Of a stretch of 64,000 nt of DNA, positions 1-64,000 are shown in pieces. The position numbers and the translations under genes were made by a program. Under the pieces are notes generated by a model. That model was not told the origin of the DNA. It saw only the letters and a program-made list of their open reading frames with translations, and ran no database searches. The stretch is from Savitreella phatthalungensis (lineage: Eukaryota): the NCBI GenBank assembly GCA_051599415.1, contig AP039714.1, positions 1 through 64,000 of the forward strand, written 5' to 3'. Within the stretch, counting starts at the first letter, position 1; each line of letters starts with the position of its first letter.

Positions 1-71
1 TATGTAACCTTCGTTCAGTTACGTATTGCTAAGGTTAAGACTACTTTCTGCCTTTGCGAGAACAGCACCCT
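1..71 (+). other. Oxford Nanopore ligation adapter + native barcode NB06 with flanks (sequencing artefact)
   Basis: 1-30 TATGTAACCTTCGTTCAGTTACGTATTGCT matches the adapter (AATGTACTTCGTTCAGTTACGTATTGCT) with read errors. 31-38 AAGGTTAA is the flank, 39-62 GACTACTTTCTGCCTTTGCGAGAA is NB06, and 63-71 CAGCACC(C)T is the second flank. Confidence 0.97.
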
Positions 72-170
72 ACCCTAACCCTAACCCTAACCCTAACCCT
101 AACCCTAACCCTAACCCTAACCCTAACCCTAACCCTAACCCTAACCCTAACCCTAACCCCAACCCTAACC
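72..170 (+). repeat. Telomere, (CCCTAA)n, i.e. TTAGGG type
   Basis: 14 perfect CCCTAA units (73-156), one CCCCAA variant and one more CCCTAA, C-strand at the contig start. Confidence 0.98.
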
Positions 171-194
171 GTCAAACTAACCAATGCCCCAACC

Positions 195-272
195 CTTGCT
201 CTGCTTTGCTTTGCTCGCTTGCTTGCTTGCTTGCTTGCTTGCTCGCTTGCTTGCTTGCTTGCTCGCTTGCTA
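195..272. repeat. (GCTT)n microsatellite adjacent to the telomere
   Basis: Run of TTGC/TCGC tetramers. Confidence 0.9.
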
Positions 273-537
273 ACCTTGTTTCTTTGCTCACCCCTGCTGC
301 CTTGCTACATGACACTTGTCCGCACCCATACGCCCCTGCTGGTCTTCAACATCATCATCATCATCTTGCTGTCTCCTTGCTGCTCCTCTCTGCTGCTCCT
401 CTCTCCGCTGTACTCCTGATCTCAATCCCTCATCTATCTGATACTCTTCCTCCAGTTTACCTGAAACATCTCATGCCATTTGCCCCCCAACATTCCTACT
501 GCTAACCGCTTTTCCCTTATTTCATCTCCAACTGCAC

Positions 538-780
538 TGTCACCTGCCACACGCTGGTACCTGCATGTCACCTGCCACACGCTGTTGCCTGCATGTCACC
601 TGTCACATGCTGTTACTTGCATGTCGCTTGTCAAATGCTGTTACCTGCACTGCCACCTGTCAAACATCTTTATCTTTACCTGCAACACATCTGTCAACCG
701 CCTTTACCTGCAACACATCTGTCAAATGCCATTACCTGCACCATCATCTGGCAAATGCTGTTGCCTGCACCGTCACCTGA
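538..780. repeat. Degenerate ~28-bp minisatellite, CpG-depleted
   Basis: Units such as TGTCACCTGCCACACGCTGGTACCTGCA at 538, 566, 594 and 622, with further decayed copies. Confidence 0.8.
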
Positions 781-1060
781 CCCACTGCCCTGCTCTGTGA
801 CCCAACATTTGTCAAACCCTTGATCTGCCAATTGCTGTTCACCTGTCATCTCCTGTTTTCTGTTTCTGTCACTCACTGTTGCCTGCACTGTACTCTGTTT
901 CATCACTTCACTGCCATCTGTCAAATGCTGTCATCTGTTAAACACTGCAACATCACTTGATACATCATTCCTGCACTGTCACTTGTTGTTTGAACACCTG
1001 GCCCCTGCCACTGACTCTGTCTCTGCTTGTTGACACATCACCTACTTGGCCCTGATCTCA
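720..1060 (+). repeat. Dispersed subtelomeric repeat, copy A (direct repeat of 5590-5935)
   Basis: Shares long blocks with 5590-5935, e.g. CCTTGATCTGCCAATTGCTGTTCA, CTCCTGTTTTCTGTTTCTGTCACTCACTGTTGCCTGCACTGTAC, AAATGCTGTCATCTGTTAAACACTGCAACATCACTTGATA and TTTGAACACCTGGCCCCTGCC. Confidence 0.9.
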
Positions 1061-1339
1061 TGCTGGCGCCTGTTATGCAACTCAATCAACTGCAATGTCA
1101 CATGGCATGCACTGTTACCTCCATTGTTGCTCGTCAAATCCATTGCGTGCGCTGTGCTGTGCCCTTTCCTCCACAACTCACTCTAAATCACTCTCACTTG
1201 CTCCTCTTGTATGTCTTGTGCACCATTGCATGTACTTGCCACTGTCATACACTGTAATCTGTCCACTATGTCGTGTCTGTGCCTGTCTGTGCTCCTTGTA
1301 TGCCTCATTCTACTATCTAGTCTGTGTTTTATTGACTGT

Positions 1340-1630
1340 GATGGCTGCTTCTGCTACCACACTGACTACTTCTGACATTCCCTCTGACATTCCCTTCACT
1401 CCTTCTAATACTGCCACTACTACAGCTACTGCTGCATTCATTACTGCTGCATTCATTACTGCTGCTGTTCCTACTGCTGTTCCTACTGCTGCCACTGCTG
1501 CTGCCACTGCTGCTGCTGCTACTACCACTACCACCGCTGCTGCTACTGCCGCTGCTGGCGGTGCTGCGGCTCTGCTGCTGTGCTGTGCTGTGCTGCAGGT
1601 GCTGTGCTGCTGCTGCTGCTGCTGGCGGCC
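1340..1630. repeat. Low-complexity (CTG/CTA/CCA)n trinucleotide-rich tract
   Basis: Runs of ACTGCTGCT and CTGTG; the poly-Ala/Thr ORFs arise from this composition. Confidence 0.8.
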
Positions 1631-1774
1631 ACCGGTGTAGCGCCTAACTGGCGCTCGCCTGATTGCAGGGCCAGTTGCAGGGCCGAAATTGCACCAGCCA
1701 CACGCTGCGCCACAGAACCGTGCGATTGTGTCGGCAACATCCTACAACCTTCAGAAGACAGGTTCTTGACGACT

Positions 1775-4690
1775 GCCTAGTACCACTACCTCCTAGTACT
1801 ACTACCTCCTAGTACTACTACCTCTTAGTACTACTACGGCCTGTTACTAGTGCCACCACCTAGTACCACTACAACCTACTGCTAGTACGACCTAGTAGGT
1901 GCGAAAAATGCTCGACTCGGCGACGACCTAGTACCACTACTGCCTAGTACTGCCACCTACCACCACAACCTAGTACTACCACCTAGTACTACTACGACCT
2001 AGTACTAGTACAACCTACTGCTAGTACGACCTAGTAGGTGCAAAAAATGATCGACTCGGCGACGACCTAGTACCACTACTGCCTAGTACTGCCACCTACC
2101 ACCACAACCTAGTACTACCTCCTAGTACTACTACAATCTAGTAGCACCTACTACTAGTACAATCTATTACTAGTATGACCTAGTAGGTGCGAAAAACGGA
2201 TCGACTCGGCGACGACCTAGCACCACCACCTAGTACTACCTAGCGCGACCTGGCACGGCCTATTACTAGTACCACCACCTGGCACCACGACAACCTACTA
2301 CTAGTACCACCACCTGCTAGTACGACCTGGCACTACCTAGCACCGACTGCGACCGAGGCCGACCTGGACCTGGTCACGTGACGGCACAAATCACGTGTGG
2401 GTGCCATTCAGGTCGACAAGCCAAATGGCACCTGCACGTGTGGGTGCCATTCAGGTCAACGAGCCAAATGGCACCCACACGTGTTTGACCTACTGCGACC
2501 TGGCACTACTACGACCTAGGACTACTACGACCTAGCACCACCACCTAGTACTACTACCAGCTACTACTACCAGCTACTACTACCACCTAGGACTAGCACC
2601 TAGTAGGTGCGAAAAACGGATCGACTCGGCGACGACCTGGCGCCACCACCTAGTACCACCTAGTGCGACCTGGCACGGCTTATTACTAGTACCACCACCT
2701 GACACCACTGTGACCTACTACTAGTACCACCACCTACTAGTACGACCTGGCACTGCAGAGTACTGCCACCTGGCACTACTACCTAGCACCGACTGCGACC
2801 GAGGCCGACCTGGACCTGGTCACGTGACGGCACAAATCACGTGTGGGTGCCATTCAGGTCAACGAGCCAAATGGCACCTGCACGTGTGGGTGCCATTCAG
2901 CTCATCGACCCAAATGGCACTTGCACGTGTTTGACCTAGTGCGACCTGGCACTACTACAACCTAGTACTACTACAATCTAGTACTACCTCCTGGTACTAC
3001 TACAACCTAGTACTACCTCCTAGTACTACTACAATCTAGTAGCACCTACTACTAGTACAATCTATTACTAGTATGACCTAGTAGGTGCGAAAAACGGATC
3101 GACTCGGCGACGACCTAGCACCACCACCTAGTACTACCTAGCGCGACCTGGCACGGCCTATTACTAGTACCACCACCTGGCACCACGACAACCTACTACT
3201 AGTACCACCACCTGCTAGTACGACCTGGCACTACCTAGCACCGACTGCGACCGAGGCCGACCTGGACCTGGTCACGTGACGGCACAAATCACGTGTGGGT
3301 GCCATTCAGGTCGACGAGCCAAATGGCACCTGCACGTGTGGGTGCCATTCAGGTCAACGAGCCAAATGGCACCCACACGTGTTTGACCTACTGCGACCTG
3401 GCACTACTACGACCTAGGACTACTACGACCTAGCACCACCACCTAGTACTACTACCAGCTACTACTACCAGCTACTACTACCACCTAGGACTAGCACCTA
3501 GTAGGTGCGAAAAACGGATCGACTCGGCGACGACCTGGCGCCACCACCTAGTACCACCTAGTGCGACCTGGCACGGCTTATTACTAGTACCACCACCTGA
3601 CACCACTGTGACCTACTACTAGTACCACCACCTACTAGTACGACCTGGCACTGCAGAGTACTGCCACCTGGCACTACTACCTAGCACCGACTGCGACCGA
3701 GGCCGACCTGGACCTGGTCACGTGACGGCACAAATCACGTGTGGGTGCCATTCAGGTCAACGAGCCAAATGGCACCTGCACGTGTGGGTGCCATTCAGCT
3801 CATCGACCCAAATGGCACTTGCACGTGTTTGACCTAGTGCGACCTGGCACTACTACAACCTAGTACTACTACAATCTAGTACTACCTCCTGGTACTACTA
3901 CAACCTAGTACTACCTCCTAGTACTACTACAATCTAGTAGCACCTACTACTAGTACAATCTATTACTAGTATGACCTAGTAGGTGCGAAAAACGGATCGA
4001 CTCGGCGACGACCTAGCACCACCACCTAGTACTACCTAGCGCGACCTGGCACGGCCTATTACTAGTACCACCACCTGGCACCACGACAACCTACTACTAG
4101 TACCACCACCTGCTAGTACGACCTGGCACTACCTAGCACCGACTGCGACCGAGGCCGACCTGGACCTGGTCACGTGACGGCACAAATCACGTGTGGGTGC
4201 CATTCAGGTCGACGAGCCAAATGGCACCTGCACGTGTGGGTGCCATTCAGGTCGACGAGCCAAATGGCACCTGCACGTGTGGGTGCCATTCAGGTCGACG
4301 AGCCAAATGGCACCCACACGTGTTTGACCTACTGCGACCTGGCACTACTACGACCTAGTACTACTACAATCTAGTACTACCTCCTAGTACTACTACAACC
4401 TAGTACTACTACCAGCTACTACTACAACCTACTACTAGTAATACCTAGTAGGTGCGAAAATAGATCGACTCGGCGACGACCTAGCACCACCACCTAGTAC
4501 TACCTAGCGCGACCTGGCACGGCCTATTACTAGTACCACCACCTGGCACCACGACAACCTACTACTAGTACCACCACCTGCTAGTGCCACCACCTGCTAG
4601 TACGACATGGTAGCACTGAGTACTGCCACCTGGCACCACCTAGAACGGCCTAGTACCACCACCTAGTACAACCTACTACAATCTAGTACA
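1775..4690. repeat. Subtelomeric higher-order tandem array (420+478 = 898-bp dimer) in a CTAGTACTAC matrix
   Basis: The marker AGGTGC(G/A)AAAA..GATCGACTCGGCGACGACC occurs at 1897, 2036, 2185, 2605, 3083, 3503, 3981 and 4450 (spacings 139, 149, 420, 478, 420, 478, 469). Each full monomer has GGTCACGTGACGG plus two (last: three) 43-bp hairpin units. Confidence 0.95.
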
Positions 4691-4725
4691 ACCATGTCAT
4701 TGTGCTCAAATGCCTTGTAGATCAT

Positions 4726-5350
4726 TGACAAACAGCGCCAATCTCAAATGGATGCACAGAACAAACGGCGCCAGGTCCTCACTAGGTGTTTGACAAACGG
4801 CGCCAATTTGGTGGTCAGCTGTTTGACAAACGGCGCCAATTTGGTGGTCAGCTGTCTGACAAACGGCGCCAATTTTATATGGATGCACAGGACAAACGGC
4901 GCCAGATCCTCACTAGGTGTTTGACAAACGGCGCCAATTTGGTGGTCAGCTGTTCGACAAACGGCGCCAATTTCAAATGGATGCACGACAAACGGCGCCA
5001 GGTCCTCGCTGGGTGTTTGACAAACGGCGCCAATTTGGTGGTCAGCTGTCTGACAAACGGCGCCAATTTCATATGGATGCACGACAAACGGCGCCAATTT
5101 GCTGGTCATGTGCCTGACAAACGGCGCCAATTTCAAATGGATGCACAGAACAAACGGCGCACAGGCAATCTATTTCCAAAAAACGGCGCCAATTTGCTGG
5201 TCAGGTGCCTGACAAACGGCGCCTCACATGACCAAAACTCGACAAACGGCGCCAAAATTGATATTTTTTGGAGATCAAATTATTCTTCTGAGGGCCTCCA
5301 GATAGGAGCAAATTTTGTCTTTCCGGCCCCGCTGACAAATGGCGCCAAAA
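4726..5350 (+). repeat. Phased array of the GACAAACGGCGCCA motif (31-33-bp period) with three recurring spacer types
   Basis: Motif starts near 4727, 4760, 4792, 4825, 4858, 4891, 4923, 4956, 4987, 5019, 5052, 5083, 5116, 5149 and beyond. Spacers are TTTGGTGGTCAGCTGT, TTTCAAATGGATGCAC and GTCCTCACTAGGTGTTT. Confidence 0.95.
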
Positions 5351-5358
5351 TGGCGTTG

Positions 5359-5586
5359 GATGCACGACAAACGGCGCCAAATTTTTGTGCATTGCGCCGT
5401 TTGTCAGGCGAAAAAATTGCCCCTATCTAAACCAGGTCAAACAAACGGGGTCAAACGCGAGGAATATATCTAGATGCACGACAAACGGCGCCAAATTTTT
5501 GTGCATTGCGCCGTTTGTCAGGCGAAAAAATTGCCCCTATCTAAACCAGGTCAAACAAACGGGGTCAAACGCGAGGAATATATCTA
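5359..5586 (+). repeat. 114-bp tandem duplication containing the inverted repeat GACAAACGGCGC...GCGCCGTTTGTC
   Basis: 5359-5472 and 5473-5586 read identically. Each has a 12-bp inverted repeat around a 16-nt spacer. Confidence 0.95.
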
Positions 5587-5589
5587 GTG

Positions 5590-5935
5590 TTATCTGCACT
5601 GTCACTTGTGTCATCATCTCTCAAATACCGTTACCTGCGCTACTACTTGCCTCATTGCCCTGCTCTGTGGCCTGGCATTTGTCCAAACCTTGATCTGCCA
5701 ATTGCTGTTCATCTGTTGACTCCTGTTTTCTGTTTCTGTCACTCACTGTTGCCTGCACTGTACTTTGTTCCATCACCATGCTGCAATTTGTAAAATGCTG
5801 TCATCTGTTAAACACTGCAACATCACTTGATATATCATTCCTGCACTGTTACTTGTCATTTGAACACCTGGCCCCTGCCGCTGACTCTGTCTCTGTTTGT
5901 CATAAATACCACCTGCTTGGCTCTGACTCTACCCA
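5590..5935 (+). repeat. Dispersed subtelomeric repeat, copy B
   Basis: Diverged direct repeat of ~720-1060. Confidence 0.9.
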
Positions 5936-5949
5936 CATGCATGCATAGC

Positions 5950-6790
5950 ATGTGTTCAGACAGACATAGCAATGATTTCATCACATATGAGGGGCTGACT
6001 TACAAGTCCGCGGTTTGGAAAACGATCAAGCAGAGCTTGCGCTATATGATTGTAGATTGCAATGTCGTCCTCCTCCTTCATCTGGTCCGGCGCTTGTCTC
6101 TGCGCCCTTGGCCATGCCTCGAAACCCACCACGGAGCAAGACCTGGAAATTGTATGTGACATTAGGCTCGTTCACCACTACAAAGCAATTTCTCACAGTG
6201 GAAGCGCTCGACAGTAAAGCAGAGTCGGCAACGAGAATTGTACCATGTCATTTGGTCACGTTTGCATCTTCCAACTTTCCCTCTCAATGGCGAGAACGAG
6301 TCTGCCACTCGCTGAAGCACAGCTTACTGATTAGAGATACGGGCTTGTTACCTTCATCTATCAGTACACAAGGAAGGAGCACTACAAGGTCACCCTTGAT
6401 GGCTTTCAATCTATTCTGGGCGACAGCACCCAAACAATTTCCGAAATAGGGAAGAAGGATTTTCAATGCAGCTGAATTGAACGACCAAGAGCCATTCAAA
6501 CTGAACCCAAGGTGAAGGTAACAGGGACGATTTGAGCCATGCACGACCATAAACTTCTTAAAGAGGAAGGAGATTTTCTAAGTTTTGACAGCTTCTCGAG
6601 CCTTCAGGACGGCAAGACGGAAAAGACACGCACTCCAGCGACACATGAATCACTATCATAGGTTATGCCGACTACAGCTGCCCCAGTTGTCTGCCGGACC
6701 AGAATGTCATCAAAGAGTTGGGACCATACGATTTTCCAAGGAGCCTTCCGACAACAATCGCGCCGCAGGCCGTTGCGCCCTTTTGACAAG
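5950..6790 (+). pseudogene. Possible decayed coding remnant, unidentified
   Basis: Protein-like + frames interrupted by TAG/TGA stops that could derive from CAG/CGA (MARTSLPLAEAQLTD*RYGLVTFIYQYTRKEHYKVTLDGFQSILG...). No family recognised. Confidence 0.25.
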
Positions 6791-6931
6791 ATTTATAGAT
6801 GACGCGCGCATTGCACTCGACATTCAGCTCACTCGCTGTTGTAGGCCACATTGACAGCCTTTCGCCGGCAAAAGGACTTGGCTGCAATTCCCCTCAATCA
6901 CTGCGCTGCCCCGAGAGGTCTGGTCTCTAGC

Positions 6932-8599
6932 ATGGTGTCGCTGCTACTTTTACTCCTCCCTTTTTGTGTGCTTAGCCACGCTGCAGACACAGCTGCGAGT
7001 CTCGCAGCCGCACAAGGTCGATGTAGTTCAGTGAAGGCCATCGTCTCAGCGCTTCCGACCACGGCTGCATCGTCGGCGTCGGCTTTCTGTAATGCGTTGC
7101 TCGGAGCAACAATACTTACAGCGCCTATCACAACGATCACTGTGCGAGGCACATGCGCATTGCCATTGCCATCAGATCTGTCGCTACGCACTCTCAGTAA
7201 GCGCGAGAAGCGAGGGTTCGTCCGCAGCGTCGCTGCTCCATGTCCGAGTTTCATGACTGCTCTGGGCACCAGCAGCATCTCGCAAGTCTGTGCGTGCTTA
7301 AAGTCAGCAGCGATCTCTACTTCAACATTCACCCCGACTGCAACAGTCACTAAATACAGTCCAGTGACAATAACGAGCACAAAGACTGTACAGGTTTCGG
7401 TTATCTCCAACCTGCCAATCCTGACATCGACGATTCAGGTGCGAGACGCTGCAAGCTACGTGACAAAGGTAATAACTGTCACAAGCATTGCGCCAACGAG
7501 TACAGTGACAATGACTGCTTCCAACGTTGTTTCGACTGTTCCTACCAGCACGCTCTCTGTCACCTCGACCGCAAGCTATCTCGTGCTTGAGTACACATCT
7601 TATTCGACCGAGACCTTGACCGGGACAAGTTACCTCATGATACCAATGCTGTCAACGAGATACATTTATTCCTGGGCAACGGTCACCGTACCAACAAGAA
7701 CGGTCTCCGTTGTTGCATCCATTGTGATTGACGGAAAAGCAGCTTTGTGCAAGCGAGACAAAGGTCTCACCCGCAGAGCCAGTCTGCCGGCTGCGAATCT
7801 CTGCCAGATTGTCACTGACACGGCTGTAATAACAGAGACTGTCACAATACCCTCTCAAAGCGTTCTTCAGCTCTACACTACGTCGACTCCAATGATAATT
7901 GCGAACGCTACAGTTACATTGACCTCGGTTCCAATCGTCAATTACACAAGCACACCTACCGTCACATCCACGCCCTACGTCACCACAACAATTGTCGAGA
8001 CCGTGACTACGACCCTCTATGATTCTGTCGGCCCTGAATCTGGCTCCTACGTGTCCACAAGCACGGCGGAGTATACAGTACTTGACGCCTATTCTGTTAC
8101 CCTATTAACCTCAACCAGCACCACTTACACATCAACCTCCACGAGCTATCTGCCTGTAGAGACAATCACTGTTGCAACAAAGACAGAATTTGTCACGATG
8201 CCAGAAGCGACGGCTACCGTGGCGCCGCAGCTTGAGATCCTCGTCGGAAATTCCAGGTTGCACGCGGGTCCAGGCACGAGCGGCGTTTATCTCAGCATTT
8301 GGAATGGAGTGCCCGATAATGTCACTTTCGTCTACAGCATTTCCAGTGATGGCATCATCAGCTCTTCAGCGGGCTCATTCATGCAACCTCCAAAGTCAGG
8401 GTATCCAATTTTCATGAAAACGGATACAGACAATCGGGCAAGATGTAAAATCGCCGTTGATGGCGTCACGCTGCACTGCGGAATGTTCATGAGGTTTGTA
8501 GAGGGCCACTTTGCCTGGGGCGGGTATCTTCCGTTTGCTTCTTATTATCGGGCTGTGCCAGACTTCAGACTTCAACCGGCCAATCGTGGATGCTTCTGA
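6932..8599 (+). CDS. Secreted Ser/Thr-rich adhesin/mucin-like protein (555 aa)
   Basis: ATG at 6932 gives the signal peptide MVSLLLLLLPFCVLSHA. It is followed by a Cys-containing N-domain, KR dibasic sites, a long Thr/Val/Ser stalk and a small C-terminal globular domain with no GPI tail. Confidence 0.8.
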   Translation: MVSLLLLLLPFCVLSHAADTAASLAAAQGRCSSVKAIVSALPTTAASSASAFCNALLGATILTAPITTITVRGTCALPLPSDLSLRTLSKREKRGFVRSVAAPCPSFMTALGTSSISQVCACLKSAAISTSTFTPTATVTKYSPVTITSTKTVQVSVISNLPILTSTIQVRDAASYVTKVITVTSIAPTSTVTMTASNVVSTVPTSTLSVTSTASYLVLEYTSYSTETLTGTSYLMIPMLSTRYIYSWATVTVPTRTVSVVASIVIDGKAALCKRDKGLTRRASLPAANLCQIVTDTAVITETVTIPSQSVLQLYTTSTPMIIANATVTLTSVPIVNYTSTPTVTSTPYVTTTIVETVTTTLYDSVGPESGSYVSTSTAEYTVLDAYSVTLLTSTSTTYTSTSTSYLPVETITVATKTEFVTMPEATATVAPQLEILVGNSRLHAGPGTSGVYLSIWNGVPDNVTFVYSISSDGIISSSAGSFMQPPKSGYPIFMKTDTDNRARCKIAVDGVTLHCGMFMRFVEGHFAWGGYLPFASYYRAVPDFRLQPANRGCF

Positions 8600-8817
8600 T
8601 CTACAGCCGATGTTTCAGTCAGTCGAATTCATCGCAAAGTACAGAGAACATACAAATAGAAAGCGAACATGTGACATGACTTTCAAATTTCTGTCATGAG
8701 AATTTACAGTGTGCAGGGTGCTGGCCCCATAGAATATTGCAATCTGTGCTACATGAAGCAAAGCACATCCTCGAATTGCTTGCACAGCTCTCCTCGCGAA
8801 CGTCAATCAGCTGATGC

Positions 8818-9167
8818 CGTTGTGGAGGACAGCCGCAGGACGCAAGAGCGATGGACGAACCGACACTGACACAAACCACAGGACACAGGAGGGATCACAC
8901 GGAACACCAGACAGCACCAATTGACACAAACATATACAAAATAACACACATAGTCACTCAAGAACTACGGGAGTCTGAGCCATTCAGTGGTCTCATCCAT
9001 GCACATACTATACATGATACAGACCACAACTCTGCTGACTGGGCTGATCGCTGCTGACGTGGCAAGCTGCACTTAGGTACAAGAAGACGCAGAATGCTGT
9101 ATACGAGAACAGTGTGCACGATATCACCCACATCAGGACCTAGCACAGCAATGCTATTTGGGCTACA
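8818..9167 (+). mobile_element. Solo-LTR-like repeat, copy 1 (decayed)
   Basis: Starts (C)GTTGTGGAGGACAGCCGCAGGAC and contains GCTGACGTGGCA, CATCAGGACCTAG and CTATTTG. Homologous to 10313-10600 and to the reverse complement of 10734-11056. Confidence 0.7.
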
Positions 9168-9169
9168 AT

Positions 9170-9720
9170 TTGGTAATACATAGACCGACTGATTGTGGAA
9201 TTGACGGCGTCGTGAACCAGATAGTACGATCGGCATGGACGACTTGAGCGGTTGTGACAACTGCGGCCACTACACATATTCCCTGATTTTTGCAACCCTC
9301 ACTTCCATTGCGCGTTTGTTCTGGAGCGTCATTGGACGTCCAACATTGATGATCACATATCCGATTTGAAAAGATCCTCACTTCGCTTTTTGTGCGTTCA
9401 TTTTCCTGCAATTGATGAGATCTTGAAATATGTCCGCTATTTTGCACTGCTTTCGTCAGGTTTGCAACTTGACAAGGTCTTGCATCTTCGCAAATGACTC
9501 GAAAGCCGAAAATCGCAGTGTCAATACGATGAACAATTCTGGGACAATCGTAATTAGAGGCTTGGCAGCAGGCCAGTTTTTCTTTAACGCCTGCCATTGG
9601 ATTGCCCTTCTGTGGGTTTGAATCACGTGTGCCGCAATCGTTTACATTATCGGGCAAGGGAAAGCGCAAAGTCAAGATATCCTGCTACGTGTTGTGGCAA
9701 GCAGCACATCAAAGTCACCA
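9170..9720 (-). pseudogene. Possible decayed coding remnant, unidentified
   Basis: The minus frame reads as protein-like text with in-frame stops (AIQWQALKKNWPAAKPLITIVPELFIVLTLRF...LQT*RKQCKIADIF...AK*GSFQIGYVIINVG...EYV*W). Confidence 0.2.
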
Positions 9721-10312
9721 ATCTATACAAATTTGATGCTGCTTTTGCAAATTTCTGACCAAGAATCAGATCACGAGCCGTGTAAAACGCCGATCAATCC
9801 AACTATATTGGTGAATATTTGGTTGAGAAGTGTAAGATTGTGCTTCATTGTGCCATTTGTGATCGCACAAGTCTGGTCTTCGTTGCTTACACTCAACAAT
9901 GCAGCACACATGTACATTTCCGTGTAATTTTAAGGCTCGCTTGACCGCCTGCTTGTCAAGCAAGTATTAATTTGTAAAAAATCGGTCTGCCCTCAGAAGA
10001 TTTAAAGCGGCCATCGCTGTATAATTGATGTGGACATCATTGTGAACTCCTGTTGTCGCGCCTTCATTGAAAGGTGAAACTGTTCGGACCAGAGCCCTCT
10101 GCGGCTATCCGATGCACAGTGGGCTGAAGCGAGCGACGTCTTCGTGAGACAGCTTGATGATCATCGCTGCTCTTACACTTGATCAATACCTTGTCATGGA
10201 CCTTCCGCTGGCCTCTCGCCCTGGTGCGAAGCTGCATGACGAGAAGCACGCCGTTTTGGTCTTCAGAATCGCCGAACAGTGCTATACAACCAGGCTGTGC
10301 CCGGCTCGCATC

Positions 10313-10600
10313 TGTTGCGGAGGACTCAAACGGAGCCCATCAAAGAACACAACCAGGCACAAACGCTTACAAACAAGTGTGAAGAGACACAGAAGGATTG
10401 CGAGAGGTTGAACTAGATAGTACTTGTATCTGTGATATACCTGACACCTGTCATGACTCTACTGACAAGGCTGGTTGCTGCTGACGTGGCAGATTGTATT
10501 TAGCTACAGGAAGACACAGCATGCTATATGGGAACTGCATGCAAGATATTACCTACATCAGGACCTAGTACAGAGCAATACTATTTGACAGCTCCACACA
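10313..10600 (+). mobile_element. Solo-LTR-like repeat, copy 2
   Basis: TGTTGCGGAGGAC...CTATTTGACAGCTCCACA(CA): TG...CA ends with an imperfect terminal inverted repeat. No target-site duplication seen. Confidence 0.75.
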
Positions 10601-10733
10601 AAGGATGTTGTCGCAACCGTCTGGTCGTCCAGGTCAATCGTATACGGTTCGTACACGACGCCGTCACTTCCGCAATCACTTGGTCTAGGTATTCCGCAAT
10701 CACTTGGTCCAGATATTACAAGATGGTAGCCCC

Positions 10734-11056
10734 GTATGGAGCTGTCAAATAGTATTGTTCTGTTCTAGATCCTGGTGTTGGTGATATCTGGCACGCCATC
10801 TCCAAACAGCGTGTTGCGTCCTCTTGTACTCCCCCTACCAACCTGCCACGTCAGCAGAGTTGTGGTATGTATCAGATATAGCATGGTCGGTGCCGCCGCC
10901 TAGGCCGTCTCTCGCAGTCCCTCCGTGTCTGTTTGTGCTCGTTCGTGTCTCTCCGTATCCCTCGGTGGAGTCCGTCTGTGTTCTCCTGTGTCGTCTGTCT
11001 CGTGTCCGTGTTGCTTCGTCCGTCGCTCTCGGGTCCTGCGGCCGTCCTCCGCAACA
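10734..11056 (-). mobile_element. Solo-LTR-like repeat, copy 3 (inverted, CpG-rich)
   Basis: The reverse complement reads TGTTGCGGAGGACGGCCGCAGGACCCGAGAGCGACGGACGAA...GCTGACGTGGCAG...CAATACTATTTGACAGCTCCATAC. Confidence 0.75.
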
Positions 11057-11734
11057 TTCGAGGGCTCTTGTGACGAATGTCTGCCGCTTTGCAATAGCTG
11101 TCGCTGTCCAGCCTGCGGATACACTAATTGTACACAGCGCTGTTACTCCCGCAACCACCCGATCCTACTTTCGACGAGATTGTAGCTCCGTAGTGAATTA
11201 ATGAAATACAGTAGATATTGGTTGCCACACGAGATGTCTTACACGTGACATGTCTCGATTTTGCGAACGTGGCAGATTGCGTGGCGAGGTGCAGGCATGA
11301 GAAGATGCAGCACGCTGTATACAGACGGCGTACAAGGTACAGGTATCACCAGTGCTTACAATAGCACAGCGAACAATACCTGTTCGACAGTGCGAGCATG
11401 GGATATAACCCTTTGTCACACATATCACTGAACGATTGCGGAAGTGATAGCGACGTGTACAATGGCGGACAACCTGATCAGCACGACTTACCCAGTCGCG
11501 ACAGTGACACTCCATTGTCCAAGCGTGTACAAAAATTGCTTGCGCCTGGAGCACCCGTGAATTTTGCGAAGGTCACACATCGAACTCTGAGCCAGATAGT
11601 CCGCCAATGCCACTCAATCGATCCTACCACAGCATCCAGAGCTACCTCGGATGCATACTTGCAAACCCGAAAACGTCCGATGCGGCGGGTTTCACACTAT
11701 ACAGTCATTGATTATCGTAAATGGACGGGTCACG

Positions 11735-13753
11735 CTAAGATTCAGTCGCCGGCACTCTCGGCTTGCCCTTCGACTCGAACATGACCATCTCGTGGAGGCC
11801 TTTTCCTGCTGGAACCATCGGGTAGCAGTGCTCCTTCGGCGTGACCATAGCTTCCAGAAGGACTGGCCCTTCATGAGCGAGGAACTCTGCCATGGCAGCC
11901 TTCAGGTCTGCCGTTTTCTCGACGCGGATGCCGCGAACGCCCATGGACTCTGCGAGCTTGACAAAGTCGGGATTCTTCTGGTGTGTGTGGGCATAGCGCT
12001 TCTCATAGAAGAGGGTCTGCCATTGTGTGACCATGCCCTGCTCCTCGTTGTTGAGGATAAGCCACTTGCAGCCGATGTTGTATTGCGCAGCGGTCTGCAT
12101 CTCCATAGCCGTCATGCTGAAGGAGGCATCGCCGTCGATATCAACGACAATGTGGTCTGGTTTGGCTACCTTTGCACCCACAGCAGCGGGCACGCCGTAG
12201 CCCATTGTGCCAAGACCTCCGGAAGAGATCCAGGTGCGCGGGTGGCGCCAGCGAAAGTACTGTGCGGCCGTCATTTGGTGCTGACCGACGCCTGTGCAGA
12301 TGATGACGCGGTCCTTCATGTGCGCCGTTTGGTCGGAGAGCTCTTCGATGACGTGCTGCGGCTTGCAGATCTCGTCGGGCTCAGCGGTGTCGTAGTTGAA
12401 GGGCAGACGGCGTTTCCAGCTGGCAATCTGGTCGAACCAGACGTTGCGGGCTGATCGCGGAACGGTTTCGACGAGAGGCAGAAGGGCTGCGAGGTTGTCG
12501 GCGACGTCGCCCTCGACGGCCTCGGTAGCCTGGACGACCTTGTTGATGTTCTTGGGCATGATCTCGAAGTGAACGATACCGCCACGTCCGTTCCGCGCTG
12601 CCTCCCTGGCAGCCGGGGCGAATTTTGCTAGGTTGCCCGTGACACGGTCGTCAAACCTGGCACCCAGGGCGAGAATGAGGTCGGCCTCCTGCATGGCGAG
12701 GTTGGCGAACGCGCTTCCGTGCATGCCGAGCATGTACAAAGCCTTCTCGTCCAGCTCGTCGAAGGCACCCAGTCCCTGGAGAGTCGTAGTCACAGGAATC
12801 TGGCACTTCTCGGCAAATTGTCGGAGGATCTCGGGGCCCTCTTCCTTGTGCAGCATGCCCTGTCCGACATAAAGAATCGGCTTTTTTGCCATGTCTACGA
12901 GCTTTGCGACGCGATCGAGCGAGGCATCGAGGACCTTACTGCCAACGGTAGGGTTTACAGCGTTGACGGCTCGGACGGGCGCTCTTGGGATAGCGGACGA
13001 GGTCGGGATTGCCTTGCGAAGGATGCCAGCAGTCACATCCTTCGGGAGATCGACGAGCACAGGCCCCGGCCGGCCAGAGGTAGCGATCTCAAATGCCTCA
13101 TTGATGCGACGCGGCAGCTCCGCAACATCCTTGACGAGAACATTCCACTTGGAACACGGGCGAGTAATGCCCACGACATCTGCTTCCTGGAAGGCGTCAG
13201 TGCCGATTGCGCTGGTCGGAACCTGTCCGGAGAAGACGACGAGAGGCGTGCCGTCCATGAGTGCATCCTGCATGGGGGTCACAACGTTCGTGGCACCTGG
13301 ACCGGAGGTGACAATCACGACTCCAGGCTTGCCCGAGGCGCGAGCGTACCCCTCGGCCATGTGTCCTGCGCCTTGCTCATGCCGGGGTAGGATGAACTCG
13401 AAGTGGGGTGAATTGTAGATAGCATCGAAGACAGGGAGGATAGCGCCACCCGGGTAGCCAAAAACGTGCTTGACACCCTGTCGCAGGAGCATCTCGTGGA
13501 AGATCTGGCCGCCTGACATTCCGATGAAGGAGTCATCCATGTCATTTGGCTTATTGCGCTTCAGCTGAGCAAGTGGAGAATTTTTCTGGGATGGTGCCGG
13601 GGTCGTGTTGAAGCTCGGTGCTGGGGTCGGACGAGCTTCTGCAGCAGCATCTTTCCTCGTCGTGCTCGAGATAGTACGATTCTTAGGCAGCGTCGCAAGA
13701 GTAGCGCGGCCCGATCGAATTGACCGCGCTAAACGCAGACTTCTCGAAAGCAT
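11735..13753 (-). CDS. ILV2: Acetolactate synthase catalytic subunit, mitochondrial
   Basis: FGYPGGAILPVFDA, RHEQGAGHMAEGYARASG, TSGPGATN and the ThDP motif GDASF...LNN. The ATG at 13753 gives the Arg-rich presequence MLSRSLRLARS. Confidence 0.97.
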   Translation of the reverse strand: MLSRSLRLARSIRSGRATLATLPKNRTISSTTRKDAAAEARPTPAPSFNTTPAPSQKNSPLAQLKRNKPNDMDDSFIGMSGGQIFHEMLLRQGVKHVFGYPGGAILPVFDAIYNSPHFEFILPRHEQGAGHMAEGYARASGKPGVVIVTSGPGATNVVTPMQDALMDGTPLVVFSGQVPTSAIGTDAFQEADVVGITRPCSKWNVLVKDVAELPRRINEAFEIATSGRPGPVLVDLPKDVTAGILRKAIPTSSAIPRAPVRAVNAVNPTVGSKVLDASLDRVAKLVDMAKKPILYVGQGMLHKEEGPEILRQFAEKCQIPVTTTLQGLGAFDELDEKALYMLGMHGSAFANLAMQEADLILALGARFDDRVTGNLAKFAPAAREAARNGRGGIVHFEIMPKNINKVVQATEAVEGDVADNLAALLPLVETVPRSARNVWFDQIASWKRRLPFNYDTAEPDEICKPQHVIEELSDQTAHMKDRVIICTGVGQHQMTAAQYFRWRHPRTWISSGGLGTMGYGVPAAVGAKVAKPDHIVVDIDGDASFSMTAMEMQTAAQYNIGCKWLILNNEEQGMVTQWQTLFYEKRYAHTHQKNPDFVKLAESMGVRGIRVEKTADLKAAMAEFLAHEGPVLLEAMVTPKEHCYPMVPAGKGLHEMVMFESKGKPRVPATES

Positions 13754-13962
13754 TTCCCGTGTGGTGGTTGTGGTGTCTGTGTCTCGTGCCAGAAGAATCT
13801 CCACTTTTTGGCGGGCTTCAACGGACCCTTAGCAGCCGCTGCTCCCGTCTCCGCTTGCTACAGAAACGACACTTTTTATCACTCACAATACAGGAAAATC
13901 TAGACTCATGTATTTTTGAAACTGATGATCAAATTCGCACGGGAATTAAAGATTGAACCAAT

Positions 13963-14949
13963 CTACAAGGCAAATGCGATGAGACCAGCAGCACCGACGA
14001 GGATCGGAGCGCTGAGGCCAAGAAGGTTAGCCGCAGAGGAAGTGCGGACAGTCGAGCCGGAGGCTGACGCGGAGGCACCACCAGCTGCGGATCCAGAGGC
14101 ACGGGCGGAGCCAGAGGCAGCGGCGCCGCCGGAGGTTCCGGTAGAGTTGCCGCGGTTGACGACAGTCGAGTTGGGTCCCTGGGTAGCACTGGTGCTGTTG
14201 GAGGCATATGCGGCGCAGGACGCGTTGGCTGCCAGTGCGCAGTCAGGAGTGATGCAAATCGACTGAGGTGCGGCGGCGGCTGACATCGGTACGCTCACGT
14301 TGGGTCCGCAGCGGACGTTGAAGAGCGAGTTGAGCGCACTGCCGACAACTGCAATGTCGGACTGAGCAACGCCGAAAGAGGAAGCCGCAAGGGCGACCTG
14401 CTGAATGAAGTAGGTGTTCTGGGCGGTTGTGAGGTACATGTACTTGTGCACAGCGTACTGGCTGGGGTTACCCTGGTAGGCCGGGAATGCGTCGTTACCC
14501 TGCATGGAGCAGCCGAGCAAGTAGCCGAAGTACTGGTAAAGGTGAGTCACGAGCTTGTACTGGTTGGAGCCCTCGGTGGGAAGAGTGTTGTTCAGCAGCG
14601 GGGTAGCACCTCCACCGTCGAGGAAGTTGACGCCGGCAGTGGCGACACCGTTCCGGTTGGTTGTCGGACCAGACATTCCGGTGAAGAACGGAGCAAGGTT
14701 GACAGCGGTGCCGTTAACAGTGCCAGGAGCGAGAATTCCGGGGACTGCATTCTTGGGTGCAGGGTTGGTGGTGTAGTTGCCGAGAGCAACGGTATTGACG
14801 ATGAGCTTGAGAAGCGTGTATTGGTTCTCAGCGGTGTTGTTCATCAGCAGTGCGGACGTGTAGTAGTCGCAAATCGACGTGTTGGACGGACGTCCCTGAG
14901 CGGAGGCGCCAGTGGCGGCGAGCGCGAGGGTTGCGATGGAAAAAAGCAT
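13963..14949 (-). CDS. Secreted, probably GPI-anchored protein with a truncated-globin-like core
   Basis: Signal peptide MLFSIATLALAATGASA, Ser/Gly/Ala linker and hydrophobic C-tail. The core LAPFFTG...HLYQYFGYLLG...YQG...AVHKYMYLT...FGV..D resembles group I truncated haemoglobins. Confidence 0.8.
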   Translation of the reverse strand: MLFSIATLALAATGASAQGRPSNTSICDYYTSALLMNNTAENQYTLLKLIVNTVALGNYTTNPAPKNAVPGILAPGTVNGTAVNLAPFFTGMSGPTTNRNGVATAGVNFLDGGGATPLLNNTLPTEGSNQYKLVTHLYQYFGYLLGCSMQGNDAFPAYQGNPSQYAVHKYMYLTTAQNTYFIQQVALAASSFGVAQSDIAVVGSALNSLFNVRCGPNVSVPMSAAAAPQSICITPDCALAANASCAAYASNSTSATQGPNSTVVNRGNSTGTSGGAAASGSARASGSAAGGASASASGSTVRTSSAANLLGLSAPILVGAAGLIAFAL

Positions 14950-15599
14950 GTTTGGAAATTTCCTTTGCCTACTGTGCGGGCCGATCCTCTCTTATACTCT
15001 GCGAAGACCTCCTTCCATGTCCGTGCCAATCCGCAGCTACGCAGGGCTCACAATATTTTCCTTATGTCCACAGGCAAGATAGCAACGAGGGGTGCGCGTG
15101 TTTCGACAATCCGGCCGCGTGGAGCTATTCTAGTGCGGCCACTGGCCAATCACATTGGCTTTATTGCGGATTATCCCTGTTGTGTCTGATTTACACCCAC
15201 CACGCGACAGACACGCTTTTTGTGCGCATGTCATTATCCCGCCTATTCAGCCAATCAGCGGAGGGCTCTTCATCCGATGGGGCTAAGTATCACCTTTCCG
15301 CAGTCTCGCGTGCGTAAACTATCTGAATCTAGATCAGCCACGAAGAAATGATCGCTGAGATCCGGCCTAGACGGCAACGGAAAATCAAAAATCCTCAAGT
15401 ACCTTGAACACCCGGGTGCGCAAAATCAACTTGGAAAAGTCGAAGCGGGTGGCTGGTAGCACATCGAAAAACATCACAATGTCGCGTTTATAACCACGGT
15501 TACAGCCCAAAAGGGCTCTGTGTCGAGGAGGGTCGCGGTAAAGATCATGAGTATATCTCGCCATGGGGACGCATCTCCTCTTTGCAAGACACGCTCACG

Positions 15600-17408
15600 A
15601 TGTTTGTCGCGTCGCTCGCCGTCCTGGCAATTATTTTCAGCCCATCGGCGCATGCATTCTGGAGGATGCCATGCGCGGCACCTCTCGTCGTCGAGCGACT
15701 AGATCCAATCGTAACGCCCGGAAAGCTGTCCGGCCACATGCACACGGTTATGGGCGGCAGTAATTTCAACCAGACAACGACGACGGCTGATTTGAGAGCT
15801 AGTGAGTGCACGACGTGTCAGATCGCGCAGGACAAAAGCGCATATTGGGTGCCGAACCTCTATTTTTACTCCACTGCCACGGGAAAGTACACTTCTGTGA
15901 ATCAGCTCGGCGGAATGACCGTCTACTATATCCAGCGATATGGTTACAATGGGGAGCAGCTCTACGCATTTCCCGATGGCTTCCGAATGTTGGCTGGAAA
16001 TCCGCTGAAGCGCTCATACGACGGCAGCCTGGAAGCGCAGGCAATCTCATACCATTGCCTCGACTACAATAATCCAGCAATTCCCGAAACTCACGGATTT
16101 CCTACTCAAAACTGCCCGAACGGCGTCCGGCAACAGATTTTCTTTCCATCGTGTTGGGACGGCGTCAATACTGATTCTGCAGACCACAAGTCGCACGTCG
16201 CCTACCCATCCCAGCAAGATTCTGGAACGTGTCCATCCTCTCATCCCTATCGTCTCATCTCGCTATTCTACGAGATCGTGTGGGACACGAACGCCTTCAA
16301 GGATCTGATGTCGCAAGGTAACTTCGTGCTGGCCAATGGTGACCCAACAGGCTACTCATCGCATGGCGACTTCTTCAATGGCTGGGATCACGACGTGCTG
16401 CAGAAAGCTGTGGACACCTGCCTTGCTGATTCGGGTGTCTTCACGGACTGTCCGGTGTTCAATGTGATCCCTTCCGCCACTGCGGCCCAATGCTCGAAGA
16501 CTCCAACCATCACGGAACCTACTTTTGGTACCCTCACAGCGCTGCCCGGAGGCAACCCGATCCAGTGGGGCCCAGCGGACGCGTCGCTTGTCGCATATAG
16601 CGCTGACCTTCCGACGAATGCTCGGTATGCGATTTCGGCCAGGGCAAATGCAGCGGATCCGCGCGTGGCTTCACAGTTCCCCTCGCCGATTTCTCTCACA
16701 CCAAAAGGCTGCTATGCAGACGGCTATCCGCTCTCGAGAAGTATGGCCGGTCTCGGCATCTATGGCGTTTACACATCCACCGCCATGACGGCTTTGCTCT
16801 GTTCTCAGTATTGTCTCGGTCAAGGCTTCGCGTACAGTGGTACGGAATACTCCAGCCAGTGCTTCTGCTCAAACAGCATGCCAAACACGCAGCTCGATGC
16901 ATCAAAGTGCAATATGGCTTGCGGAGGGGATGCGTCTTCGTATTGCGGTGGTGATAATGCGCTGTCAGTTGTTTACAATTCCGCCGGAGCTAAGTTCCTC
17001 ACCGGCACATCCACCTCCTCGTCCGCAGGGTCGATGGCCACGGGATACACAACAACTGGCAACTGTAATGGCGCTTCATTTGGCTCGGGGTACGTTTGTT
17101 GGGGTGGCATGCAACTCTGTCCGATTGTCAACGGTATCGTCTATGGTGCGTGTGCCGGCGCTTGCTTCGATCCGACCAAGTTTCAGTGTAACGGTGGCTT
17201 TCTCGCGGCTGGCTCAGCAATGCCGACCACAAGTCCCAGCCCGCGCCCGAGTAGTACGACCAGACCATCGCGGACGTTTGCGACAAGTCCGGCAAGACGG
17301 GTGTTCGCTACGACGCCGGCGAATGGTTCCCAAGCCACAGCGGCTAGCTGTGCAGGGTCGACAGCTTGGAAGTTGCTCCTGACATTGTTCAAGATCGCTA
17401 AGTGTTGA
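15600..17408 (+). CDS. Secreted DUF1996 + WSC + CBM52-like protein
   Basis: Signal peptide from ATG 15600. DUF1996 motifs RLDPIV.PG..SGH.H...GG, DKSAYWVP, FPSCWDG and HGDFFNGWD; WSC motif GCYAD...C...C...GTEYSSQCFC; C-terminal LCPIVNG...CAGACFDP..FQC (Carb_bind/CBM52-like). Confidence 0.9.
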   Translation: MFVASLAVLAIIFSPSAHAFWRMPCAAPLVVERLDPIVTPGKLSGHMHTVMGGSNFNQTTTTADLRASECTTCQIAQDKSAYWVPNLYFYSTATGKYTSVNQLGGMTVYYIQRYGYNGEQLYAFPDGFRMLAGNPLKRSYDGSLEAQAISYHCLDYNNPAIPETHGFPTQNCPNGVRQQIFFPSCWDGVNTDSADHKSHVAYPSQQDSGTCPSSHPYRLISLFYEIVWDTNAFKDLMSQGNFVLANGDPTGYSSHGDFFNGWDHDVLQKAVDTCLADSGVFTDCPVFNVIPSATAAQCSKTPTITEPTFGTLTALPGGNPIQWGPADASLVAYSADLPTNARYAISARANAADPRVASQFPSPISLTPKGCYADGYPLSRSMAGLGIYGVYTSTAMTALLCSQYCLGQGFAYSGTEYSSQCFCSNSMPNTQLDASKCNMACGGDASSYCGGDNALSVVYNSAGAKFLTGTSTSSSAGSMATGYTTTGNCNGASFGSGYVCWGGMQLCPIVNGIVYGACAGACFDPTKFQCNGGFLAAGSAMPTTSPSPRPSSTTRPSRTFATSPARRVFATTPANGSQATAASCAGSTAWKLLLTLFKIAKC

Positions 17409-17556
17409 GCGTCACCATTACTGTTTGCATATATACGTACGTACATATCTTGACGAATTATGACAGTAGACACGTGCATACGTTGTCGGCACTTTCTTCC
17501 CGTTCCGAGATATAAGAAACCTGGATGACATCAGACCTCGATAGCAATCAATAGCG

Positions 17557-18708
17557 ATGTCCCTGCACCATACAGTCCATCATCATGCTGATGACGAGGG
17601 CAAGCTCGGCGCGCGTCTCTCGGAGCTGACTGCTCAAACGACCAAGCCCGGTCAAGAAGCACACGATGGCATACTGGCACCGGCGCACCAGGCGGATCAT
17701 CCAGAGCACCCGCACTCGCTCTCGGAGTGGACACAGGCCGGTGTCGCGAAGCTCGAGGATTACGCAGCTCTATATCATTGGGGAAACTGGGTGATTGATC
17801 GCAAAACAAAGCAAAAGACGTTCGAGCAGATGCCGCTATATGTCCGAATGGGAATGCATCTGCTCTACGTGGGAGGTCTCGAGGAAGCCTTCCTGAAGAA
17901 CGCGTCGTTCGCCCAGCGCTTGTTCATTCGCGAATCGATCTCGATGGGGAAGTACTTTGACAGCATGGAGTCACGCTCGAAGATTCCGGGCTTCGTCAAG
18001 TCCTTCAATCTCTGTCTGGGCGAACTCGAACAGCCAGACCTCGACAAGTATGAAAATTTCAATGCTTTCTTCAGTCGCGCTCTCAAGCATAATGCGCGCC
18101 CAATTCATGCGGAGACCGATCCTCGGGCGCTTGTGACCGCCGCAGATTGTAGATGCGTCGTGTTTAACTCAATCTGCTCAGCAACTCAGCTCTGGATCAA
18201 GGGCCGCGACTTTACGATAGCATCGCTTCTGGGCGATGATGCAGAGCTCAGTGCACATTATGAAGGAGGGCAGATGGCAATTTTCCGATTGGCGCCTGCG
18301 GACTACCATCGTTGGCATTCTCCTGTTGCTGGGACTGTGCAGTCCGTGCGCGAGATCGATGGGTCGCTGATGACTGTCAATCCGATGGCGATCAACGAAG
18401 ACTTGAATGTCTTCACAAGAAACAAGCGCTCTGTTTGCTTGATTCAGACAGAATACAGTCGAAGCCCCGTTGTCGTGGTCGCCATCGGAGCTATGCTGGT
18501 CGGCTCAATCAAGTGGCTGTGCAAGGAAGGTGATTCGCAGGCAAAAGGCCAAGTGCAGGGTTACTTTCAATACGGTGGCTCTACGGTGATTGTGCTCTTT
18601 CCATCAAGCATGGATATCAAATTTGACCAGGATCTTTTGGAGAACAGTGAGTCGAAAATCGAAACAATCGTCAAGGTTGGGGAATCGCTTGGAAGGCTGC
18701 GTGTTTAA
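17557..18708 (+). CDS. Phosphatidylserine decarboxylase family (PSD2-type catalytic domain, no C2 domains)
   Basis: FNAFFSRALK..ARP, ADCR, FRLAPADYHRWHSP, IGAMLVGSI and the self-cleavage motif GYFQYGGST. Confidence 0.92.
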   Translation: MSLHHTVHHHADDEGKLGARLSELTAQTTKPGQEAHDGILAPAHQADHPEHPHSLSEWTQAGVAKLEDYAALYHWGNWVIDRKTKQKTFEQMPLYVRMGMHLLYVGGLEEAFLKNASFAQRLFIRESISMGKYFDSMESRSKIPGFVKSFNLCLGELEQPDLDKYENFNAFFSRALKHNARPIHAETDPRALVTAADCRCVVFNSICSATQLWIKGRDFTIASLLGDDAELSAHYEGGQMAIFRLAPADYHRWHSPVAGTVQSVREIDGSLMTVNPMAINEDLNVFTRNKRSVCLIQTEYSRSPVVVVAIGAMLVGSIKWLCKEGDSQAKGQVQGYFQYGGSTVIVLFPSSMDIKFDQDLLENSESKIETIVKVGESLGRLRV

Positions 18709-19656
18709 GAGAGACCATCCACCAGAACGCTGATAGAGATCGACCTCCTGCAGACATTTCACTCAGCACCACAAATTTTACAGCTGAGGACAGAAAGTTC
18801 TTGAATGGGGCGACAATAACGGTCGGTGTATGGACTGTGATTGCGATTCGCCCATCACCTGTCTTGCGTTTCTCAATCATGGACGATGAGAAGTGCAAGT
18901 ATTTGCGGCGACATGGTGCTGCACTCGTCGTGGTCGGCTACACGTGCAGTCTCAAGTGTGGTGACACATTGAGATGCCACGGCGCCAAATGCACTTTCGA
19001 GTGCACCTTGCCTTGAGCATGCGGTGCATATGCGCCGGCTCTGCTTGTCGCTCGCATGATGATAGTATACATACCTGGCAAGTCTCCGATCGCTTGAGCC
19101 TCGACATCTGATTAGTGCCCCGATCACCGTCATATGGTGTCCGCAGAAGACCGAGCGCGGAAGAAGGAAATTGGACAGTTGGTAATTCTCCAGAGCTGGT
19201 GTTCGTAAAATGGATGTCACCCATGTGAGCCCAATGAAAGTCGCGCAGAAGTGAGAGAGAATTTGCGTTGCTGTACATGCGTGATCGGTTACCAGAATAA
19301 GCGCCCTCAGGCAGATTGCTGGAGAATGCACTCCGCGCGTTGTTAGTGCGGACACCGAATTGCGGTGCAAGGGAGCGGCACGAGCAGAAGAATAAGCATG
19401 ATATAGTGCTTTCATTCAGGCTGGCTAGTTGCCTCACGTTTGTGATTGGTCAATTTATTGCACCCCACGGCATTTGATTCTTTCGGTCCTTGATGGGGCC
19501 CCTCTCAAACGCCGGCGGACAAGCGGCGACTGAAATTGGCGGCGGCATTTGAATAGTTTGTAGAATTCGTCGTCGGCGTTTGAACACCCTCGTTGATCCC
19601 ATCGCCTCGGCCATATAAAGGATGATGTTGCGCTCAGCATTGTCTGCCACGAATCA

Positions 19657-21357
19657 ATGGATCTCGAAAAGCAGGAACATCTCGACGTCTTTTCGTGGAA
19701 GGAGTTGTCTGTCACGGTCAAACACAGACAAACAGGGAAACAAATTGCACTTATCGACAATGTCAGTGGACAGGTCCCCGCAGGAACGATGTTGGCTCTG
19801 ATGGGCCCATCTGGCAGTGGTAAAACTACGCTTCTTAACAGGCTGGCTCATCGTAAGGGAGTCCCCGGCGCTCAAGAGATCGGGCGATGCTTCGTTGATG
19901 GAGCACTTGTTGATCGCTCCGGCATGCGGTCGATATCCAACTTTGTCGAACAGGAAGATGCATTTATCGGCTGTCTGACTGTCGAAGAGACGCTGCGTTT
20001 CAGTGCACGTTTTGCCAAAGCTAGCGAGGAAGATGTCCACGAGTTATTGTCCTCATTCGGGCTCGACTCAACCAAAACAACTATGGTTGGCTCGCCATTT
20101 CGCAAGGGAGTCTCTGGTGGGCAGAAACGCCGGTTGGGAGTCGCCTGTCAGCTTGTCGGGCGACCGAGGATCCTTTTCCTTGACGAACCGACTAGCGGAC
20201 TCGATTCGACAGCAAGCTACGAGGTGATGCGGCACGTTCAGGAGGTGGCGCGACGACATCAACTCATTGTCATCGCGTCAATACACCAACCTTCGACAAA
20301 AACCTTCGCCTTGTTCGACAATCTTGTCGTGCTTTCGCGGGGACGCACTGCATACGCCGGCCCGGTGTCTGAATTACGCGACTATCTCAGCTCGATCGGC
20401 CATCCAGTGCCGGACTACACCAACGCAGCGGAGCACGTGATCGAGCTGGTCAACGGAGACTTCTCGGAGGCTGCCGATGATGTTATTGCACATTGGTCCA
20501 ATCACAGGAGACGGACGATAGCAGACAATAAAGACTGCAAATACAATGCGCCACAACGAGCTCGCGTCTCGACCTTGTCAGCCATAGGGATCCTGCTTCA
20601 TCGCTCTTATCTCAAGGCGTATCGAGACATCGTCGCCTACTGGATTCGGTTGGTGATGTATGGCATGCTTGCCGTGCTGATGGGAACAGTCTGGCTGCGG
20701 TTACCTTCCAAGAATGCGTCATCAGTACAGCCTATCATCAATGCTCTGTTCTTCGGAGGCGCCTTCATGAGCTTTATGGCTGTTGCCTACGTGCCCGCGG
20801 TGGTGGAAGATTTGCAGAATTTGCGCAAAGAGCGAGCCAATGGATTTTACGGGCCACTATCGTTCATGATCAGCAACTTCATCATTGGCCTGCCGTTCCT
20901 TTTCGCAATCGTGTTCCTCTTTTCGATCATAAGCTACTGGCTGATAGGTATGCGGCCACAGGGATTCGGCCACTTCTTGCTCTGGCTATATCTCGACCTT
21001 CTAGCAGCAGAGTCTATGGTCGTTGCTATCTCAGCGATCTTTCCCATCTTTGTTGTCGCCCTTACACTGACCGCGTTCGCAAACGGCCTCTGGATGGCAG
21101 TCTCCGGCTTTTTGGTCCCGCTGCCTCAGCTCAACGTCTTCTACAGGTACGCTCTGCATTATATCGACTATCAGGCCTATGTTTTTGAAGGGATGATGCA
21201 CAACGAATTCCAATCCGGCTATCACCCAGGTGATGCCGCTGTGCTTTCAAGATACGGTATCACAAATTCTGACGCCCTGCGCATCGGTGTGCTTTTTGCT
21301 ATCATTGCTGCATATCGTCTGATCGCATACAGCGTTCTGCGCGTTCGTTCGGAGTAG
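19657..21357 (+). CDS. ABCG (White-family) half transporter
   Basis: Walker A GPSGSGKTT, signature VSGGQKRR, Walker B LFLDEPTSGLD and SIHQP, followed by six TM segments. Confidence 0.95.
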   Translation: MDLEKQEHLDVFSWKELSVTVKHRQTGKQIALIDNVSGQVPAGTMLALMGPSGSGKTTLLNRLAHRKGVPGAQEIGRCFVDGALVDRSGMRSISNFVEQEDAFIGCLTVEETLRFSARFAKASEEDVHELLSSFGLDSTKTTMVGSPFRKGVSGGQKRRLGVACQLVGRPRILFLDEPTSGLDSTASYEVMRHVQEVARRHQLIVIASIHQPSTKTFALFDNLVVLSRGRTAYAGPVSELRDYLSSIGHPVPDYTNAAEHVIELVNGDFSEAADDVIAHWSNHRRRTIADNKDCKYNAPQRARVSTLSAIGILLHRSYLKAYRDIVAYWIRLVMYGMLAVLMGTVWLRLPSKNASSVQPIINALFFGGAFMSFMAVAYVPAVVEDLQNLRKERANGFYGPLSFMISNFIIGLPFLFAIVFLFSIISYWLIGMRPQGFGHFLLWLYLDLLAAESMVVAISAIFPIFVVALTLTAFANGLWMAVSGFLVPLPQLNVFYRYALHYIDYQAYVFEGMMHNEFQSGYHPGDAAVLSRYGITNSDALRIGVLFAIIAAYRLIAYSVLRVRSE

Positions 21358-21708
21358 ATATCTACGCCATCACGCGATCCTTCATCATTTCTCTCGAAGA
21401 CCATTGTTACGTAGCTCTACAGGGAGCTTGATTCATATTGTTCACCCGTGGCAAAATGTTCAATAGTGCGCAACATTGCCATGCATCTTCGCTGCCATCA
21501 AGGATTCAGTTGCGCACGTACGCGGCGCTTTTGTGGCGGTGGCTCGTGCCAAATTCAATTTGCATTGATCCAGTTGCTAATCTTGTGCCCGTGCTCCCAG
21601 CAGTTCCGATAATGGACCCCGGCGTGCATGGACATCGTCCGAAGCACACGGCAGGATTGATTACTTGTGAATGCGCGACAGGAACGCGACACAGATCGTG
21701 CTGACAAG

Positions 21709-22273
21709 ATGGCGGACTTTGAGTATGGACTGTCAATTGTGCGATATTCGTGGCGCTGACAACTGTGCAGATCCCTGGGCAAGCAATTTTGCGAGTTCTA
21801 CTACAAGACCTTCGATGAGAATCGAGCGCAGCTGGCGCCGCTCTACGTAAGGACACGCCGATCTATACGGCAGCAGGCGAGCTGACTTCGAAAAGCGTGA
21901 ACACTCGATGTTAACGTTCGAGGGCAATCAGTTACAGGGCGTTCACAAAATCGTGGAGAAGCTACAAAGCCTGCCGTTTCAGAAAGTGCAGCATCGTATT
22001 AGCACACTGGACGCCCATCCCTCGAGTGTCTCTGGCGACGCTGTCCTAGTGATGGTGACTGGAGAATTAGTGGTACGCTAGTCGCGAGGACGTGCAATCT
22101 TCATGTACTGACTCTAGTCAGGTTGACGAGGAGCAGCAGACGATGCGCTACAGTCAAGTCTTCAACCTTCTACAAGATGGCGGCAACTACTACGTGCTGA
22201 ATGGTATGTTCAAAGAGTCGCTCAGAAGCACAAGCTGACCTGTACAGACATCTTCAGGCTGAACTATGGATAG
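21709..22273 (+). CDS. NTF2: Nuclear transport factor 2 (5 exons, 124 aa)
   Basis: Exons 21709-21722, 21771-21846, 21896-22072, 22122-22203 and 22248-22273, with GT..CTGAC..AG introns. They splice to [40 protein letters not shown]...[13 protein letters not shown]. Confidence 0.96.
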
Positions 22274-22446
22274 ACAGGCTGTTCAGATTAGAAATTCGAG
22301 CACGTGCAAAATTCGGCGACACCCCCCAAGTGATCGTCGGCCAGCGCACAAATACGCATGATGTCACGTCGGCTTCGAATGTTGCGAGTGCGAGTGATAT
22401 CCTGAATAGCAGTTCACACTAGTAAAACACAAATCAACAAGCCGCG

Positions 22447-23025
22447 ATGACTGAAATCAAAGAAGGTGACAAGGCTCACGCTCAGTGGGGTGGTGGTGCA
22501 GTCGGTGGCACCGTGGTAGAGAAGAAAGAGGACGGCCCACTGGAAATTGAGACAGCCGGTAAGAAGGTTCACAAAGTCGGTGAGCCGGGGAACGCTGCCC
22601 TACACCTGAAGCGCTCTGGCAACGATGTCGTGAAGAAGGAGTCCGAGCTGAAGAAAGACGCTGACGGAGGCAAGTCACCAAAGTCTCCGAAGAAGGCAGA
22701 CAAGGAAAAGAAGGAGGACTCAAAGGAGAAGCCCGATAAGTCGGAGAAGAAACAAGAGAAAGCTGAAAAGTCAGACAAGGAGGAAGGCAAAGCTGATAAG
22801 ACAGATGGGAAGGACGAAAAGGGTGATAGTAAGGGCAAGGCCGAAAGCAAGTCTGAACAGAAGGATCAGGCGTCCAACGGCGACAAGCGCAAAGGTAATG
22901 GCCAACAAGGAGCGCCGGCAGCCAAATCGCAGAAGACCGAGGACTCCAAACCACGCAAAGCGCCTCGAGATGTGCCGAGCACGGACAGGAAGACGCGATC
23001 ATCAAGCTCATCATCGAAGAAGTAG
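22447..23025 (+). CDS. Hva1 TUDOR (DUF2945) domain protein with Lys/Glu-rich tail
   Basis: EIKEGDK...WGGG...GTV.E...G...NAALHLKRSGNDVVKKESEL pattern, followed by a charged low-complexity tail. Confidence 0.8.
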   Translation: MTEIKEGDKAHAQWGGGAVGGTVVEKKEDGPLEIETAGKKVHKVGEPGNAALHLKRSGNDVVKKESELKKDADGGKSPKSPKKADKEKKEDSKEKPDKSEKKQEKAEKSDKEEGKADKTDGKDEKGDSKGKAESKSEQKDQASNGDKRKGNGQQGAPAAKSQKTEDSKPRKAPRDVPSTDRKTRSSSSSSKK

Positions 23026-23105
23026 TATTTGTACCTAGTTGCAATCTAGCCGAGGGCAGGTCATTAAGTCATAAGAGGAAAAGAAAGAGTCATAGCACAT
23101 GTCAG

Positions 23106-24173
23106 CTAGTGAGTGTACTGCGAGAAGTCATCATCCTCATGGATGAAGGACGAGACGCCAGAAAAGCCGTCAAACATGTCAGCCGATGTCGGGATCGAGA
23201 GATCAATGTGACCTGATGCCGCCGCAACAGCTGCAGCTGCTGCAACCTCGGCCATCGGCGGTGTAGTAATGCCAGACAGATCGTCATACGAGTCAGATTG
23301 GGACAGACGCTTCTTCTCCATCGCCCGGTAGTTGCGACCCTTTTTGAAGTGCGTCTTCTCATGGGCCTTCAGATTGTCAGATCGGCTGAAATGTCTCCCG
23401 CATCCTTCGTAGGAGCAAGTGTACGGCTTCTCAAGTGTATGGGATCGCTCGTGGCGCTTGACATGTTCAAGACGCTTGAACCTGCGGTGACATTTTGGGC
23501 AAACGTGAGCCTTGTCCATGCTGCTGACAATCAGGGGCAGGACGTCCCCATTGGCTCCAACGAGGGTGTTGATACCAATTTCACTGAGCGGTGATGACAG
23601 CTGATGCTGCATCGGTGTGCCAACTGCGGAATGGAGCGCTGAATTTGCAGCAGACTGTGAAAGAGAATGCGCTTGATTGAGATCGTGGTACTCGAGTGGA
23701 ACGGCATCGTAATATGGCATGTTTGCCCATGCTGTCAGCTGCGAGACCTCCTCATCGATGCTGCTCACACTGCCCATATGCGTATGTCTTCGCATCATTT
23801 TGGTTGCTGCGCTGGTCGCAGACCCGGGGAAATAAGGGTGAAAAGATGAACTCGCGCTGCCAGCAGTAGAAGAACGAGGGCGTCCGCTCGATGATTGTGT
23901 GCGGTGAATGGCCTCGGGCGCGATAAACTCAGCAGCCATTGGCGTGACCGGCCAGCTATCGATCGATGAGGCAAAGCTGGAGGTAGAATCCCGCCTAGTC
24001 ATGGCCACTGGCGTGAAATGCTGGGGAGTGAATGGATAATCCCCCGTGGCATAGTGCAGCGCCGGCGAGGATATCGTCCGAGTCAACGGCGTTCGCAGCT
24101 TCTTGACTGGCGTCGTCAGGCTGTCAATCTGCTTCACAGGTGTCGAGGCCACCGAGCCATAGTAATAGCTCAT
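23106..24173 (-). CDS. C2H2 zinc-finger transcription factor (two fingers)
   Basis: [50 protein letters not shown]. Confidence 0.93.
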
Positions 24174-24816
24174 GCTGAAACGAACGTCTTGGGCTGTCGT
24201 CGAGGAAGCTGTCTTGAAGACCGTTGACGGACCCCCTCGGGATTATAAGCAGCATCCGTTCCAGCTTTTCGCGTCGCACCGTTGACGTGAAGCGAAGGCA
24301 AGGGGTCAGCGATGCCAAGATCAACCGCGACTGTGATTGGGTGGTTGCAGTGGCCCTTGCATCGGAACGGCCCACGCCGGTGCAGCGCGCGTTGAAGGCC
24401 TGGCCTTCGTGATTTGGTGTAATTTCGCGTTACCCCTCTCTTGCGTTGGAATGCTGCTACAAGTACGCGTCTACCTGTATCAGATTGACTGCACACTTCT
24501 GATCGATTATATCATCGAGGCTAGCAAGTAAGGAAAAATAAGTTGGCCTTGGGAAGATCATCGGTATCAGAAAGCAAAGAAAATAAATGTGGATGGACCA
24601 GCCGGGCAGGACACTAACTGCAGCCTACCATATGACATAGACGGCACTTGCGTTAGATTGTCGGAAGTAAGATGAAAGAAGCATATGAAATATTGTAGCT
24701 GCATATTGCTGTGCCGGAGCAGCTTCGAAAAGAAGAACAATAACTATACTATACCTTGCTGGCTGTCTTACATTCATGCATGGACTCGCGCGAGTGTGCC
24801 AGCAGATCCTGATAGA

Positions 24817-26643
24817 TTATAGCCGAGCGCTGGACTGCAGCTGTTCAGCTTTGGCATGGTGCTGACGCTGCTCCTCAGTCTGGAGCCCGTAAACGATGCA
24901 TCGATCAAGCTGCGCATCATGCCCATCAAGCTGAGCACGGTGAACACGTGTGGATAACCAACGGCGTGCAACGTCTAGGAGAAGTCCGTCTTTGAGCTCT
25001 CGAGCCGCAGCAAGCAGCAGCGAGCCCGAGAGCAAGGTTTCCAGCTCGCGTAACAGCCATCTTCCCAAGACCAGCCGGGCTTGTACCTCCGTGGCAGCTT
25101 CGACGCGTGCGCGTGTCTGTAGCCATTGGTCGCGCAGAAGACGCGCGAGATCACCGTCATCGAGCAGTCCTTCAAAGACGCGGTCGAGAACGTCCAATGC
25201 TTTTGCACCTCGCAATGCACGAACAAGATCCTCTGCCATGACTGTACTTGTGCCTTCCCAAATGCAATTGACGGCAGAGTCGCGGAAAGCTCGGGCGAGA
25301 TTGAAGACACCGGCATCCTCGACATTCTCGCAATAACCCACACCGCCAAGTGATTCCATGCATTCCCGCAGACCCAAACAACCCGCGAGACTGCATTGTG
25401 ATTTGATCACCGGTGTAATGATGCGCAATATAGCGCCTGCTTCTGCACCCTCGAGCCATGGAGCTGTTGGTTCAGCACCTTCTGCAACGCCCATGAGCGC
25501 GCATCCGTAGAAAGCGAGATGTGCTGCGGCCTGATATTTGACAACCTCCTCTGCCAGCCAAGCCAGATGCTGCGGATTGTCTGCGAGCAGGCGGCCTCGA
25601 ACTTTCCTGACTCGCGCATATGCCCTTGCAACCGTGAGTCCATGAGCTAGACCCGAGACACCGCCAGCGCCAGTCCACAAGCGCGTCGTGTTAAGGACAG
25701 TCGAAATTGCTTTGACGCCACGACGCTCAGATCCAAGCATCCAGCCGCGCATTCCCTTGAGCTCTAGTTCAGCAGTTGGCAAAGACTTGGTCCCCAGCTT
25801 GTTCTTCAAACGCGAGATCCGGACACCATTGGTGACGACTAAATCTGCTTCACGACGACGAAGGGGCGCGCAAAACAGGGAGAGCCCAAGCTCTGTCTGT
25901 GCAAGCAGCACTACCATGTCGGAGTCGGTGGCACTCGAAAACCACTTGAACCCGTCGATCGACCATGGGCCAAGCGGAAGGCCAGCCGCATCAACACCGC
26001 CGTCCGACACTCGCACCGCCCTGGTCTCTGTGCCAGACACGTCGGAACCGCCAGTCCGTTCGGTCATCCATTGACCACTTGTCCAAGCTTGTTCCGGGTC
26101 AGACGAAGTGAGACGCCTGTAAGCCTCCCGCAAGAACTCGCCACGCCCTGGCTGATCGTCATCGTCATCTCGAAGATATTGACCGATAAGGAGCGCAGCA
26201 CCGTCAGTCATTGCAGCCGGACACGAAGTCATCCCCGATGACGGAGTCCAGAGATGATTGACGAGAAACTGTTCAAGCCGATGATTGACACCTGCTTGCC
26301 TCGGCCGGTAGGCACGCGACACAGAGCCCAGCGCAATACCTGTGTTCTTCAGATGCGACCAAGAAGCCGTAGTGTGGAGTGCGTCAACGCGATTCTCCTG
26401 GCCAAAGACTGTCATTTGTCGAAGGATCGGCGGATACAGCTCGGCGTCGACATTGTGTTGCCGGATAATTCGGGACCCGGCCACCTTAGTTACGTGAGCG
26501 AGATCGGCGGAGAGCTTCTCGCGATGCCCAGGCGCAAAGTAGAGGCGAAGCATCTGACCCACAACTGGATCTTCCGAAGTGGATCCATGACGAGGGACGA
26601 GCACAGGCGTCTGTTGGAAGAAGCCGGTCGTAGCCGAAGACAT
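24817..26643 (-). CDS. Acyl-CoA dehydrogenase, AidB-like
   Basis: CPAAMTDGAA, GQWMTERTGGSDV, GFKWFSS, RLKNKLGT, ECMESLGGVGY and IWEGT. Confidence 0.93.
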   Translation of the reverse strand: MSSATTGFFQQTPVLVPRHGSTSEDPVVGQMLRLYFAPGHREKLSADLAHVTKVAGSRIIRQHNVDAELYPPILRQMTVFGQENRVDALHTTASWSHLKNTGIALGSVSRAYRPRQAGVNHRLEQFLVNHLWTPSSGMTSCPAAMTDGAALLIGQYLRDDDDDQPGRGEFLREAYRRLTSSDPEQAWTSGQWMTERTGGSDVSGTETRAVRVSDGGVDAAGLPLGPWSIDGFKWFSSATDSDMVVLLAQTELGLSLFCAPLRRREADLVVTNGVRISRLKNKLGTKSLPTAELELKGMRGWMLGSERRGVKAISTVLNTTRLWTGAGGVSGLAHGLTVARAYARVRKVRGRLLADNPQHLAWLAEEVVKYQAAAHLAFYGCALMGVAEGAEPTAPWLEGAEAGAILRIITPVIKSQCSLAGCLGLRECMESLGGVGYCENVEDAGVFNLARAFRDSAVNCIWEGTSTVMAEDLVRALRGAKALDVLDRVFEGLLDDGDLARLLRDQWLQTRARVEAATEVQARLVLGRWLLRELETLLSGSLLLAAARELKDGLLLDVARRWLSTRVHRAQLDGHDAQLDRCIVYGLQTEEQRQHHAKAEQLQSSARL

Positions 26644-26778
26644 GAATGCTATTCTGAATCATCTTCACGCTGGTACTAACATACTTATTTTATACTGTAC
26701 TAAGCGATCTCATCTTGCGGGGTAGAAAATATGGGGTATTTTTTATCTACAAGTAAATGGACGATCGTTCTGGCTGGG

Positions 26779-27576
26779 CTATGCATCTAGGAGGGATTCG
26801 AGCTCGCCGAGGGTAACAAGTTCTGGTGAATCAATGAATCTGACTTGTCTTCTCGGGACTTCTTCCTCCTGCTCCTCAACTGATTCGCGCGGTGAAATGA
26901 ATGGTGAGGGCGGAAGAGCGATGTTGACGAGTTCGCGCTTGGACTGCTTGAAATCTTTGAGCTCGAGTGCCGGGGATCCAGGATTTGAAGCTGCCGGAGT
27001 GTGAGCATGGGGCACTGGCAAAGTATCGTCGAGTTCAGGCGACGGAGACATCACGCGTTCGCGAAGGCCCAAGGGTCCGGCAAACGGACCTTGACCATAA
27101 TTTGATAATCTGCCGGCTGTATTGTGATTGTCGTGGCCGAATTCATAGTCATCGGGGTCATTCTCTCCACAATTGTCCTGAGAATCTATCTCCTCGTCAT
27201 CTTGTACGGCGCAACTGGTTGACTTGGCTTCGGCGGTGGCTGTCTTCAGCCGGTACAGGGTTTTCCGAGGAAATCTTGAGTCTGCGATCTTGTCGACGAT
27301 ACATTTAGGACCCTGACGCTTGATATGCGACTTGATGGCCGCATCGACCAGCGTCGACGGTGTGGGGCTGCCGAGGAGCTTTCCCTCGGCGACCATGCCC
27401 TCAGAGATCTGACGGGAACATATTCCTGCCGCGGTCTTTGTGCGGGCCAGGTAATCGATTACACCGAGCATGACAGCATCCTCACGCTCCTCTGCAGGGC
27501 TCGCGGGAGGCGTATAAACATCGTCACTGAGCTTGACGCGCTTACGCCTGGTATTGTACAGGCTGTTGACTGCCAT
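26779..27576 (-). CDS. GDS1-like winged-helix protein (start uncertain)
   Basis: Helical domain RQISEGM...PSTLVDAAIKSHIKR, an R.MSPSPELD motif and C-terminal SPELVTLGELESLL, as in fungal Gds1-like proteins. Alternative ATG at 27597. Confidence 0.6.
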   Translation of the reverse strand: MAVNSLYNTRRKRVKLSDDVYTPPASPAEEREDAVMLGVIDYLARTKTAAGICSRQISEGMVAEGKLLGSPTPSTLVDAAIKSHIKRQGPKCIVDKIADSRFPRKTLYRLKTATAEAKSTSCAVQDDEEIDSQDNCGENDPDDYEFGHDNHNTAGRLSNYGQGPFAGPLGLRERVMSPSPELDDTLPVPHAHTPAASNPGSPALELKDFKQSKRELVNIALPPSPFISPRESVEEQEEEVPRRQVRFIDSPELVTLGELESLLDA

Positions 27577-28311
27577 GTCAACGCATGTCTTCGACATCTC
27601 TTCGCACCTTGAGCTTTCATGACGAAAGCAGTCTCTGACAAAGGTCGAAATTCCGCACGCGCGCGACACAGCTCAGATTGGAAAAAATTGACACATGCTT
27701 CTATCCTCTGGCTGTACCTATCTACTAAATTTAGTTTGGCGGGCTGCTGGAAATATTGATTGCCAGACCAATTTGCTATGGGACACGTAGCTCTTGCGCT
27801 CTATCAGGAATCGCTGGCGAGACTGATTTTCTAAGGGGCATCGGTCTGCGAGCAAACTGAGCTGCCTTTCCGGCTTCCTTCATGCCCAGCGTCCTTCGTT
27901 GGGTACTTGCTGAATTACGATGATATAAATTATATTCGTACAGTCTGTATGTATTCTGACTTTGAGCTTGAGGTTGTTATCGCTGACGCGCTCGATTTCT
28001 ATTCCAGCTCATGCCAGTGACCCGTGTCAGCTTGAATTTCTTCAGTTGGCCCGTGGACAGCGCAAGCACAGTTTGCCCGCCAACTCAGAATCACGGTCGA
28101 CGTGTATGCATCCGTCAATCGAGATCGTCGCCCAATATGTGCATCGAGCCAAGGACGACGGATTGAATGGAGGATCGATCACGAGAGTAGATAGACAGGA
28201 GTCGGCTCTTACTCTCCCTTGAATCGCCCGGATCGCCAAGAGGCCGAAATTCTCGTTTGATACTTGCATTGCAGCTGTATATACCATGTGCTTAAATCCG
28301 AATTGTTTGAG

Positions 28312-30204
28312 CTAATCTGCAGCTCCAGTCGCAGCTCGCTCCTTTTCGAGATCGTCCACTTCCTCGCTAAGCGCCTCAAGTGAAGTTTGAATGTGTACTT
28401 TGAATTGGATCACTTCGTTCAAAGCGGTTACCACGTCGCGCGTCATCGCATCTCGCGCCGCTGCGCAGTCGTGGTGCAGCTGCTCATATTCCATGCTTGT
28501 GCTCTGCAGCTTCTGGTCGAGTTGGATCAGTCCGTTCTGCGCAGAAATTCGCATCGTGGCCAGGTCGCGCTCGAGTGTTTCTGCCTGTGCATTAGCAGCC
28601 GAGGTCTCTGCGGTAGTCGTGACTCGGACCTCATCAAATTGCTCGATGGTCGCGTCCAATTTAGCGTCTAGACCCTCGAGTTCCTCCTTCTTGTCGTTCA
28701 GAGCTTCGATCGCCTGGTCGAGCAGCTCGCCGAGCTGAATCTGGTTGTCCTGATGTTCATGCACCTGTGCACCGAGCTCTTCCCGTAGTTTTGCAAGACC
28801 GTTCTTGACGTCGTGCCGTAGATTTATTCGCACAAGCTGATCTGGTCGGGATGCAAGCCACGTACGGCCATGTTCAACAGGGTTGACAAAGTCTATCTCA
28901 TACTCAATGCCACCGGCATTAGGTCCGGTGCGAGGAATTACGCCGATCTTATAGCCGAGTGCATTGTAGTTGCCGATGGTGCGCTCGAGCGTGTCGAGAG
29001 CCGCTTGCGCAGCACGCTCTTGTTCGAAAAGCTGGTTCGAGATGTCTTGCGATTGTTGCGATGCTGTGTCGAGGTTCTTGATCAAGTTCTCATGCTCCGA
29101 TGTCATCTTCTCAACATCTGCGGCGGAAATGTCCTGCGCGTCTACCTGTGATTGGAGGTCTGTTTTGCGAGAGGCAAGCTCATCGAGTTCTGCCTCTGCC
29201 TCGCGCAGCTGTTCCCGTATTTTCTCATTTACGACCACAAGCTTTTCGCGCTTGGCATCAAGTCGGGCAATATAGTCGCGGAATTTTGCCTTGTCAGATT
29301 GGAGGACCTGGTACTCACGTTCCAAGGAGCGCAGTGGTGGCTGGCTGTCCCTCAGCGCTTGGAGCTCGCGCTCGAGCCGATCGTTCACGTCACCTAGACG
29401 CTCGATTTCTGCAAGCATCGCCTCGTTCTGTCGGTCACTTTCTGCTTCCAAGTCCCGCTCTGCCAGGCCAAAGTCATCGGACCCCGCCAGGAACAATTGG
29501 TAAGCACGGGTAAGATAGTGGTCGAAGTATGTCTTGTCCGGATTCTGAAGTGGAGGGGCAGTAAGTGCTGCAGTCATGTCGAGCGTCTCACACATCCAGC
29601 TGAGCATCGCCAACATGTTTGGCCATGAGTGTGGTGATCCGACTGCTGATAGTTGCGATCTCGGAATCGACTCTGCAAAGGGATAGCGTAGTGCTTTTAT
29701 GCAGGCTAGCACGTCTTCGTCGAGCTTGCGCACAAATTGGAAATTTGGATCGAACTCGTGATATAGGTGCTGGAAGATGGCGACGAATTCTTTCTGCGTC
29801 GGCGTCGTGAGAGTCTTTGTCGTGGCCTGGCCAGCGTATCCCGTATCATTCAGATGACGAATGATCGTCTGCATGCATGCCTCTTTGAAAGCCTTTTCTC
29901 GCACAGGGCGCGGATCCTTGCTAGGCGCCTGCATCGCGTTTTGCGAGAGGACCCCAAATCCTGGTCCGCCCATCGAGGAGTGACGATGTCCGGAGTAGAG
30001 TGACGATCGACGACCACCGTTGCCCGGGACCATGCCGCCCAGAATTGGAGGGGCCGGCCGGTCGGTGCCATGGCCAAGCGATGACTGTCGCCGATGCTGT
30101 GCAACGACAGATGGTCTGCTTGGCTTCCTCGCACTCGGTTGAGGAATAGCAGAGACTTGATTCGGCTCAATTTGGCTCAGAGTACGGCGCTTTACAGAAT
30201 CCAT
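28312..30204 (-). CDS. NDC80: Kinetochore protein Ndc80/Hec1
   Basis: KDPRPVREK, PTQKEF..IF, LRYPF and SAVGSPHSWPNMLAMLSW (HEC1 CH domain), followed by a long coiled coil. Confidence 0.96.
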   Translation of the reverse strand: MDSVKRRTLSQIEPNQVSAIPQPSARKPSRPSVVAQHRRQSSLGHGTDRPAPPILGGMVPGNGGRRSSLYSGHRHSSMGGPGFGVLSQNAMQAPSKDPRPVREKAFKEACMQTIIRHLNDTGYAGQATTKTLTTPTQKEFVAIFQHLYHEFDPNFQFVRKLDEDVLACIKALRYPFAESIPRSQLSAVGSPHSWPNMLAMLSWMCETLDMTAALTAPPLQNPDKTYFDHYLTRAYQLFLAGSDDFGLAERDLEAESDRQNEAMLAEIERLGDVNDRLERELQALRDSQPPLRSLEREYQVLQSDKAKFRDYIARLDAKREKLVVVNEKIREQLREAEAELDELASRKTDLQSQVDAQDISAADVEKMTSEHENLIKNLDTASQQSQDISNQLFEQERAAQAALDTLERTIGNYNALGYKIGVIPRTGPNAGGIEYEIDFVNPVEHGRTWLASRPDQLVRINLRHDVKNGLAKLREELGAQVHEHQDNQIQLGELLDQAIEALNDKKEELEGLDAKLDATIEQFDEVRVTTTAETSAANAQAETLERDLATMRISAQNGLIQLDQKLQSTSMEYEQLHHDCAAARDAMTRDVVTALNEVIQFKVHIQTSLEALSEEVDDLEKERAATGAAD

Positions 30205-30576
30205 GGTACTGTTGTGTCGCGCGTCTTGCAGTCACGGCTGCGCGATCTTCAAGATCAAAACATGTAAACAACGGGCAACAAATCAAAATAGACGGCCACC
30301 CGGGTGCGCGCCTTCACATGTCCTTCTGGTGATTCGATCGAGGGGGGGAAAATTAGTGAAATGCTTAGCACGAGAATCAATCAAATTTATGGAGCGCAAG
30401 AGATTCTGAAATTTCAATTTGAAAATTCGAGTAAATGTAAACGCTGCTACTCGATCAAGGCAATGTGTTAAGACTAGGGTACTTACTGCATGTGCACGCT
30501 CACGCGAGTCGACGATCGGTACGTATGCATTCAAAGGCGGAGACATGCTAACCCGAGGCCAGAGCTGGAACACACC

Positions 30577-31443
30577 ATGGCTGAAGATTTGCTCACTTCA
30601 GCGGTGCAGTTCCTTCAAGATCCAAAGGTTGCCGATGCACCACTCGCCAAGCGCATCGCCTTTTTGGAGAGTAAAGGCCTCAGCCAGGATCAAGTCCAGA
30701 TCGCTCTTCAGCGTGCACAGGATGCCAAAGTCGGTGTCGCTCCGCCTGTACCGGCTACATCTTACACCTCATACATACCACAGCAGCAATTGAGTCCGCC
30801 TCCACTGCCACAACGAGACTGGAGGGATTGGTTCATCATGGCCGTGGTCAGTGGCGGCTTCTCCTGGGCCTTGTATTTCCTCGCAAAGCGTTACGTTGTT
30901 CCGCTGATCCAGCCCCCAACTCAATCCAAGCTCGAAGAAGATAAGGAGGAGATCGCGAAGCAATTCGACCAGGTGCAGGAGATGCTGAGCATCCTACAAA
31001 CTGACGCTGCAGCGGCAAAGGAATCCGCCCAGAAGCAGCAGGAAAGACTCGACACCGCAATGACAGAGGTGGAGACAGCCGTGAGTGATGCTCGAGAGAA
31101 GTCCGCTCGCAGGGAAACGGACATCCGCAGACTAGGTCTAGAGATTGATCAGATCCGTGAGATGATTCCAAAGGCAATCGAAGGGGTCAAACAGGCCCAG
31201 AATGATTCGCTGAACGATTTGCATAACGAGCTTAAGTCACTCAAGACGCTATTAACAAACCGGCTGAAAGCTCAACCGGCCTCTTTCCAGGCAACACCGC
31301 GCGCTACAGAGGAAACTGCCAAAACAGACCCTTTGTCTCGTCTGACAGCGCCTCGTGGCAACGGTATTCCTGCATGGCAGCTCGCGGCCGGAGAAGACTC
31401 AACGGCTGCTGCTCCTGCCCCTGCGTCGACACCGGCGCCGTAA
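30577..31443 (+). CDS. PEX14: Peroxin 14
   Basis: EDLLTSAVQFLQDPKV..AP..KRIAFLESKGL, RDWRDWFIMA TM segment, coiled coil and IPAWQL. Confidence 0.96.
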   Translation: MAEDLLTSAVQFLQDPKVADAPLAKRIAFLESKGLSQDQVQIALQRAQDAKVGVAPPVPATSYTSYIPQQQLSPPPLPQRDWRDWFIMAVVSGGFSWALYFLAKRYVVPLIQPPTQSKLEEDKEEIAKQFDQVQEMLSILQTDAAAAKESAQKQQERLDTAMTEVETAVSDAREKSARRETDIRRLGLEIDQIREMIPKAIEGVKQAQNDSLNDLHNELKSLKTLLTNRLKAQPASFQATPRATEETAKTDPLSRLTAPRGNGIPAWQLAAGEDSTAAAPAPASTPAP

Positions 31444-31490
31444 TCACCTCGAGCGCAGTCCAAACGGGCTCGAATGTATACATTTCTCAA

Positions 31491-32456
31491 TCAATAGTCG
31501 TCTGCCTCCTCCTCCTTTTTAATGACTATACGTGCAGGCGTGAAACCAGAATGCCGTCTGGCTGCGCTTGCCCTGCGTTGAAGGTTTTCTTGGGCACGCT
31601 GCCCGCTATCGAGAGCAAAGAAGGAAGTAGATGTCGCATCATCTGATGTCGACGATTCACTTGAGTCTTCGACCTTGATCTTCGGTTTCGACAGAGCCGA
31701 AGGAAGCGTGCTCGCACGTCTGCCACCGACCATGGAGACTCCGAACCACGTTACGATTGTGAAAAGGACACTACTGAGCCAGAAAAGGGAAGAGAAGACG
31801 AAGAAGGAGGGCAAGCGATAATTGTACAGCCACCAAGCCAATCCTTGCAAACGCGACTGGAAACGCAGGCTGCAGCTGTACACCGCGAGCTCTGGCGAAG
31901 AGAGGGAGATGCGCGCATAGTGAGAGCTGCTTCGCCAGCCGGCGTCAAAAGTGTAGCCTTCATAAAGCCGGGTGGACAGATGCTGCTCCTCGCGTGTCCA
32001 CCCTCCAAGGACAGCGCCTGCCTTCAGCACCGTTCCCGACCAGTGTATCGCCGGTGATTTGTAGCGGAGTATGTTCGGCCGGCTACTGGCAATCAGAGGC
32101 ACATCTCCGTCAGACTCGCCTGCAACGCCGGCGAAGAACTCAAGCGACACCATGAAATTCCCTATCTGGTGATTGTTCGGAGAATCCGGTAGTGCAATGT
32201 CAATTGATATGTCGTATGGCTGGCCCGTGAGCAGCTTGTTGGGGGAGAAGGGGAGATCCAGCTTTGCCCAGGGAGCATCGCCGTGGAACTGCAGGTGCAC
32301 CGGCATGAGGACCTGATGCGCAGGCACATTGTAATAGTAGAAGATGATGAAAGACAAGGCCGAGACGCCCAGCAGCGCCGTCAGACTACCCACGAGGGCA
32401 ACAGAATTGAGCAGAGCCCGAAGCACATCAGTATAAGATGAGCCAGACTTGCGCAT
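31491..32456 (-). CDS. SEI1: Seipin (Fld1/Sei1)
   Basis: Two TMs flanking a lumenal domain with VHLQF, GQPYDISI.IALPDSPNN..IGNFMV and GLAWWLYNY. Confidence 0.9.
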   Translation of the reverse strand: MRKSGSSYTDVLRALLNSVALVGSLTALLGVSALSFIIFYYYNVPAHQVLMPVHLQFHGDAPWAKLDLPFSPNKLLTGQPYDISIDIALPDSPNNHQIGNFMVSLEFFAGVAGESDGDVPLIASSRPNILRYKSPAIHWSGTVLKAGAVLGGWTREEQHLSTRLYEGYTFDAGWRSSSHYARISLSSPELAVYSCSLRFQSRLQGLAWWLYNYRLPSFFVFSSLFWLSSVLFTIVTWFGVSMVGGRRASTLPSALSKPKIKVEDSSESSTSDDATSTSFFALDSGQRAQENLQRRASAARRHSGFTPARIVIKKEEEADDY

Positions 32457-32536
32457 GGCACGTGAGCTGGTCTTGGTGTGATGTAAGGGTCAAAAAGGCG
32501 CGTTTAATAGCATGAATATGACGTCTGAAATTTAAA

Positions 32537-33462
32537 CTACAACTTGATCTCCCGTTCACGCGCAAGATCAACATGCATGAAGTTGGCTTTGAGCGGCGTT
32601 ACAGAAACGTTGTGGCTTGCAACAACCCATGTGTCTGACTTGCGCCCATGGTCAGAGTCAATTTTGGCCGCAATGTCCTCGAACCTGGGACGGAACTCAA
32701 ACACCGGCGCTGTGGCCTGCTCTCCTAGTCTTAGCTTGGCCTCGGTCATGGGCGCTTGGCTAGGCTGGAAGAGCGACGAGTGCGTGGCCTGGTGGATATG
32801 TGTGAAGTAGACCTTAGCTGTGCCATCGATGAGCTCTTTGCAAAGTGGAACATTGATGGTATAAAGATCGACGCCGTCGTCCCAGTTGTCCACAAGATAT
32901 TTGACCAGGCGAATGACCAGATTTGTGGCGGCATCGACCCATTGAGGCTCAGACTGTTTCGGCCAGATGGCGTAAGAGACGGCAATACCTCGCACGCCAG
33001 CTCCGACGCCCTCGAGCGCTGCACCGATGGTTCCGGACGAGAGCGCCGCCAAGCTTGAGGTGTTGCGACCAAAGTTTGGTCCGGACAAGACTAGATCCGG
33101 TCTGGAGGTGCACAAATGGTGAATGCCGATTGAAGTACAGGTTGCCGGAGTGCCTGACAGGAGATACCACAAATTCGGATCATCATCCTGCTTCGACGGC
33201 GCTGAATCGAGTCGTGCGCCTGCGGCCGCATCCCATCGTGTCAGACGCACCTTGTCGCTCACAAAGATAGCCTTGCCAATCCACGACTTTTGCGACGATG
33301 GCAAGGCGACAGTGGTTTTCCAGTCCGTGGAACTGCGAATTCGATCCCAAAGCGGCTTGATGTATGGAGAGTCGGCTGCAGGCGGCCCGTCATCATCTAT
33401 CGGTCAGGAACAGTGCAAATCTAGTCTGCTATGATTCACTTACTCGTCATTAAGATATGCAT
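32537..33462 (-). CDS. SurE-family 5'/3'-nucleotidase (one intron)
   Basis: Removing intron 33443-33397 gives MHILMTNDDGPP. Also SPY, P..QKSWIGKA, GTPATC, DLVLSGPNFGRN and SSGTIGAALEG. Confidence 0.92.
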
Positions 33463-33554
33463 TGTGTCGCGAATATGCCGAGACAGGCTCCACAATCCGC
33501 CTGATAAATGTGCAAATGTGATACACCAGAAAGGCACGGACATTGGGCAAAGTG

Positions 33555-36500
33555 ATGGCGTGTGCCTCAAGGGAGGAGCTGCATGCACTCGCTCAATGGC
33601 TGGAGGAGCGGAAAAAGGGCGATGTGGATCGGCAAGAATTTCTAGGCCGGGCTGCGTCTTTACTGCAACTCCTGCCCACACGATGGGACTCACAGACGGG
33701 CCTCCGCGCGGTTCTGCGAAACATTACTCAGAGCACCATCGAGCTGATTCGCCGAGTCACAACGCGTCAAGAATTCGACGAGATCATCTCGAAGCACGTT
33801 GCTGCACTACTCGTCGGCGAGGAATCACTCGACAAGCCTGCAGTTGCTGCTCTCGAGATGGTCGCCCTGCACGCTCGACCATCCATCATCACTGACATTG
33901 AGCCGGACTTTTTCCCCAAGCGGCTGAGCTTGTTGCGCGACTCGAACATGGCGTCTCTGGTGGGCAGACTGCTTTCTTTGGTTGCTGCTCCACAGGCGTG
34001 GACCGAGGCCGTGATCGCGGCACTAAGAGACCCGGATCTCCAGTGGCGTCAGAACATCCTCACATACTTACTGCCGAATCTTGTGAGTGTCAACCCCGCA
34101 CTGTTCAGCCAGCTCCACGCTGCCTTGAGTACAGACACAGCTGAAGACCTGATCACCCGCCTTCAGTGCTTGCAGGTCGGCAAGGACGCGCAGATATGGG
34201 ACGACGAGACGTACATTGATCTTCCGCTTTTATGTCACGCAGATCATCGCGTCAGAACAGCCGCTCTATCTCTGATGATCGAGCATCCAAAAACTGGAAA
34301 GAGGATATCAGTAAATACCATGGCGCTTGTGCGTCGGACTCTAGTCGCTTTCTTCGAGGAGACTGCACCATTCGCCAGGAAGAATGTTTTGATGGCAATG
34401 CGTGTGCTTTTGGTACGCCTTCAGGGTTCATGTCAGCAAGCCAGTCTGGTGATCTCACGCAATCGTGATTCGCTCGACGCTGTGTCGTCCGCAACTGAAT
34501 ATTTGCGACAAGCAGCTGACTTCGGTAAGTGGTTCGCCAATACGCTACTGCGTTGCATCCAGCCTGGTTCTGGCTTTCAGCGTACCTTTGTATCGCTACA
34601 AGTGATGATGCTGTGTGCGGTCTATGGCTGGCAGCCCGGCACAACGCGGCTGCGGTGCCCCGACAAGCTCACTTCGCTTCTGCCATCCCCTCGCGCTGCA
34701 AAAGAGCTGGCTCCGCTCCCGTTCGAGACTCCACTCTTTCGTGGTCGAGCAAGGAGGTTGCTTCTCGAGCGTTTGATAGATCCCTGGGCAGATAATCGTG
34801 CCATGGCGATCGCTATTCTCGAGAGCATGGGAGGCGCTAATGCCGAGGAGACCGACCAGATGCAGAAGAACGCTAGATCTGCGTTGGTATCTGCAAGAGC
34901 TCGTGATGCTGATGGTGCGGCAAGAGCGATGCAATACGTTTTCAGCACAGCAACCGACCACGACACATATGTTCTCGGCGTGCTAGACGAGATCGCCAAC
35001 GACGCAATTGCGGCACGCGATGATCTCCTTACACAAGCCCATGGATCTCATTTGCATGGACGACTCTTGGCCGTTGGGTACATGCTTGAGACATATACGC
35101 CGCCGCGCCGCGTTTGCCGTCGTGCTGTTGATATTGTTCAAATGATATGGTCGGCGACAGAGGGCGTGCTTTGTGACGATTCACCGGAGGGCTCGAATCC
35201 TTTCTTGAAAGGCTACAACGATCGAGCACTGCGCGGTCCAGAGACTCAACTCGTCTTGTCATATTGTTGGCGCGGGCTGAAGGAGGCTGGTAATTTGCTC
35301 GATCGAGTCCTGGCAACAGGCAACCTGGATTATCAGAGCGTATGTGAGGCGGGAGATTTATTGCAGAGCTGGCTCCTTCGTGTGCGTCATCGCGGCGCTT
35401 TCAGTACCGTCGAGCCGATCTTTGTTAACCTATGCGCGCGACTTCTCGTCTCGAAAGATGAAGATCTTCGCAGGCTGCCGCATCGCTGGCTGGTTAATAA
35501 CATTGACGGTCTTAGCCGCACACGCGATCTCACCCGTCGCTCTGCTGGAATTCCAATGTCTATCGTTGCAGTTCTCATCGGGGAAGCTCGACAGCGTCGT
35601 CCAGATTCGAGTCCGCTGCTGGACGAAGCCGTCGACAGGCTGCTTACGATCGCAGCAGCATCGGCACCGGAGAGCGCCTGTGGTGATCTGCCACAGGTAC
35701 ATGCAATGAACACACTCAAAGAGATTTTTCGTGAATCTTCTTTGAGTCGTGCCAGCGAGGCATACGTTGAGCGAAGCTTCTTTGTAGCCATGGACGGCTT
35801 CTATTCGGACGTCTGGGCGATTCGAAACTGTAGCTTGATGCTGTTCAATGCCACCATGCATCGCTCCTTCGGCGGCTACTTTTCCCGCGAGCACTCAAAG
35901 GTACACACTCTCAGCACAAGAGCTTTCTTCGGCAAGTATCCCGCTTTGGCTGATCGTGTAGAGGACGAGTTGGAGACGTGTGTAGCTGCTCTGCTTGGAG
36001 AGGAGACCGTCGTCACCACAGCACTCCACCCATTGCTGGGTTTGATAGCTCGGCTGGATTTACCGAGGTTCACGGCTGAACAGGATCACTACTGGGCACG
36101 ACGAGCCAAATTTGCCGGGTTGATAGAGGCCTGTGCTGCCAGCAGGATCTGGCCAGTCAGGAGTATGGCAGCCAAAGCATTGCCAACACTTGTTGAGGCA
36201 TGTGACGTAGCAGCCTTCGCAATTACGGCACTTAATCAAGCTTCCCTGGCGCAACAGAACACACTTCATGGCGTTCTGCTCCAGATCGCTTCGCTCATTA
36301 AATACCTGCTCGAGGGGCGTGCGCCTTCAGACATCGACATTGGACAGATCTTTGGTGAGGTTTCCAAGGCTTTACTCCGTCGATTTGACGATTTCGCCAC
36401 AGGAAATGACTGTCCTCTCACGCACGCCGCTTTTCTTGGAATCGCGCAAGACTTCAATTCGACCGAGCTGGAGAGGCGCATTTCCGAGGACGCTAGACAA

Positions 36501-37526
36501 GTGCTAGAGTCAGCGCATTCCGCGCCTGGACGCGAAGACCTTGAGAGAGTCGCCACCTCCATTGCGCTCTCGCACCCCACTCCAGAGCTTCTTGTCGAGC
36601 TCATTAAGCACGATAGCGCGATAGTCAGGCTGACCAGCCTGCAACAGCTAGCGGCGGACAAGTCACTCAGATCGATCGCAGGATGCGCTCAGGTTGTCGA
36701 TGCTCTACTCAACAGGATTGCTGTCGAGACCTGGGTGCCGTTGCAGCTTGCTACACGCGATGCGCTCGGCTCACTCTCGAAGGCTGTGCTGGCGAATAGT
36801 ATAAGTGCTTCCATTGGCGCCCGACAGCTTGCGGTCTTGGACGAACACGAACCAGGATCAGCTATGTACACAAGCACGCTTCTACTGGCAGGCTGCCTAC
36901 CCTTGGCTGAAACTGTGGTCAGTCTTGTGAAACATCTGCGTATCGCCGCTGGGGATGCACAGCCGCAGGTGACCCGACGTGCTGCTCTGAGTTGCTTGCT
37001 CAACGGCAGTGACGATCTACCCCGTCACGCTCTTGTGACATTGATACCATTATTGTCCGATGATGACGAAGAATTACGTGAGGCTGCAGCAGACGGTGTC
37101 TGCCGCAGAATTTTGCATTGCCAGACCTTGAGTCCACAATTTGCTCGCGAACGTCTGCTAAGTCATTTCGCAGAATTGGACGACGCCCAAGTGGTCCTAG
37201 CCCTACTCGATCTAATTGAAGACAATCTCGAGGTCTTGCGTCGCGACGCTGCAGCTCTAGATGAGCAAGACCCAACGGAAATCCTGTTCGAGGTTGAGAA
37301 GGTCAATCAGTGGCGTCTACGTGCGGAAGAGAGCAGGGCGATCATGCGGCAAATCGAATGTCGCGCACTTGATGCCCAGGCGAATACAAGGCTCGACCAT
37401 CTGCGATCCGTCGCTCGCCGGGGCCTGGAGATTTATCAAACCAGCTTCGACTTGGAAACTCCTCTCGCGAATGGTCTAAGGGCTGACAATTGGCAGCACC
37501 TTTCTCTGTGTCTGAGTCTTGCTTAA
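33555..37526 (+). CDS. TRM732: THADA/Trm732 (DUF2428) tRNA methylation cofactor
   Basis: DDSPEG, LSYCWRGLKE, RHRGAF, TRRSAGIP, PQVHAMN.LK.IF and WAIRNCSLMLF. First ATG at 33555. Confidence 0.93.
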   Translation: MACASREELHALAQWLEERKKGDVDRQEFLGRAASLLQLLPTRWDSQTGLRAVLRNITQSTIELIRRVTTRQEFDEIISKHVAALLVGEESLDKPAVAALEMVALHARPSIITDIEPDFFPKRLSLLRDSNMASLVGRLLSLVAAPQAWTEAVIAALRDPDLQWRQNILTYLLPNLVSVNPALFSQLHAALSTDTAEDLITRLQCLQVGKDAQIWDDETYIDLPLLCHADHRVRTAALSLMIEHPKTGKRISVNTMALVRRTLVAFFEETAPFARKNVLMAMRVLLVRLQGSCQQASLVISRNRDSLDAVSSATEYLRQAADFGKWFANTLLRCIQPGSGFQRTFVSLQVMMLCAVYGWQPGTTRLRCPDKLTSLLPSPRAAKELAPLPFETPLFRGRARRLLLERLIDPWADNRAMAIAILESMGGANAEETDQMQKNARSALVSARARDADGAARAMQYVFSTATDHDTYVLGVLDEIANDAIAARDDLLTQAHGSHLHGRLLAVGYMLETYTPPRRVCRRAVDIVQMIWSATEGVLCDDSPEGSNPFLKGYNDRALRGPETQLVLSYCWRGLKEAGNLLDRVLATGNLDYQSVCEAGDLLQSWLLRVRHRGAFSTVEPIFVNLCARLLVSKDEDLRRLPHRWLVNNIDGLSRTRDLTRRSAGIPMSIVAVLIGEARQRRPDSSPLLDEAVDRLLTIAAASAPESACGDLPQVHAMNTLKEIFRESSLSRASEAYVERSFFVAMDGFYSDVWAIRNCSLMLFNATMHRSFGGYFSREHSKVHTLSTRAFFGKYPALADRVEDELETCVAALLGEETVVTTALHPLLGLIARLDLPRFTAEQDHYWARRAKFAGLIEACAASRIWPVRSMAAKALPTLVEACDVAAFAITALNQASLAQQNTLHGVLLQIASLIKYLLEGRAPSDIDIGQIFGEVSKALLRRFDDFATGNDCPLTHAAFLGIAQDFNSTELERRISEDARQVLESAHSAPGREDLERVATSIALSHPTPELLVELIKHDSAIVRLTSLQQLAADKSLRSIAGCAQVVDALLNRIAVETWVPLQLATRDALGSLSKAVLANSISASIGARQLAVLDEHEPGSAMYTSTLLLAGCLPLAETVVSLVKHLRIAAGDAQPQVTRRAALSCLLNGSDDLPRHALVTLIPLLSDDDEELREAAADGVCRRILHCQTLSPQFARERLLSHFAELDDAQVVLALLDLIEDNLEVLRRDAAALDEQDPTEILFEVEKVNQWRLRAEESRAIMRQIECRALDAQANTRLDHLRSVARRGLEIYQTSFDLETPLANGLRADNWQHLSLCLSLA

Positions 37527-38398
37527 GCTGAGGCCTCGACCGTTCGACACGCTTTGACGATGGCTGCTACGTCAATTCCTAGCTTAGTAGTCTCCCAAGA
37601 AGGACCTCTTGTCTCATAGAGCTCCGCAAACCGAGCTGCGCAATGCGCGAGATCGCGCAGATTGACATCGCAAATTTCGTGAAAGTCACGTCTCCGTCGC
37701 GTGCCTGTCACGTTCGGTGCCTGCTCTGACCGATCTTGTGGTACGCTGTCGATGTGGACGAGCGTCTCGCCGACGATCTGCGAAGCGATCAAGAGTGAAG
37801 CAGCAGCAACGGTCCTGGGATCGTGCTGAATGCAGATCGCCGTACGAACGGACTCGTTTGCGAGCATCCAGGCAGGCTTTGCCGTGGCTTGGTTGGCACC
37901 GAACTGTTTCCACAGGCGCTTAAGCGTCGTGTAAGGCTGCAGAATATTGAGGTCGAAGCATAGTGCCTCGAGCAAGGTTTCCTCAAGGTAAAGTATGACA
38001 TCGCGCCAGCGCCAGTAGTCTTTACTTTGCTCGTCAACCACGCGGTCACTTTTGCTAGCCACCTGGCAGCAAGCGATAACAATGTCACGCAGCTTTTTCA
38101 CGGTCTCTTCGCACTTTGTCGCCAGAAAGACGCAGGTCGCGGCGACTTCGTAGTAGTGATATTCTCGCAGGCTGTGTCTCATGTAGAATCGATGAAGGAA
38201 GATCGATGCCGTAGCGAGCGTTGGCGGTGGCAGGTGAAGCTTGTGGCAGACGCGCTGCACAAAGTCGCAACCCTTTCCGCGTTCGATGGCTTCGCGGGCG
38301 GCATCATGGCCAGTCTGAATTGACGGCGTACGAAGCAGCTCCTCGTCGGTGAAGAGCCACTTGTTCAGTTGCGATCGAACTTCAGGGTCATCTTCCAT
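37523..38398 (-). CDS. Transcriptional cyclin (Pch1/cyclin K/T-like)
   Basis: WLFT.EEL..TPS, ATASIFLHRFYM, AATCVFLATKCEE..KLRDI and WRD.IL..EE.LLEALCFD. Confidence 0.93.
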   Translation of the reverse strand: MEDDPEVRSQLNKWLFTDEELLRTPSIQTGHDAAREAIERGKGCDFVQRVCHKLHLPPPTLATASIFLHRFYMRHSLREYHYYEVAATCVFLATKCEETVKKLRDIVIACCQVASKSDRVVDEQSKDYWRWRDVILYLEETLLEALCFDLNILQPYTTLKRLWKQFGANQATAKPAWMLANESVRTAICIQHDPRTVAAASLLIASQIVGETLVHIDSVPQDRSEQAPNVTGTRRRRDFHEICDVNLRDLAHCAARFAELYETRGPSWETTKLGIDVAAIVKACRTVEASA

Positions 38399-38443
38399 TG
38401 TGTGTAGATCTTAGGTCGTATCATTAACAATTCTTCTATTGCA

Positions 38444-40246
38444 TCAAACTACGGTGACGCATTTCTGAACGTGGTCAGTCTTGCGGCGTGTTGCCTTGAG
38501 CAGGCCCATGAATCGCATCTCTGTGAGAGCCCTCATGAAGAGCGCTTGGGAAAGCGGCGAGTCGTCATCTTCACTGAAAGCTCGACACCAGTCGTACACG
38601 TTGATGAGTTGACCGGAGTCCTGGAACAGACTGAAGGCCTTGACGATCGGTAAGGCAGTGAAGCTCAGAGCCTTGCCGAGCCCGCTGCGGACGTCTACGG
38701 CGAAGCTGGCTGTATGCAGACACGATTGATCGAACCAATAGAGTTCGTGTAAAGGGAGATGCTCATGGTTGATGAGCTTGTCCTGGAAGTACTTGTGGAG
38801 AAGGACGTCGAGTCTATCGACTAGTGCAGTCCAACGCTGCTGCTTCAATGTCAGACTACCGCGAAGAGCTTCTGCCACAGCTTTCGAAGAAGTGCTACTA
38901 GCACGAGTCGTCCTTGATGCACGCAGCTCGTGTTCGGTTCGAGGCGATGAGATCCGCGGGGCCAATCCGAGTTTGGTGTCGTTAGCTCTGTAGAAAGAAT
39001 CGAGCTTGCGGAGTTCTAGTGGTCGAGACTCCGTGCCAGAGTCGTCGGCCATGCCCATTATGTTATCGAGCTCCACCATTAGACTCGCGGCTTCAGACAG
39101 CGCCGACGTCGCGAGCCAACCTCGTATTACCTCTGGACGCGCCACACGAAGTCGCACGCGGAGCTCGCCGAGGAGATTGTGTCCCCGCAGCCTTCCAGCT
39201 AGCAAAAGCCTATACAGATCATAGCGGCGGTAGGAGCTGTGCGGCAGAAGACATTCCTTGAGGGAGGAAAGCATGATGAAAGCCTTGTGAACATCTCGTC
39301 GATACTGCAAGATTTCAGACCGCATCCCGTCCAGCTTTGCCCGAAGATATACATCGTCTGTGAGCATCCGGACATCATGTGTTTGCTCTACCAGCTTGCG
39401 CATTGACAACAGGCTGCGTATCACTTCACACTCGTCGTAGGCTGTCGATCCGAAATGGCAAAGCGCGGCGTACCGCAGTGACCGAAGAAACAGATCGGCA
39501 GCACGATGTGCCGTCTTGTAATCCCCGAGAATAGCATCGAAGATCTCGAAGCCGAAGCAAAGACGGTCATCCGTGGCTAGAAGTACATCTGTGACAATTC
39601 GCTCGATCGAGACTTCGCTCGACTCGAGTCGGAAGAGGCGCGCGCATAGGAGCTCGCAAGTGGATGTCGTGAGCAGGCCGCGTAAGTCGTTGAAAGATGT
39701 CGCTACATTTAGCAGCAGTCGAGGGTCGAGCACAGTATCCAGTGCCGTTAAAGCCTGCACAACATGCTCGAGCACAGCCCCCGGCACAGATTCAGCATTT
39801 GTGACTGTGATGACGATACGAGGCCGCTCTGCAGCTTGCTGAAGCCTAGCCCAGCGGCGTATAAGTGCAAGCTCCGACATTCGGCCTTGTAGCGGTCGCC
39901 CACGCTGGGCAATTGCTTGTGAGAGCGTACGCATTGCGAGCCTTACAGTCGTGCAGTCCTGAGGTCGGAGGACCACGACATTGGTCCCGAGCGCGTCCTC
40001 GACATGTCTGAGTAGTCTGTGCGTGCTGGCCGCCTGCTCTCCTGATATTAGTATCGCCGTGCGGATACCATTGTCTGTCGAGCTTTGCAGGAGGTGTTCT
40101 GCAACAGTGCGGTATACTACCTCGTTGTCTTCCCGCAGGATGTGCTCTGTAGCCTGTGTAAAGGCTTTGTCCCAGCGCGCAACGTCCTCATTGTAACGTC
40201 TAGCGTGTTTCCTTCGAGCCCTTGGCCTGAACCGAACGGCGTCCAT
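38444..40246 (-). CDS. ORC3: Origin recognition complex subunit 3
   Basis: C-terminal winged helix SGQLINVYDW...ALF.RAL.E.RFMGLLKATRRKTDHVQK and LPLHEL..F, plus an AAA-like N-terminal region. Confidence 0.88.
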   Translation of the reverse strand: MDAVRFRPRARRKHARRYNEDVARWDKAFTQATEHILREDNEVVYRTVAEHLLQSSTDNGIRTAILISGEQAASTHRLLRHVEDALGTNVVVLRPQDCTTVRLAMRTLSQAIAQRGRPLQGRMSELALIRRWARLQQAAERPRIVITVTNAESVPGAVLEHVVQALTALDTVLDPRLLLNVATSFNDLRGLLTTSTCELLCARLFRLESSEVSIERIVTDVLLATDDRLCFGFEIFDAILGDYKTAHRAADLFLRSLRYAALCHFGSTAYDECEVIRSLLSMRKLVEQTHDVRMLTDDVYLRAKLDGMRSEILQYRRDVHKAFIMLSSLKECLLPHSSYRRYDLYRLLLAGRLRGHNLLGELRVRLRVARPEVIRGWLATSALSEAASLMVELDNIMGMADDSGTESRPLELRKLDSFYRANDTKLGLAPRISSPRTEHELRASRTTRASSTSSKAVAEALRGSLTLKQQRWTALVDRLDVLLHKYFQDKLINHEHLPLHELYWFDQSCLHTASFAVDVRSGLGKALSFTALPIVKAFSLFQDSGQLINVYDWCRAFSEDDDSPLSQALFMRALTEMRFMGLLKATRRKTDHVQKCVTVV

Positions 40247-40326
40247 CGGCCAGGGACATAGACAAGGGAAGTCGAGAACTTCGTCATAAATCGCACGACA
40301 GTGAATACATTTTTACAACGCACGAC

Positions 40327-41333
40327 ATGTCCAAGGTATACATTGGCAACCTGCCGCGTTGCGACGAGCGCGACGTAGAACACTTCCTCCGTGGCTATGG
40401 TCGATTGATCGATGTCAAGGTCCTAGGTCGCTTTGCTTTCGTCGACTTTGATGACCCTCGGGATGCAAAAGATGCCGTTTACGACCTGAACGGCGGCAGA
40501 CTTTTCGGAGAGCGAGTCTCTGTCGAACTTGCTCGCTCCAAGGGAGAGCGTCGAGATCGTCGTGGTGACCCCTACGATGATCGCGAACGTGAACGCGGCG
40601 GTCGCGTTCTCCGATACGACCGACCAAGGCACACGGGTTTCCGTGCGCTCGTCGAAGGGCTAAGCCCAGCATGCTCCTGGCAGGTACGATTCAAGGACTT
40701 CTCCTTCTTCTGCTACTTCTCATGGAATGGCCGGCTCACACATCTCAGGATCTAAAGGACATCTCGCGCACGATCGGCAATGTCACATTCGCCGACTGCC
40801 ATCGCCCCAGAGAGGGTCTTGGGTAAGGATATTTGAGGGTGAAACTCTCGACAATGCAGGGCTAGACTGACCAAGAACATAGAGAGGTTGAGTTCGAAAC
40901 ACTCGATGAGCTTGAACGTGCTTGCCAGGAACTCGACGGCCAGGAACTCAAGGGCTCAGTCATCACCGTCCGCAAGGATCCCGTAAGTGACCATTCAATC
41001 AGATAGCTTGTGGAAACTGACATTGCCTGGCAGGATGCTCGACCTGTTGAGGACTCACGCGATTTCAGGGGACCACCGCCGCCTCGTCGCCGTAGTCGCT
41101 CGCCTTACGGCCGCGGCGGTCCGGCTCGTGGTGGCGACAGAGGTTACCGCCGTGATTCGCCGCCTCCACGCAGGCGTTCTCCTCGTCGCGACTCTCGCTC
41201 ACCACGGCGCGAGTCGCCCGGCAGGTCGCCTCGCAGAGATTCTCCTGCGCGCTCTCCGGAGCCTGCTCGCAGGTCCCCACGCGACGATCCTCGCGACGAT
41301 CCTCGTGACGACCCGCGCGACACGGACTACTAG
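40327..41333 (+). CDS. srp2: SR splicing factor (Srp2-like; RRM + pseudo-RRM + RS tail), 4 exons
   Basis: Exons 40327-40683, 40749-40822, 40883-40982 and 41034-41333. Splicing restores SWQDLKD. RRM1 has KVYIGNL/FAFVDF and the tail is RS/RD-rich. Confidence 0.9.
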
Positions 41334-41412
41334 ATTGTCGACGTATGCAGAGGATCATTCAAATGCGCATCATCCAAACATATTACAAGATAGCATGCCT
41401 AAGCAGATCTCA

Positions 41413-44067
41413 TTAGAAAGCTAGAAAACCGCGTGCCGCAGCGTCTGGTGACTGTTGCTGATGCTGTTGCTGCCGCTCGAGGCCAATAGCCGAAGCAAAG
41501 CCATTGGTGGCCCAAGGAGTTATGTCCGGAGACGCAGGTCCGTCTTCGAGGTATCTGACAAGATACGATCCGAGTGTAGACTTGATCTGGAAGATCCCAC
41601 CCCTGCCCGATGACTGTGACATGGCTGTCAGAAGCTCCTGATCATCGACGATGTGCTGAGGTGCAAGCTCGCGATAGCGATCGTGCATTTGCGCGAATGT
41701 GACAAACGGAGGATCTGTGCCGCTGAAGACACCGCCGCTGAGCGCGCGGTACGCCTGTCGGCAGATCTGTCTGCACTCGGTAGCGTCTGGAACGTATCTC
41801 TGCCATCCGCCCCACGATGTGCCAGGGGCAGCACTGAATGAGGACGATGAAGTACGGCCGGGGACGATAATCTCGTCATCGTCGTTGAGTACGCGTGAGC
41901 CGAGGATGTCGTCGATCCCAGTGTCGTTCAGCAGGCCGGGAGTGGCCGATCGCGTTGATGGCGCCGCCCAAGGGCCGGACGCGGTATCGAAAGGACCTGC
42001 TGCTGCTGTCACGGATGGACGACCGATAGGAGCCGGCCTGACGCTAGCGAACGGCTGCGCAAAGCGAGGGGCTGAGAAGGCGAATGGGTCGACGGATGTG
42101 ACTGGCGGCGTTGGCGCCATTCCCGGCGGCGGCGGCATTGTCACTGATGCCGACATCTGCGAAGGCGCCTGCGATGGCAGCTGCGAGGTTTGAGACGCGA
42201 AGCCGTGCATGACGGGCGTGATGTTGCGTGGCGGCTGAGTCGCATGCTGTAATTGTGGAGTCTGCGAATACGGTGGGGGAAGTTGAGACGGCGGCGGTTG
42301 CTGGACAGAATGCGCTGGTGGCGCCTGGACCTGGCTCTGCTGAGGTTGTTGAGGTTGCTGAGGCGGTTTCGCGGATTGCGCAGGTTGCGCAGGTTGCGCG
42401 TTGGCTTGGCCAGTATGCGCCTGCTGTCCTGGAGGTGCCAACTTTGCAGGAGTCACGGCGCGAGGCACCGCGGGAGCTGCAGCAGGCGCCGTTCTCGCCT
42501 TTGCATCATGCGAGGCGAGCTTCGATTCTGCCTTCTTGAGCTTGGCTTCTCGTGCAGCTACCTCTTTTGCGAGCGTCTCGCGCCGCACGGACTCGAGCTT
42601 GGCCTTTCGCTCACGGGCGGCAGCCTCCTGCTTCGCTTTCTCCTCCTGCAAACGTTTCTTCTTCTCTTCGTCGCGCTTGAGTCGTTCAGCTTCAGCTGCT
42701 TTGCGCTCATTCTCCTTCTTCAAACGAGCCTCCTCTTTGCGCTTGCGAGCTTCTTCCGCCTTTTGCTCGGCTTCGAGGCGCTTACGTTCCTCCTCCGCCT
42801 TCAATTCTGACTCCTTTCGTGCTTTCTCTTCCTCCTTCTTGAGCTGCTGTGCTTTCTTCTTCTCCTTCTTCTTCGCAGCGTCTTTGAGCTTCTTCGCTTC
42901 GCGCTCCCGTTCACGATTGTCCTCGGCCTCGAGCTCTTCAAGCAATTTGGCTTGACGCTCCTGTGCGACTTTCTCGCGATAAGCTGTTAATACGCGCTGC
43001 TCAAACATCCGTGCTGCAAATATCTGGAACATTCGCCTGCCTTCGGCCATGCGCTGCTCCTCGGTCAGAGCATCCTGCTCCTCATCTTCGTCTTCGTAGT
43101 CCTCAGAATCAAGTTCATCGTCTTCGTACTCGTCTTCGTCGTCCTCGTCGTCGAACTCGCGAGCTTCGAGCATGGCTTCCTCTTCGCGCTGCATACGCCG
43201 TTCTGCCAGCTGTTCCATCATCTCGATGAATTTCTTCCCATCATTTTTGAGCAGATCATCGGCCACCGTCAGGATGCCACCTTTGACTGTCAAAGAGTTG
43301 CCGAATCTGAAGAATTCCGCAGGTGCGCGATCGTCCTCGTAGAAGCCATCTTCGGTGCCATCGATATCGCTGAAGGCATCGTCAGAAACGTAGTCATCCT
43401 CGTCGTCTACTTCACCATCATCCTCGTCGTCGTAAGAATCAAGCTCGTCGTCAGAATGCAGGATTTCGGTGATGCGACCTGGGGGCGGAGGCCGTGATGG
43501 TGGTGGCCCTCCGCCTGCTCCTGGCACGCCTCGAGGCAGTGGTGGTCGTATAGGCGGTGGAGGCAGAGCATTCGGTTCGCTGGCTGGGAAACGTTGCTGA
43601 CGATTGGCGTACTGCTCGAGCTCCTCGTAGTAAGCGTCATACAGGACCTCGAGCTCTTCCTCGATAGCGGTACGCTTCCGACCGCAGACCGAGCAAGAGC
43701 AGCTGTGCTTCTGCTGTTCCTTCATCTTCTTCAGAACAGCCTCCTTCTCAACGCGGACAAGCGACTTGCGCTCTGCCTCGCCCAGATTGAGCCAAAAGTC
43801 TTTAATGCGTTCGCGCTCTTCAGAAGAAGTTGTATTCCATATTCCGTCGTCTGCAGGCGGCTTCTGGACGGGCGCGTTCGACAGCGGCTGCTTGCGCTGC
43901 TTGGAGGAACCCTGAGCGGGCGGTGCAAAGTCGTCGAGATGTGCGCGGATCGCATCCTGGTAATGGTCGTTTGCGTCATGCGAGTAGTCGAGCTTGTCTG
44001 CATTTGCAGGTCCTGTGTGGCCACCTGCTGTTTTGGCAGACCTCTTCTTTTTGCCCTTGACAGCCAT
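41413..44067 (-). CDS. NST1: Stress response protein Nst1
   Basis: IWNT..EERERIK.FW..L...[57 protein letters not shown] and [18 protein letters not shown]. Start uncertain. Confidence 0.93.
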
Positions 44068-44254
44068 GAGGGGCTTACTAGGGGAGGGCGCTGCAGCAGG
44101 TCTACGAATGGATCCCAACAAAAGCTAGTCCACTTGTTGCTGCTGCTGCTGCTACTTGCTGCCGCTGCCGCCGATGCTCCTGTTGATGTTGGTTGCGATG
44201 GCTGGTGTGGATTACCAGTGTTGTGTGCTCCGCTGCCCTTTCGATGAGATTTCT

Positions 44255-44360
44255 GCGTGCGTGCGTGCGTGCGTGTGTGCGTGCTTGCTTGTGTGCTTGT
44301 GTGTGCTTTGTGTGCTTGAGTGAATGAGTGACTGAGTGAATGAGTGAGTGCATGAGTATG
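44255..44360. repeat. Compound microsatellite (GCGT/GTGT/GAGT)n
   Basis: Tetranucleotide runs upstream of NST1. Confidence 0.7.
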
Positions 44361-46185
44361 TATGTGCGCGCGTCTTTGATTTCCTTCAGACTATGTATAC
44401 TATATATGTATACAGTATAGCGCAGTAAGTTAGTGACTGAGTTATAGTGGTTGAGTGAATATATGCTACCATCGATATCTAATGTACGTACGTATGAATG
44501 GATTTCTGCACACAATTATTATCCATCTCATATGAGCGATATACAATTTCAGTCAAGTCGAATTTATACACCGAATGTATTTCTCTCCACCCGTGCAATC
44601 AATCCTCCTGACCTACCACTTCTGATTCGAATGGTAAAATCTCTTTCTCATCTTATACCACCACAAAGACCTTTTTCAATCGATCTACCGTGCATTCAGT
44701 CATTCAGCTCTGACGATTAAATCCAAAATATGTTCTTTCAATCCATCTCGCGGAACAGAAGTAAGGATTTCAATTAAATCCATCATCATTCAATTTTGAA
44801 ACGACAGCTCTAAGGGTTTTCCGATCTGGCTGATAGGAGATTTCACGTGCAGCTGCCGACCGTGTGGCGCAGGAGACGATCGATCGTGCATCCGAGCATC
44901 ATGTGCATCAGTGCATCCATCATGCATACATATGAGTGCATCGATCGAAAAGTATAGCAGTGAGGAACAAGATGCCATGATGCCCGTTGAGAACTCGTAT
45001 TTGTGATCGAATGATGTGTACTTCTAAGTGATAGACGCATCGATCCTCCACAACTTCCTTCTGACTATCAACCTCAAGATTCCAGATTGACAGCCGAATG
45101 GACTTGACCCTTGAAATCGAGATTGTCAGTCTGGTAGGCGCAAGCTTGCCACCGGCATTGATTCGCCTCGTGACAATTTTAGAAACACTCTGCATTTGCC
45201 AGCAGTATTGATTGTCTGATTCCACGTGAGCTTGAGTTGGCGATTTGCTACCTTCTCTGGTCATGCGCATCGAAGCTGAGTCAAACTTGCTACATTGCAA
45301 CGAGTTGTCTGTTCAGTCTTTCACAACGTCTTGAGTACTCTACAATTCGATCTTTTCACGATTGTCATTGTCTTTGGTTTCTTTGACATCTTCAACTCGA
45401 TTGTGATTGAGCATAACAGTATCTATCGCTCTCGACCGGTGGATTCAGTCCGAATCTTTGGCTCCACTGCAGCTTCCTTAACTGCCTAGATCGTCATTGC
45501 CGATGAAACTCAGGAAATCCTTGTGATCTGGAAAGTGATTGAGTCTAGAACTCCCCATATCAATTCATTTGTATACATGCATGATCTATTATGCCAATAT
45601 GTAGAGACAGTATGCATGCATACGGAAGTTCAGACTTGTAGCTAATTTTAGTACTCATCAACTCCCGCTATTCTCCTGGGAACCCAGCTTGAAAAAGATC
45701 CACAGCTTTTCAATCAAATACCCTGAATAATAAAAGTCCACCTAGATTTACCGCTCGATGAGCCTCGTGCACTGTAAAATGACATAAATCAGAGCGCGGC
45801 CGCGGAGTGAAATATCTAGCTCACATGTACTAGATTTGACCCTCTTGGCCGCTGCATAGTTGGGATACAATCAATCGATCACGAACAGTTTACTTCCAGA
45901 CCGCAAAAAGATCACCACGCGTAGCCACACCTCACGTTCCTCCCAAGACTCCCTTCTTTTAAACACGAAAAGATCCGACAGACAAGTATCAGCGGTCGTA
46001 TTGCGCACGTATCTTTTCGTCAATCAACGACGAAATCGGGTTCGTCGGGCAGAGCTGGACGACACTGCTTTCATCCGCGAATACTCAGGTCTATCACACG
46101 CGCGCAATTGCGATCGACTTTCATTGACGCGCCCGCCAGGAAATCTCCGTCCTTTAGGGTTGTTGGTCTCTGATTTCTTGGCGTC

Positions 46186-46862
46186 ATGTCTAAGGACGTC
46201 ATTCGGCGCAAACTCGTAAGTTGACCAATTTCTGGAAGATCCATGCCATCGTTCCCGGAACCCTAGAAACGGACATATCACTGACCTTGCAGGTGGTCGT
46301 GGGCGACGGCGCATGTGGCAAGACGTCGCTTTTGAGCGTCTTCACGCTCGGTCATTTTCCGAAGGAGTACACACCTACAGTCTTTGAGAACTACGTGAGT
46401 GACTGCCGGGTGGACGGCAAGTCTGTTCAGCTCGCACTCTGGGATACCGCCGGTCAGGAAGAATACGAGCGGCTGCGGCCTTTGTCCTATGCAAAGGCAC
46501 ACGTCATCCTCATCGGTTTCGCCATCGATGCACCTGACTCGCTGGAGAACGTGGCGAGCAAATGGATCATCGAGGTGAATGAGCTCTGTCCTGGTGTGCC
46601 GACCATCCTGGTTGGGATGAAGAAGGACTTGCGGTCTGACCCCGCAGCGATAGAGGAGATGCGGCTGAAGAGTATCAAGTTTGTCGACTCCGCAGCAGCA
46701 CAGACGATGGCCCACCGAATCGGCGCTAAACGGTATATGGAGTGCTCCGCCCTGACTGGCGAAGGCGTTGACGATGTTTTTGAGGCTGCCACGAGGTCTG
46801 CCCTACTCTTCCGCGATGGTGCTGACGAGCGTGCGAGCAAAGGATGCTGCTCGGTGATGTGA
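46186..46862 (+). CDS. RHO2: Rho2 GTPase (one intron)
   Basis: Exon 1 46186-46215 ([10 protein letters not shown]), intron 46216-46292, then [45 protein letters not shown] and the CAAX end CCSVM. Confidence 0.95.
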
Positions 46863-48101
46863 AACGATTATTGATGACTTTACTTTACTCTTTCTGTCCA
46901 CTCCATGCACACTCCATGGCATCGTGATGACTTCTACTGCTGCATGGACGATGTTTCGTTTTCTGGCGTATTCCAGTTCAATCAGACATCTTTAAATGCA
47001 TGACGCACATACGCATCCCCTGTCACGCTCATTCTCTCACACTTACATGTTCATGCAGGAAACTTTTGGTTCGCATTCCAGCTTGCACTCGTAGTGGCAG
47101 AAACAGGAAACTCCGCGGCAGTAAACGACAGCCCAATGACATCCCCGCACTCGTGGTCGTCTTCCATATTGAAGCTCCAAGGACTTGGAGGAAGAGTATG
47201 AGGTATGTCTTGTAGAAAGGTTGGAAATAGATTGTTATGCATAGCCCGAACGCGTGGTTGCACGAGAAGTGTATGCATGACTCAAGTGACTTTGAGAATG
47301 ACCCAATCAAAAAACACCGGCTCCAGAGTCTTCGTGGTGGCATCCAATCAGTCATCTAGATCTGACATTCCAGACAAGCAGGGAGTTGCTTAACTTGTCA
47401 TCACATCGAGTTCAGATTGGATGGTCGAGCCAAGCGAGGGTTTCATCGAATCAACTGTCTACAGCTATGTAGATACAGAATCGACGGTGTTTTGATATTG
47501 TCCTGTATGGGTCGCAAATCTTCTGCAATATACACAACAATAACCATAGCCAGCGGAAAAAAGGAAATCGTCCGAGTCTCAAGCTCTCTCAGATTTACAA
47601 AGGGAACCAGCTTCTATCGAAGAAGACAAGAGAGCTCGATCTGAACGCACGTCCTCGAAGGTATCCATGCCTACAGTGCACCGCTCCGCATTGCACGGCA
47701 CGTTCAACGAGGGGTGACGTCGCAGCAACAACACAACCATTCACCGCCATAGGCACCTACACCACAACACATCCATATACACACACGCCTACACAATCAC
47801 AGGGTCTGTTCGCCCGTCTGCACGAACGTACGCTCAAACACTCGAACGATTTCCAAAGTAATCACAATCAACCTATATCGAACCTTTCGAAATTCGCACG
47901 AGCTCTGGTACGCACGCGACCCTTTTACACGCTTACGCTACCACGCGAGATCAGCTGGCGTGCCATCGTGACACAGATTCTTCCCCTAAAAACACAGTCG
48001 CACAAGGAAGACAAAGGGCGGAGACAAAGTGCCAAGGTTGAGGTCGGTGACAAGACAGAGGTAAACCGCTCGCTCCATCATCTCTACAGAATGCCTGTGC
48101 A

Positions 48102-49991
48102 ATGACAACGGCAACCATCACCATGACGCAAACCGCGATCCCTTCGCGCACTATTGCAGCACCACGGCCAGCACCAAATCCTGGCTTCGAGCACGGTCCA
48201 GGTCCAGGTCCAGGTCTAGTACCGGGTGTAGTTCCAGGCCTGAGCGTAAGTGCTAACCTTCCACTGCGGCCAGCTGAGACGCTTGGTAATTACATTCTCG
48301 GACAGACCCTCGGAGAAGGAGAATTCGGGAAAGTCAAGTTGGGATGGCCTGCGAGACCGCGTGCACGAGGTCCATCCCAGGTCGCAATCAAGATAATTCG
48401 CCGAGAGTCGGTAGCGACGCGTGCAAAGCAGGCTAAAGTCCAGCGTGAGATCACTGTTCTTCAGCGCTGCAACCACCCCAATATTGTGCGGTGTTTCGAG
48501 GTCGTGACAGACCGGCGATGCATCGGCATCATCCTTGAATATGCCAGCGGTGGAGAACTCTTCGACTTCATCTTGACACATCGATACCTCAAAGATCCGA
48601 TGGCGTGCAGACTATTTGCCCAGCTCATCTCCGCTGTCGGCTACCTGCACAGCAAGGGCATCGTTCATCGTGATCTCAAACTGGAAAATCTCCTGCTCGA
48701 TCGCAATCGCAATATCATCGTTACGGACTTCGGCTTCGCAAATGAGTTCGACCCGCGCAGTGGAAGAGACCTTATGCAAACAAGCTGTGGTAGTCCTTGT
48801 TACGCAGCCCCAGAGCTCGTTGTCAGCGACGCTCTTTACTGCGGTCGGAAAGTTGATGTCTGGAGCTGCGGTGTCATTCTCTACGCCATGTTAGCAGGCT
48901 ATCTGCCATTTGACGACGACCCTGCGAATCCGGAAGGCGACAACATCAATTTGCTCTACCGTTATATCACGACGACACCACTCACGTTTCCAGAATACGT
49001 CACGCCACTCGCGAGAGATCTGCTTCGACGCGTCCTCGTGCCGGACCCAGCCAAGCGTGCCCTACTACGAGACGTCATCTCTCATCCCTGGCTTGCGCCC
49101 CAGGCTAAGGTTCTGCTCGGACCTGTTGATCCAACACCACAGCAGGAATCCCGGAGTGCGCCGCTGCCAAGTTCGCACGACATGCTGCGCTCGAGCTCGG
49201 AGGACAGCCCTCATCACCGTACCATGCCTGTCACGAATCATCTGAGCATGGTCAAGCCACTGCAGCCGACGACGGGTAATCTGATGGGCCCGCCGCCCGT
49301 TGCAAAGGCTTCGTTGGCTATTGCGGCGACGCCAGCCATGATCCGCAGTGCCACGATCACCGGCGCCGATGCACTCCTAGGCAGTATTCCTGCCCCAGTG
49401 CCGTCGCGCACAGCTCGATTACCTGCGCCGAGGACGAGGCCGAGGCCGACCTCGTATCACCCCGGTTTTGGCGGTGTGCTTGATGGAGAGAGTTCACGAC
49501 TGCAATCAAGCGGCGCAGCCTCTGTGTCAAGCTGGAAAACAGGATCTTCACCCAAGAGTACCAGGATGCATGCAGAGGGAGAGCTTTCGCGACCGGAAAA
49601 GACAGAAAAGGCAGCCCGGCGAATGTCGGTCCCTCTGCCGGGCAATTTCCCACAGGACAATCCTCCGACACTCCCCTTGCATCGGCCCCAGCATAATCAC
49701 CACCATCAGCACCGCCGCGGTCAGTCGAGCATTACCAGCATGCTCAGTGTCTTTGGTAAGCTCTGGACGCCGGGTAATCAGTCGGAGGAATCCACACAGC
49801 CGACACCTGTCGTCATGGAGGAAGAGGTGCCAGCATCAGGCCCAAGCGTGATACAACACAATACAGCAACACTTCCATCTCCGTCTTCCACACCAACCAA
49901 ACGCGGTCACACGCGTACAGCGTCGAGCATTGCCGCTCGTCGCGTCATTCAATTTTTCACAGGCCGTCGCAGACCCAGCGGCGGTACTTGA
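48102..49991 (+). CDS. Ser/Thr protein kinase, Kin4/Ppk1 family
   Basis: LGEGEFGKVKLG, HRDLKLENLL, DFGFAN, MQTSCGSPCYAAPELV and LAGYLPFDDDPANPEGDNINLLY; C-terminal AARRVIQFF. Confidence 0.93.
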   Translation: MTTATITMTQTAIPSRTIAAPRPAPNPGFEHGPGPGPGLVPGVVPGLSVSANLPLRPAETLGNYILGQTLGEGEFGKVKLGWPARPRARGPSQVAIKIIRRESVATRAKQAKVQREITVLQRCNHPNIVRCFEVVTDRRCIGIILEYASGGELFDFILTHRYLKDPMACRLFAQLISAVGYLHSKGIVHRDLKLENLLLDRNRNIIVTDFGFANEFDPRSGRDLMQTSCGSPCYAAPELVVSDALYCGRKVDVWSCGVILYAMLAGYLPFDDDPANPEGDNINLLYRYITTTPLTFPEYVTPLARDLLRRVLVPDPAKRALLRDVISHPWLAPQAKVLLGPVDPTPQQESRSAPLPSSHDMLRSSSEDSPHHRTMPVTNHLSMVKPLQPTTGNLMGPPPVAKASLAIAATPAMIRSATITGADALLGSIPAPVPSRTARLPAPRTRPRPTSYHPGFGGVLDGESSRLQSSGAASVSSWKTGSSPKSTRMHAEGELSRPEKTEKAARRMSVPLPGNFPQDNPPTLPLHRPQHNHHHQHRRGQSSITSMLSVFGKLWTPGNQSEESTQPTPVVMEEEVPASGPSVIQHNTATLPSPSSTPTKRGHTRTASSIAARRVIQFFTGRRRPSGGT

Positions 49992-50463
49992 ATTTCCAGC
50001 CTTTCCTAGCGACAGCACTTCCAAAGCTCTTTAGTTCTATCATCCAGTCGTTTCCTTCATTCACCCGATATCAAGCCTGTGCATTCTCGTGCCACCTCTC
50101 ACCTCCAGCGCGGAGTTCATGCATCCAGCGGAGTTCATGCATCCAGCTTAAGACTTCATGTGATCCTATTTAGCTGACCTTCAAGGTCACATGCGTTGAG
50201 CTGAGTTAACTGGAAGTGCTCTGGCTCTGCCTGCCAAGGCTTTTCTGAGCAAAATCAAGCTACAAACCTTGTATGAAAGCAGCAGAGCATACATAGCTGG
50301 CCAGAAACAGTGCCAGCCTTGAGCCAGTATTAGCACACTAGCCACACACTAGCCACCTACGTCAGTTTGGCGGACGCATGTCTCGTGCGAGACGCGCTCA
50401 ATCGCACAGCTGGCCAAAAGGTCAGGACAACGTGATCAGACTCGAGCCTGTGTACGATTCAGC

Positions 50464-51190
50464 ATGACGCTCTACTATGCGTAAGTCAAAGTCATTGTCC
50501 AATGCATGACTGCAACACTTGACAGAGCGGAATACTAATGATAGTCTCGTCTTCGCGCTCCTCGTGTTCGAGATGCTCGTCTTCTGCCTCCTAGTGCTTC
50601 CACTGCCTCAGAGCTGGCGCAGATCCCTGGTCGTCTTCATCAACACGTCACCGTTAGTCGCAAAGCTACACTACTCGATTCGCATTACGTTCATCTTCAT
50701 CCTCGTCCTCTTTATCGATTCTGTCAACCGCGTCTTCAAAGTGCAGGATTATGCACAGGAGCAACGAGAATCCGGTCTAGAGACCGTCATGCGCGAGGCT
50801 CATCGATCAGATGTTTCTGCACGCAAGTTCTATGCGCAGCGCAACATGTATCTCACGGGATTCACCCTCTTCCTCTCCCTCATCCTCAACAGGACTTTCG
50901 CCCTCTTGACCGAGATGATCCGTCTGCAGGACCTTGTCAAGAGCTCCAAGACTGCAAAGACAGACAGCGTCAAGGTCAAGGCGTACGAGGAGGAGATTTC
51001 GGAGCTCCGTGCCAAGCTTAAGCGGCGCGACGACGATTTTGACGTAAGTTTCGAGAGCTCGAGGTTGAGAGTCATCTCATTGCCCTCGCTTGTTGATCTA
51101 TATGCCAAGGATTAGACACTGACTCTGCAGGAGCTGGCAGACAAATACAAGCAGGAAACGAGCACGGCTGAGGCCAAGAAGGCAAAGTAG
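50464..51190 (+). CDS. YET3: BAP31/Yet3 ER membrane protein (3 exons)
   Basis: Exons 50464-50480, 50545-51043 and 51131-51190. MTLYYALVF..L..EM, LFIDSVNR, RKFYAQRNMYLTGF and the KKXX tail KKAK. Confidence 0.9.
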
Positions 51191-54184
51191 CAGCCGACGT
51201 GATGGAATTCACAGCAATGTGAAACTCTGTTCATCAGTCAGCGTCACGCAGATAGTCCTGATTTTTGATAATCCGACCTCTATCATGGATGTCAGGGTGC
51301 AAGCTAGACGTGTTCCACCCAGTCCATTTCGAAATCTGCCGGCAACCTGTCGGGCTACAATTTCATGCATTTTGCAATGGTGTCAGGCCATTAGAGTGTA
51401 GCGGTGTCGTGCCACAGCCCTGCATGCCAATGCATGCAGACTGCATCCTATTCAGAGTGTGGAGGCTCAGACAATTGCACAGCCATGCTGCTCGCGTGAT
51501 CGACGGCCGCCTGCCGGTCGATCCGCAGCACACTCACGCGAATGTATGATCGGAAGTTCTGCCGTTTCCGCGTCTACGGCCGCGCCGAATGGCTCGCTCG
51601 ACAGCCTAGAATCGGCGATTCACTGAGCTCGACGCATAGCTACCGAGCTCGATCGATCCAGCGATGTGCAGCTATCGGAGGATCTTCAATCACAAGATGG
51701 CAAGTGCACAACATGCCTTCCGGCTACACAGCAGCGCAGGTCGCGGTCAGCAAGACATCTCTGATCCAAGACATTACCTGGATCAGCAAGCAGATGCATC
51801 TGGAGCGCGCAGTGAACTGACGGCGCGGCTCGCCGATAAATTCCCTGTCTGGCCAAAGAGGAGACGACCCTGGCGAGTTCCGCGGCAGGGAACAATCCAA
51901 TCGTCAAAGAATATCCCATCAAGTTATGTATGCGCTTCATTTCGGATCAAATGCCGATCTGGATGTCCTCCTTCGGCAGCTTGTTCTTGGCTTGAAATAA
52001 GGCTTTAACTCATGCTGGTCTACAAATCCATCATCTGAAAATCCTACTGTCAAACTAGCCAAGGTGGATGGGCTCAGTCACCTGTCAAAAGTAATAATAA
52101 AGTAATTTTCCAGCTGTCGTACGACAATCCTCTTAAATGAAAGAGGAAAATGGTATTTCCGTCAAATTCCCTAGTCTCTAGTCTTGGGTAATGGTGAGAA
52201 CACCTGGATCGGTTAAAGAAGGTGTGGATTCCTCCGACCGGGCTCTGCTAGGGAAATTGCCATCTTAGCGGGCCTCGGGCGGATCTCCTGAACTGATATA
52301 CTTTGCCCGGGCGCAGACACGACAGGCGATCCAAGGAATGAAGATACTTGTTGCGTCAGACCACTTGGCTTGCTCGTAGGGAACAAGCCCTAAACCTCCC
52401 GAGCAATCACCCAAGACTTGCACATCACCTATCTGCCTGAGATCCACGCCTGATCACCCTTGCGAGAGCTTTGAATCTTACAGACAATTTCATTCGCCAT
52501 GCCAACAACTCTCTATGACTCACAATCTGCACTTGAAGTGATCCAGCATTGTAGTACTTCATTTAAGATGCTGCATTACAGCTTGAGTGTATCTTGAAGT
52601 TCAGCGTCAGCGTGAGATCTTGTGACTTGCATTTAGATTTGGCTGCGACCAGATTGCTGCGATCGGCCACGCGATAATACGAGCCACTAAGCTGGATAAT
52701 TCCTCGGATCCAACCTTCCGCGCCACCAATTTGGCGGAACAGACCCAAATAGTATCTGACTAGGAATAGAGTGAGCAAGCTTGCGTAGGCAGATATTTGA
52801 CTACAGTCAGAATTTGATCATTCAAAATGACTTGCCATGTGATTGATCGATCCTTAGAAATTTCTACCTGTTTAGCGCCAGATCCACACGAGGCTGAATA
52901 TCCGAAGCCCACATTTGAGGAGCAGCACAAAAAGTAAAATGTAAGTCATGTTTGACCTGGGAAAGTCGAGAGACTCCCTAGTGGTCAGAGATGATCCCGC
53001 GTCAGTCTCCCAGCCAACCGACGATCGAAAGTCAAGGATCAGCTGGCGAGAGGAGGTTCGGCAAGGTCAACCGCGCTGCAAGAGTGCTACTCCTCTTCCA
53101 TCTCTATTCGCTTTACTTGTTGTTTGGCTTCATCCTTGATTGACTGAGACCCGGTTGCGGCGGTCGAACTGTCCGACGGTCCGGAAACCCTCGCCTCGCT
53201 CGTCGGAGTGATCGTCTTGAGCTTGTAAACACAGATCAAGGTCGATCCATTGAGTCATGCGGAGTGATCTGACCAGTATAGACTAACAACGGACGATATC
53301 GGTCTAGAGGTCCAGATTCCGCTACATGGAATACTATCCTTGTGTGCGTCTCGTCTTATTTCATCGTTGTGCATCGTAATCATGGCTGGATTACAGTTCC
53401 CATGTCATCCGGTAATTGAAAGCTGACGGCCTGTCCCGGCAACAGTTGATCGTGACGCACTTTAATAAGACCCGATCCAAGTCTTTTTTTGACAAGCTAT
53501 AGCTTGTAGAGCGTGAGTGGTGTTGCAAGTCATGGGTAGCTAATCACGAAGGACGTTCTATAGAAAATGAATGATCATTGTGCTTATTATTAAATCCAAT
53601 CGACTGGTTCGCGAGCACGCTCAACTTTTGGACCCTTGCCACACAGGCTTCAGCTTTCTCGCACAAATACACCTGTCACAGCTTGGTCACAGGAAAAGAG
53701 AGACATGTTCTTCTGGTTCTAGCTTAGGCCTTTCTCATGGTGCAGCTGACTAGATCTCGGCCGCTGCTGTCGATCGAGATATCTTTGTCAGTCTCTAGAT
53801 TGGACCCGATCGCTGTGATAAATATCAGTCAGAACGTGGTCAACATTTGACCTTGTTTTACTTGTATAAAGTGGTTGACCCATGTTTCGAAGCACGGAAG
53901 CGCTCGGGCAAAATTTGAAGCTGATGCAGGTCAGGACTGGAATGGGTAATCTACTCGATACATCCCAGTGATTGGCCACGAACTCCAATCCAGAGGGGGA
54001 TTGCCCCCGTTTGCATAAAGTTGTATGGAAATATATTTGTTGGAGAGGCCGCGCACGACAGTACAATACATCGTCCAGCGACATCCTCGACTTGATCGCT
54101 CATTCTCTCTCTCTCCTACTTTCTTCGAGAACGACAGGTTCGTTCTCATTTGCGCCAGTATTGCATTAGCAAGAACCAATAGTT

Positions 54185-55216
54185 ATGCCAGCGCCAATTT
54201 CATTCGAGAGCAACCGTCGCGAGAGCTTCGCAGCGGCTCACTCATACAGCATGCTCAGCGGTTCGTTCGGCGCCTTTGCCCAGTACAGACAACACACAGC
54301 AATGGCAGACGTTGACGCACCTTCACTAGAGGTCGACTTTTGCAAGGACTTCAGCTGCTGTGGTCTCGTGCTCGACGACCTTCACGACCTGCTCCAGCAC
54401 TACGAAGAGCAGCACGTGCGTGCCGATGACGACGCCTCCAGCTTCGGCTCTTCACCAGTATCATCTTCGAGCTACAACCCTCACGCAGCCAGCGCTCGCC
54501 CTAACAGACCAGACCTCGACGCTTTGAAGCGCAAAGCCCTCGCCGACATGCACTATCACCTTGGCTTGCCAGACACAAGCGCAGTTGCAGACGAGGAGAT
54601 GCCTCTGCCGGAGATCGACTTCTCGCGCAAGCGCCCATACCGTCCAAGCATGTCGGCCGTCACACATGACTTTCTGACTCCGGTCCAGTCACCAGAGTCG
54701 TCCACGCCATCCACGCCACACCCTGCCGATTTCGAGCTTGACAACCCGATGCTGTACGGTGGCATGAACGGAGACGACTGGGTCGGTGTGTCGCCGCAAC
54801 TCAAGAAGATGCGCCCGACACCGACTTCGTCCGGCTATGCCACACCTCTCTCTTCGGCCATGTCACCACCGCAGGTGATCGAACATCCAGCATCGAGCCT
54901 CGTGGTAGTCGACAAGCCATTCAAGTGCCCCGTCCGCGGCTGTGACAAGGCGTACAAGAATCAGAATGGACTCAAGTACCACAAGATGCACGGCAACTGC
55001 GCCAATGACCCAGCCGTTGTGGCAGCCGCCGCTGGCGGCGATGGCACAGCAGCATACGGTCCACATATCGAGAGCAAGCCTTACTGCTGCAACGTGTGCA
55101 ACAAGCGCTACAAGAACTTGAACGGCCTCAAGTATCACGCAGCACACTCTCACCAAAACATCACGGTCGATTCAATCCAGAATCAGATGTTCCAGCAGGC
55201 GCAGGCTCAATGGTGA
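54185..55216 (+). CDS. SFP1: Split zinc-finger transcription factor Sfp1
   Basis: FCKDFSCCG..L.DLHDLLQHYEEQH, KPFKCPV.GCDKAYKNQNGLKYH..HG and KPY.C.VC.KRYKNLNGLKYH. Confidence 0.93.
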   Translation: MPAPISFESNRRESFAAAHSYSMLSGSFGAFAQYRQHTAMADVDAPSLEVDFCKDFSCCGLVLDDLHDLLQHYEEQHVRADDDASSFGSSPVSSSSYNPHAASARPNRPDLDALKRKALADMHYHLGLPDTSAVADEEMPLPEIDFSRKRPYRPSMSAVTHDFLTPVQSPESSTPSTPHPADFELDNPMLYGGMNGDDWVGVSPQLKKMRPTPTSSGYATPLSSAMSPPQVIEHPASSLVVVDKPFKCPVRGCDKAYKNQNGLKYHKMHGNCANDPAVVAAAAGGDGTAAYGPHIESKPYCCNVCNKRYKNLNGLKYHAAHSHQNITVDSIQNQMFQQAQAQW

Positions 55217-55734
55217 GATGCCATCTGATGTTCCGAGATTTCAGCTCAACATTCTCTGTGATCTCCGCTCGGCGGATCATTCACAAAAGCGGCATGACTC
55301 CAGTCAGACTCGCACAAACATGAAAGGTCTTTCTTTGGCTCTCAAGCCAGTCGGACATTCCACCCAAAAGTGATTTCATTCGATTTCAATCGATGCAGCG
55401 ACAGTTTTTGTTTTTTCAATTTCCTTTTCAGCGACGGCACTCCTCACTCAAACTCACTCTTTCATTCAGTAGAACCACCCATACCCATCCAGTCCTCATC
55501 TCTCATAACAGCTTCTACCGACAACCTCGATTACATAGACAGACACACGCTCACACATACACACACTCCTCTCATCACATCTCATCTCATCACTTAATAT
55601 AGATTGATCACCAGGCACATGTCATTTCCCCTTTCTTGCACGTGATTGATCAACCTCCATATATACAGTATCTTTCTTCTTGATCTGCTAACTCATCGTG
55701 ACGTCTGCAACGCCGGTCTCCTCTACAGTCAGTC

Positions 55735-57630
55735 ATGTTGCCAGAGGATGCATACGAACGCCGTGATGAGGTGCCAAATTCCTCCAAGACAGCCAATGAT
55801 GTGGCCAGCGCGACGCACAATGGCGGCAACGAAAGGTCCAATGATCATTCAGAGCCTTCGCGCAAACGCGACATCGCCTCGACAGAGCCGGCACGCAAAC
55901 GCGTCCGGGGACAGAACAAAGGTCGGAAATTCACGGATTCTCATGATGACATTCGACTTTGTCCTTCAAGGGCACTAGCCCGTTCATGCGAGCGCCTACA
56001 ATGCAACTTCGAACACTCCTTGAAGAACTACATCCCCACAAAACCAGCCGACATCGATGCCACGTGCCCCGTCTACCAGCAGCAAGGTGTCTGTGAGGCC
56101 GGCTTCAGGTGTCGGTGGCTCTCATCCCACTGCAACAAGATAGGCGACGACTACGATGCATGGACGCTGACATACGATACGCAACACGGCGCCGGAGAGC
56201 AGCTCGAGAACGTAATCGATCAGGACAAGATGTTCGAACTTCGGAGGCGGAGATACCCTCTCCCGAAGAGTGACGCATTGCTTCGAGAACAAGACAGACG
56301 GCAGGGTACAGAGGACAATGGTGGTGTAGGCGATCGATACGAGCTACCATTTGTCATCCAGGAGAAGCGGAAGCTGGACTGGTCAGGCGCAAAGGTGCTT
56401 GCGCCGCTCACAACCGTCGGCAACCTACCATTCCGTAGACTCTGCCGCGATTACGGCGCTGATGCCACATACAGCGAGATGGCGCTCTCCCTCCCACTGC
56501 TCACGGGTGCCAAGGGCGACTGGGCATTGTCTCGGAGTCATGCGAGCGAGCGCGACACCCGTAACGGCAGACGTGGATTGTTCGGCATGCAGCTTGCCGG
56601 ACCGAAGCCGTTCATGAACGTCAAAGCTGCTGAGATACTTTCGACAGAATTCCCACAGACCCTCGACTTCATCGATCTCAACTGCGGCTGTCCAATTGAT
56701 CTCGTCTTCAAGCAGGGTGCAGGCTCTGCGCTACTTGACAACCATGGCAGACTTCTCAAGATCCTTCGAGGCATGTCAGCTGTCAGCGGCAGCACGCCTA
56801 TCACTGTCAAGATCCGGACGGGCGTGCTTGACGATAAGCACACCGCTGGCAAGCTGTTGTGGAAGTTGCAGCGGGACGTGCCTGTCGACATGGTCTGTCT
56901 CCACGGCCGGTCTCGCCGTCAGCGGTACTCGCGCAATGCCGACTGGAGCTATATTTCGGAGTGTGCCCGCCAGGTTGCGGACTACAAGGCCGCCTTCAGC
57001 GAGCAGGAACCCGCCCAGGAAGTGTCTGCGGATTGCGGTCCCGCATCTCGCGTGGTCAATGCATGGGGATACGCTCCAGAAAAGCGTCTTTCTTTCCTCG
57101 GAAACGGCGACGTCTACACCTGGCAGGACTACCACGAGCACATCGAGCAGACGAAGGTGGACGGATGCATGGTCGCCCGAGGAGCTCTGATCAAGCCCTG
57201 GGTGTTCGAGGAGATCGACCGCAAGGTATACCTTGACTATGATGCGAACGAGCGCATGCGTATGCTACAACGGTACTGCTCAAATGGCCTCGAGTACTGG
57301 GGATCCGATCAGATGGGCGTCGACAAGACCCGCAGATTCCTACTTGAATTCCTGTCGTTTCACCATCGCTACGTCCCGTGCGGTCTCCTGCCGCAGGACA
57401 CCCGACCTGATGTCAAAGGCATCCGCGGCACGCTCGCAAAACCGGGTACAGAGGGTGTCCTCTCGGCGCGCGATGATATGGAGATGTTGCTCTCTTCTGG
57501 TTCAGCCGAAGACTGGATCAAGATCTCCAATAAGCTTCTCGGTAGAGCAAAGGACTCGTTTGTGTTTGTGCCAAAGCACAAATCGAGCGCTCAGCCAGGC
57601 GCAGACGTCGAGGTCGAGGCTGAAGGATAG
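55735..57630 (+). CDS. DUS3: tRNA-dihydrouridine(47) synthase Dus3
   Basis: RGQNKGR, CCCH fingers, LAPLTTVGNLPFRRLC, DLNCGCPIDL, HGRSR.QRY..ADW and MVARGALIKPW.F.EI. Confidence 0.96.
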   Translation: MLPEDAYERRDEVPNSSKTANDVASATHNGGNERSNDHSEPSRKRDIASTEPARKRVRGQNKGRKFTDSHDDIRLCPSRALARSCERLQCNFEHSLKNYIPTKPADIDATCPVYQQQGVCEAGFRCRWLSSHCNKIGDDYDAWTLTYDTQHGAGEQLENVIDQDKMFELRRRRYPLPKSDALLREQDRRQGTEDNGGVGDRYELPFVIQEKRKLDWSGAKVLAPLTTVGNLPFRRLCRDYGADATYSEMALSLPLLTGAKGDWALSRSHASERDTRNGRRGLFGMQLAGPKPFMNVKAAEILSTEFPQTLDFIDLNCGCPIDLVFKQGAGSALLDNHGRLLKILRGMSAVSGSTPITVKIRTGVLDDKHTAGKLLWKLQRDVPVDMVCLHGRSRRQRYSRNADWSYISECARQVADYKAAFSEQEPAQEVSADCGPASRVVNAWGYAPEKRLSFLGNGDVYTWQDYHEHIEQTKVDGCMVARGALIKPWVFEEIDRKVYLDYDANERMRMLQRYCSNGLEYWGSDQMGVDKTRRFLLEFLSFHHRYVPCGLLPQDTRPDVKGIRGTLAKPGTEGVLSARDDMEMLLSSGSAEDWIKISNKLLGRAKDSFVFVPKHKSSAQPGADVEVEAEG

Positions 57631-59447
57631 ACTATGAAAATGGCAGCACAGATAGCAACCAGTAGAATCCACCACATCTCGTGCAGTCGTGATCCAATAC
57701 TGTCGTCCTCTCCCTGTAATACGACTGTTGTACGGCCGGGCGGCAGGTCAATTTCCACGATTCCCTCGACCGCAACGGCTGTGCTCGATCTTCCTTCTAG
57801 CTTGATGACGAGGGTTCGCCTCGAGGGCACAAACATCTCGGAAACGCCACCGACGCCATCAAACCTCACGACGTAGTGCTTTCCCTGATTCCCACTGCGA
57901 AGTATCCGTCCTGCGCACCGGATCATGTACGGCTTGATCCAGCCATCTGTCGCTCTGAGCTTGTCGCCGTGCGTGACAAGACTGAGATCCTCGCGGTTCC
58001 ACAGGTCGCCGTCGGCGCCGCCTGTGTTCTCTGGCGTGTAGTTCCACAGCGTCCAGCCAAGCTTCCGACTCTCCATCGCACTAGTCATGATGTCGAGCAT
58101 GAGCGTCGGGTCACCTGGCTCTGCGTCGAAGGGTACCCCTGTCTCGCCGATGACAACAGGGACGCCCATGAATGCGGGCGCAGTGCGGTCGTACTGTTTG
58201 GCGTAGTTGCGTCTGCAGCCAGCCTGGCCGAAGTAGACGTGCTTCCACAGCTTCCTAGACCCCTTGCCGAGCGCGCCGACGTCGAACGTCACCGTCGGCG
58301 ACCACCGCTTCTCGAACAGCGCCTTCAGGTCGTACCAGTGTGGTGCGGCAACGAGGAGATCCTGATTGGCCGGTCGCAATCTAGCAACGATGTGTGCGAC
58401 GTTGCTGTGCGGCACAGGCTCGACAAACAGGAGAAGCGACCTCCGACCGACAGCCTCCCTCGCCCTATCGATTGCCCTCTGCAGAAACGCCACATACACG
58501 TCCTCGAAGTCTCGATCGAGGTCGAAGACCGGCTCGTCGCCGAGCCAGAGCGATCGCTCTGGCGTGATGGTTGTCCTGCCAACTATCCGTGTCGGCCACG
58601 GCCACGACCGTTTGTAGTGTGGGACTGTCTGTGGGATGCCTCTGGCGAGCCCGATGGCCTGGTTGGCGCTGGGCATGTCGCCGAGGTGGAGGTAGAGCCC
58701 TTCGTCGTACTTGTTCATGTCCTGGAGACCTAGCCAGCCCGGATGTGGCTCGTTCATCGCATCAAACCCGACCACGTTCTCCAGTCCTGCAACCGCTCCG
58801 AACACCTCCCCAACCATCCCCAAGTACGCGTCCATCAGCCCGGCCTCGCCCGTCCAGAAGAGCGTGAACATGGCATTGACTGCGAACTTTGCGTAGTTTG
58901 TAGGCCACAGGTCGGCTGGGTTTGTGAGTGCCGCCCCACAGTCTTCCAGCCGAGTGATGTCGATCCCGGCTTGGTGGAATGTCCAGGCTGGTGCGCCGCT
59001 GCCGCCTGAGTATCGCGACCAGCAGTCCTGGTGGATGTCGATGACGACCAACAGCCCTGCGTTCCCGGCAGATTCCACAACCGACCGCAGGTAGCTCAGG
59101 AACGATCGGTCGTATACACCGCGGCCCTCGTGCTCCACAGCCTCCCACACGACCACCAGCCGTACCAGCCGGCATCCAGCGTCGTGCAGCCGCGCCCAGT
59201 GTGCATAGGCGGCATCGAGGGTGAAAGGTCGACCGACGAACGTGATGTCATCAGGTGACGATGGGTTTGAGATTGGTAGCTTGCACGCTCCGGAGACGTT
59301 GACGCCCCGTAGGGTAATCTCGCGATCGTGGTCGTCGACGAAGATGTTGCCCTTGACATGAATCCGTGGTAGTCGATCTAAGGGTTTTGGCGGAGGACGT
59401 TGAGGTTCAGTGATGAGCTCGCCGTCCTCCCATCGAAGAGTTGGCAT
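57591..59447 (-). CDS. Glycoside hydrolase family 5, endoglycoceramidase-related (EGCrP/Egh1-like), C-terminal TM
   Basis: LRGVNVSG..K.P, FVGRPF, WEAVEH.G.G.YD, D.HQD.WSR.SGGSGAP.W, acid/base NEP, APHWYD, nucleophile IGETG.P and D.WN.EDLS. Confidence 0.9.
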   Translation of the reverse strand: MPTLRWEDGELITEPQRPPPKPLDRLPRIHVKGNIFVDDHDREITLRGVNVSGACKLPISNPSSPDDITFVGRPFTLDAAYAHWARLHDAGCRLVRLVVVWEAVEHEGRGVYDRSFLSYLRSVVESAGNAGLLVVIDIHQDCWSRYSGGSGAPAWTFHQAGIDITRLEDCGAALTNPADLWPTNYAKFAVNAMFTLFWTGEAGLMDAYLGMVGEVFGAVAGLENVVGFDAMNEPHPGWLGLQDMNKYDEGLYLHLGDMPSANQAIGLARGIPQTVPHYKRSWPWPTRIVGRTTITPERSLWLGDEPVFDLDRDFEDVYVAFLQRAIDRAREAVGRRSLLLFVEPVPHSNVAHIVARLRPANQDLLVAAPHWYDLKALFEKRWSPTVTFDVGALGKGSRKLWKHVYFGQAGCRRNYAKQYDRTAPAFMGVPVVIGETGVPFDAEPGDPTLMLDIMTSAMESRKLGWTLWNYTPENTGGADGDLWNREDLSLVTHGDKLRATDGWIKPYMIRCAGRILRSGNQGKHYVVRFDGVGGVSEMFVPSRRTLVIKLEGRSSTAVAVEGIVEIDLPPGRTTVVLQGEDDSIGSRLHEMWWILLVAICAAIFIVYPSASTSTSAPG

Positions 59448-59676
59448 GACGCCGGCCTGATTTTGTGGAGTTGCTGGTCAGTATGCCATGCGTCAATCAA
59501 TATGAAGGATCGACGACATGCAGGTGAAAGCCGCGGAACTACGAAAGACATACACGTCACGTGCGCACACAGCAAAAGGTGCAAGGACATGGCATCCGAT
59601 ATCTATATGCAGGCCTGATGTTCTGTGTTTTCATGCTCGTTATGATGCTGTAAGTTACGGAAGGCAGCGCAATGAA

Positions 59677-61503
59677 CTATGTCGAATAGGCAGGACCGGC
59701 AGATGTGCTCTGGGGAAGCGTCCATCGGACAGGTGAATCACTCGAGCTCTTGTGGCTGCAGCAGAAGCAGTGGACGCAGCTGATAGAGTTGATTTCGAAT
59801 CGGACGTTGTCGACAGAGTCAGGGTTCTTGGCGTCGGAATCCTTATGATAGAGGTAAACGCCTCCGGGGCACAAATTCTGCTCGAGACCTTTGTACTTCG
59901 GGTATGAAATCTTGGTGTGTTCTTCGCGATTAGCAGCCTCGACAATCTTGAGGTGGACTGGAATGGCCTCGTCGTGATTCGTGCCGGACGCAGCGACGGC
60001 GGTCGGAAGGTCGAAGCTGATCTTGTTGTCCGGCTTCGGGTAGTCGATTGGCTTGAAGTTGTCGGCAGGCTGAGTCTTGTTGCGGTCTTCGGCGCCGTGG
60101 TCAAAGGTGAAAGGCACTCGGCCTTTGAGAATCATCGAGTCTAGACCAGACCACATCATGCCACCGAGCGTGCCAAACTTTGTGAAGGCAGGTCTGATGT
60201 TTCTGACCTCCTTCAGATCGTCGTAGATCCACGAGTTTTTGATCGCCTCGGCGTAGCTCTCGAGCTCGACTTTGGCTCCATGGTCCTCACCCTTCTCTAA
60301 CTCGTCGAATAGACTCTGCGCAGCACGGACACCACTGCCCATGGCGTAGTGGCTGCCCTTGATGGCAGGTGTAGAGACGAAACCGGCGGAACAGCCGAGC
60401 AGGGATGCTCCGGGCACAGTCAGATGTGGCACGGACTGAAGACCACCTTCGTTGATGACACGAGCACCATAGGAGATGAGCTTGCCACCCTCGAGTACGG
60501 ATCGGAAGAGCGGGTGCTGCTTCATCCGCTGGAATTCGAGAGGAATGCTGGTGTATGGGTTCGCATAGTCGAGACCTCCGGCGATACCAATGGCCACGCG
60601 GTTGTCGTTGTAGAAGTAGGTGAATGCTCCGCCAAAGACCTGCTCCTGTCGCTCCAGGGATTGCAGAGGCCAACCGAGCGTGTGCCAGACTTCACCATTG
60701 CGTCCGTGTGGCTCCTTCGTCTGCCACACGTCCTTGACACCTAGAGCCATCGTGCTGACTGCGGAGTTCTTCCGCAGATCGTACTTAGCAATCAGCTGAC
60801 GTGTGAGATAACCGCCTGCGCCCTCTGCTAAGAAGACGTGCTTGGCCTTGAAAGCCAGTCCGCGCTGGTATTCATCGGTTGGCATTTCGTTCCGACCGAC
60901 GCCAAGATCCGATGTTGCGACACCGACGACTGCGCCGTCCTCATATAGCAATTCAGATCCACCGAATCCGGGGTAGAGCTCGACACCGAGCCCCTCTGCC
61001 TTCTCTGACATCCATCGGACGATGTTGGACAATTCGACGATGTAATTTCCGTGGTTGTCCATCTGTGGTGGTGCAGGCAGAGGGTATTGCGAGGTCTTGC
61101 TGAGCCAGTACATGCGATCCGTTGTGGCTGGCTGCATGACGGGCTTGTCGTCCGATTGCTCGAAGCCGGGGAAGAGCTCGTTAAGGGCTCTTGGATTCAT
61201 GACACAGCCAGAGAGGATATGTGCGCCCATGTCTGGTGCTTTCTCGAGGACGACGACGCGATACTTGTCGCCTGCGAGCTGCTTCATCTTGATGGCTGCT
61301 GCGAGGCCGGCTGGTCCGCCGCCGACTATACAGAGGTCGACCTCGTCCTCTGCACGCTCACCATACTCATCTGGATTGAATGAGGTGACAGTGGCGAGCT
61401 GCCGAATTGGTGCGACTGATCTTGTCCTTGCCACAGCAGGAGCAAATCTGGAAGCTGGCACTGTAGCTCTGTTGAGCGTGTGTGTGAGTGTCCGGGTGAA
61501 CAT
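59677..61503 (-). CDS. CIR2: Electron transfer flavoprotein-ubiquinone oxidoreductase (divergent)
   Basis: Mitochondrial presequence, IVGGGPAGL, GAHILSG, YGAR.INEGG.QS.P, PIDYPKPD.KISFD, SGTNH and Fe-S ligands CPGGVY...CVHCxxC. Confidence 0.9.
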   Translation of the reverse strand: MFTRTLTHTLNRATVPASRFAPAVARTRSVAPIRQLATVTSFNPDEYGERAEDEVDLCIVGGGPAGLAAAIKMKQLAGDKYRVVVLEKAPDMGAHILSGCVMNPRALNELFPGFEQSDDKPVMQPATTDRMYWLSKTSQYPLPAPPQMDNHGNYIVELSNIVRWMSEKAEGLGVELYPGFGGSELLYEDGAVVGVATSDLGVGRNEMPTDEYQRGLAFKAKHVFLAEGAGGYLTRQLIAKYDLRKNSAVSTMALGVKDVWQTKEPHGRNGEVWHTLGWPLQSLERQEQVFGGAFTYFYNDNRVAIGIAGGLDYANPYTSIPLEFQRMKQHPLFRSVLEGGKLISYGARVINEGGLQSVPHLTVPGASLLGCSAGFVSTPAIKGSHYAMGSGVRAAQSLFDELEKGEDHGAKVELESYAEAIKNSWIYDDLKEVRNIRPAFTKFGTLGGMMWSGLDSMILKGRVPFTFDHGAEDRNKTQPADNFKPIDYPKPDNKISFDLPTAVAASGTNHDEAIPVHLKIVEAANREEHTKISYPKYKGLEQNLCPGGVYLYHKDSDAKNPDSVDNVRFEINSISCVHCFCCSHKSSSDSPVRWTLPQSTSAGPAYST

Positions 61504-61794
61504 TGTGTTTCGATCAAGGATAGTCTCCTAATCTTAGCAATGTTGATCCGTTGCCACTAACTGGAGACTGGCCAAGCAGGTGTGAACACTGAGTGGAACC
61601 AATCACTGGCTGGTTGAGCGCGCTGCCAAGCTGTCCTGAGCAATGTCTCGAGTTAAGATGGAATCTGGACAGCTGCAAGTCGTGATTCCTTCTTGACAGG
61701 TGACCGAGTAGAAGCGCGTGGTTGACCCTGTAGATCCTGGTTGATGCTAGCTTCCTTTGAACTATTGCAATCAATTTGACTTGACTGCTGCTGA

Positions 61795-61925
61795 AGGATG
61801 TGAGTGAGTACGTGAGTGAGGTGCGAGTATATGAGTGCTAGTGTGTGTATGTCTCTGACAGGGTGCGTTCGTGTAAGATGCATATGGTGGTTATTGGAGG
61901 TGTGCATATGCATGCATGTGTCTAG
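61795..61925. repeat. GT/GA-rich simple-sequence tract
   Basis: TGAG/TGTG/ATGC low-complexity runs upstream of the ETF-QO gene. Confidence 0.5.
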
Positions 61926-64000
61926 GCTGATGCAGCTCTTGCTTACTCCACACCATCCCTGGTTGGATATTGTTTAATTCTGTTTCTTCCTATCCTCACT
62001 TTTCTTCCTATATTTCCCCGGCCATGCATATATATACTGTAGCGTGTGTAAGCACATATGTGCATCGAACAAGTAATAATAACTAACAAGCTGAAGATAT
62101 CTGTCTGTCTGATCGAGTAACTGACAACAGGAATCAAAAACCGATTGAGCACCTGCATTCAAGCTCGGTGATCGGCGCATACCGGAACAATTTGAATTCA
62201 ATTCTCCAAATATACCGAATGATATTAGTGTTGAGACGCAGACTGGTATAAATTCATTATGATTATGTTGTGCATGCATGGTGAGCAAATGTCACGCAAT
62301 AGATTTTGTGAATGGCACCTAATTGAACTAATAGATTTTTATTCAATATTGAATAAATAGGATAAATTGATCAGAAACTGATCGAGTCAATGAACCGCGG
62401 CATTGATTCAATCAACCAACTCTCTACTGACGATGAAATTTGCATGTGTCACTGACATGTGCGTGCTTACTCACAGTACGTATACTCTTTGATCAGCAGC
62501 TAGAGACAGTAAAATATTCGAAGGGCTCAGTAAAGACAGCACGTGATTGAGGCAATAGAACCTCATCACATCTTCCAATTGCCTGTATACAAGAGGCGTC
62601 TGTCAGAGTCCGCACTGCTAGTCATGCTCGAGGGGAGAACAGAATCATCGACCTCACAAACGCTCAGAGCACCTCGGAGACGATCAATCAATTGTATGAC
62701 TCAAGAACATCCTCTTTTACCTATGATTGAATGTGCGCACTCAACCATTATACTCCATCCTGGTCCTCCTGGATTTTCTAAGATCCATCGAGCCATGTCA
62801 GTTGCCTCATGAACGCAGACATTCACTCCTGGCTGATTGTCTAGTCACCAAATAATTGTGTCAGCGGCTTAGATGAGTTCCCGCAAAATACATAGTCCGA
62901 ACTCAATCGAAGTCTCTTGTGTCCTTCTCGTTTGAGACAAGGCTCGTTGAAGTAAATGGCAGATCAAATACAGCTTGACTGAGTAGATGGTGCATCTCCC
63001 GAAATAGCACCTATTGACACACTCGAGACTCAGCCATTATCGGAGAATGTACATTCGTCACCGAAAGCAATCAACCAACCTGTTATACGATAATCATCAT
63101 CAATCACTCTAAACACACAGCAAGCGAGCGAGCGAGACGTCATCTTGGGACCACAGCGCATCGGAGAAAAAGACAAACACAGCGAGACACGGTTGTTCGA
63201 GATGTCTGTCCTCGTTCAAACGCATATGTCTCAATTGATGCCTGATCGAGCATCTTCACCCGTTGGACCCGATGCACTAGAAATTCGCTGGCGCGTCACT
63301 CAAATACCGGTATGGGCCTCCGCACTGACACATAGTAATGTCGAGAGACATCTCTACTTATGTGCGCTGCCGATGATGCTAGCGGACGTGTACGGCATCA
63401 GGAGCCTTTTTCCCCGGATCCTGATGTCTGGTCCGCAAGAAGGTAACAGAGAGACCAAGGCGGTGGATGGGTGAGACCTCCCGCTTGCTAATCGCACCTC
63501 GAGCATCATCGCTCGGCAGGCCTTTGTTGCAAGACAATGCATTGCCAGTGTATCCAAGCTCCACCCTCTGCAGCAGTCTACGCTCGGATACCGTCCTCAG
63601 TCAACTGGAGGTTTTCTTCCTTCCCAGCTTATTCTGTTTTAAAGTTCTGAATGTGGACTCGGTCGAATTCGATCGCAAATGCACAAAGTCTGGCCGATTG
63701 CGGTGTATTTTCCCGCGGAACGGCTTCTCAGCCAATCAGAGTCAAATTCAAATCGCCGCTCGCGTCGACTAGCGAGCGGAGGAGGTATGTGCGCGGTCGA
63801 CCCACTTGCCGGACATCCTCAAAGGGGAAGTGGTAACCGAGACAAGGTCAAGTCGACCTGTCTTGACGCGTTTGAACTGGAAGACTATGTTTCTCAGAAC
63901 CGGAATGACCTCAGTCGATGGAGGGTGCGCTTGAATCGGTAACAGACCAACGATCGAGCCAGGCGGATGTCCACATTACCGGGTCGAAACACAAACCCCT

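What the first reader, a model, noticed from the sequence alone, without database searches (positions are those of the whole stretch)
2371..2490. Chained E-box/hairpin module: GTCACGTGAC then 43-bp units with up to 17-bp perfect inverted arms
Seen: GGTCACGTGACGG, then CACGTGTGGGTGCCATT-15 nt-AATGGCAC units at a 43-bp period. The unit at 2435-2483 is a perfect 17-bp inverted repeat (CACGTGTGGGTGCCATT / AATGGCACCCACACGTG). Loops vary (CAGGTCGACAAGCCA, CAGGTCAACGAGCCA, CAGCTCATCGACCCA) while the GTGCCATT/AATGGCAC arms and loop length are fixed. The module recurs near 2818, 3269, 3716 and 4167; the last has three units. Known: RTCACGTG is the Cbf1/CDEI bHLH site. Inference: fixed arms with a fixed-length variable core resemble dimeric protein or recombinase sites, or cruciform/RNA stem-loops.
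Basis: partly seen in the sequence, partly recalled or inferred. Interest (0 to 1): 0.75.

Follow-up and report, generated by a model that had tools for sequence, protein, structure and literature searches.

The report
Palindromic core of a subtelomeric satellite
The E-box/hairpin module is real, but it is the best-kept core of a tandem repeat lying about 2 kb inside a fungal chromosome end, an ordinary kind of sequence whose palindromes may dock a paired DNA-binding protein.

Summary
There are 11 exact GTGCCATT-N15-AATGGCAC units (0 in 100 shuffles), 5 GTCACGTGAC leaders and a perfect 17-bp inverted repeat at 2435-2483. The window starts with an untrimmed nanopore adapter followed by a (CCCTAA)17 telomere. 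The "recurrences" are successive monomers of a non-coding subtelomeric satellite (1760-4700). Five long monomers alternate at 446/452 bp as an 898-bp higher-order repeat whose copies are 897/898 identical. Between the two diverged monomer types, the leader, E-boxes and arms show 0 changes in 102 positions, against 33 in 419 overall. All 8 variable columns of the 43-bp unit fall in the 15-nt loop or the 3-nt tail. Read in the other register, each 43-bp period is an invariant 28-bp CACGTG-centred quasi-palindrome plus a 15-bp variable linker. The satellite also occurs in runs of a second organism label. I found no transposase, recombinase, Rfam family or coding potential. Most likely it is a subtelomeric satellite whose core docks a dimeric (bHLH-type) factor; a neutral, structure-driven origin is nearly as likely. 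Binding, transcription and spread over chromosome ends remain untested.

The parts
1..69 (.). Untrimmed nanopore adapter plus native-barcode flanks (AAGGTTAA-N24-CAGCACC at 31-69). This is an assembly artefact. It shows that a read began at the physical chromosome end.
   Evidence: The pattern AAGGTTAA-N24-CAGCACCT is quoted as the ONT 5' adapter in PMC11984142 (passage read).
67..170 (+). Terminal telomere tract, (CCCTAA)17.5. The G-rich strand is the minus strand and runs towards the end.
   Evidence: period 6, 17.5 copies, 96% matches.
1760..4700 (+). Subtelomeric satellite domain. CTAG-rich 13/16/29-bp words are organised into 139-bp monomers and then 420-478-bp monomers.
   Evidence: No minus-strand stop-to-stop ORF of 50 aa or more; the longest plus-strand ORF is 85 aa. 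None of 4 such ORFs has a Pfam match at E<=1.
1896..2183 (+). Two short monomers (139 and 149 bp) that lack the E-box/hairpin module.
   Evidence: alignment, anchored on TAGGTGCGAAAA.
2184..4448 (+). Five long monomers A-B-A-B-A' (420, 478, 420, 478, 469 bp), forming an 898-bp higher-order repeat.
   Evidence: 2184-3081 vs 3082-3979 is 897/898 identical; A vs B has 386 matches, 33 mismatches and 60 gap columns.
4449..4700 (+). Truncated last monomer without the module.
2371..2490 (.). Module 1 (the finding): leader with a 10-bp palindrome GTCACGTGAC, two 43-bp units and a closing CACGTG.
2817..2936 (.). Module 2 (B type). Its second unit has the most diverged loop and a TTG tail.
3269..3388 (.). 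Module 3 (A type). It differs from module 1 at one loop base, which aligns with 2418.
3715..3834 (.). Module 4 (B type), identical to module 2.
4167..4329 (.). Module 5 (A' type) with three identical-loop units.
   Evidence: 4188-4323, 3.2 copies, 97% matches.
2424..2451 (.). One of six identical 28-bp CACGTG-centred quasi-palindromes at unit junctions. The others start at 2870, 3322, 3768, 4220 and 4263.
   Evidence: 24 of 28 positions are symmetric; the two off-pairs per arm are G/T.
4726..5587 (+). Second, unrelated satellite (33/96/131-bp periods) built on GACAAACGGCGCCAA. It ends in two perfect 114-bp units, each holding a 12-bp inverted repeat.
   Evidence: D8, D9, D12.
742..1030 (+). 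289-bp segment repeated directly at 5612-5900 (87% identity). The two copies bracket both satellites.
   Evidence: D10.

Best explanation
SHOWN: the module is the most conserved part of the monomer of a non-coding, telomere-adjacent (subtelomeric) tandem satellite of a fungus. It starts 2.2 kb from a (CCCTAA)n chromosome end. The satellite has a higher-order structure: A/B monomers of 446/452 bp form an 898-bp unit. It changes by tandem duplication at two scales, the 898-bp copies and 2 versus 3 of the 43-bp units. This is the signature of unequal recombination or replication slippage. INFERRED (about 0.4 on its own): the module works at the DNA level as a dense pad of two-fold-symmetric protein sites. 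Each 43-bp period is an invariant 28-bp quasi-palindrome centred on the E-box CACGTG (arm, 3 nt, CACGTG, 3 nt, arm) followed by a free 15-bp linker. A perfect GTCACGTGAC palindrome leads each module. That gives 4-5 CACGTG per module and 21 in 2 kb. A dimeric factor, most simply a bHLH of the Cbf1/USF type with or without a partner reading the 8-9-bp arms, would bind each palindrome. The sites would lie about four helical turns apart. The resulting protein-bound island in a strand-skewed, G-poor satellite could act as a chromatin boundary or as a start region for telomere-directed transcripts. This would resemble the Abf1/Tbf1 sites of yeast X elements or the CTCF sites of human subtelomeres.
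For: Telomere and position. Satellite anatomy. Non-coding. Constraint pattern between the only diverged copies (A vs B): 0 mismatches in 52 pre-leader/leader positions and 0 in 50 E-box/TGG/arm positions, against 33/419 overall (P of 0 in 102 at that rate = 2.3e-4). The 8 unit mismatches all lie in loops or tails. Across the 11 units, 8 of 18 loop+tail columns vary against 0 of 25 others (Fisher p = 3e-4). Six junction palindromes are letter-identical. The satellite, including the module region, is covered by contigs of runs X3 and X4, which carry another organism label and study (42 and 6 contigs laid, all 30 depth bins covered). The module is the only part of the array with balanced composition: G 0.288 and C 0.283, against G 0.174 and C 0.346 in the rest. 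Precedent for factor sites in telomere-associated repeats: PMC7374410 (passages read).
Against: No binding, chromatin or transcript data exist. Effectively only two or three independent copies were compared, so the statistics rest on one A/B divergence. An 87-bp block of A/B identity (about 2326-2412) could be a gene-conversion tract rather than selection. Single-stranded loops of extruded hairpins may simply mutate faster. The arms are not absolutely fixed: one X4 contig shows a unit with a G-to-A change in the right arm (loose end at 2483). Outside the array the arm word and CACGTG occur at chance frequency (GTGCCATT 2 vs 1.7 expected; CACGTG 15 vs 16 expected), so the window gives no sign of a genome-wide regulon for such a factor. 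A bHLH dimer alone contacts roughly 12-14 bp (recalled), not 28. One search's variant table under-reports short contigs: X4 pieces over the units carry 3-5 unlisted differences. Cross-organism conservation of the module is therefore not established.
Confidence: 0.45

Rival explanations
1. Selectively neutral satellite. The palindromic 43-bp unit arose by a chance inverted duplication and was amplified by slippage and unequal crossing-over. Arms stay identical because copies are young and because quasi-palindromes are corrected by intra-strand template switching. Loops diverge because they are unpaired in extruded or lagging-strand hairpins. There is no sequence-specific reader.
For: Higher-order copies are 897/898 identical, which means very recent amplification. 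Unit number varies between 2 and 3. A second, unrelated satellite 400 bp away also carries a short palindrome (GGCGCC) and a 12-bp inverted repeat, so palindromes seem to be a general property of this subtelomere. Motifs outside the array are at chance level. Strong hairpin potential exists on both strands. Most subtelomeric satellites have no shown function (general knowledge).
Against: In the B monomer's second unit, 6 of 18 loop/tail positions differ from A while the interleaved 25 arm/E-box positions are all identical. A simple conversion tract would not skip the loops. Template-switch correction keeps arms complementary, but it does not explain an invariant E-box and leader. My test for descent of the arms from the basal satellite words was negative (scores within shuffles), so the origin is unexplained.
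Confidence: 0.35
2. RNA-level element. The array is transcribed, for example as part of a TERRA-like minus-strand transcript running to the telomere. Its 17-bp to over 40-bp hairpins would then act as structured RNA or as Dicer substrates that seed small-RNA-directed subtelomeric silencing.
For: RNA folds are very stable on both strands: -65.5 and -68.7 kcal/mol for 120 nt, z -6.3 and -8.1; -100.3 kcal/mol for 141 nt, z -11.8. Rfam gives only hairpin-shaped, sub-threshold miRNA-precursor matches; the best is mir-652 at 32.5 bits against a gathering score of 73. All three tail variants keep G-U pairs on the plus-strand RNA (sequence).
Against: No Rfam family reaches its threshold. There is no arm variation in the window, hence no covariation test. 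The G-U observation is expected from any transition in a CCA tail, so it carries almost no weight. Whether the organism has RNAi genes is unknown because no genome is held.
Confidence: 0.1
3. Relic of a mobile element or a recombinase/transposase target: inverted arms round a fixed-length core, as in lox/FRT sites or the subterminal repeats of DNA transposons. It would have been captured into the satellite monomer.
For: The geometry is 8-9-bp inverted arms with a 15-nt asymmetric spacer. The short 139/149-bp monomers lack the module, so it was added to an older repeat. A 14-bp direct repeat (CGACCTGGCACTAC) flanks the module block (sequence).
Against: None of the 24 ORFs of 250 aa or more has a transposase, recombinase or helicase domain. 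All 11 units sit in one array, and the arm word outside it is at chance level. The flanking direct repeat is itself a common word of the basal satellite, so it is not a convincing target-site duplication. There was no related hit in the viral or metagenome scans.
Confidence: 0.05

Closest known systems
Telomere-associated sequences (TAS) carrying factor sites: S. cerevisiae core X/STR elements (Abf1, Tbf1 sites) and human subtelomeres with CTCF/cohesin sites 1-2 kb from the TTAGGG tract (PMC7374410, passages read)
   Same: Non-coding repeats lie directly inside the telomere tract. Short protein-site-like motifs are embedded in them. The distance from the terminal repeats is 2-4 kb.
   Different: There is no sequence similarity. 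Here the candidate sites are E-box-centred 28-bp palindromes in 43-bp tandem. No binding or insulator/promoter activity has been shown.
Plasmodium falciparum SPE2 motif arrays in subtelomeric TARE2/3 bound by the ApiAP2 factor PfSIP2 (PMC2829057; search listing only, details recalled)
   Same: Arrays of a fixed bipartite motif with fixed spacing, confined to subtelomeric repeats. This is the clearest precedent for how such a pad could work.
   Different: A different kingdom, motif and factor family. SPE2 is a direct bipartite motif, not a palindrome.
Chromosome-end-specific long-motif tandem arrays of Microstromatales yeasts (PMC13234504; abstract and passages read) and UTASa of Ustilago/Mycosarcoma maydis (named in that paper)
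   Same: Basidiomycete fungi with long-unit tandem repeats at chromosome ends. In the paper's hypothesis (its abstract and discussion, not my analysis), those arrays arose by an ALT-like, telomerase-independent amplification mechanism, which is recombination-based.
   Different: Here a canonical (CCCTAA)n tract caps the end, so the array is subtelomeric and not the telomere itself. No RecQ/TLH helicase gene lies nearby: none of the 24 large ORFs has one.
Cbf1/CDEI and USF-type E-box sites (RTCACRTG; GGTCACGTGACC), recalled
   Same: The leader GGTCACGTGAC fits the word on both strands. The first unit's ATCACGTG fits on one strand.
   Different: The internal (TGCACGTG) and closing (CACACGTG) E-boxes do not fit RTCACRTG. 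There is no AT-rich CDEII-like neighbour, and binding is untested.
lox/FRT-type recombinase sites
   Same: Inverted arms around an asymmetric spacer of fixed length.
   Different: The arms are 8-9 bp and the spacer 15 nt, against 13/8 (recalled). The units are in tandem with shared arms, and the window holds no recombinase gene.

Membership tests
Subtelomeric satellite / telomere-associated sequence | Lies directly internal to a terminal telomere-repeat tract | tested here: met
   (CCCTAA)17.5 at 67-170, preceded by a read adapter; the array spans 1760-4700.
Subtelomeric satellite / telomere-associated sequence | Head-to-tail tandem copies, here with a higher-order period | tested here: met
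   8 monomers. Leader spacing is 446/452/446/452. The 898-bp copies are 897/898 identical.
Subtelomeric satellite / telomere-associated sequence | Non-coding | tested here: met
   No minus-strand ORF of 50 aa or more, and a longest plus-strand ORF of 85 aa. None of 4 array ORFs has a Pfam match at E<=1. CTAG is very dense: the window holds 220 copies, and most of the 60 positions printed lie in the array.
Subtelomeric satellite / telomere-associated sequence | Shared by several chromosome ends of the genome | not testable with these tools
   No genome is held. In X1 the 161-nt module contig has depth 774, against 87-126 for variant contigs. This hints at more copies than one, but the depth is uncalibrated.
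Subtelomeric satellite / telomere-associated sequence | Present in other isolates or relatives | tested here: met
   Runs X3 and X4 (another organism label and study): 42 and 6 contigs laid, with all 30 bins covered.
Cbf1/CDEI-type bHLH site | RTCACRTG word (recalled consensus) | tested here: met
   5 of 5 leaders fit on both strands. 5 of 5 first units fit on one strand. The internal and closing E-boxes do not fit.
Cbf1/CDEI-type bHLH site | Point-centromere context (AT-rich CDEII, then CDEIII) | tested here: not met
   The module is 57% G+C and lies in a satellite next to a telomere.
Cbf1/CDEI-type bHLH site | Bound by the bHLH protein | not testable with these tools
   Needs EMSA, DAP-seq or ChIP.
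Recombinase target / transposon terminal repeat | Cognate recombinase or transposase gene nearby | tested here: not met
   None of the 24 ORFs of 250 aa or more in the 64-kb window has one.
Recombinase target / transposon terminal repeat | Dispersed copies with target-site duplications | tested here: not met
   All 11 units lie in one array. GTGCCATT outside it occurs 2 times against 1.7 expected. Tested in the window only.
Known structured RNA / miRNA precursor family (Rfam 15) | Score at or above the family's gathering threshold | tested here: not met
   10 matches at E<=1 in 1-7000, all far below gathering; the best is 32.5 bits against 73.
Known structured RNA / miRNA precursor family (Rfam 15) | Compensatory changes in the stem | tested here: inconclusive
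   There is no arm variation among the 11 units. One arm change seen in X4 has an unknown partner.

The most novel reading that the evidence does not exclude
The 28-bp CACGTG-centred palindromes are dedicated landing sites for a subtelomere-organising dimeric factor. This would be a fungal counterpart of CTCF, Tbf1/Reb1 or PfSIP2 pads. Such a factor would set the heterochromatin boundary or fire TERRA-like transcription towards the telomere. Alternatively, the same palindromes transcribed as long hairpins would feed small-RNA silencing of the chromosome end. Either reading would give a sequence-defined, genetically tractable subtelomere element in a basidiomycete.
Probability: 0.15. Interest if true: 0.6.

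Novelty: new member of a known kind. Interest (0 to 1): 0.3.

Why it matters
As it stands, this is a lineage-specific subtelomeric satellite, a familiar class of sequence. It has some value in two respects. First, the arms and E-boxes are invariant while the linkers are free, which gives a clean, testable candidate for a sequence-specific subtelomere-binding factor in a basidiomycete fungus, where TTAGGG telomere biology resembles that of animals. Second, the adapter-capped contig end documents a true chromosome terminus with a compact, fully readable subtelomere: telomere, skewed spacer, two palindrome-bearing satellites, then the first gene within 7 kb. If no factor binds, it is an example of palindromic satellites maintained by replication and recombination mechanics.

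Tried and rejected
(1) Whole-genome scan for the motif: no genome is held for this window.

(2) Earlier notes of this scan, by place, sequence and words: nothing on this genome or sequence.

(3) Metagenome scan with the 21-nt leader: one contig (L001), a chance match with no units behind it.

(4) Viral-contig scan with the 17-nt left arm: one single chance match with no partner arm.

(5) RNA evidence: no RNA holder was listed by the look-up of sequencing runs. This says nothing on expression.

(6) Run X7 (phyllosphere metagenome, share 0.06): one 194-nt contig under 90% alike covers only 2212-2382. That is too little to name a habitat or to say the units are present there.

(7) Descent of the arms from the basal satellite words (inverted duplication of a TGGCACC-type word): local alignment scores of 12-16 fell within shuffles (83-241 of 300 shuffles as good). 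Rejected.

(8) Coding reading: none of 4 array ORFs has a Pfam match.

(9) Rfam: only sub-threshold hairpin look-alikes.

(10) Literature string searches for the module, basal word and second-satellite word: 0 papers. The 8-mers alone hit 3,370 papers, evidently as parts of primers and the like. The word search on CACGTG, subtelomeric, palindromic and fungus gave nothing relevant.

(12) The leader's GGCACAAAT also fits the recalled Ndt80 mid-sporulation word gNCRCAAAW. This is a post-hoc 7-specified-base match and I give it no weight.
Full report
WHAT IS THERE

GTGCCATT-N15-AATGGCAC occurs 11 times without mismatch, all between 2401 and 4313, and never in 100 dinucleotide-preserving shuffles. 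GTCACGTGAC occurs 5 times, against 0.18 expected. Tandem Repeats Finder reports the 43-bp period at 2392-2484, 2838-2930, 3290-3382 and 3736-3828 (2.2 copies each) and at 4188-4323 (3.2 copies). The unit at 2435-2483 is a perfect 17-bp inverted repeat around a 15-nt loop.

As single strands the modules fold far better than shuffles. DNA folds give z -6.1 (+ strand) and -7.9 (- strand) for 2371-2490, and -11.5 for 4185-4325 (+ strand). RNA folds give z -6.3 to -13.1. In every case 0 of 200 shuffles folded as well.

The window is a chromosome end.
- Bases 31-69 match the nanopore native-barcode 5' pattern AAGGTTAA-N24-CAGCACC (the pattern is quoted in PMC11984142, passage read). The bases before them look like the ligation adapter (recalled).
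- (CCCTAA)17.5 follows at 67-170.
- The next roughly 6 kb is strongly strand-skewed in the telomeric sense: GC skew is -0.35, -0.23 and -0.15 in the first three 2-kb bins and about 0 further in.
- The genes beyond 6.8 kb are ordinary fungal housekeeping genes: Ndc80, ORC3, NST1, Trm732, a TPP enzyme, Dus3, ETF-QO, seipin and Pex14.
- The Ndc80 protein's nearest atlas cluster is mostly Basidiomycota.
- The long, nearly intron-free ORFs suggest a smut-like (Ustilaginomycotina) yeast. That is my inference.
- No whole genome is held.

ANATOMY OF THE REPEAT

From about 1760 to 4700 the DNA is one satellite. It is built from CTAG-rich 13/16/29-bp words and a conserved 40-nt box (TAGGTGCGAAAA...CGACTCGGCGACGACCT). 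Anchoring on that box gives eight monomers:
- two short ones (139 and 149 bp) without the module;
- five long ones (420, 478, 420, 478 and 469 bp) with it;
- a truncated last one.

The long monomers alternate as types A and B, which explains the leader spacing of 446/452/446/452. Together they form an 898-bp higher-order unit. Its two full copies are 897/898 identical, while A and B differ at 33 of 419 aligned positions plus 60 gap columns. The "recurrences" at 2818, 3269, 3716 and 4167 are therefore successive monomers of one array, and only A, B and the three-unit A' are informative.

The array is non-coding. It has no minus-strand stop-to-stop ORF of 50 aa or more, its longest plus-strand ORF is 85 aa, and none of 4 tested ORFs has any Pfam match at E<=1.

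A second, unrelated satellite (4726-5587, built on GACAAACGGCGCCAA) follows. Both satellites are bracketed by an 87%-identical 289-bp direct repeat at 742-1030 and 5612-5900.

WHERE VARIATION FALLS

The 11 units comprise 6 distinct sequences. The variable columns are 5 of the 15 loop positions and all 3 tail positions. None of the 25 E-box/TGG/arm positions varies (Fisher p = 3e-4; loop against the 16 core arm positions alone gives p = 0.018).

In the A/B comparison:
- pre-leader plus leader (52 positions) has 0 mismatches;
- the E-box/TGG/arm positions of both units (50 positions) have 0 mismatches;
- the units' 8 mismatches all lie in loops or tails;
- the flanking basal parts are 62-75% identical once gaps are counted.

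At the overall rate of 33/419, 0 mismatches in 102 positions has P = 2.3e-4.

Three caveats apply. This is essentially one divergence event. The 87-bp identical block at about 2326-2412 may be a conversion tract. Unpaired loops may mutate faster.

A SECOND REGISTER

Because the arms alternate in orientation, each 43-bp period can equally be read as a 28-bp quasi-palindrome centred on CACGTG plus a 15-bp linker. The palindrome is arm, CTG, CACGTG, TGG, arm, with 24 of 28 positions symmetric and the off-pairs being G/T. Six such junction palindromes are letter-identical, at 2424, 2870, 3322, 3768, 4220 and 4263. This register is the natural shape of a dimeric protein site. The 43-bp spacing is about four helical turns. 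Each module is led by the perfect GTCACGTGAC palindrome. The array holds 21 CACGTG in 2 kb, against 15 in the other 61 kb (16 expected in 58 kb).

ELSEWHERE

Eight public runs were listed. X1 and X2 hold 0.61 and 0.34 of the words, under one organism label, and may be the source of the window. X3-X6 hold 0.06-0.13 under a second label and study. X7 is a phyllosphere metagenome with 0.06.

I laid one monomer (2184-2603) on X1, X3, X4 and X7.
- X1, X3 and X4 cover all 30 depth bins, with 79, 42 and 6 contigs.
- X7 has one contig under 90% alike, over 2212-2382 only.
- In X1 a 161-nt contig (2332-2492, depth 774) carries the module with one difference, 2418 A>G. That is the base that also distinguishes module 1 from module 3 in the window.
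- The variant table lists 30 rows (29 distinct positions, 2282 twice) in 2219-2373, but only 2418 between 2374 and 2512.

That table omits differences near contig ends, however, and X4 pieces over the units carry 3-5 unlisted differences. One X4 contig shows a unit with a changed right arm. The second organism label therefore has the satellite and the module, but relative conservation across organisms is not established.

The metagenome and viral scans gave one chance hit each. Text searches for the module strings, the basal word and the second satellite's word found 0 papers.

INTERPRETATION

Shown: this is a subtelomeric higher-order satellite whose palindromic module is its least variable part. 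It expands and contracts at both the 43-bp and 898-bp scales.

Inferred, in order of weight:

1. A DNA-level docking pad for a two-fold-symmetric factor, most simply a CACGTG-binding bHLH, possibly with a partner reading the arms. It would create a bound island that could delimit chromatin or start telomere-directed transcription. The analogy is with Abf1/Tbf1 sites in yeast X elements and CTCF sites 1-2 kb from human telomeres (PMC7374410, passages read), and with PfSIP2/SPE2 arrays (PMC2829057, listing only, details recalled). About 0.4.

2. A neutral, structure-driven satellite. About 0.35.

3. An RNA hairpin or small-RNA source. About 0.1. Only sub-threshold Rfam hairpin look-alikes were found.

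4. A mobile-element or recombinase relic. About 0.05. None of the 24 large ORFs encodes a transposase, recombinase or helicase, and there are no dispersed copies in the window.

COMPARISON AND NOVELTY

The feature belongs to the well-known class of telomere-associated tandem repeats.

It differs from the Microstromatales end-specific arrays (PMC13234504; abstract and passages read) in sitting under a canonical TTAGGG cap. [quoted passage not shown]

It is not a member of the CDEI/centromere system, because the context test is not met. It is not a member of any Rfam family.

I rate it a new member of a known kind, of modest interest. Its main value is as a clean candidate site for a subtelomere-binding factor.

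Noticed in passing
window 1-69: The contig begins with untrimmed nanopore adapter and native-barcode flanks (AAGGTTAA-N24-CAGCACC), directly followed by the telomere tract. This is an assembly artefact that should be trimmed. It also shows that the read started at the true chromosome terminus, with about 104 bp of CCCTAA repeats.
   Followed up: yes
window 4726-5587: A second satellite is built on GACAAACGGCGCCAA, with 33/96/131-bp periods. It ends in two perfect 114-bp units (5359-5586), each with a 12-bp inverted repeat (GACAAACGGCGC / GCGCCGTTTGTC). It is a different sequence, but again a palindrome-bearing repeat. No literature hit was found for the word.
   Followed up: partly
window 742-1030 and 5612-5900: A 289-bp direct repeat at 87% identity brackets both satellites (D10). 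This suggests the satellite block was added distal to an older chromosome end, or was duplicated with it.
   Followed up: no
window 171-6000: The whole subtelomere keeps the telomeric strand bias: C 0.317 against G 0.198 on the plus strand, and GC skew -0.35 to -0.15. It includes a (CTTG)n tract at 195-271, 28-bp repeats at 532-769 and a CTG-rich tract at 1426-1624.
   Followed up: no
window 6932-8599 (+): The first gene inside the subtelomere is a 555-aa ORF from its first ATG (582 aa from an upstream TTG in the table-11 listing). It has a hydrophobic N-terminus, Ser/Thr-rich sequence and no Pfam match. It may be a secreted or cell-wall protein, as is common at fungal chromosome ends.
   Followed up: no
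window 1896-4700, box TAGGTGCGAAAA...CGACTCGGCGACGACCT: A roughly 40-nt box is conserved in all 8 monomers, including the short ones that lack the E-box module. It is a second candidate functional core of the satellite.
   Followed up: no

Follow-up and report, generated by a model that had tools for sequence, protein, structure and literature searches.

A core-bearing subtelomeric minisatellite at a chromosome end in the Taphrina/Protomyces lineage

Introduction

What holds a motif of 12-14 bp nearly constant through a tandem array in which the sequences between its copies differ from unit to unit? The question is raised by a locus close to the start of a 64-kb contig stretch, here called the window, that is, the whole stretch of DNA analysed. 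The yeasts of the Taphrina/Protomyces lineage, to which the host belongs, are plant-associated and related to fission yeast, and beyond the TTAGGG repeat no description of their chromosome ends was found in the literature searched. For Taphrina deformans, the accessible text of the genome report gives TTAGGG telomeres, a G+C content of ~50%, and a genome of ~13 Mb (PMC3648899).

A preliminary description of the locus noted a regularly spaced motif with several spacer types, and proposed that a sequence-specific protein binds it, as in transposon subterminal repeats, replication iterons, or arrays for telomere-associated factors. In the present study we describe the architecture of the array, the conservation of its core and spacers, its CpG pattern, its setting on the chromosome, and its other copies in public sequencing runs. 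The explanations that could account for these properties are then weighed against each other.

Results

Architecture of the array

With one mismatch allowed, the 11-mer ACAAACGGCGC has 23 matches in the 64-kb window, compared to a mean of 1.22 and a maximum of 5 in 100 dinucleotide shuffles of the window, none of which reached 23. Nearly all of the matches (22/23) lie within 4728-5518, and their orientation is near-uniform, with 20 on the + strand and 2 on the - strand. The remaining match, at 12322 on the minus strand, is at chance level. Outside the array there is only 1 motif match in 58 kb, and there is therefore no sign of a factor that also works at gene promoters. When the + strand was searched with the 14-mer GACAAACGGCGCCA and up to three mismatches, 22 sites were found: 14 without any mismatch, 4 with one, 1 with two, and 3 with three. 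The imperfect copies are located at both array edges. This agrees with the near-invariant motif of the preliminary description, and so does the number of copies, since ~18 had been reported for 4726-5350 and 18 copies of GACAAACGGCGCCA were counted there. The array extends further, to 5587.

The array has a total length of ~860 bp and a G+C content of 52%. It is built of head-to-tail tandem units, 17 of which are regular and 29-33 bp long, and of a higher-order unit of 96-98 bp (Table 1). Each unit joins a core of 12-14 bp, (G)ACAAACGGCGCC(A), to a spacer of 15-19 bp. Between successive core starts, the first 16 distances are 33, 32, 33, 33, 33, 32, 33, 31, 32, 33, 31, 33, 33, 29, 33, and 30 bp, with a range of 29-33 bp and a mean of 32.1 bp. 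Most of them fit the 31-33-bp period stated at first, but 29 and 30 also occur, and the 3' side of the array is irregular, with periods of 29, 30, 93, and 74+40 bp. Along the units the spacer types run C A B B C A B C A B C B' C D B' E. The superperiod of ~97 bp that had been ascribed to A-B-C was recovered at 96-98 bp, with 93% matches over 4820-5096. Past the regular part, each of two 114-bp units carries an exact direct core (5366, 5480), an inverted core (5394-5404, 5508-5518), and a degenerate core (5440, 5554), and the inverted core can pair with the direct copy in a 12-bp stem.

Table 1. Features of the chromosome end, with positions in the window
Feature	Position	Strand	Remarks
Telomere repeat (CCCTAA)x17.5	67..170	.	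Period 6, 96% matches
Distal telomere-adjacent core sequence	742..1055	+	Matches 5612-5926 at 85% over 315 bp; preceded by 28-bp repeats (532-779)
446/452-bp satellite with 43-bp palindromic sub-repeats	1770..4700	+	Sub-repeats carry CACGTG and CAAATGGCACC
Regular part of the array	4727..5254	+	17 cores, 29-33-bp period; spacer types A, B, B', C, D, E
Best-kept A-B-C repeat	4820..5096	+	Tandem Repeats Finder: period 96, 2.9 copies, 93% matches; spacings 98, 96
79-bp non-repeat spacer	5255..5333	+	First 38 bp have 24% G+C
Lone core with CG>TG, GACAAATGGCGCCA	5334..5347	+	Canonical C at 5340 in all other contigs covering it
Two copies of a 114-bp unit	5359..5587	+	100% identity; one direct, one inverted, and one degenerate core per unit
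Proximal telomere-adjacent copy	5588..5926	+	Breakpoint at 5587/5588; elsewhere joined straight to the 28-bp repeats
First long ORF inward of the array	6932..8599	+	555 aa, Ser/Thr/Val-rich, hydrophobic N-terminus; on the motif strand, 1.35 kb inward of the array

The regular spacing had been taken to imply selection for binding on the same face of the helix. The mean period of 32.1 bp corresponds to 3.06 turns at 10.5 bp per turn, and given this value adjacent sites face roughly alike; over 16 units the phase slips by roughly a complete turn. Selection is not required for equal spacing, because tandem repeats inherit their period by descent. With a drifting phase and irregular 3' periods, same-face binding is possible but not indicated, and the earlier argument from spacing is not upheld.

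Conservation of the core and divergence of the spacers

Nine distinct unit types were compared. Core columns 2-12 are retained in 8-9 of the nine and the flanking columns in 3-6, and the edges of conservation around the ~14-bp core are sharp across all nine. Among the spacers, 14 of 15 pairs of types show the similarity of shuffled sequences (gapped alignment, p 0.068-0.95), B and B' being the only related pair; when these two are set aside, the lowest p in ungapped comparisons anchored at either end is 0.047. The core is thus much better preserved than the spacers, as the preliminary description had it. Descent of all spacers from one 33-bp ancestor with uniform divergence, which that description had named as the finding that would speak against its own view, is excluded because the spacer types are no closer to each other than to shuffles. 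The spacer types may even lack a common ancestor. If a per-site identity of even 55% is assumed, the probability that 14 sites are identical in three lineages is ~5e-8.

Recent copies of a single unit type give a different picture, as 4 of 56 columns vary in the core and 9 of 73 in the spacers (Fisher p 0.39). Since these copies show no significant contrast between core and spacer, the case for constraint is drawn wholly from the older divergence between types. As judged from the sequence, the core is constant between unit types while the spacers appear free to change.

Distribution of CpG dinucleotides

The core also holds almost all CpGs of the regular array (37 of the 38 in 4726-5258). In the spacers, 295 bp in all, there is a single CpG (o/e 0.07), a value based on ~105 bp of independent sequence, and this poverty may be an original state rather than the outcome of decay. 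For the array as a whole CpG o/e is 1.06, close to the 1.05 of the rest of the window, and it is 0.26 in 171-1055, 0.19 in 5588-5930, and 0.41 in 1056-1770. The contrast with neighbouring repeats that had been described before holds for these three regions, but not fully for the satellite immediately upstream of the array, in which depletion is just mild (0.76). Two edge copies of the core differ from it within the CpGs, by CG>CA at 4727 and by CG>TG at 5334, and decay at the edges thus follows the CpGs.

In the two telomere-adjacent copies (171-1055 and 5588-5930; CpG o/e 0.26 and 0.19), TpG+CpA o/e is ~2. Their CpG depletion could stem from local cytosine methylation or from a CTG-rich repeat make-up. 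No information on DNA methylation in Taphrinales was found in the literature.

Setting at the chromosome end

The start of the window is the physical end of a chromosome, as it opens with (CCCTAA)x17.5 at 67-170. Directly before this tract, bases 1-66 resemble what we take to be untrimmed nanopore ligation adapter with native-barcode flanks, which suggests assembly contamination and a read that began at the true DNA end. The distance from array to telomere is 4.6-5.5 kb. Of the analogies offered in the preliminary description, the one with telomere-associated arrays fits this position, and an association with a chromosome end was found.

From the end inward, the order is telomere, telomere-adjacent sequence, 446-bp satellite, array, second telomere-adjacent copy, and unique genes. 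The telomere-adjacent sequence at 171-1055 is CpG-poor and contains (CTTG)n and 28-bp repeats (532-779), and unique CTG-rich DNA fills 1056-1770. On its centromere side, a 4.8-kb non-coding block ends with the array; the block is flanked on both sides by telomere-adjacent copies, and no convincing ORF was found in it.

The 43-bp sub-repeats of the satellite are located at 2389-2486, 2835-2932, 3287-3384, 3733-3830, and 4185-4325, each with CACGTG. They contain CAAATGGCACC nine times on the + strand, a sequence that differs from the core by a transition in each of its two CpGs. The possibility that the 43-bp repeat is a decayed array unit was considered and not adopted: local alignments were non-significant, with 36-249 of 300 shuffles scoring equally, and the resemblance remains a hint.

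Copies in public sequencing runs

Other genomic copies were traced in contigs of public sequencing runs. X1 and X2 are two runs of one sample, and of all runs X1 represents the window DNA best. X3 and X5, the latter a phyllosphere metagenome, are large mixed data sets, which show presence elsewhere and not conservation across species. Several distinct contigs with sequence differences cover the same array positions, indicating diverged copies of the array. The window has T at position 5340, where all other contigs (7 in X1, 2 in X2, and 1 in X5) have the canonical C; the CG>TG change in GACAAATGGCGCCA is thus private to the window. Summed depths, which are sums over contigs and not copy numbers and which disagree between the two runs of one sample, reach 3765 in 4801-5200 and 1118 in 5201-5600 of X1, versus 90.9 in unique DNA at 6001-10400 (12-41x), and in X2 only 18 in 4801-5200 versus 67.1 in unique DNA, although the bins on either side reach 257-298.

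In each of X1, X2, and X3 there is one contig in which only seven foreign letters separate position 779 from 5587. The telomere-adjacent sequence thus also exists without the 4.8-kb block, which points to two classes of chromosome end. Given this block-less joint and the flanking direct repeats, the block appears to be an add-on module on some ends only. In X5, contigs span 5316-5587 at 5-9% difference and continue into telomere-adjacent sequence. As they cross the end of the array, the junction of array and flank is also present in a leaf-dwelling relative. Taken together, the array is best read as a subtelomeric minisatellite with higher-order structure, of which the genome holds several diverged copies.

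Outside these runs no related array was found in JGI metagenomes, prokaryote genomes, viral contigs, or predicted proteins. Pairs of the 14-mer had 0 matches in prokaryote genomes and 0 in viral contigs, and the predicted-protein searches with a 214-aa ORF that runs through the array gave 0 matches among proteins of similar length and 0 among shorter ones. In JGI metagenomes, 11 loci with two cores 16-22 bp apart were retrieved. Core matches, spacing, and G+C were counted in all 11; most have other periods, the 3 sequences inspected have unlike spacers, and these loci were judged unrelated.

Genes and repeats inward of the array

The first long ORF inward of the array matches no Pfam family and is covered by single flat-depth contigs in both X1 and X2. 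From its composition and its N-terminus, the hydrophobicity of which was judged by eye, the product may be a wall or secreted protein. Scaffold ends of Taphrina have been reported to hold clusters of secreted-protein genes, and some subtelomeric genes to encode secreted candidate effectors, in the accessible text of PMC4007546. Further inward the genes are fungal and nearly intron-free. The acetolactate synthase has its best named match in Protomyces lactucae-debilis (82% identity), followed by Neolecta and Saitoella, with other database proteins at 83-87%. These matches place the host in the Taphrina/Protomyces lineage, and TTAGGG telomeres, a G+C content of ~50%, and the 12.7 Mb of contigs in X1 agree with the published values for T. 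deformans.

The region 8800-11500 contains a foldback, MITE-like dispersed repeat that lacks the array motif. Its arms (10505-10599 and 10734-10828) show 79% complementarity, and it recurs in part at 9004-9217 and 11246-11463. Contig joints are many in this region, and summed depth rises to 2544 in X1 and 24025 in X2. At 11027-12000, a 3.1-kb contig of X2 covers the 3' side of the acetolactate synthase gene at a depth of 2683, versus 67 in neighbouring unique DNA; the same region is single-copy in X1 (depth 52).

Discussion

The contrast between a stable core and dissimilar spacers inclines us, by a slight preference, to regard the core as the docking site of one sequence-specific DNA-binding protein, of which the array would load ~20 copies. 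Each core would dock one protein molecule, and this would be the reason that the spacers change while the core stays. The proteins would be loaded head to tail at the border between the subtelomeric repeat block and the first gene, 1.35 kb away. Of the likely roles of such an array, that of a chromatin boundary or nucleation site would come first, followed by that of a CpG island acting like the promoter of a subtelomeric transcript. A polar replication-fork barrier would come third, a role to which, by analogy, the single orientation would be suited. The parallel with promoters of the telomeric transcript TERRA is attractive because the intact CpGs sit inside a CpG-poor end.

A more detailed version of this proposal is put forward tentatively, as a possibility short of probable. 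It holds that a dedicated, new subtelomere-binding protein of Taphrinomycotina would dock at the core, that docking would protect the two core CpGs against decay at a chromosome end where CpGs have otherwise eroded, and that the array would mark a Y'-like module on some ends, acting as a boundary or a TERRA-type promoter by the first, secreted-protein-like gene. Given the AAACGG and CGG within the core, possible readers are proteins of the Myb type, zinc-cluster proteins, and domesticated hAT transposases.

The most serious competitor, which we nevertheless regard as rather unlikely, is a neutral or selfish minisatellite. The core would then be kept by driving turnover of the array and not through any use by the cell, perhaps as a start point of recombination or gene conversion like the 'core' common to human hypervariable minisatellites, or three unrelated core-ended segments would have been joined and amplified as a 97-bp unit. 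The array is indeed dynamic, as its higher-order copies are 93% identical and the 114-bp unit is present twice at 100% identity, and the recent divergence is equal in core and spacer (p 0.39). The block also resembles recombining subtelomeric modules in having flanking direct repeats and in being absent from another genomic form. However, neutral turnover leaves unexplained why both core CpGs survive amid CpG-poor spacers and flanks, and why the 14-bp conservation has sharp edges across 9 unit types, and a recombination signal would itself require a protein that reads the core. Transposon descent is less probable still, and we consider it improbable that the array is a relic or expansion of hAT/Ac-type subterminal repeats, in which a region bound by transposase has grown into a satellite and the reader is an active or domesticated transposase. 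The maize Ac transposase binds AAACGG cooperatively within the subterminal 200 bp, according to the accessible text of PMC3260210. The same hexamer occupies core positions 4-9, direct and inverted cores are intermixed in the 114-bp units, and the foldback MITE-like repeats at 8.8-11.5 kb show that the genome carries repeats resembling DNA elements. A shared 6-mer is nevertheless weak evidence, and the array measures 860 bp as against ~200 bp in Ac. Inverted pairs in 4600-5700 consist of core versus core only, with no terminal inverted repeat at either edge. The window has one cluster with 2 inverted copies interleaved and no second, oppositely oriented cluster, and no transposase-like ORF occurs in 1-11.7 kb, and Pfam gave no match in the ORFs tested. 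With no terminal inverted repeats at the array and no transposase in 1-11.7 kb, the early comparison with transposon subterminal repeats is not supported.

The comparison with replication iterons fares worse, and an origin at which initiator-binding repeats lie beside an easily melted AT-rich patch seems very improbable here. A 38-bp patch with 24% G+C does follow directly after the last regular unit, and the subtelomeric X and Y' elements of budding yeast carry origins. The array itself, however, has 52% G+C, and iteron-type origins are known from plasmids and viruses rather than from the chromosomes of fungi. With no initiator gene nearby, this part of the preliminary description found no support. 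A coding repeat or a structured RNA can scarcely be entertained. An ORF of 214 aa is open over 4786-5430, but the 31- and 32-bp periods shift the frame, the core is translated as DKRRQ or as TNGAN depending on the unit, and the ORF has neither a Pfam family nor a similar protein in two database searches. The fold z-score of the array as RNA (-2.46) could be taken to favour a structured transcript; folding is unremarkable, both at this value and for the 114-bp unit as DNA (z -1.97). The array has no Rfam match at E<=1. In 1-12 kb, the same threshold gave weak miRNA-like hairpin matches in the 43-bp palindromes only, and a tRNA search returned 0 tRNAs.

A core-bearing subtelomeric minisatellite is a known sort of chromosome-end feature, here met in the Taphrina/Protomyces lineage. 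No such motif is mentioned in the accessible text of the Taphrina genome papers (PMC3648899, PMC4007546) or in Text S1 of PMC3648899, and no description of the array was found in the literature on Taphrina/Protomyces subtelomeres and telomeres. When published text was searched for the 10-mer AAACGGCGCC, the titles among the matches listed were unrelated and none describes the array. The ~20 near-identical sites offer a ready probe for isolating a subtelomere-specific DNA-binding protein, and the array would give access to the insulation or silencing of subtelomeric genes in this lineage. The intact core CpGs, set against CpG-poor surroundings, raise the question of subtelomere methylation in the lineage.

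Short boxes kept in diverging tandem units that have a higher-order arrangement are familiar from the CENP-B box in alpha satellite, the human minisatellite core, and the pairing-centre motifs of C. elegans. The likeness to these is one of logic only, as loci, lineages, and readers differ. The Y' and X elements of budding yeast are comparable in form, being few-kb add-ons on some ends that are bounded by repeated telomere-adjacent sequence. They have factor-binding sites at the module border, and Y' encodes a helicase and carries an origin. Unlike Y', the 4.8-kb block is without a convincing ORF. Ac/Ds elements share with the array the AAACGG hexamer in many closely spaced copies (accessible text of PMC3260210). 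In contrast to their termini, the array is regular, four times longer, and placed at a chromosome end, and it has no inverted termini, second inverted cluster, or transposase.

In the human genome, 61-29-37 repeats form CpG-island TERRA promoters on ~twenty subtelomeres, and the 29-bp unit has two sites for the methylation-sensitive factor NRF1, as given in the accessible text of PMC6600276. Both systems have tandem units of ~30 bp and a CpG-bearing island in the subtelomere, which in human is found on a subset of ends. The human island, unlike the array, is closer to the telomere and G+C-rich throughout, whereas here the CpGs are confined to the core. In Plasmodium falciparum, SPE2 motifs form sense-oriented arrays, each locus having ~11 motifs that precede the first subtelomeric gene by ~2.2 kb. 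TARE2/3 contains another cluster, with ~18 per end, and PfSIP2 binds the motifs within heterochromatin; position and orientation of SPE2 are conserved (accessible text of PMC2829057 for all of these statements). The SPE2 motif is unrelated to ours, its spacings are 12 or 120 bp in the available account, and its binding was established by ChIP, whereas binding at the present array is proposed from the sequence. The ApiAP2 family of readers, to which PfSIP2 belongs, is not known from fungi. What the array has in common with the SPE2/PfSIP2 system, as far as the available account goes, is a short motif in sense-oriented tandem copies, placed in the non-coding subtelomere a couple of kb before the first gene.
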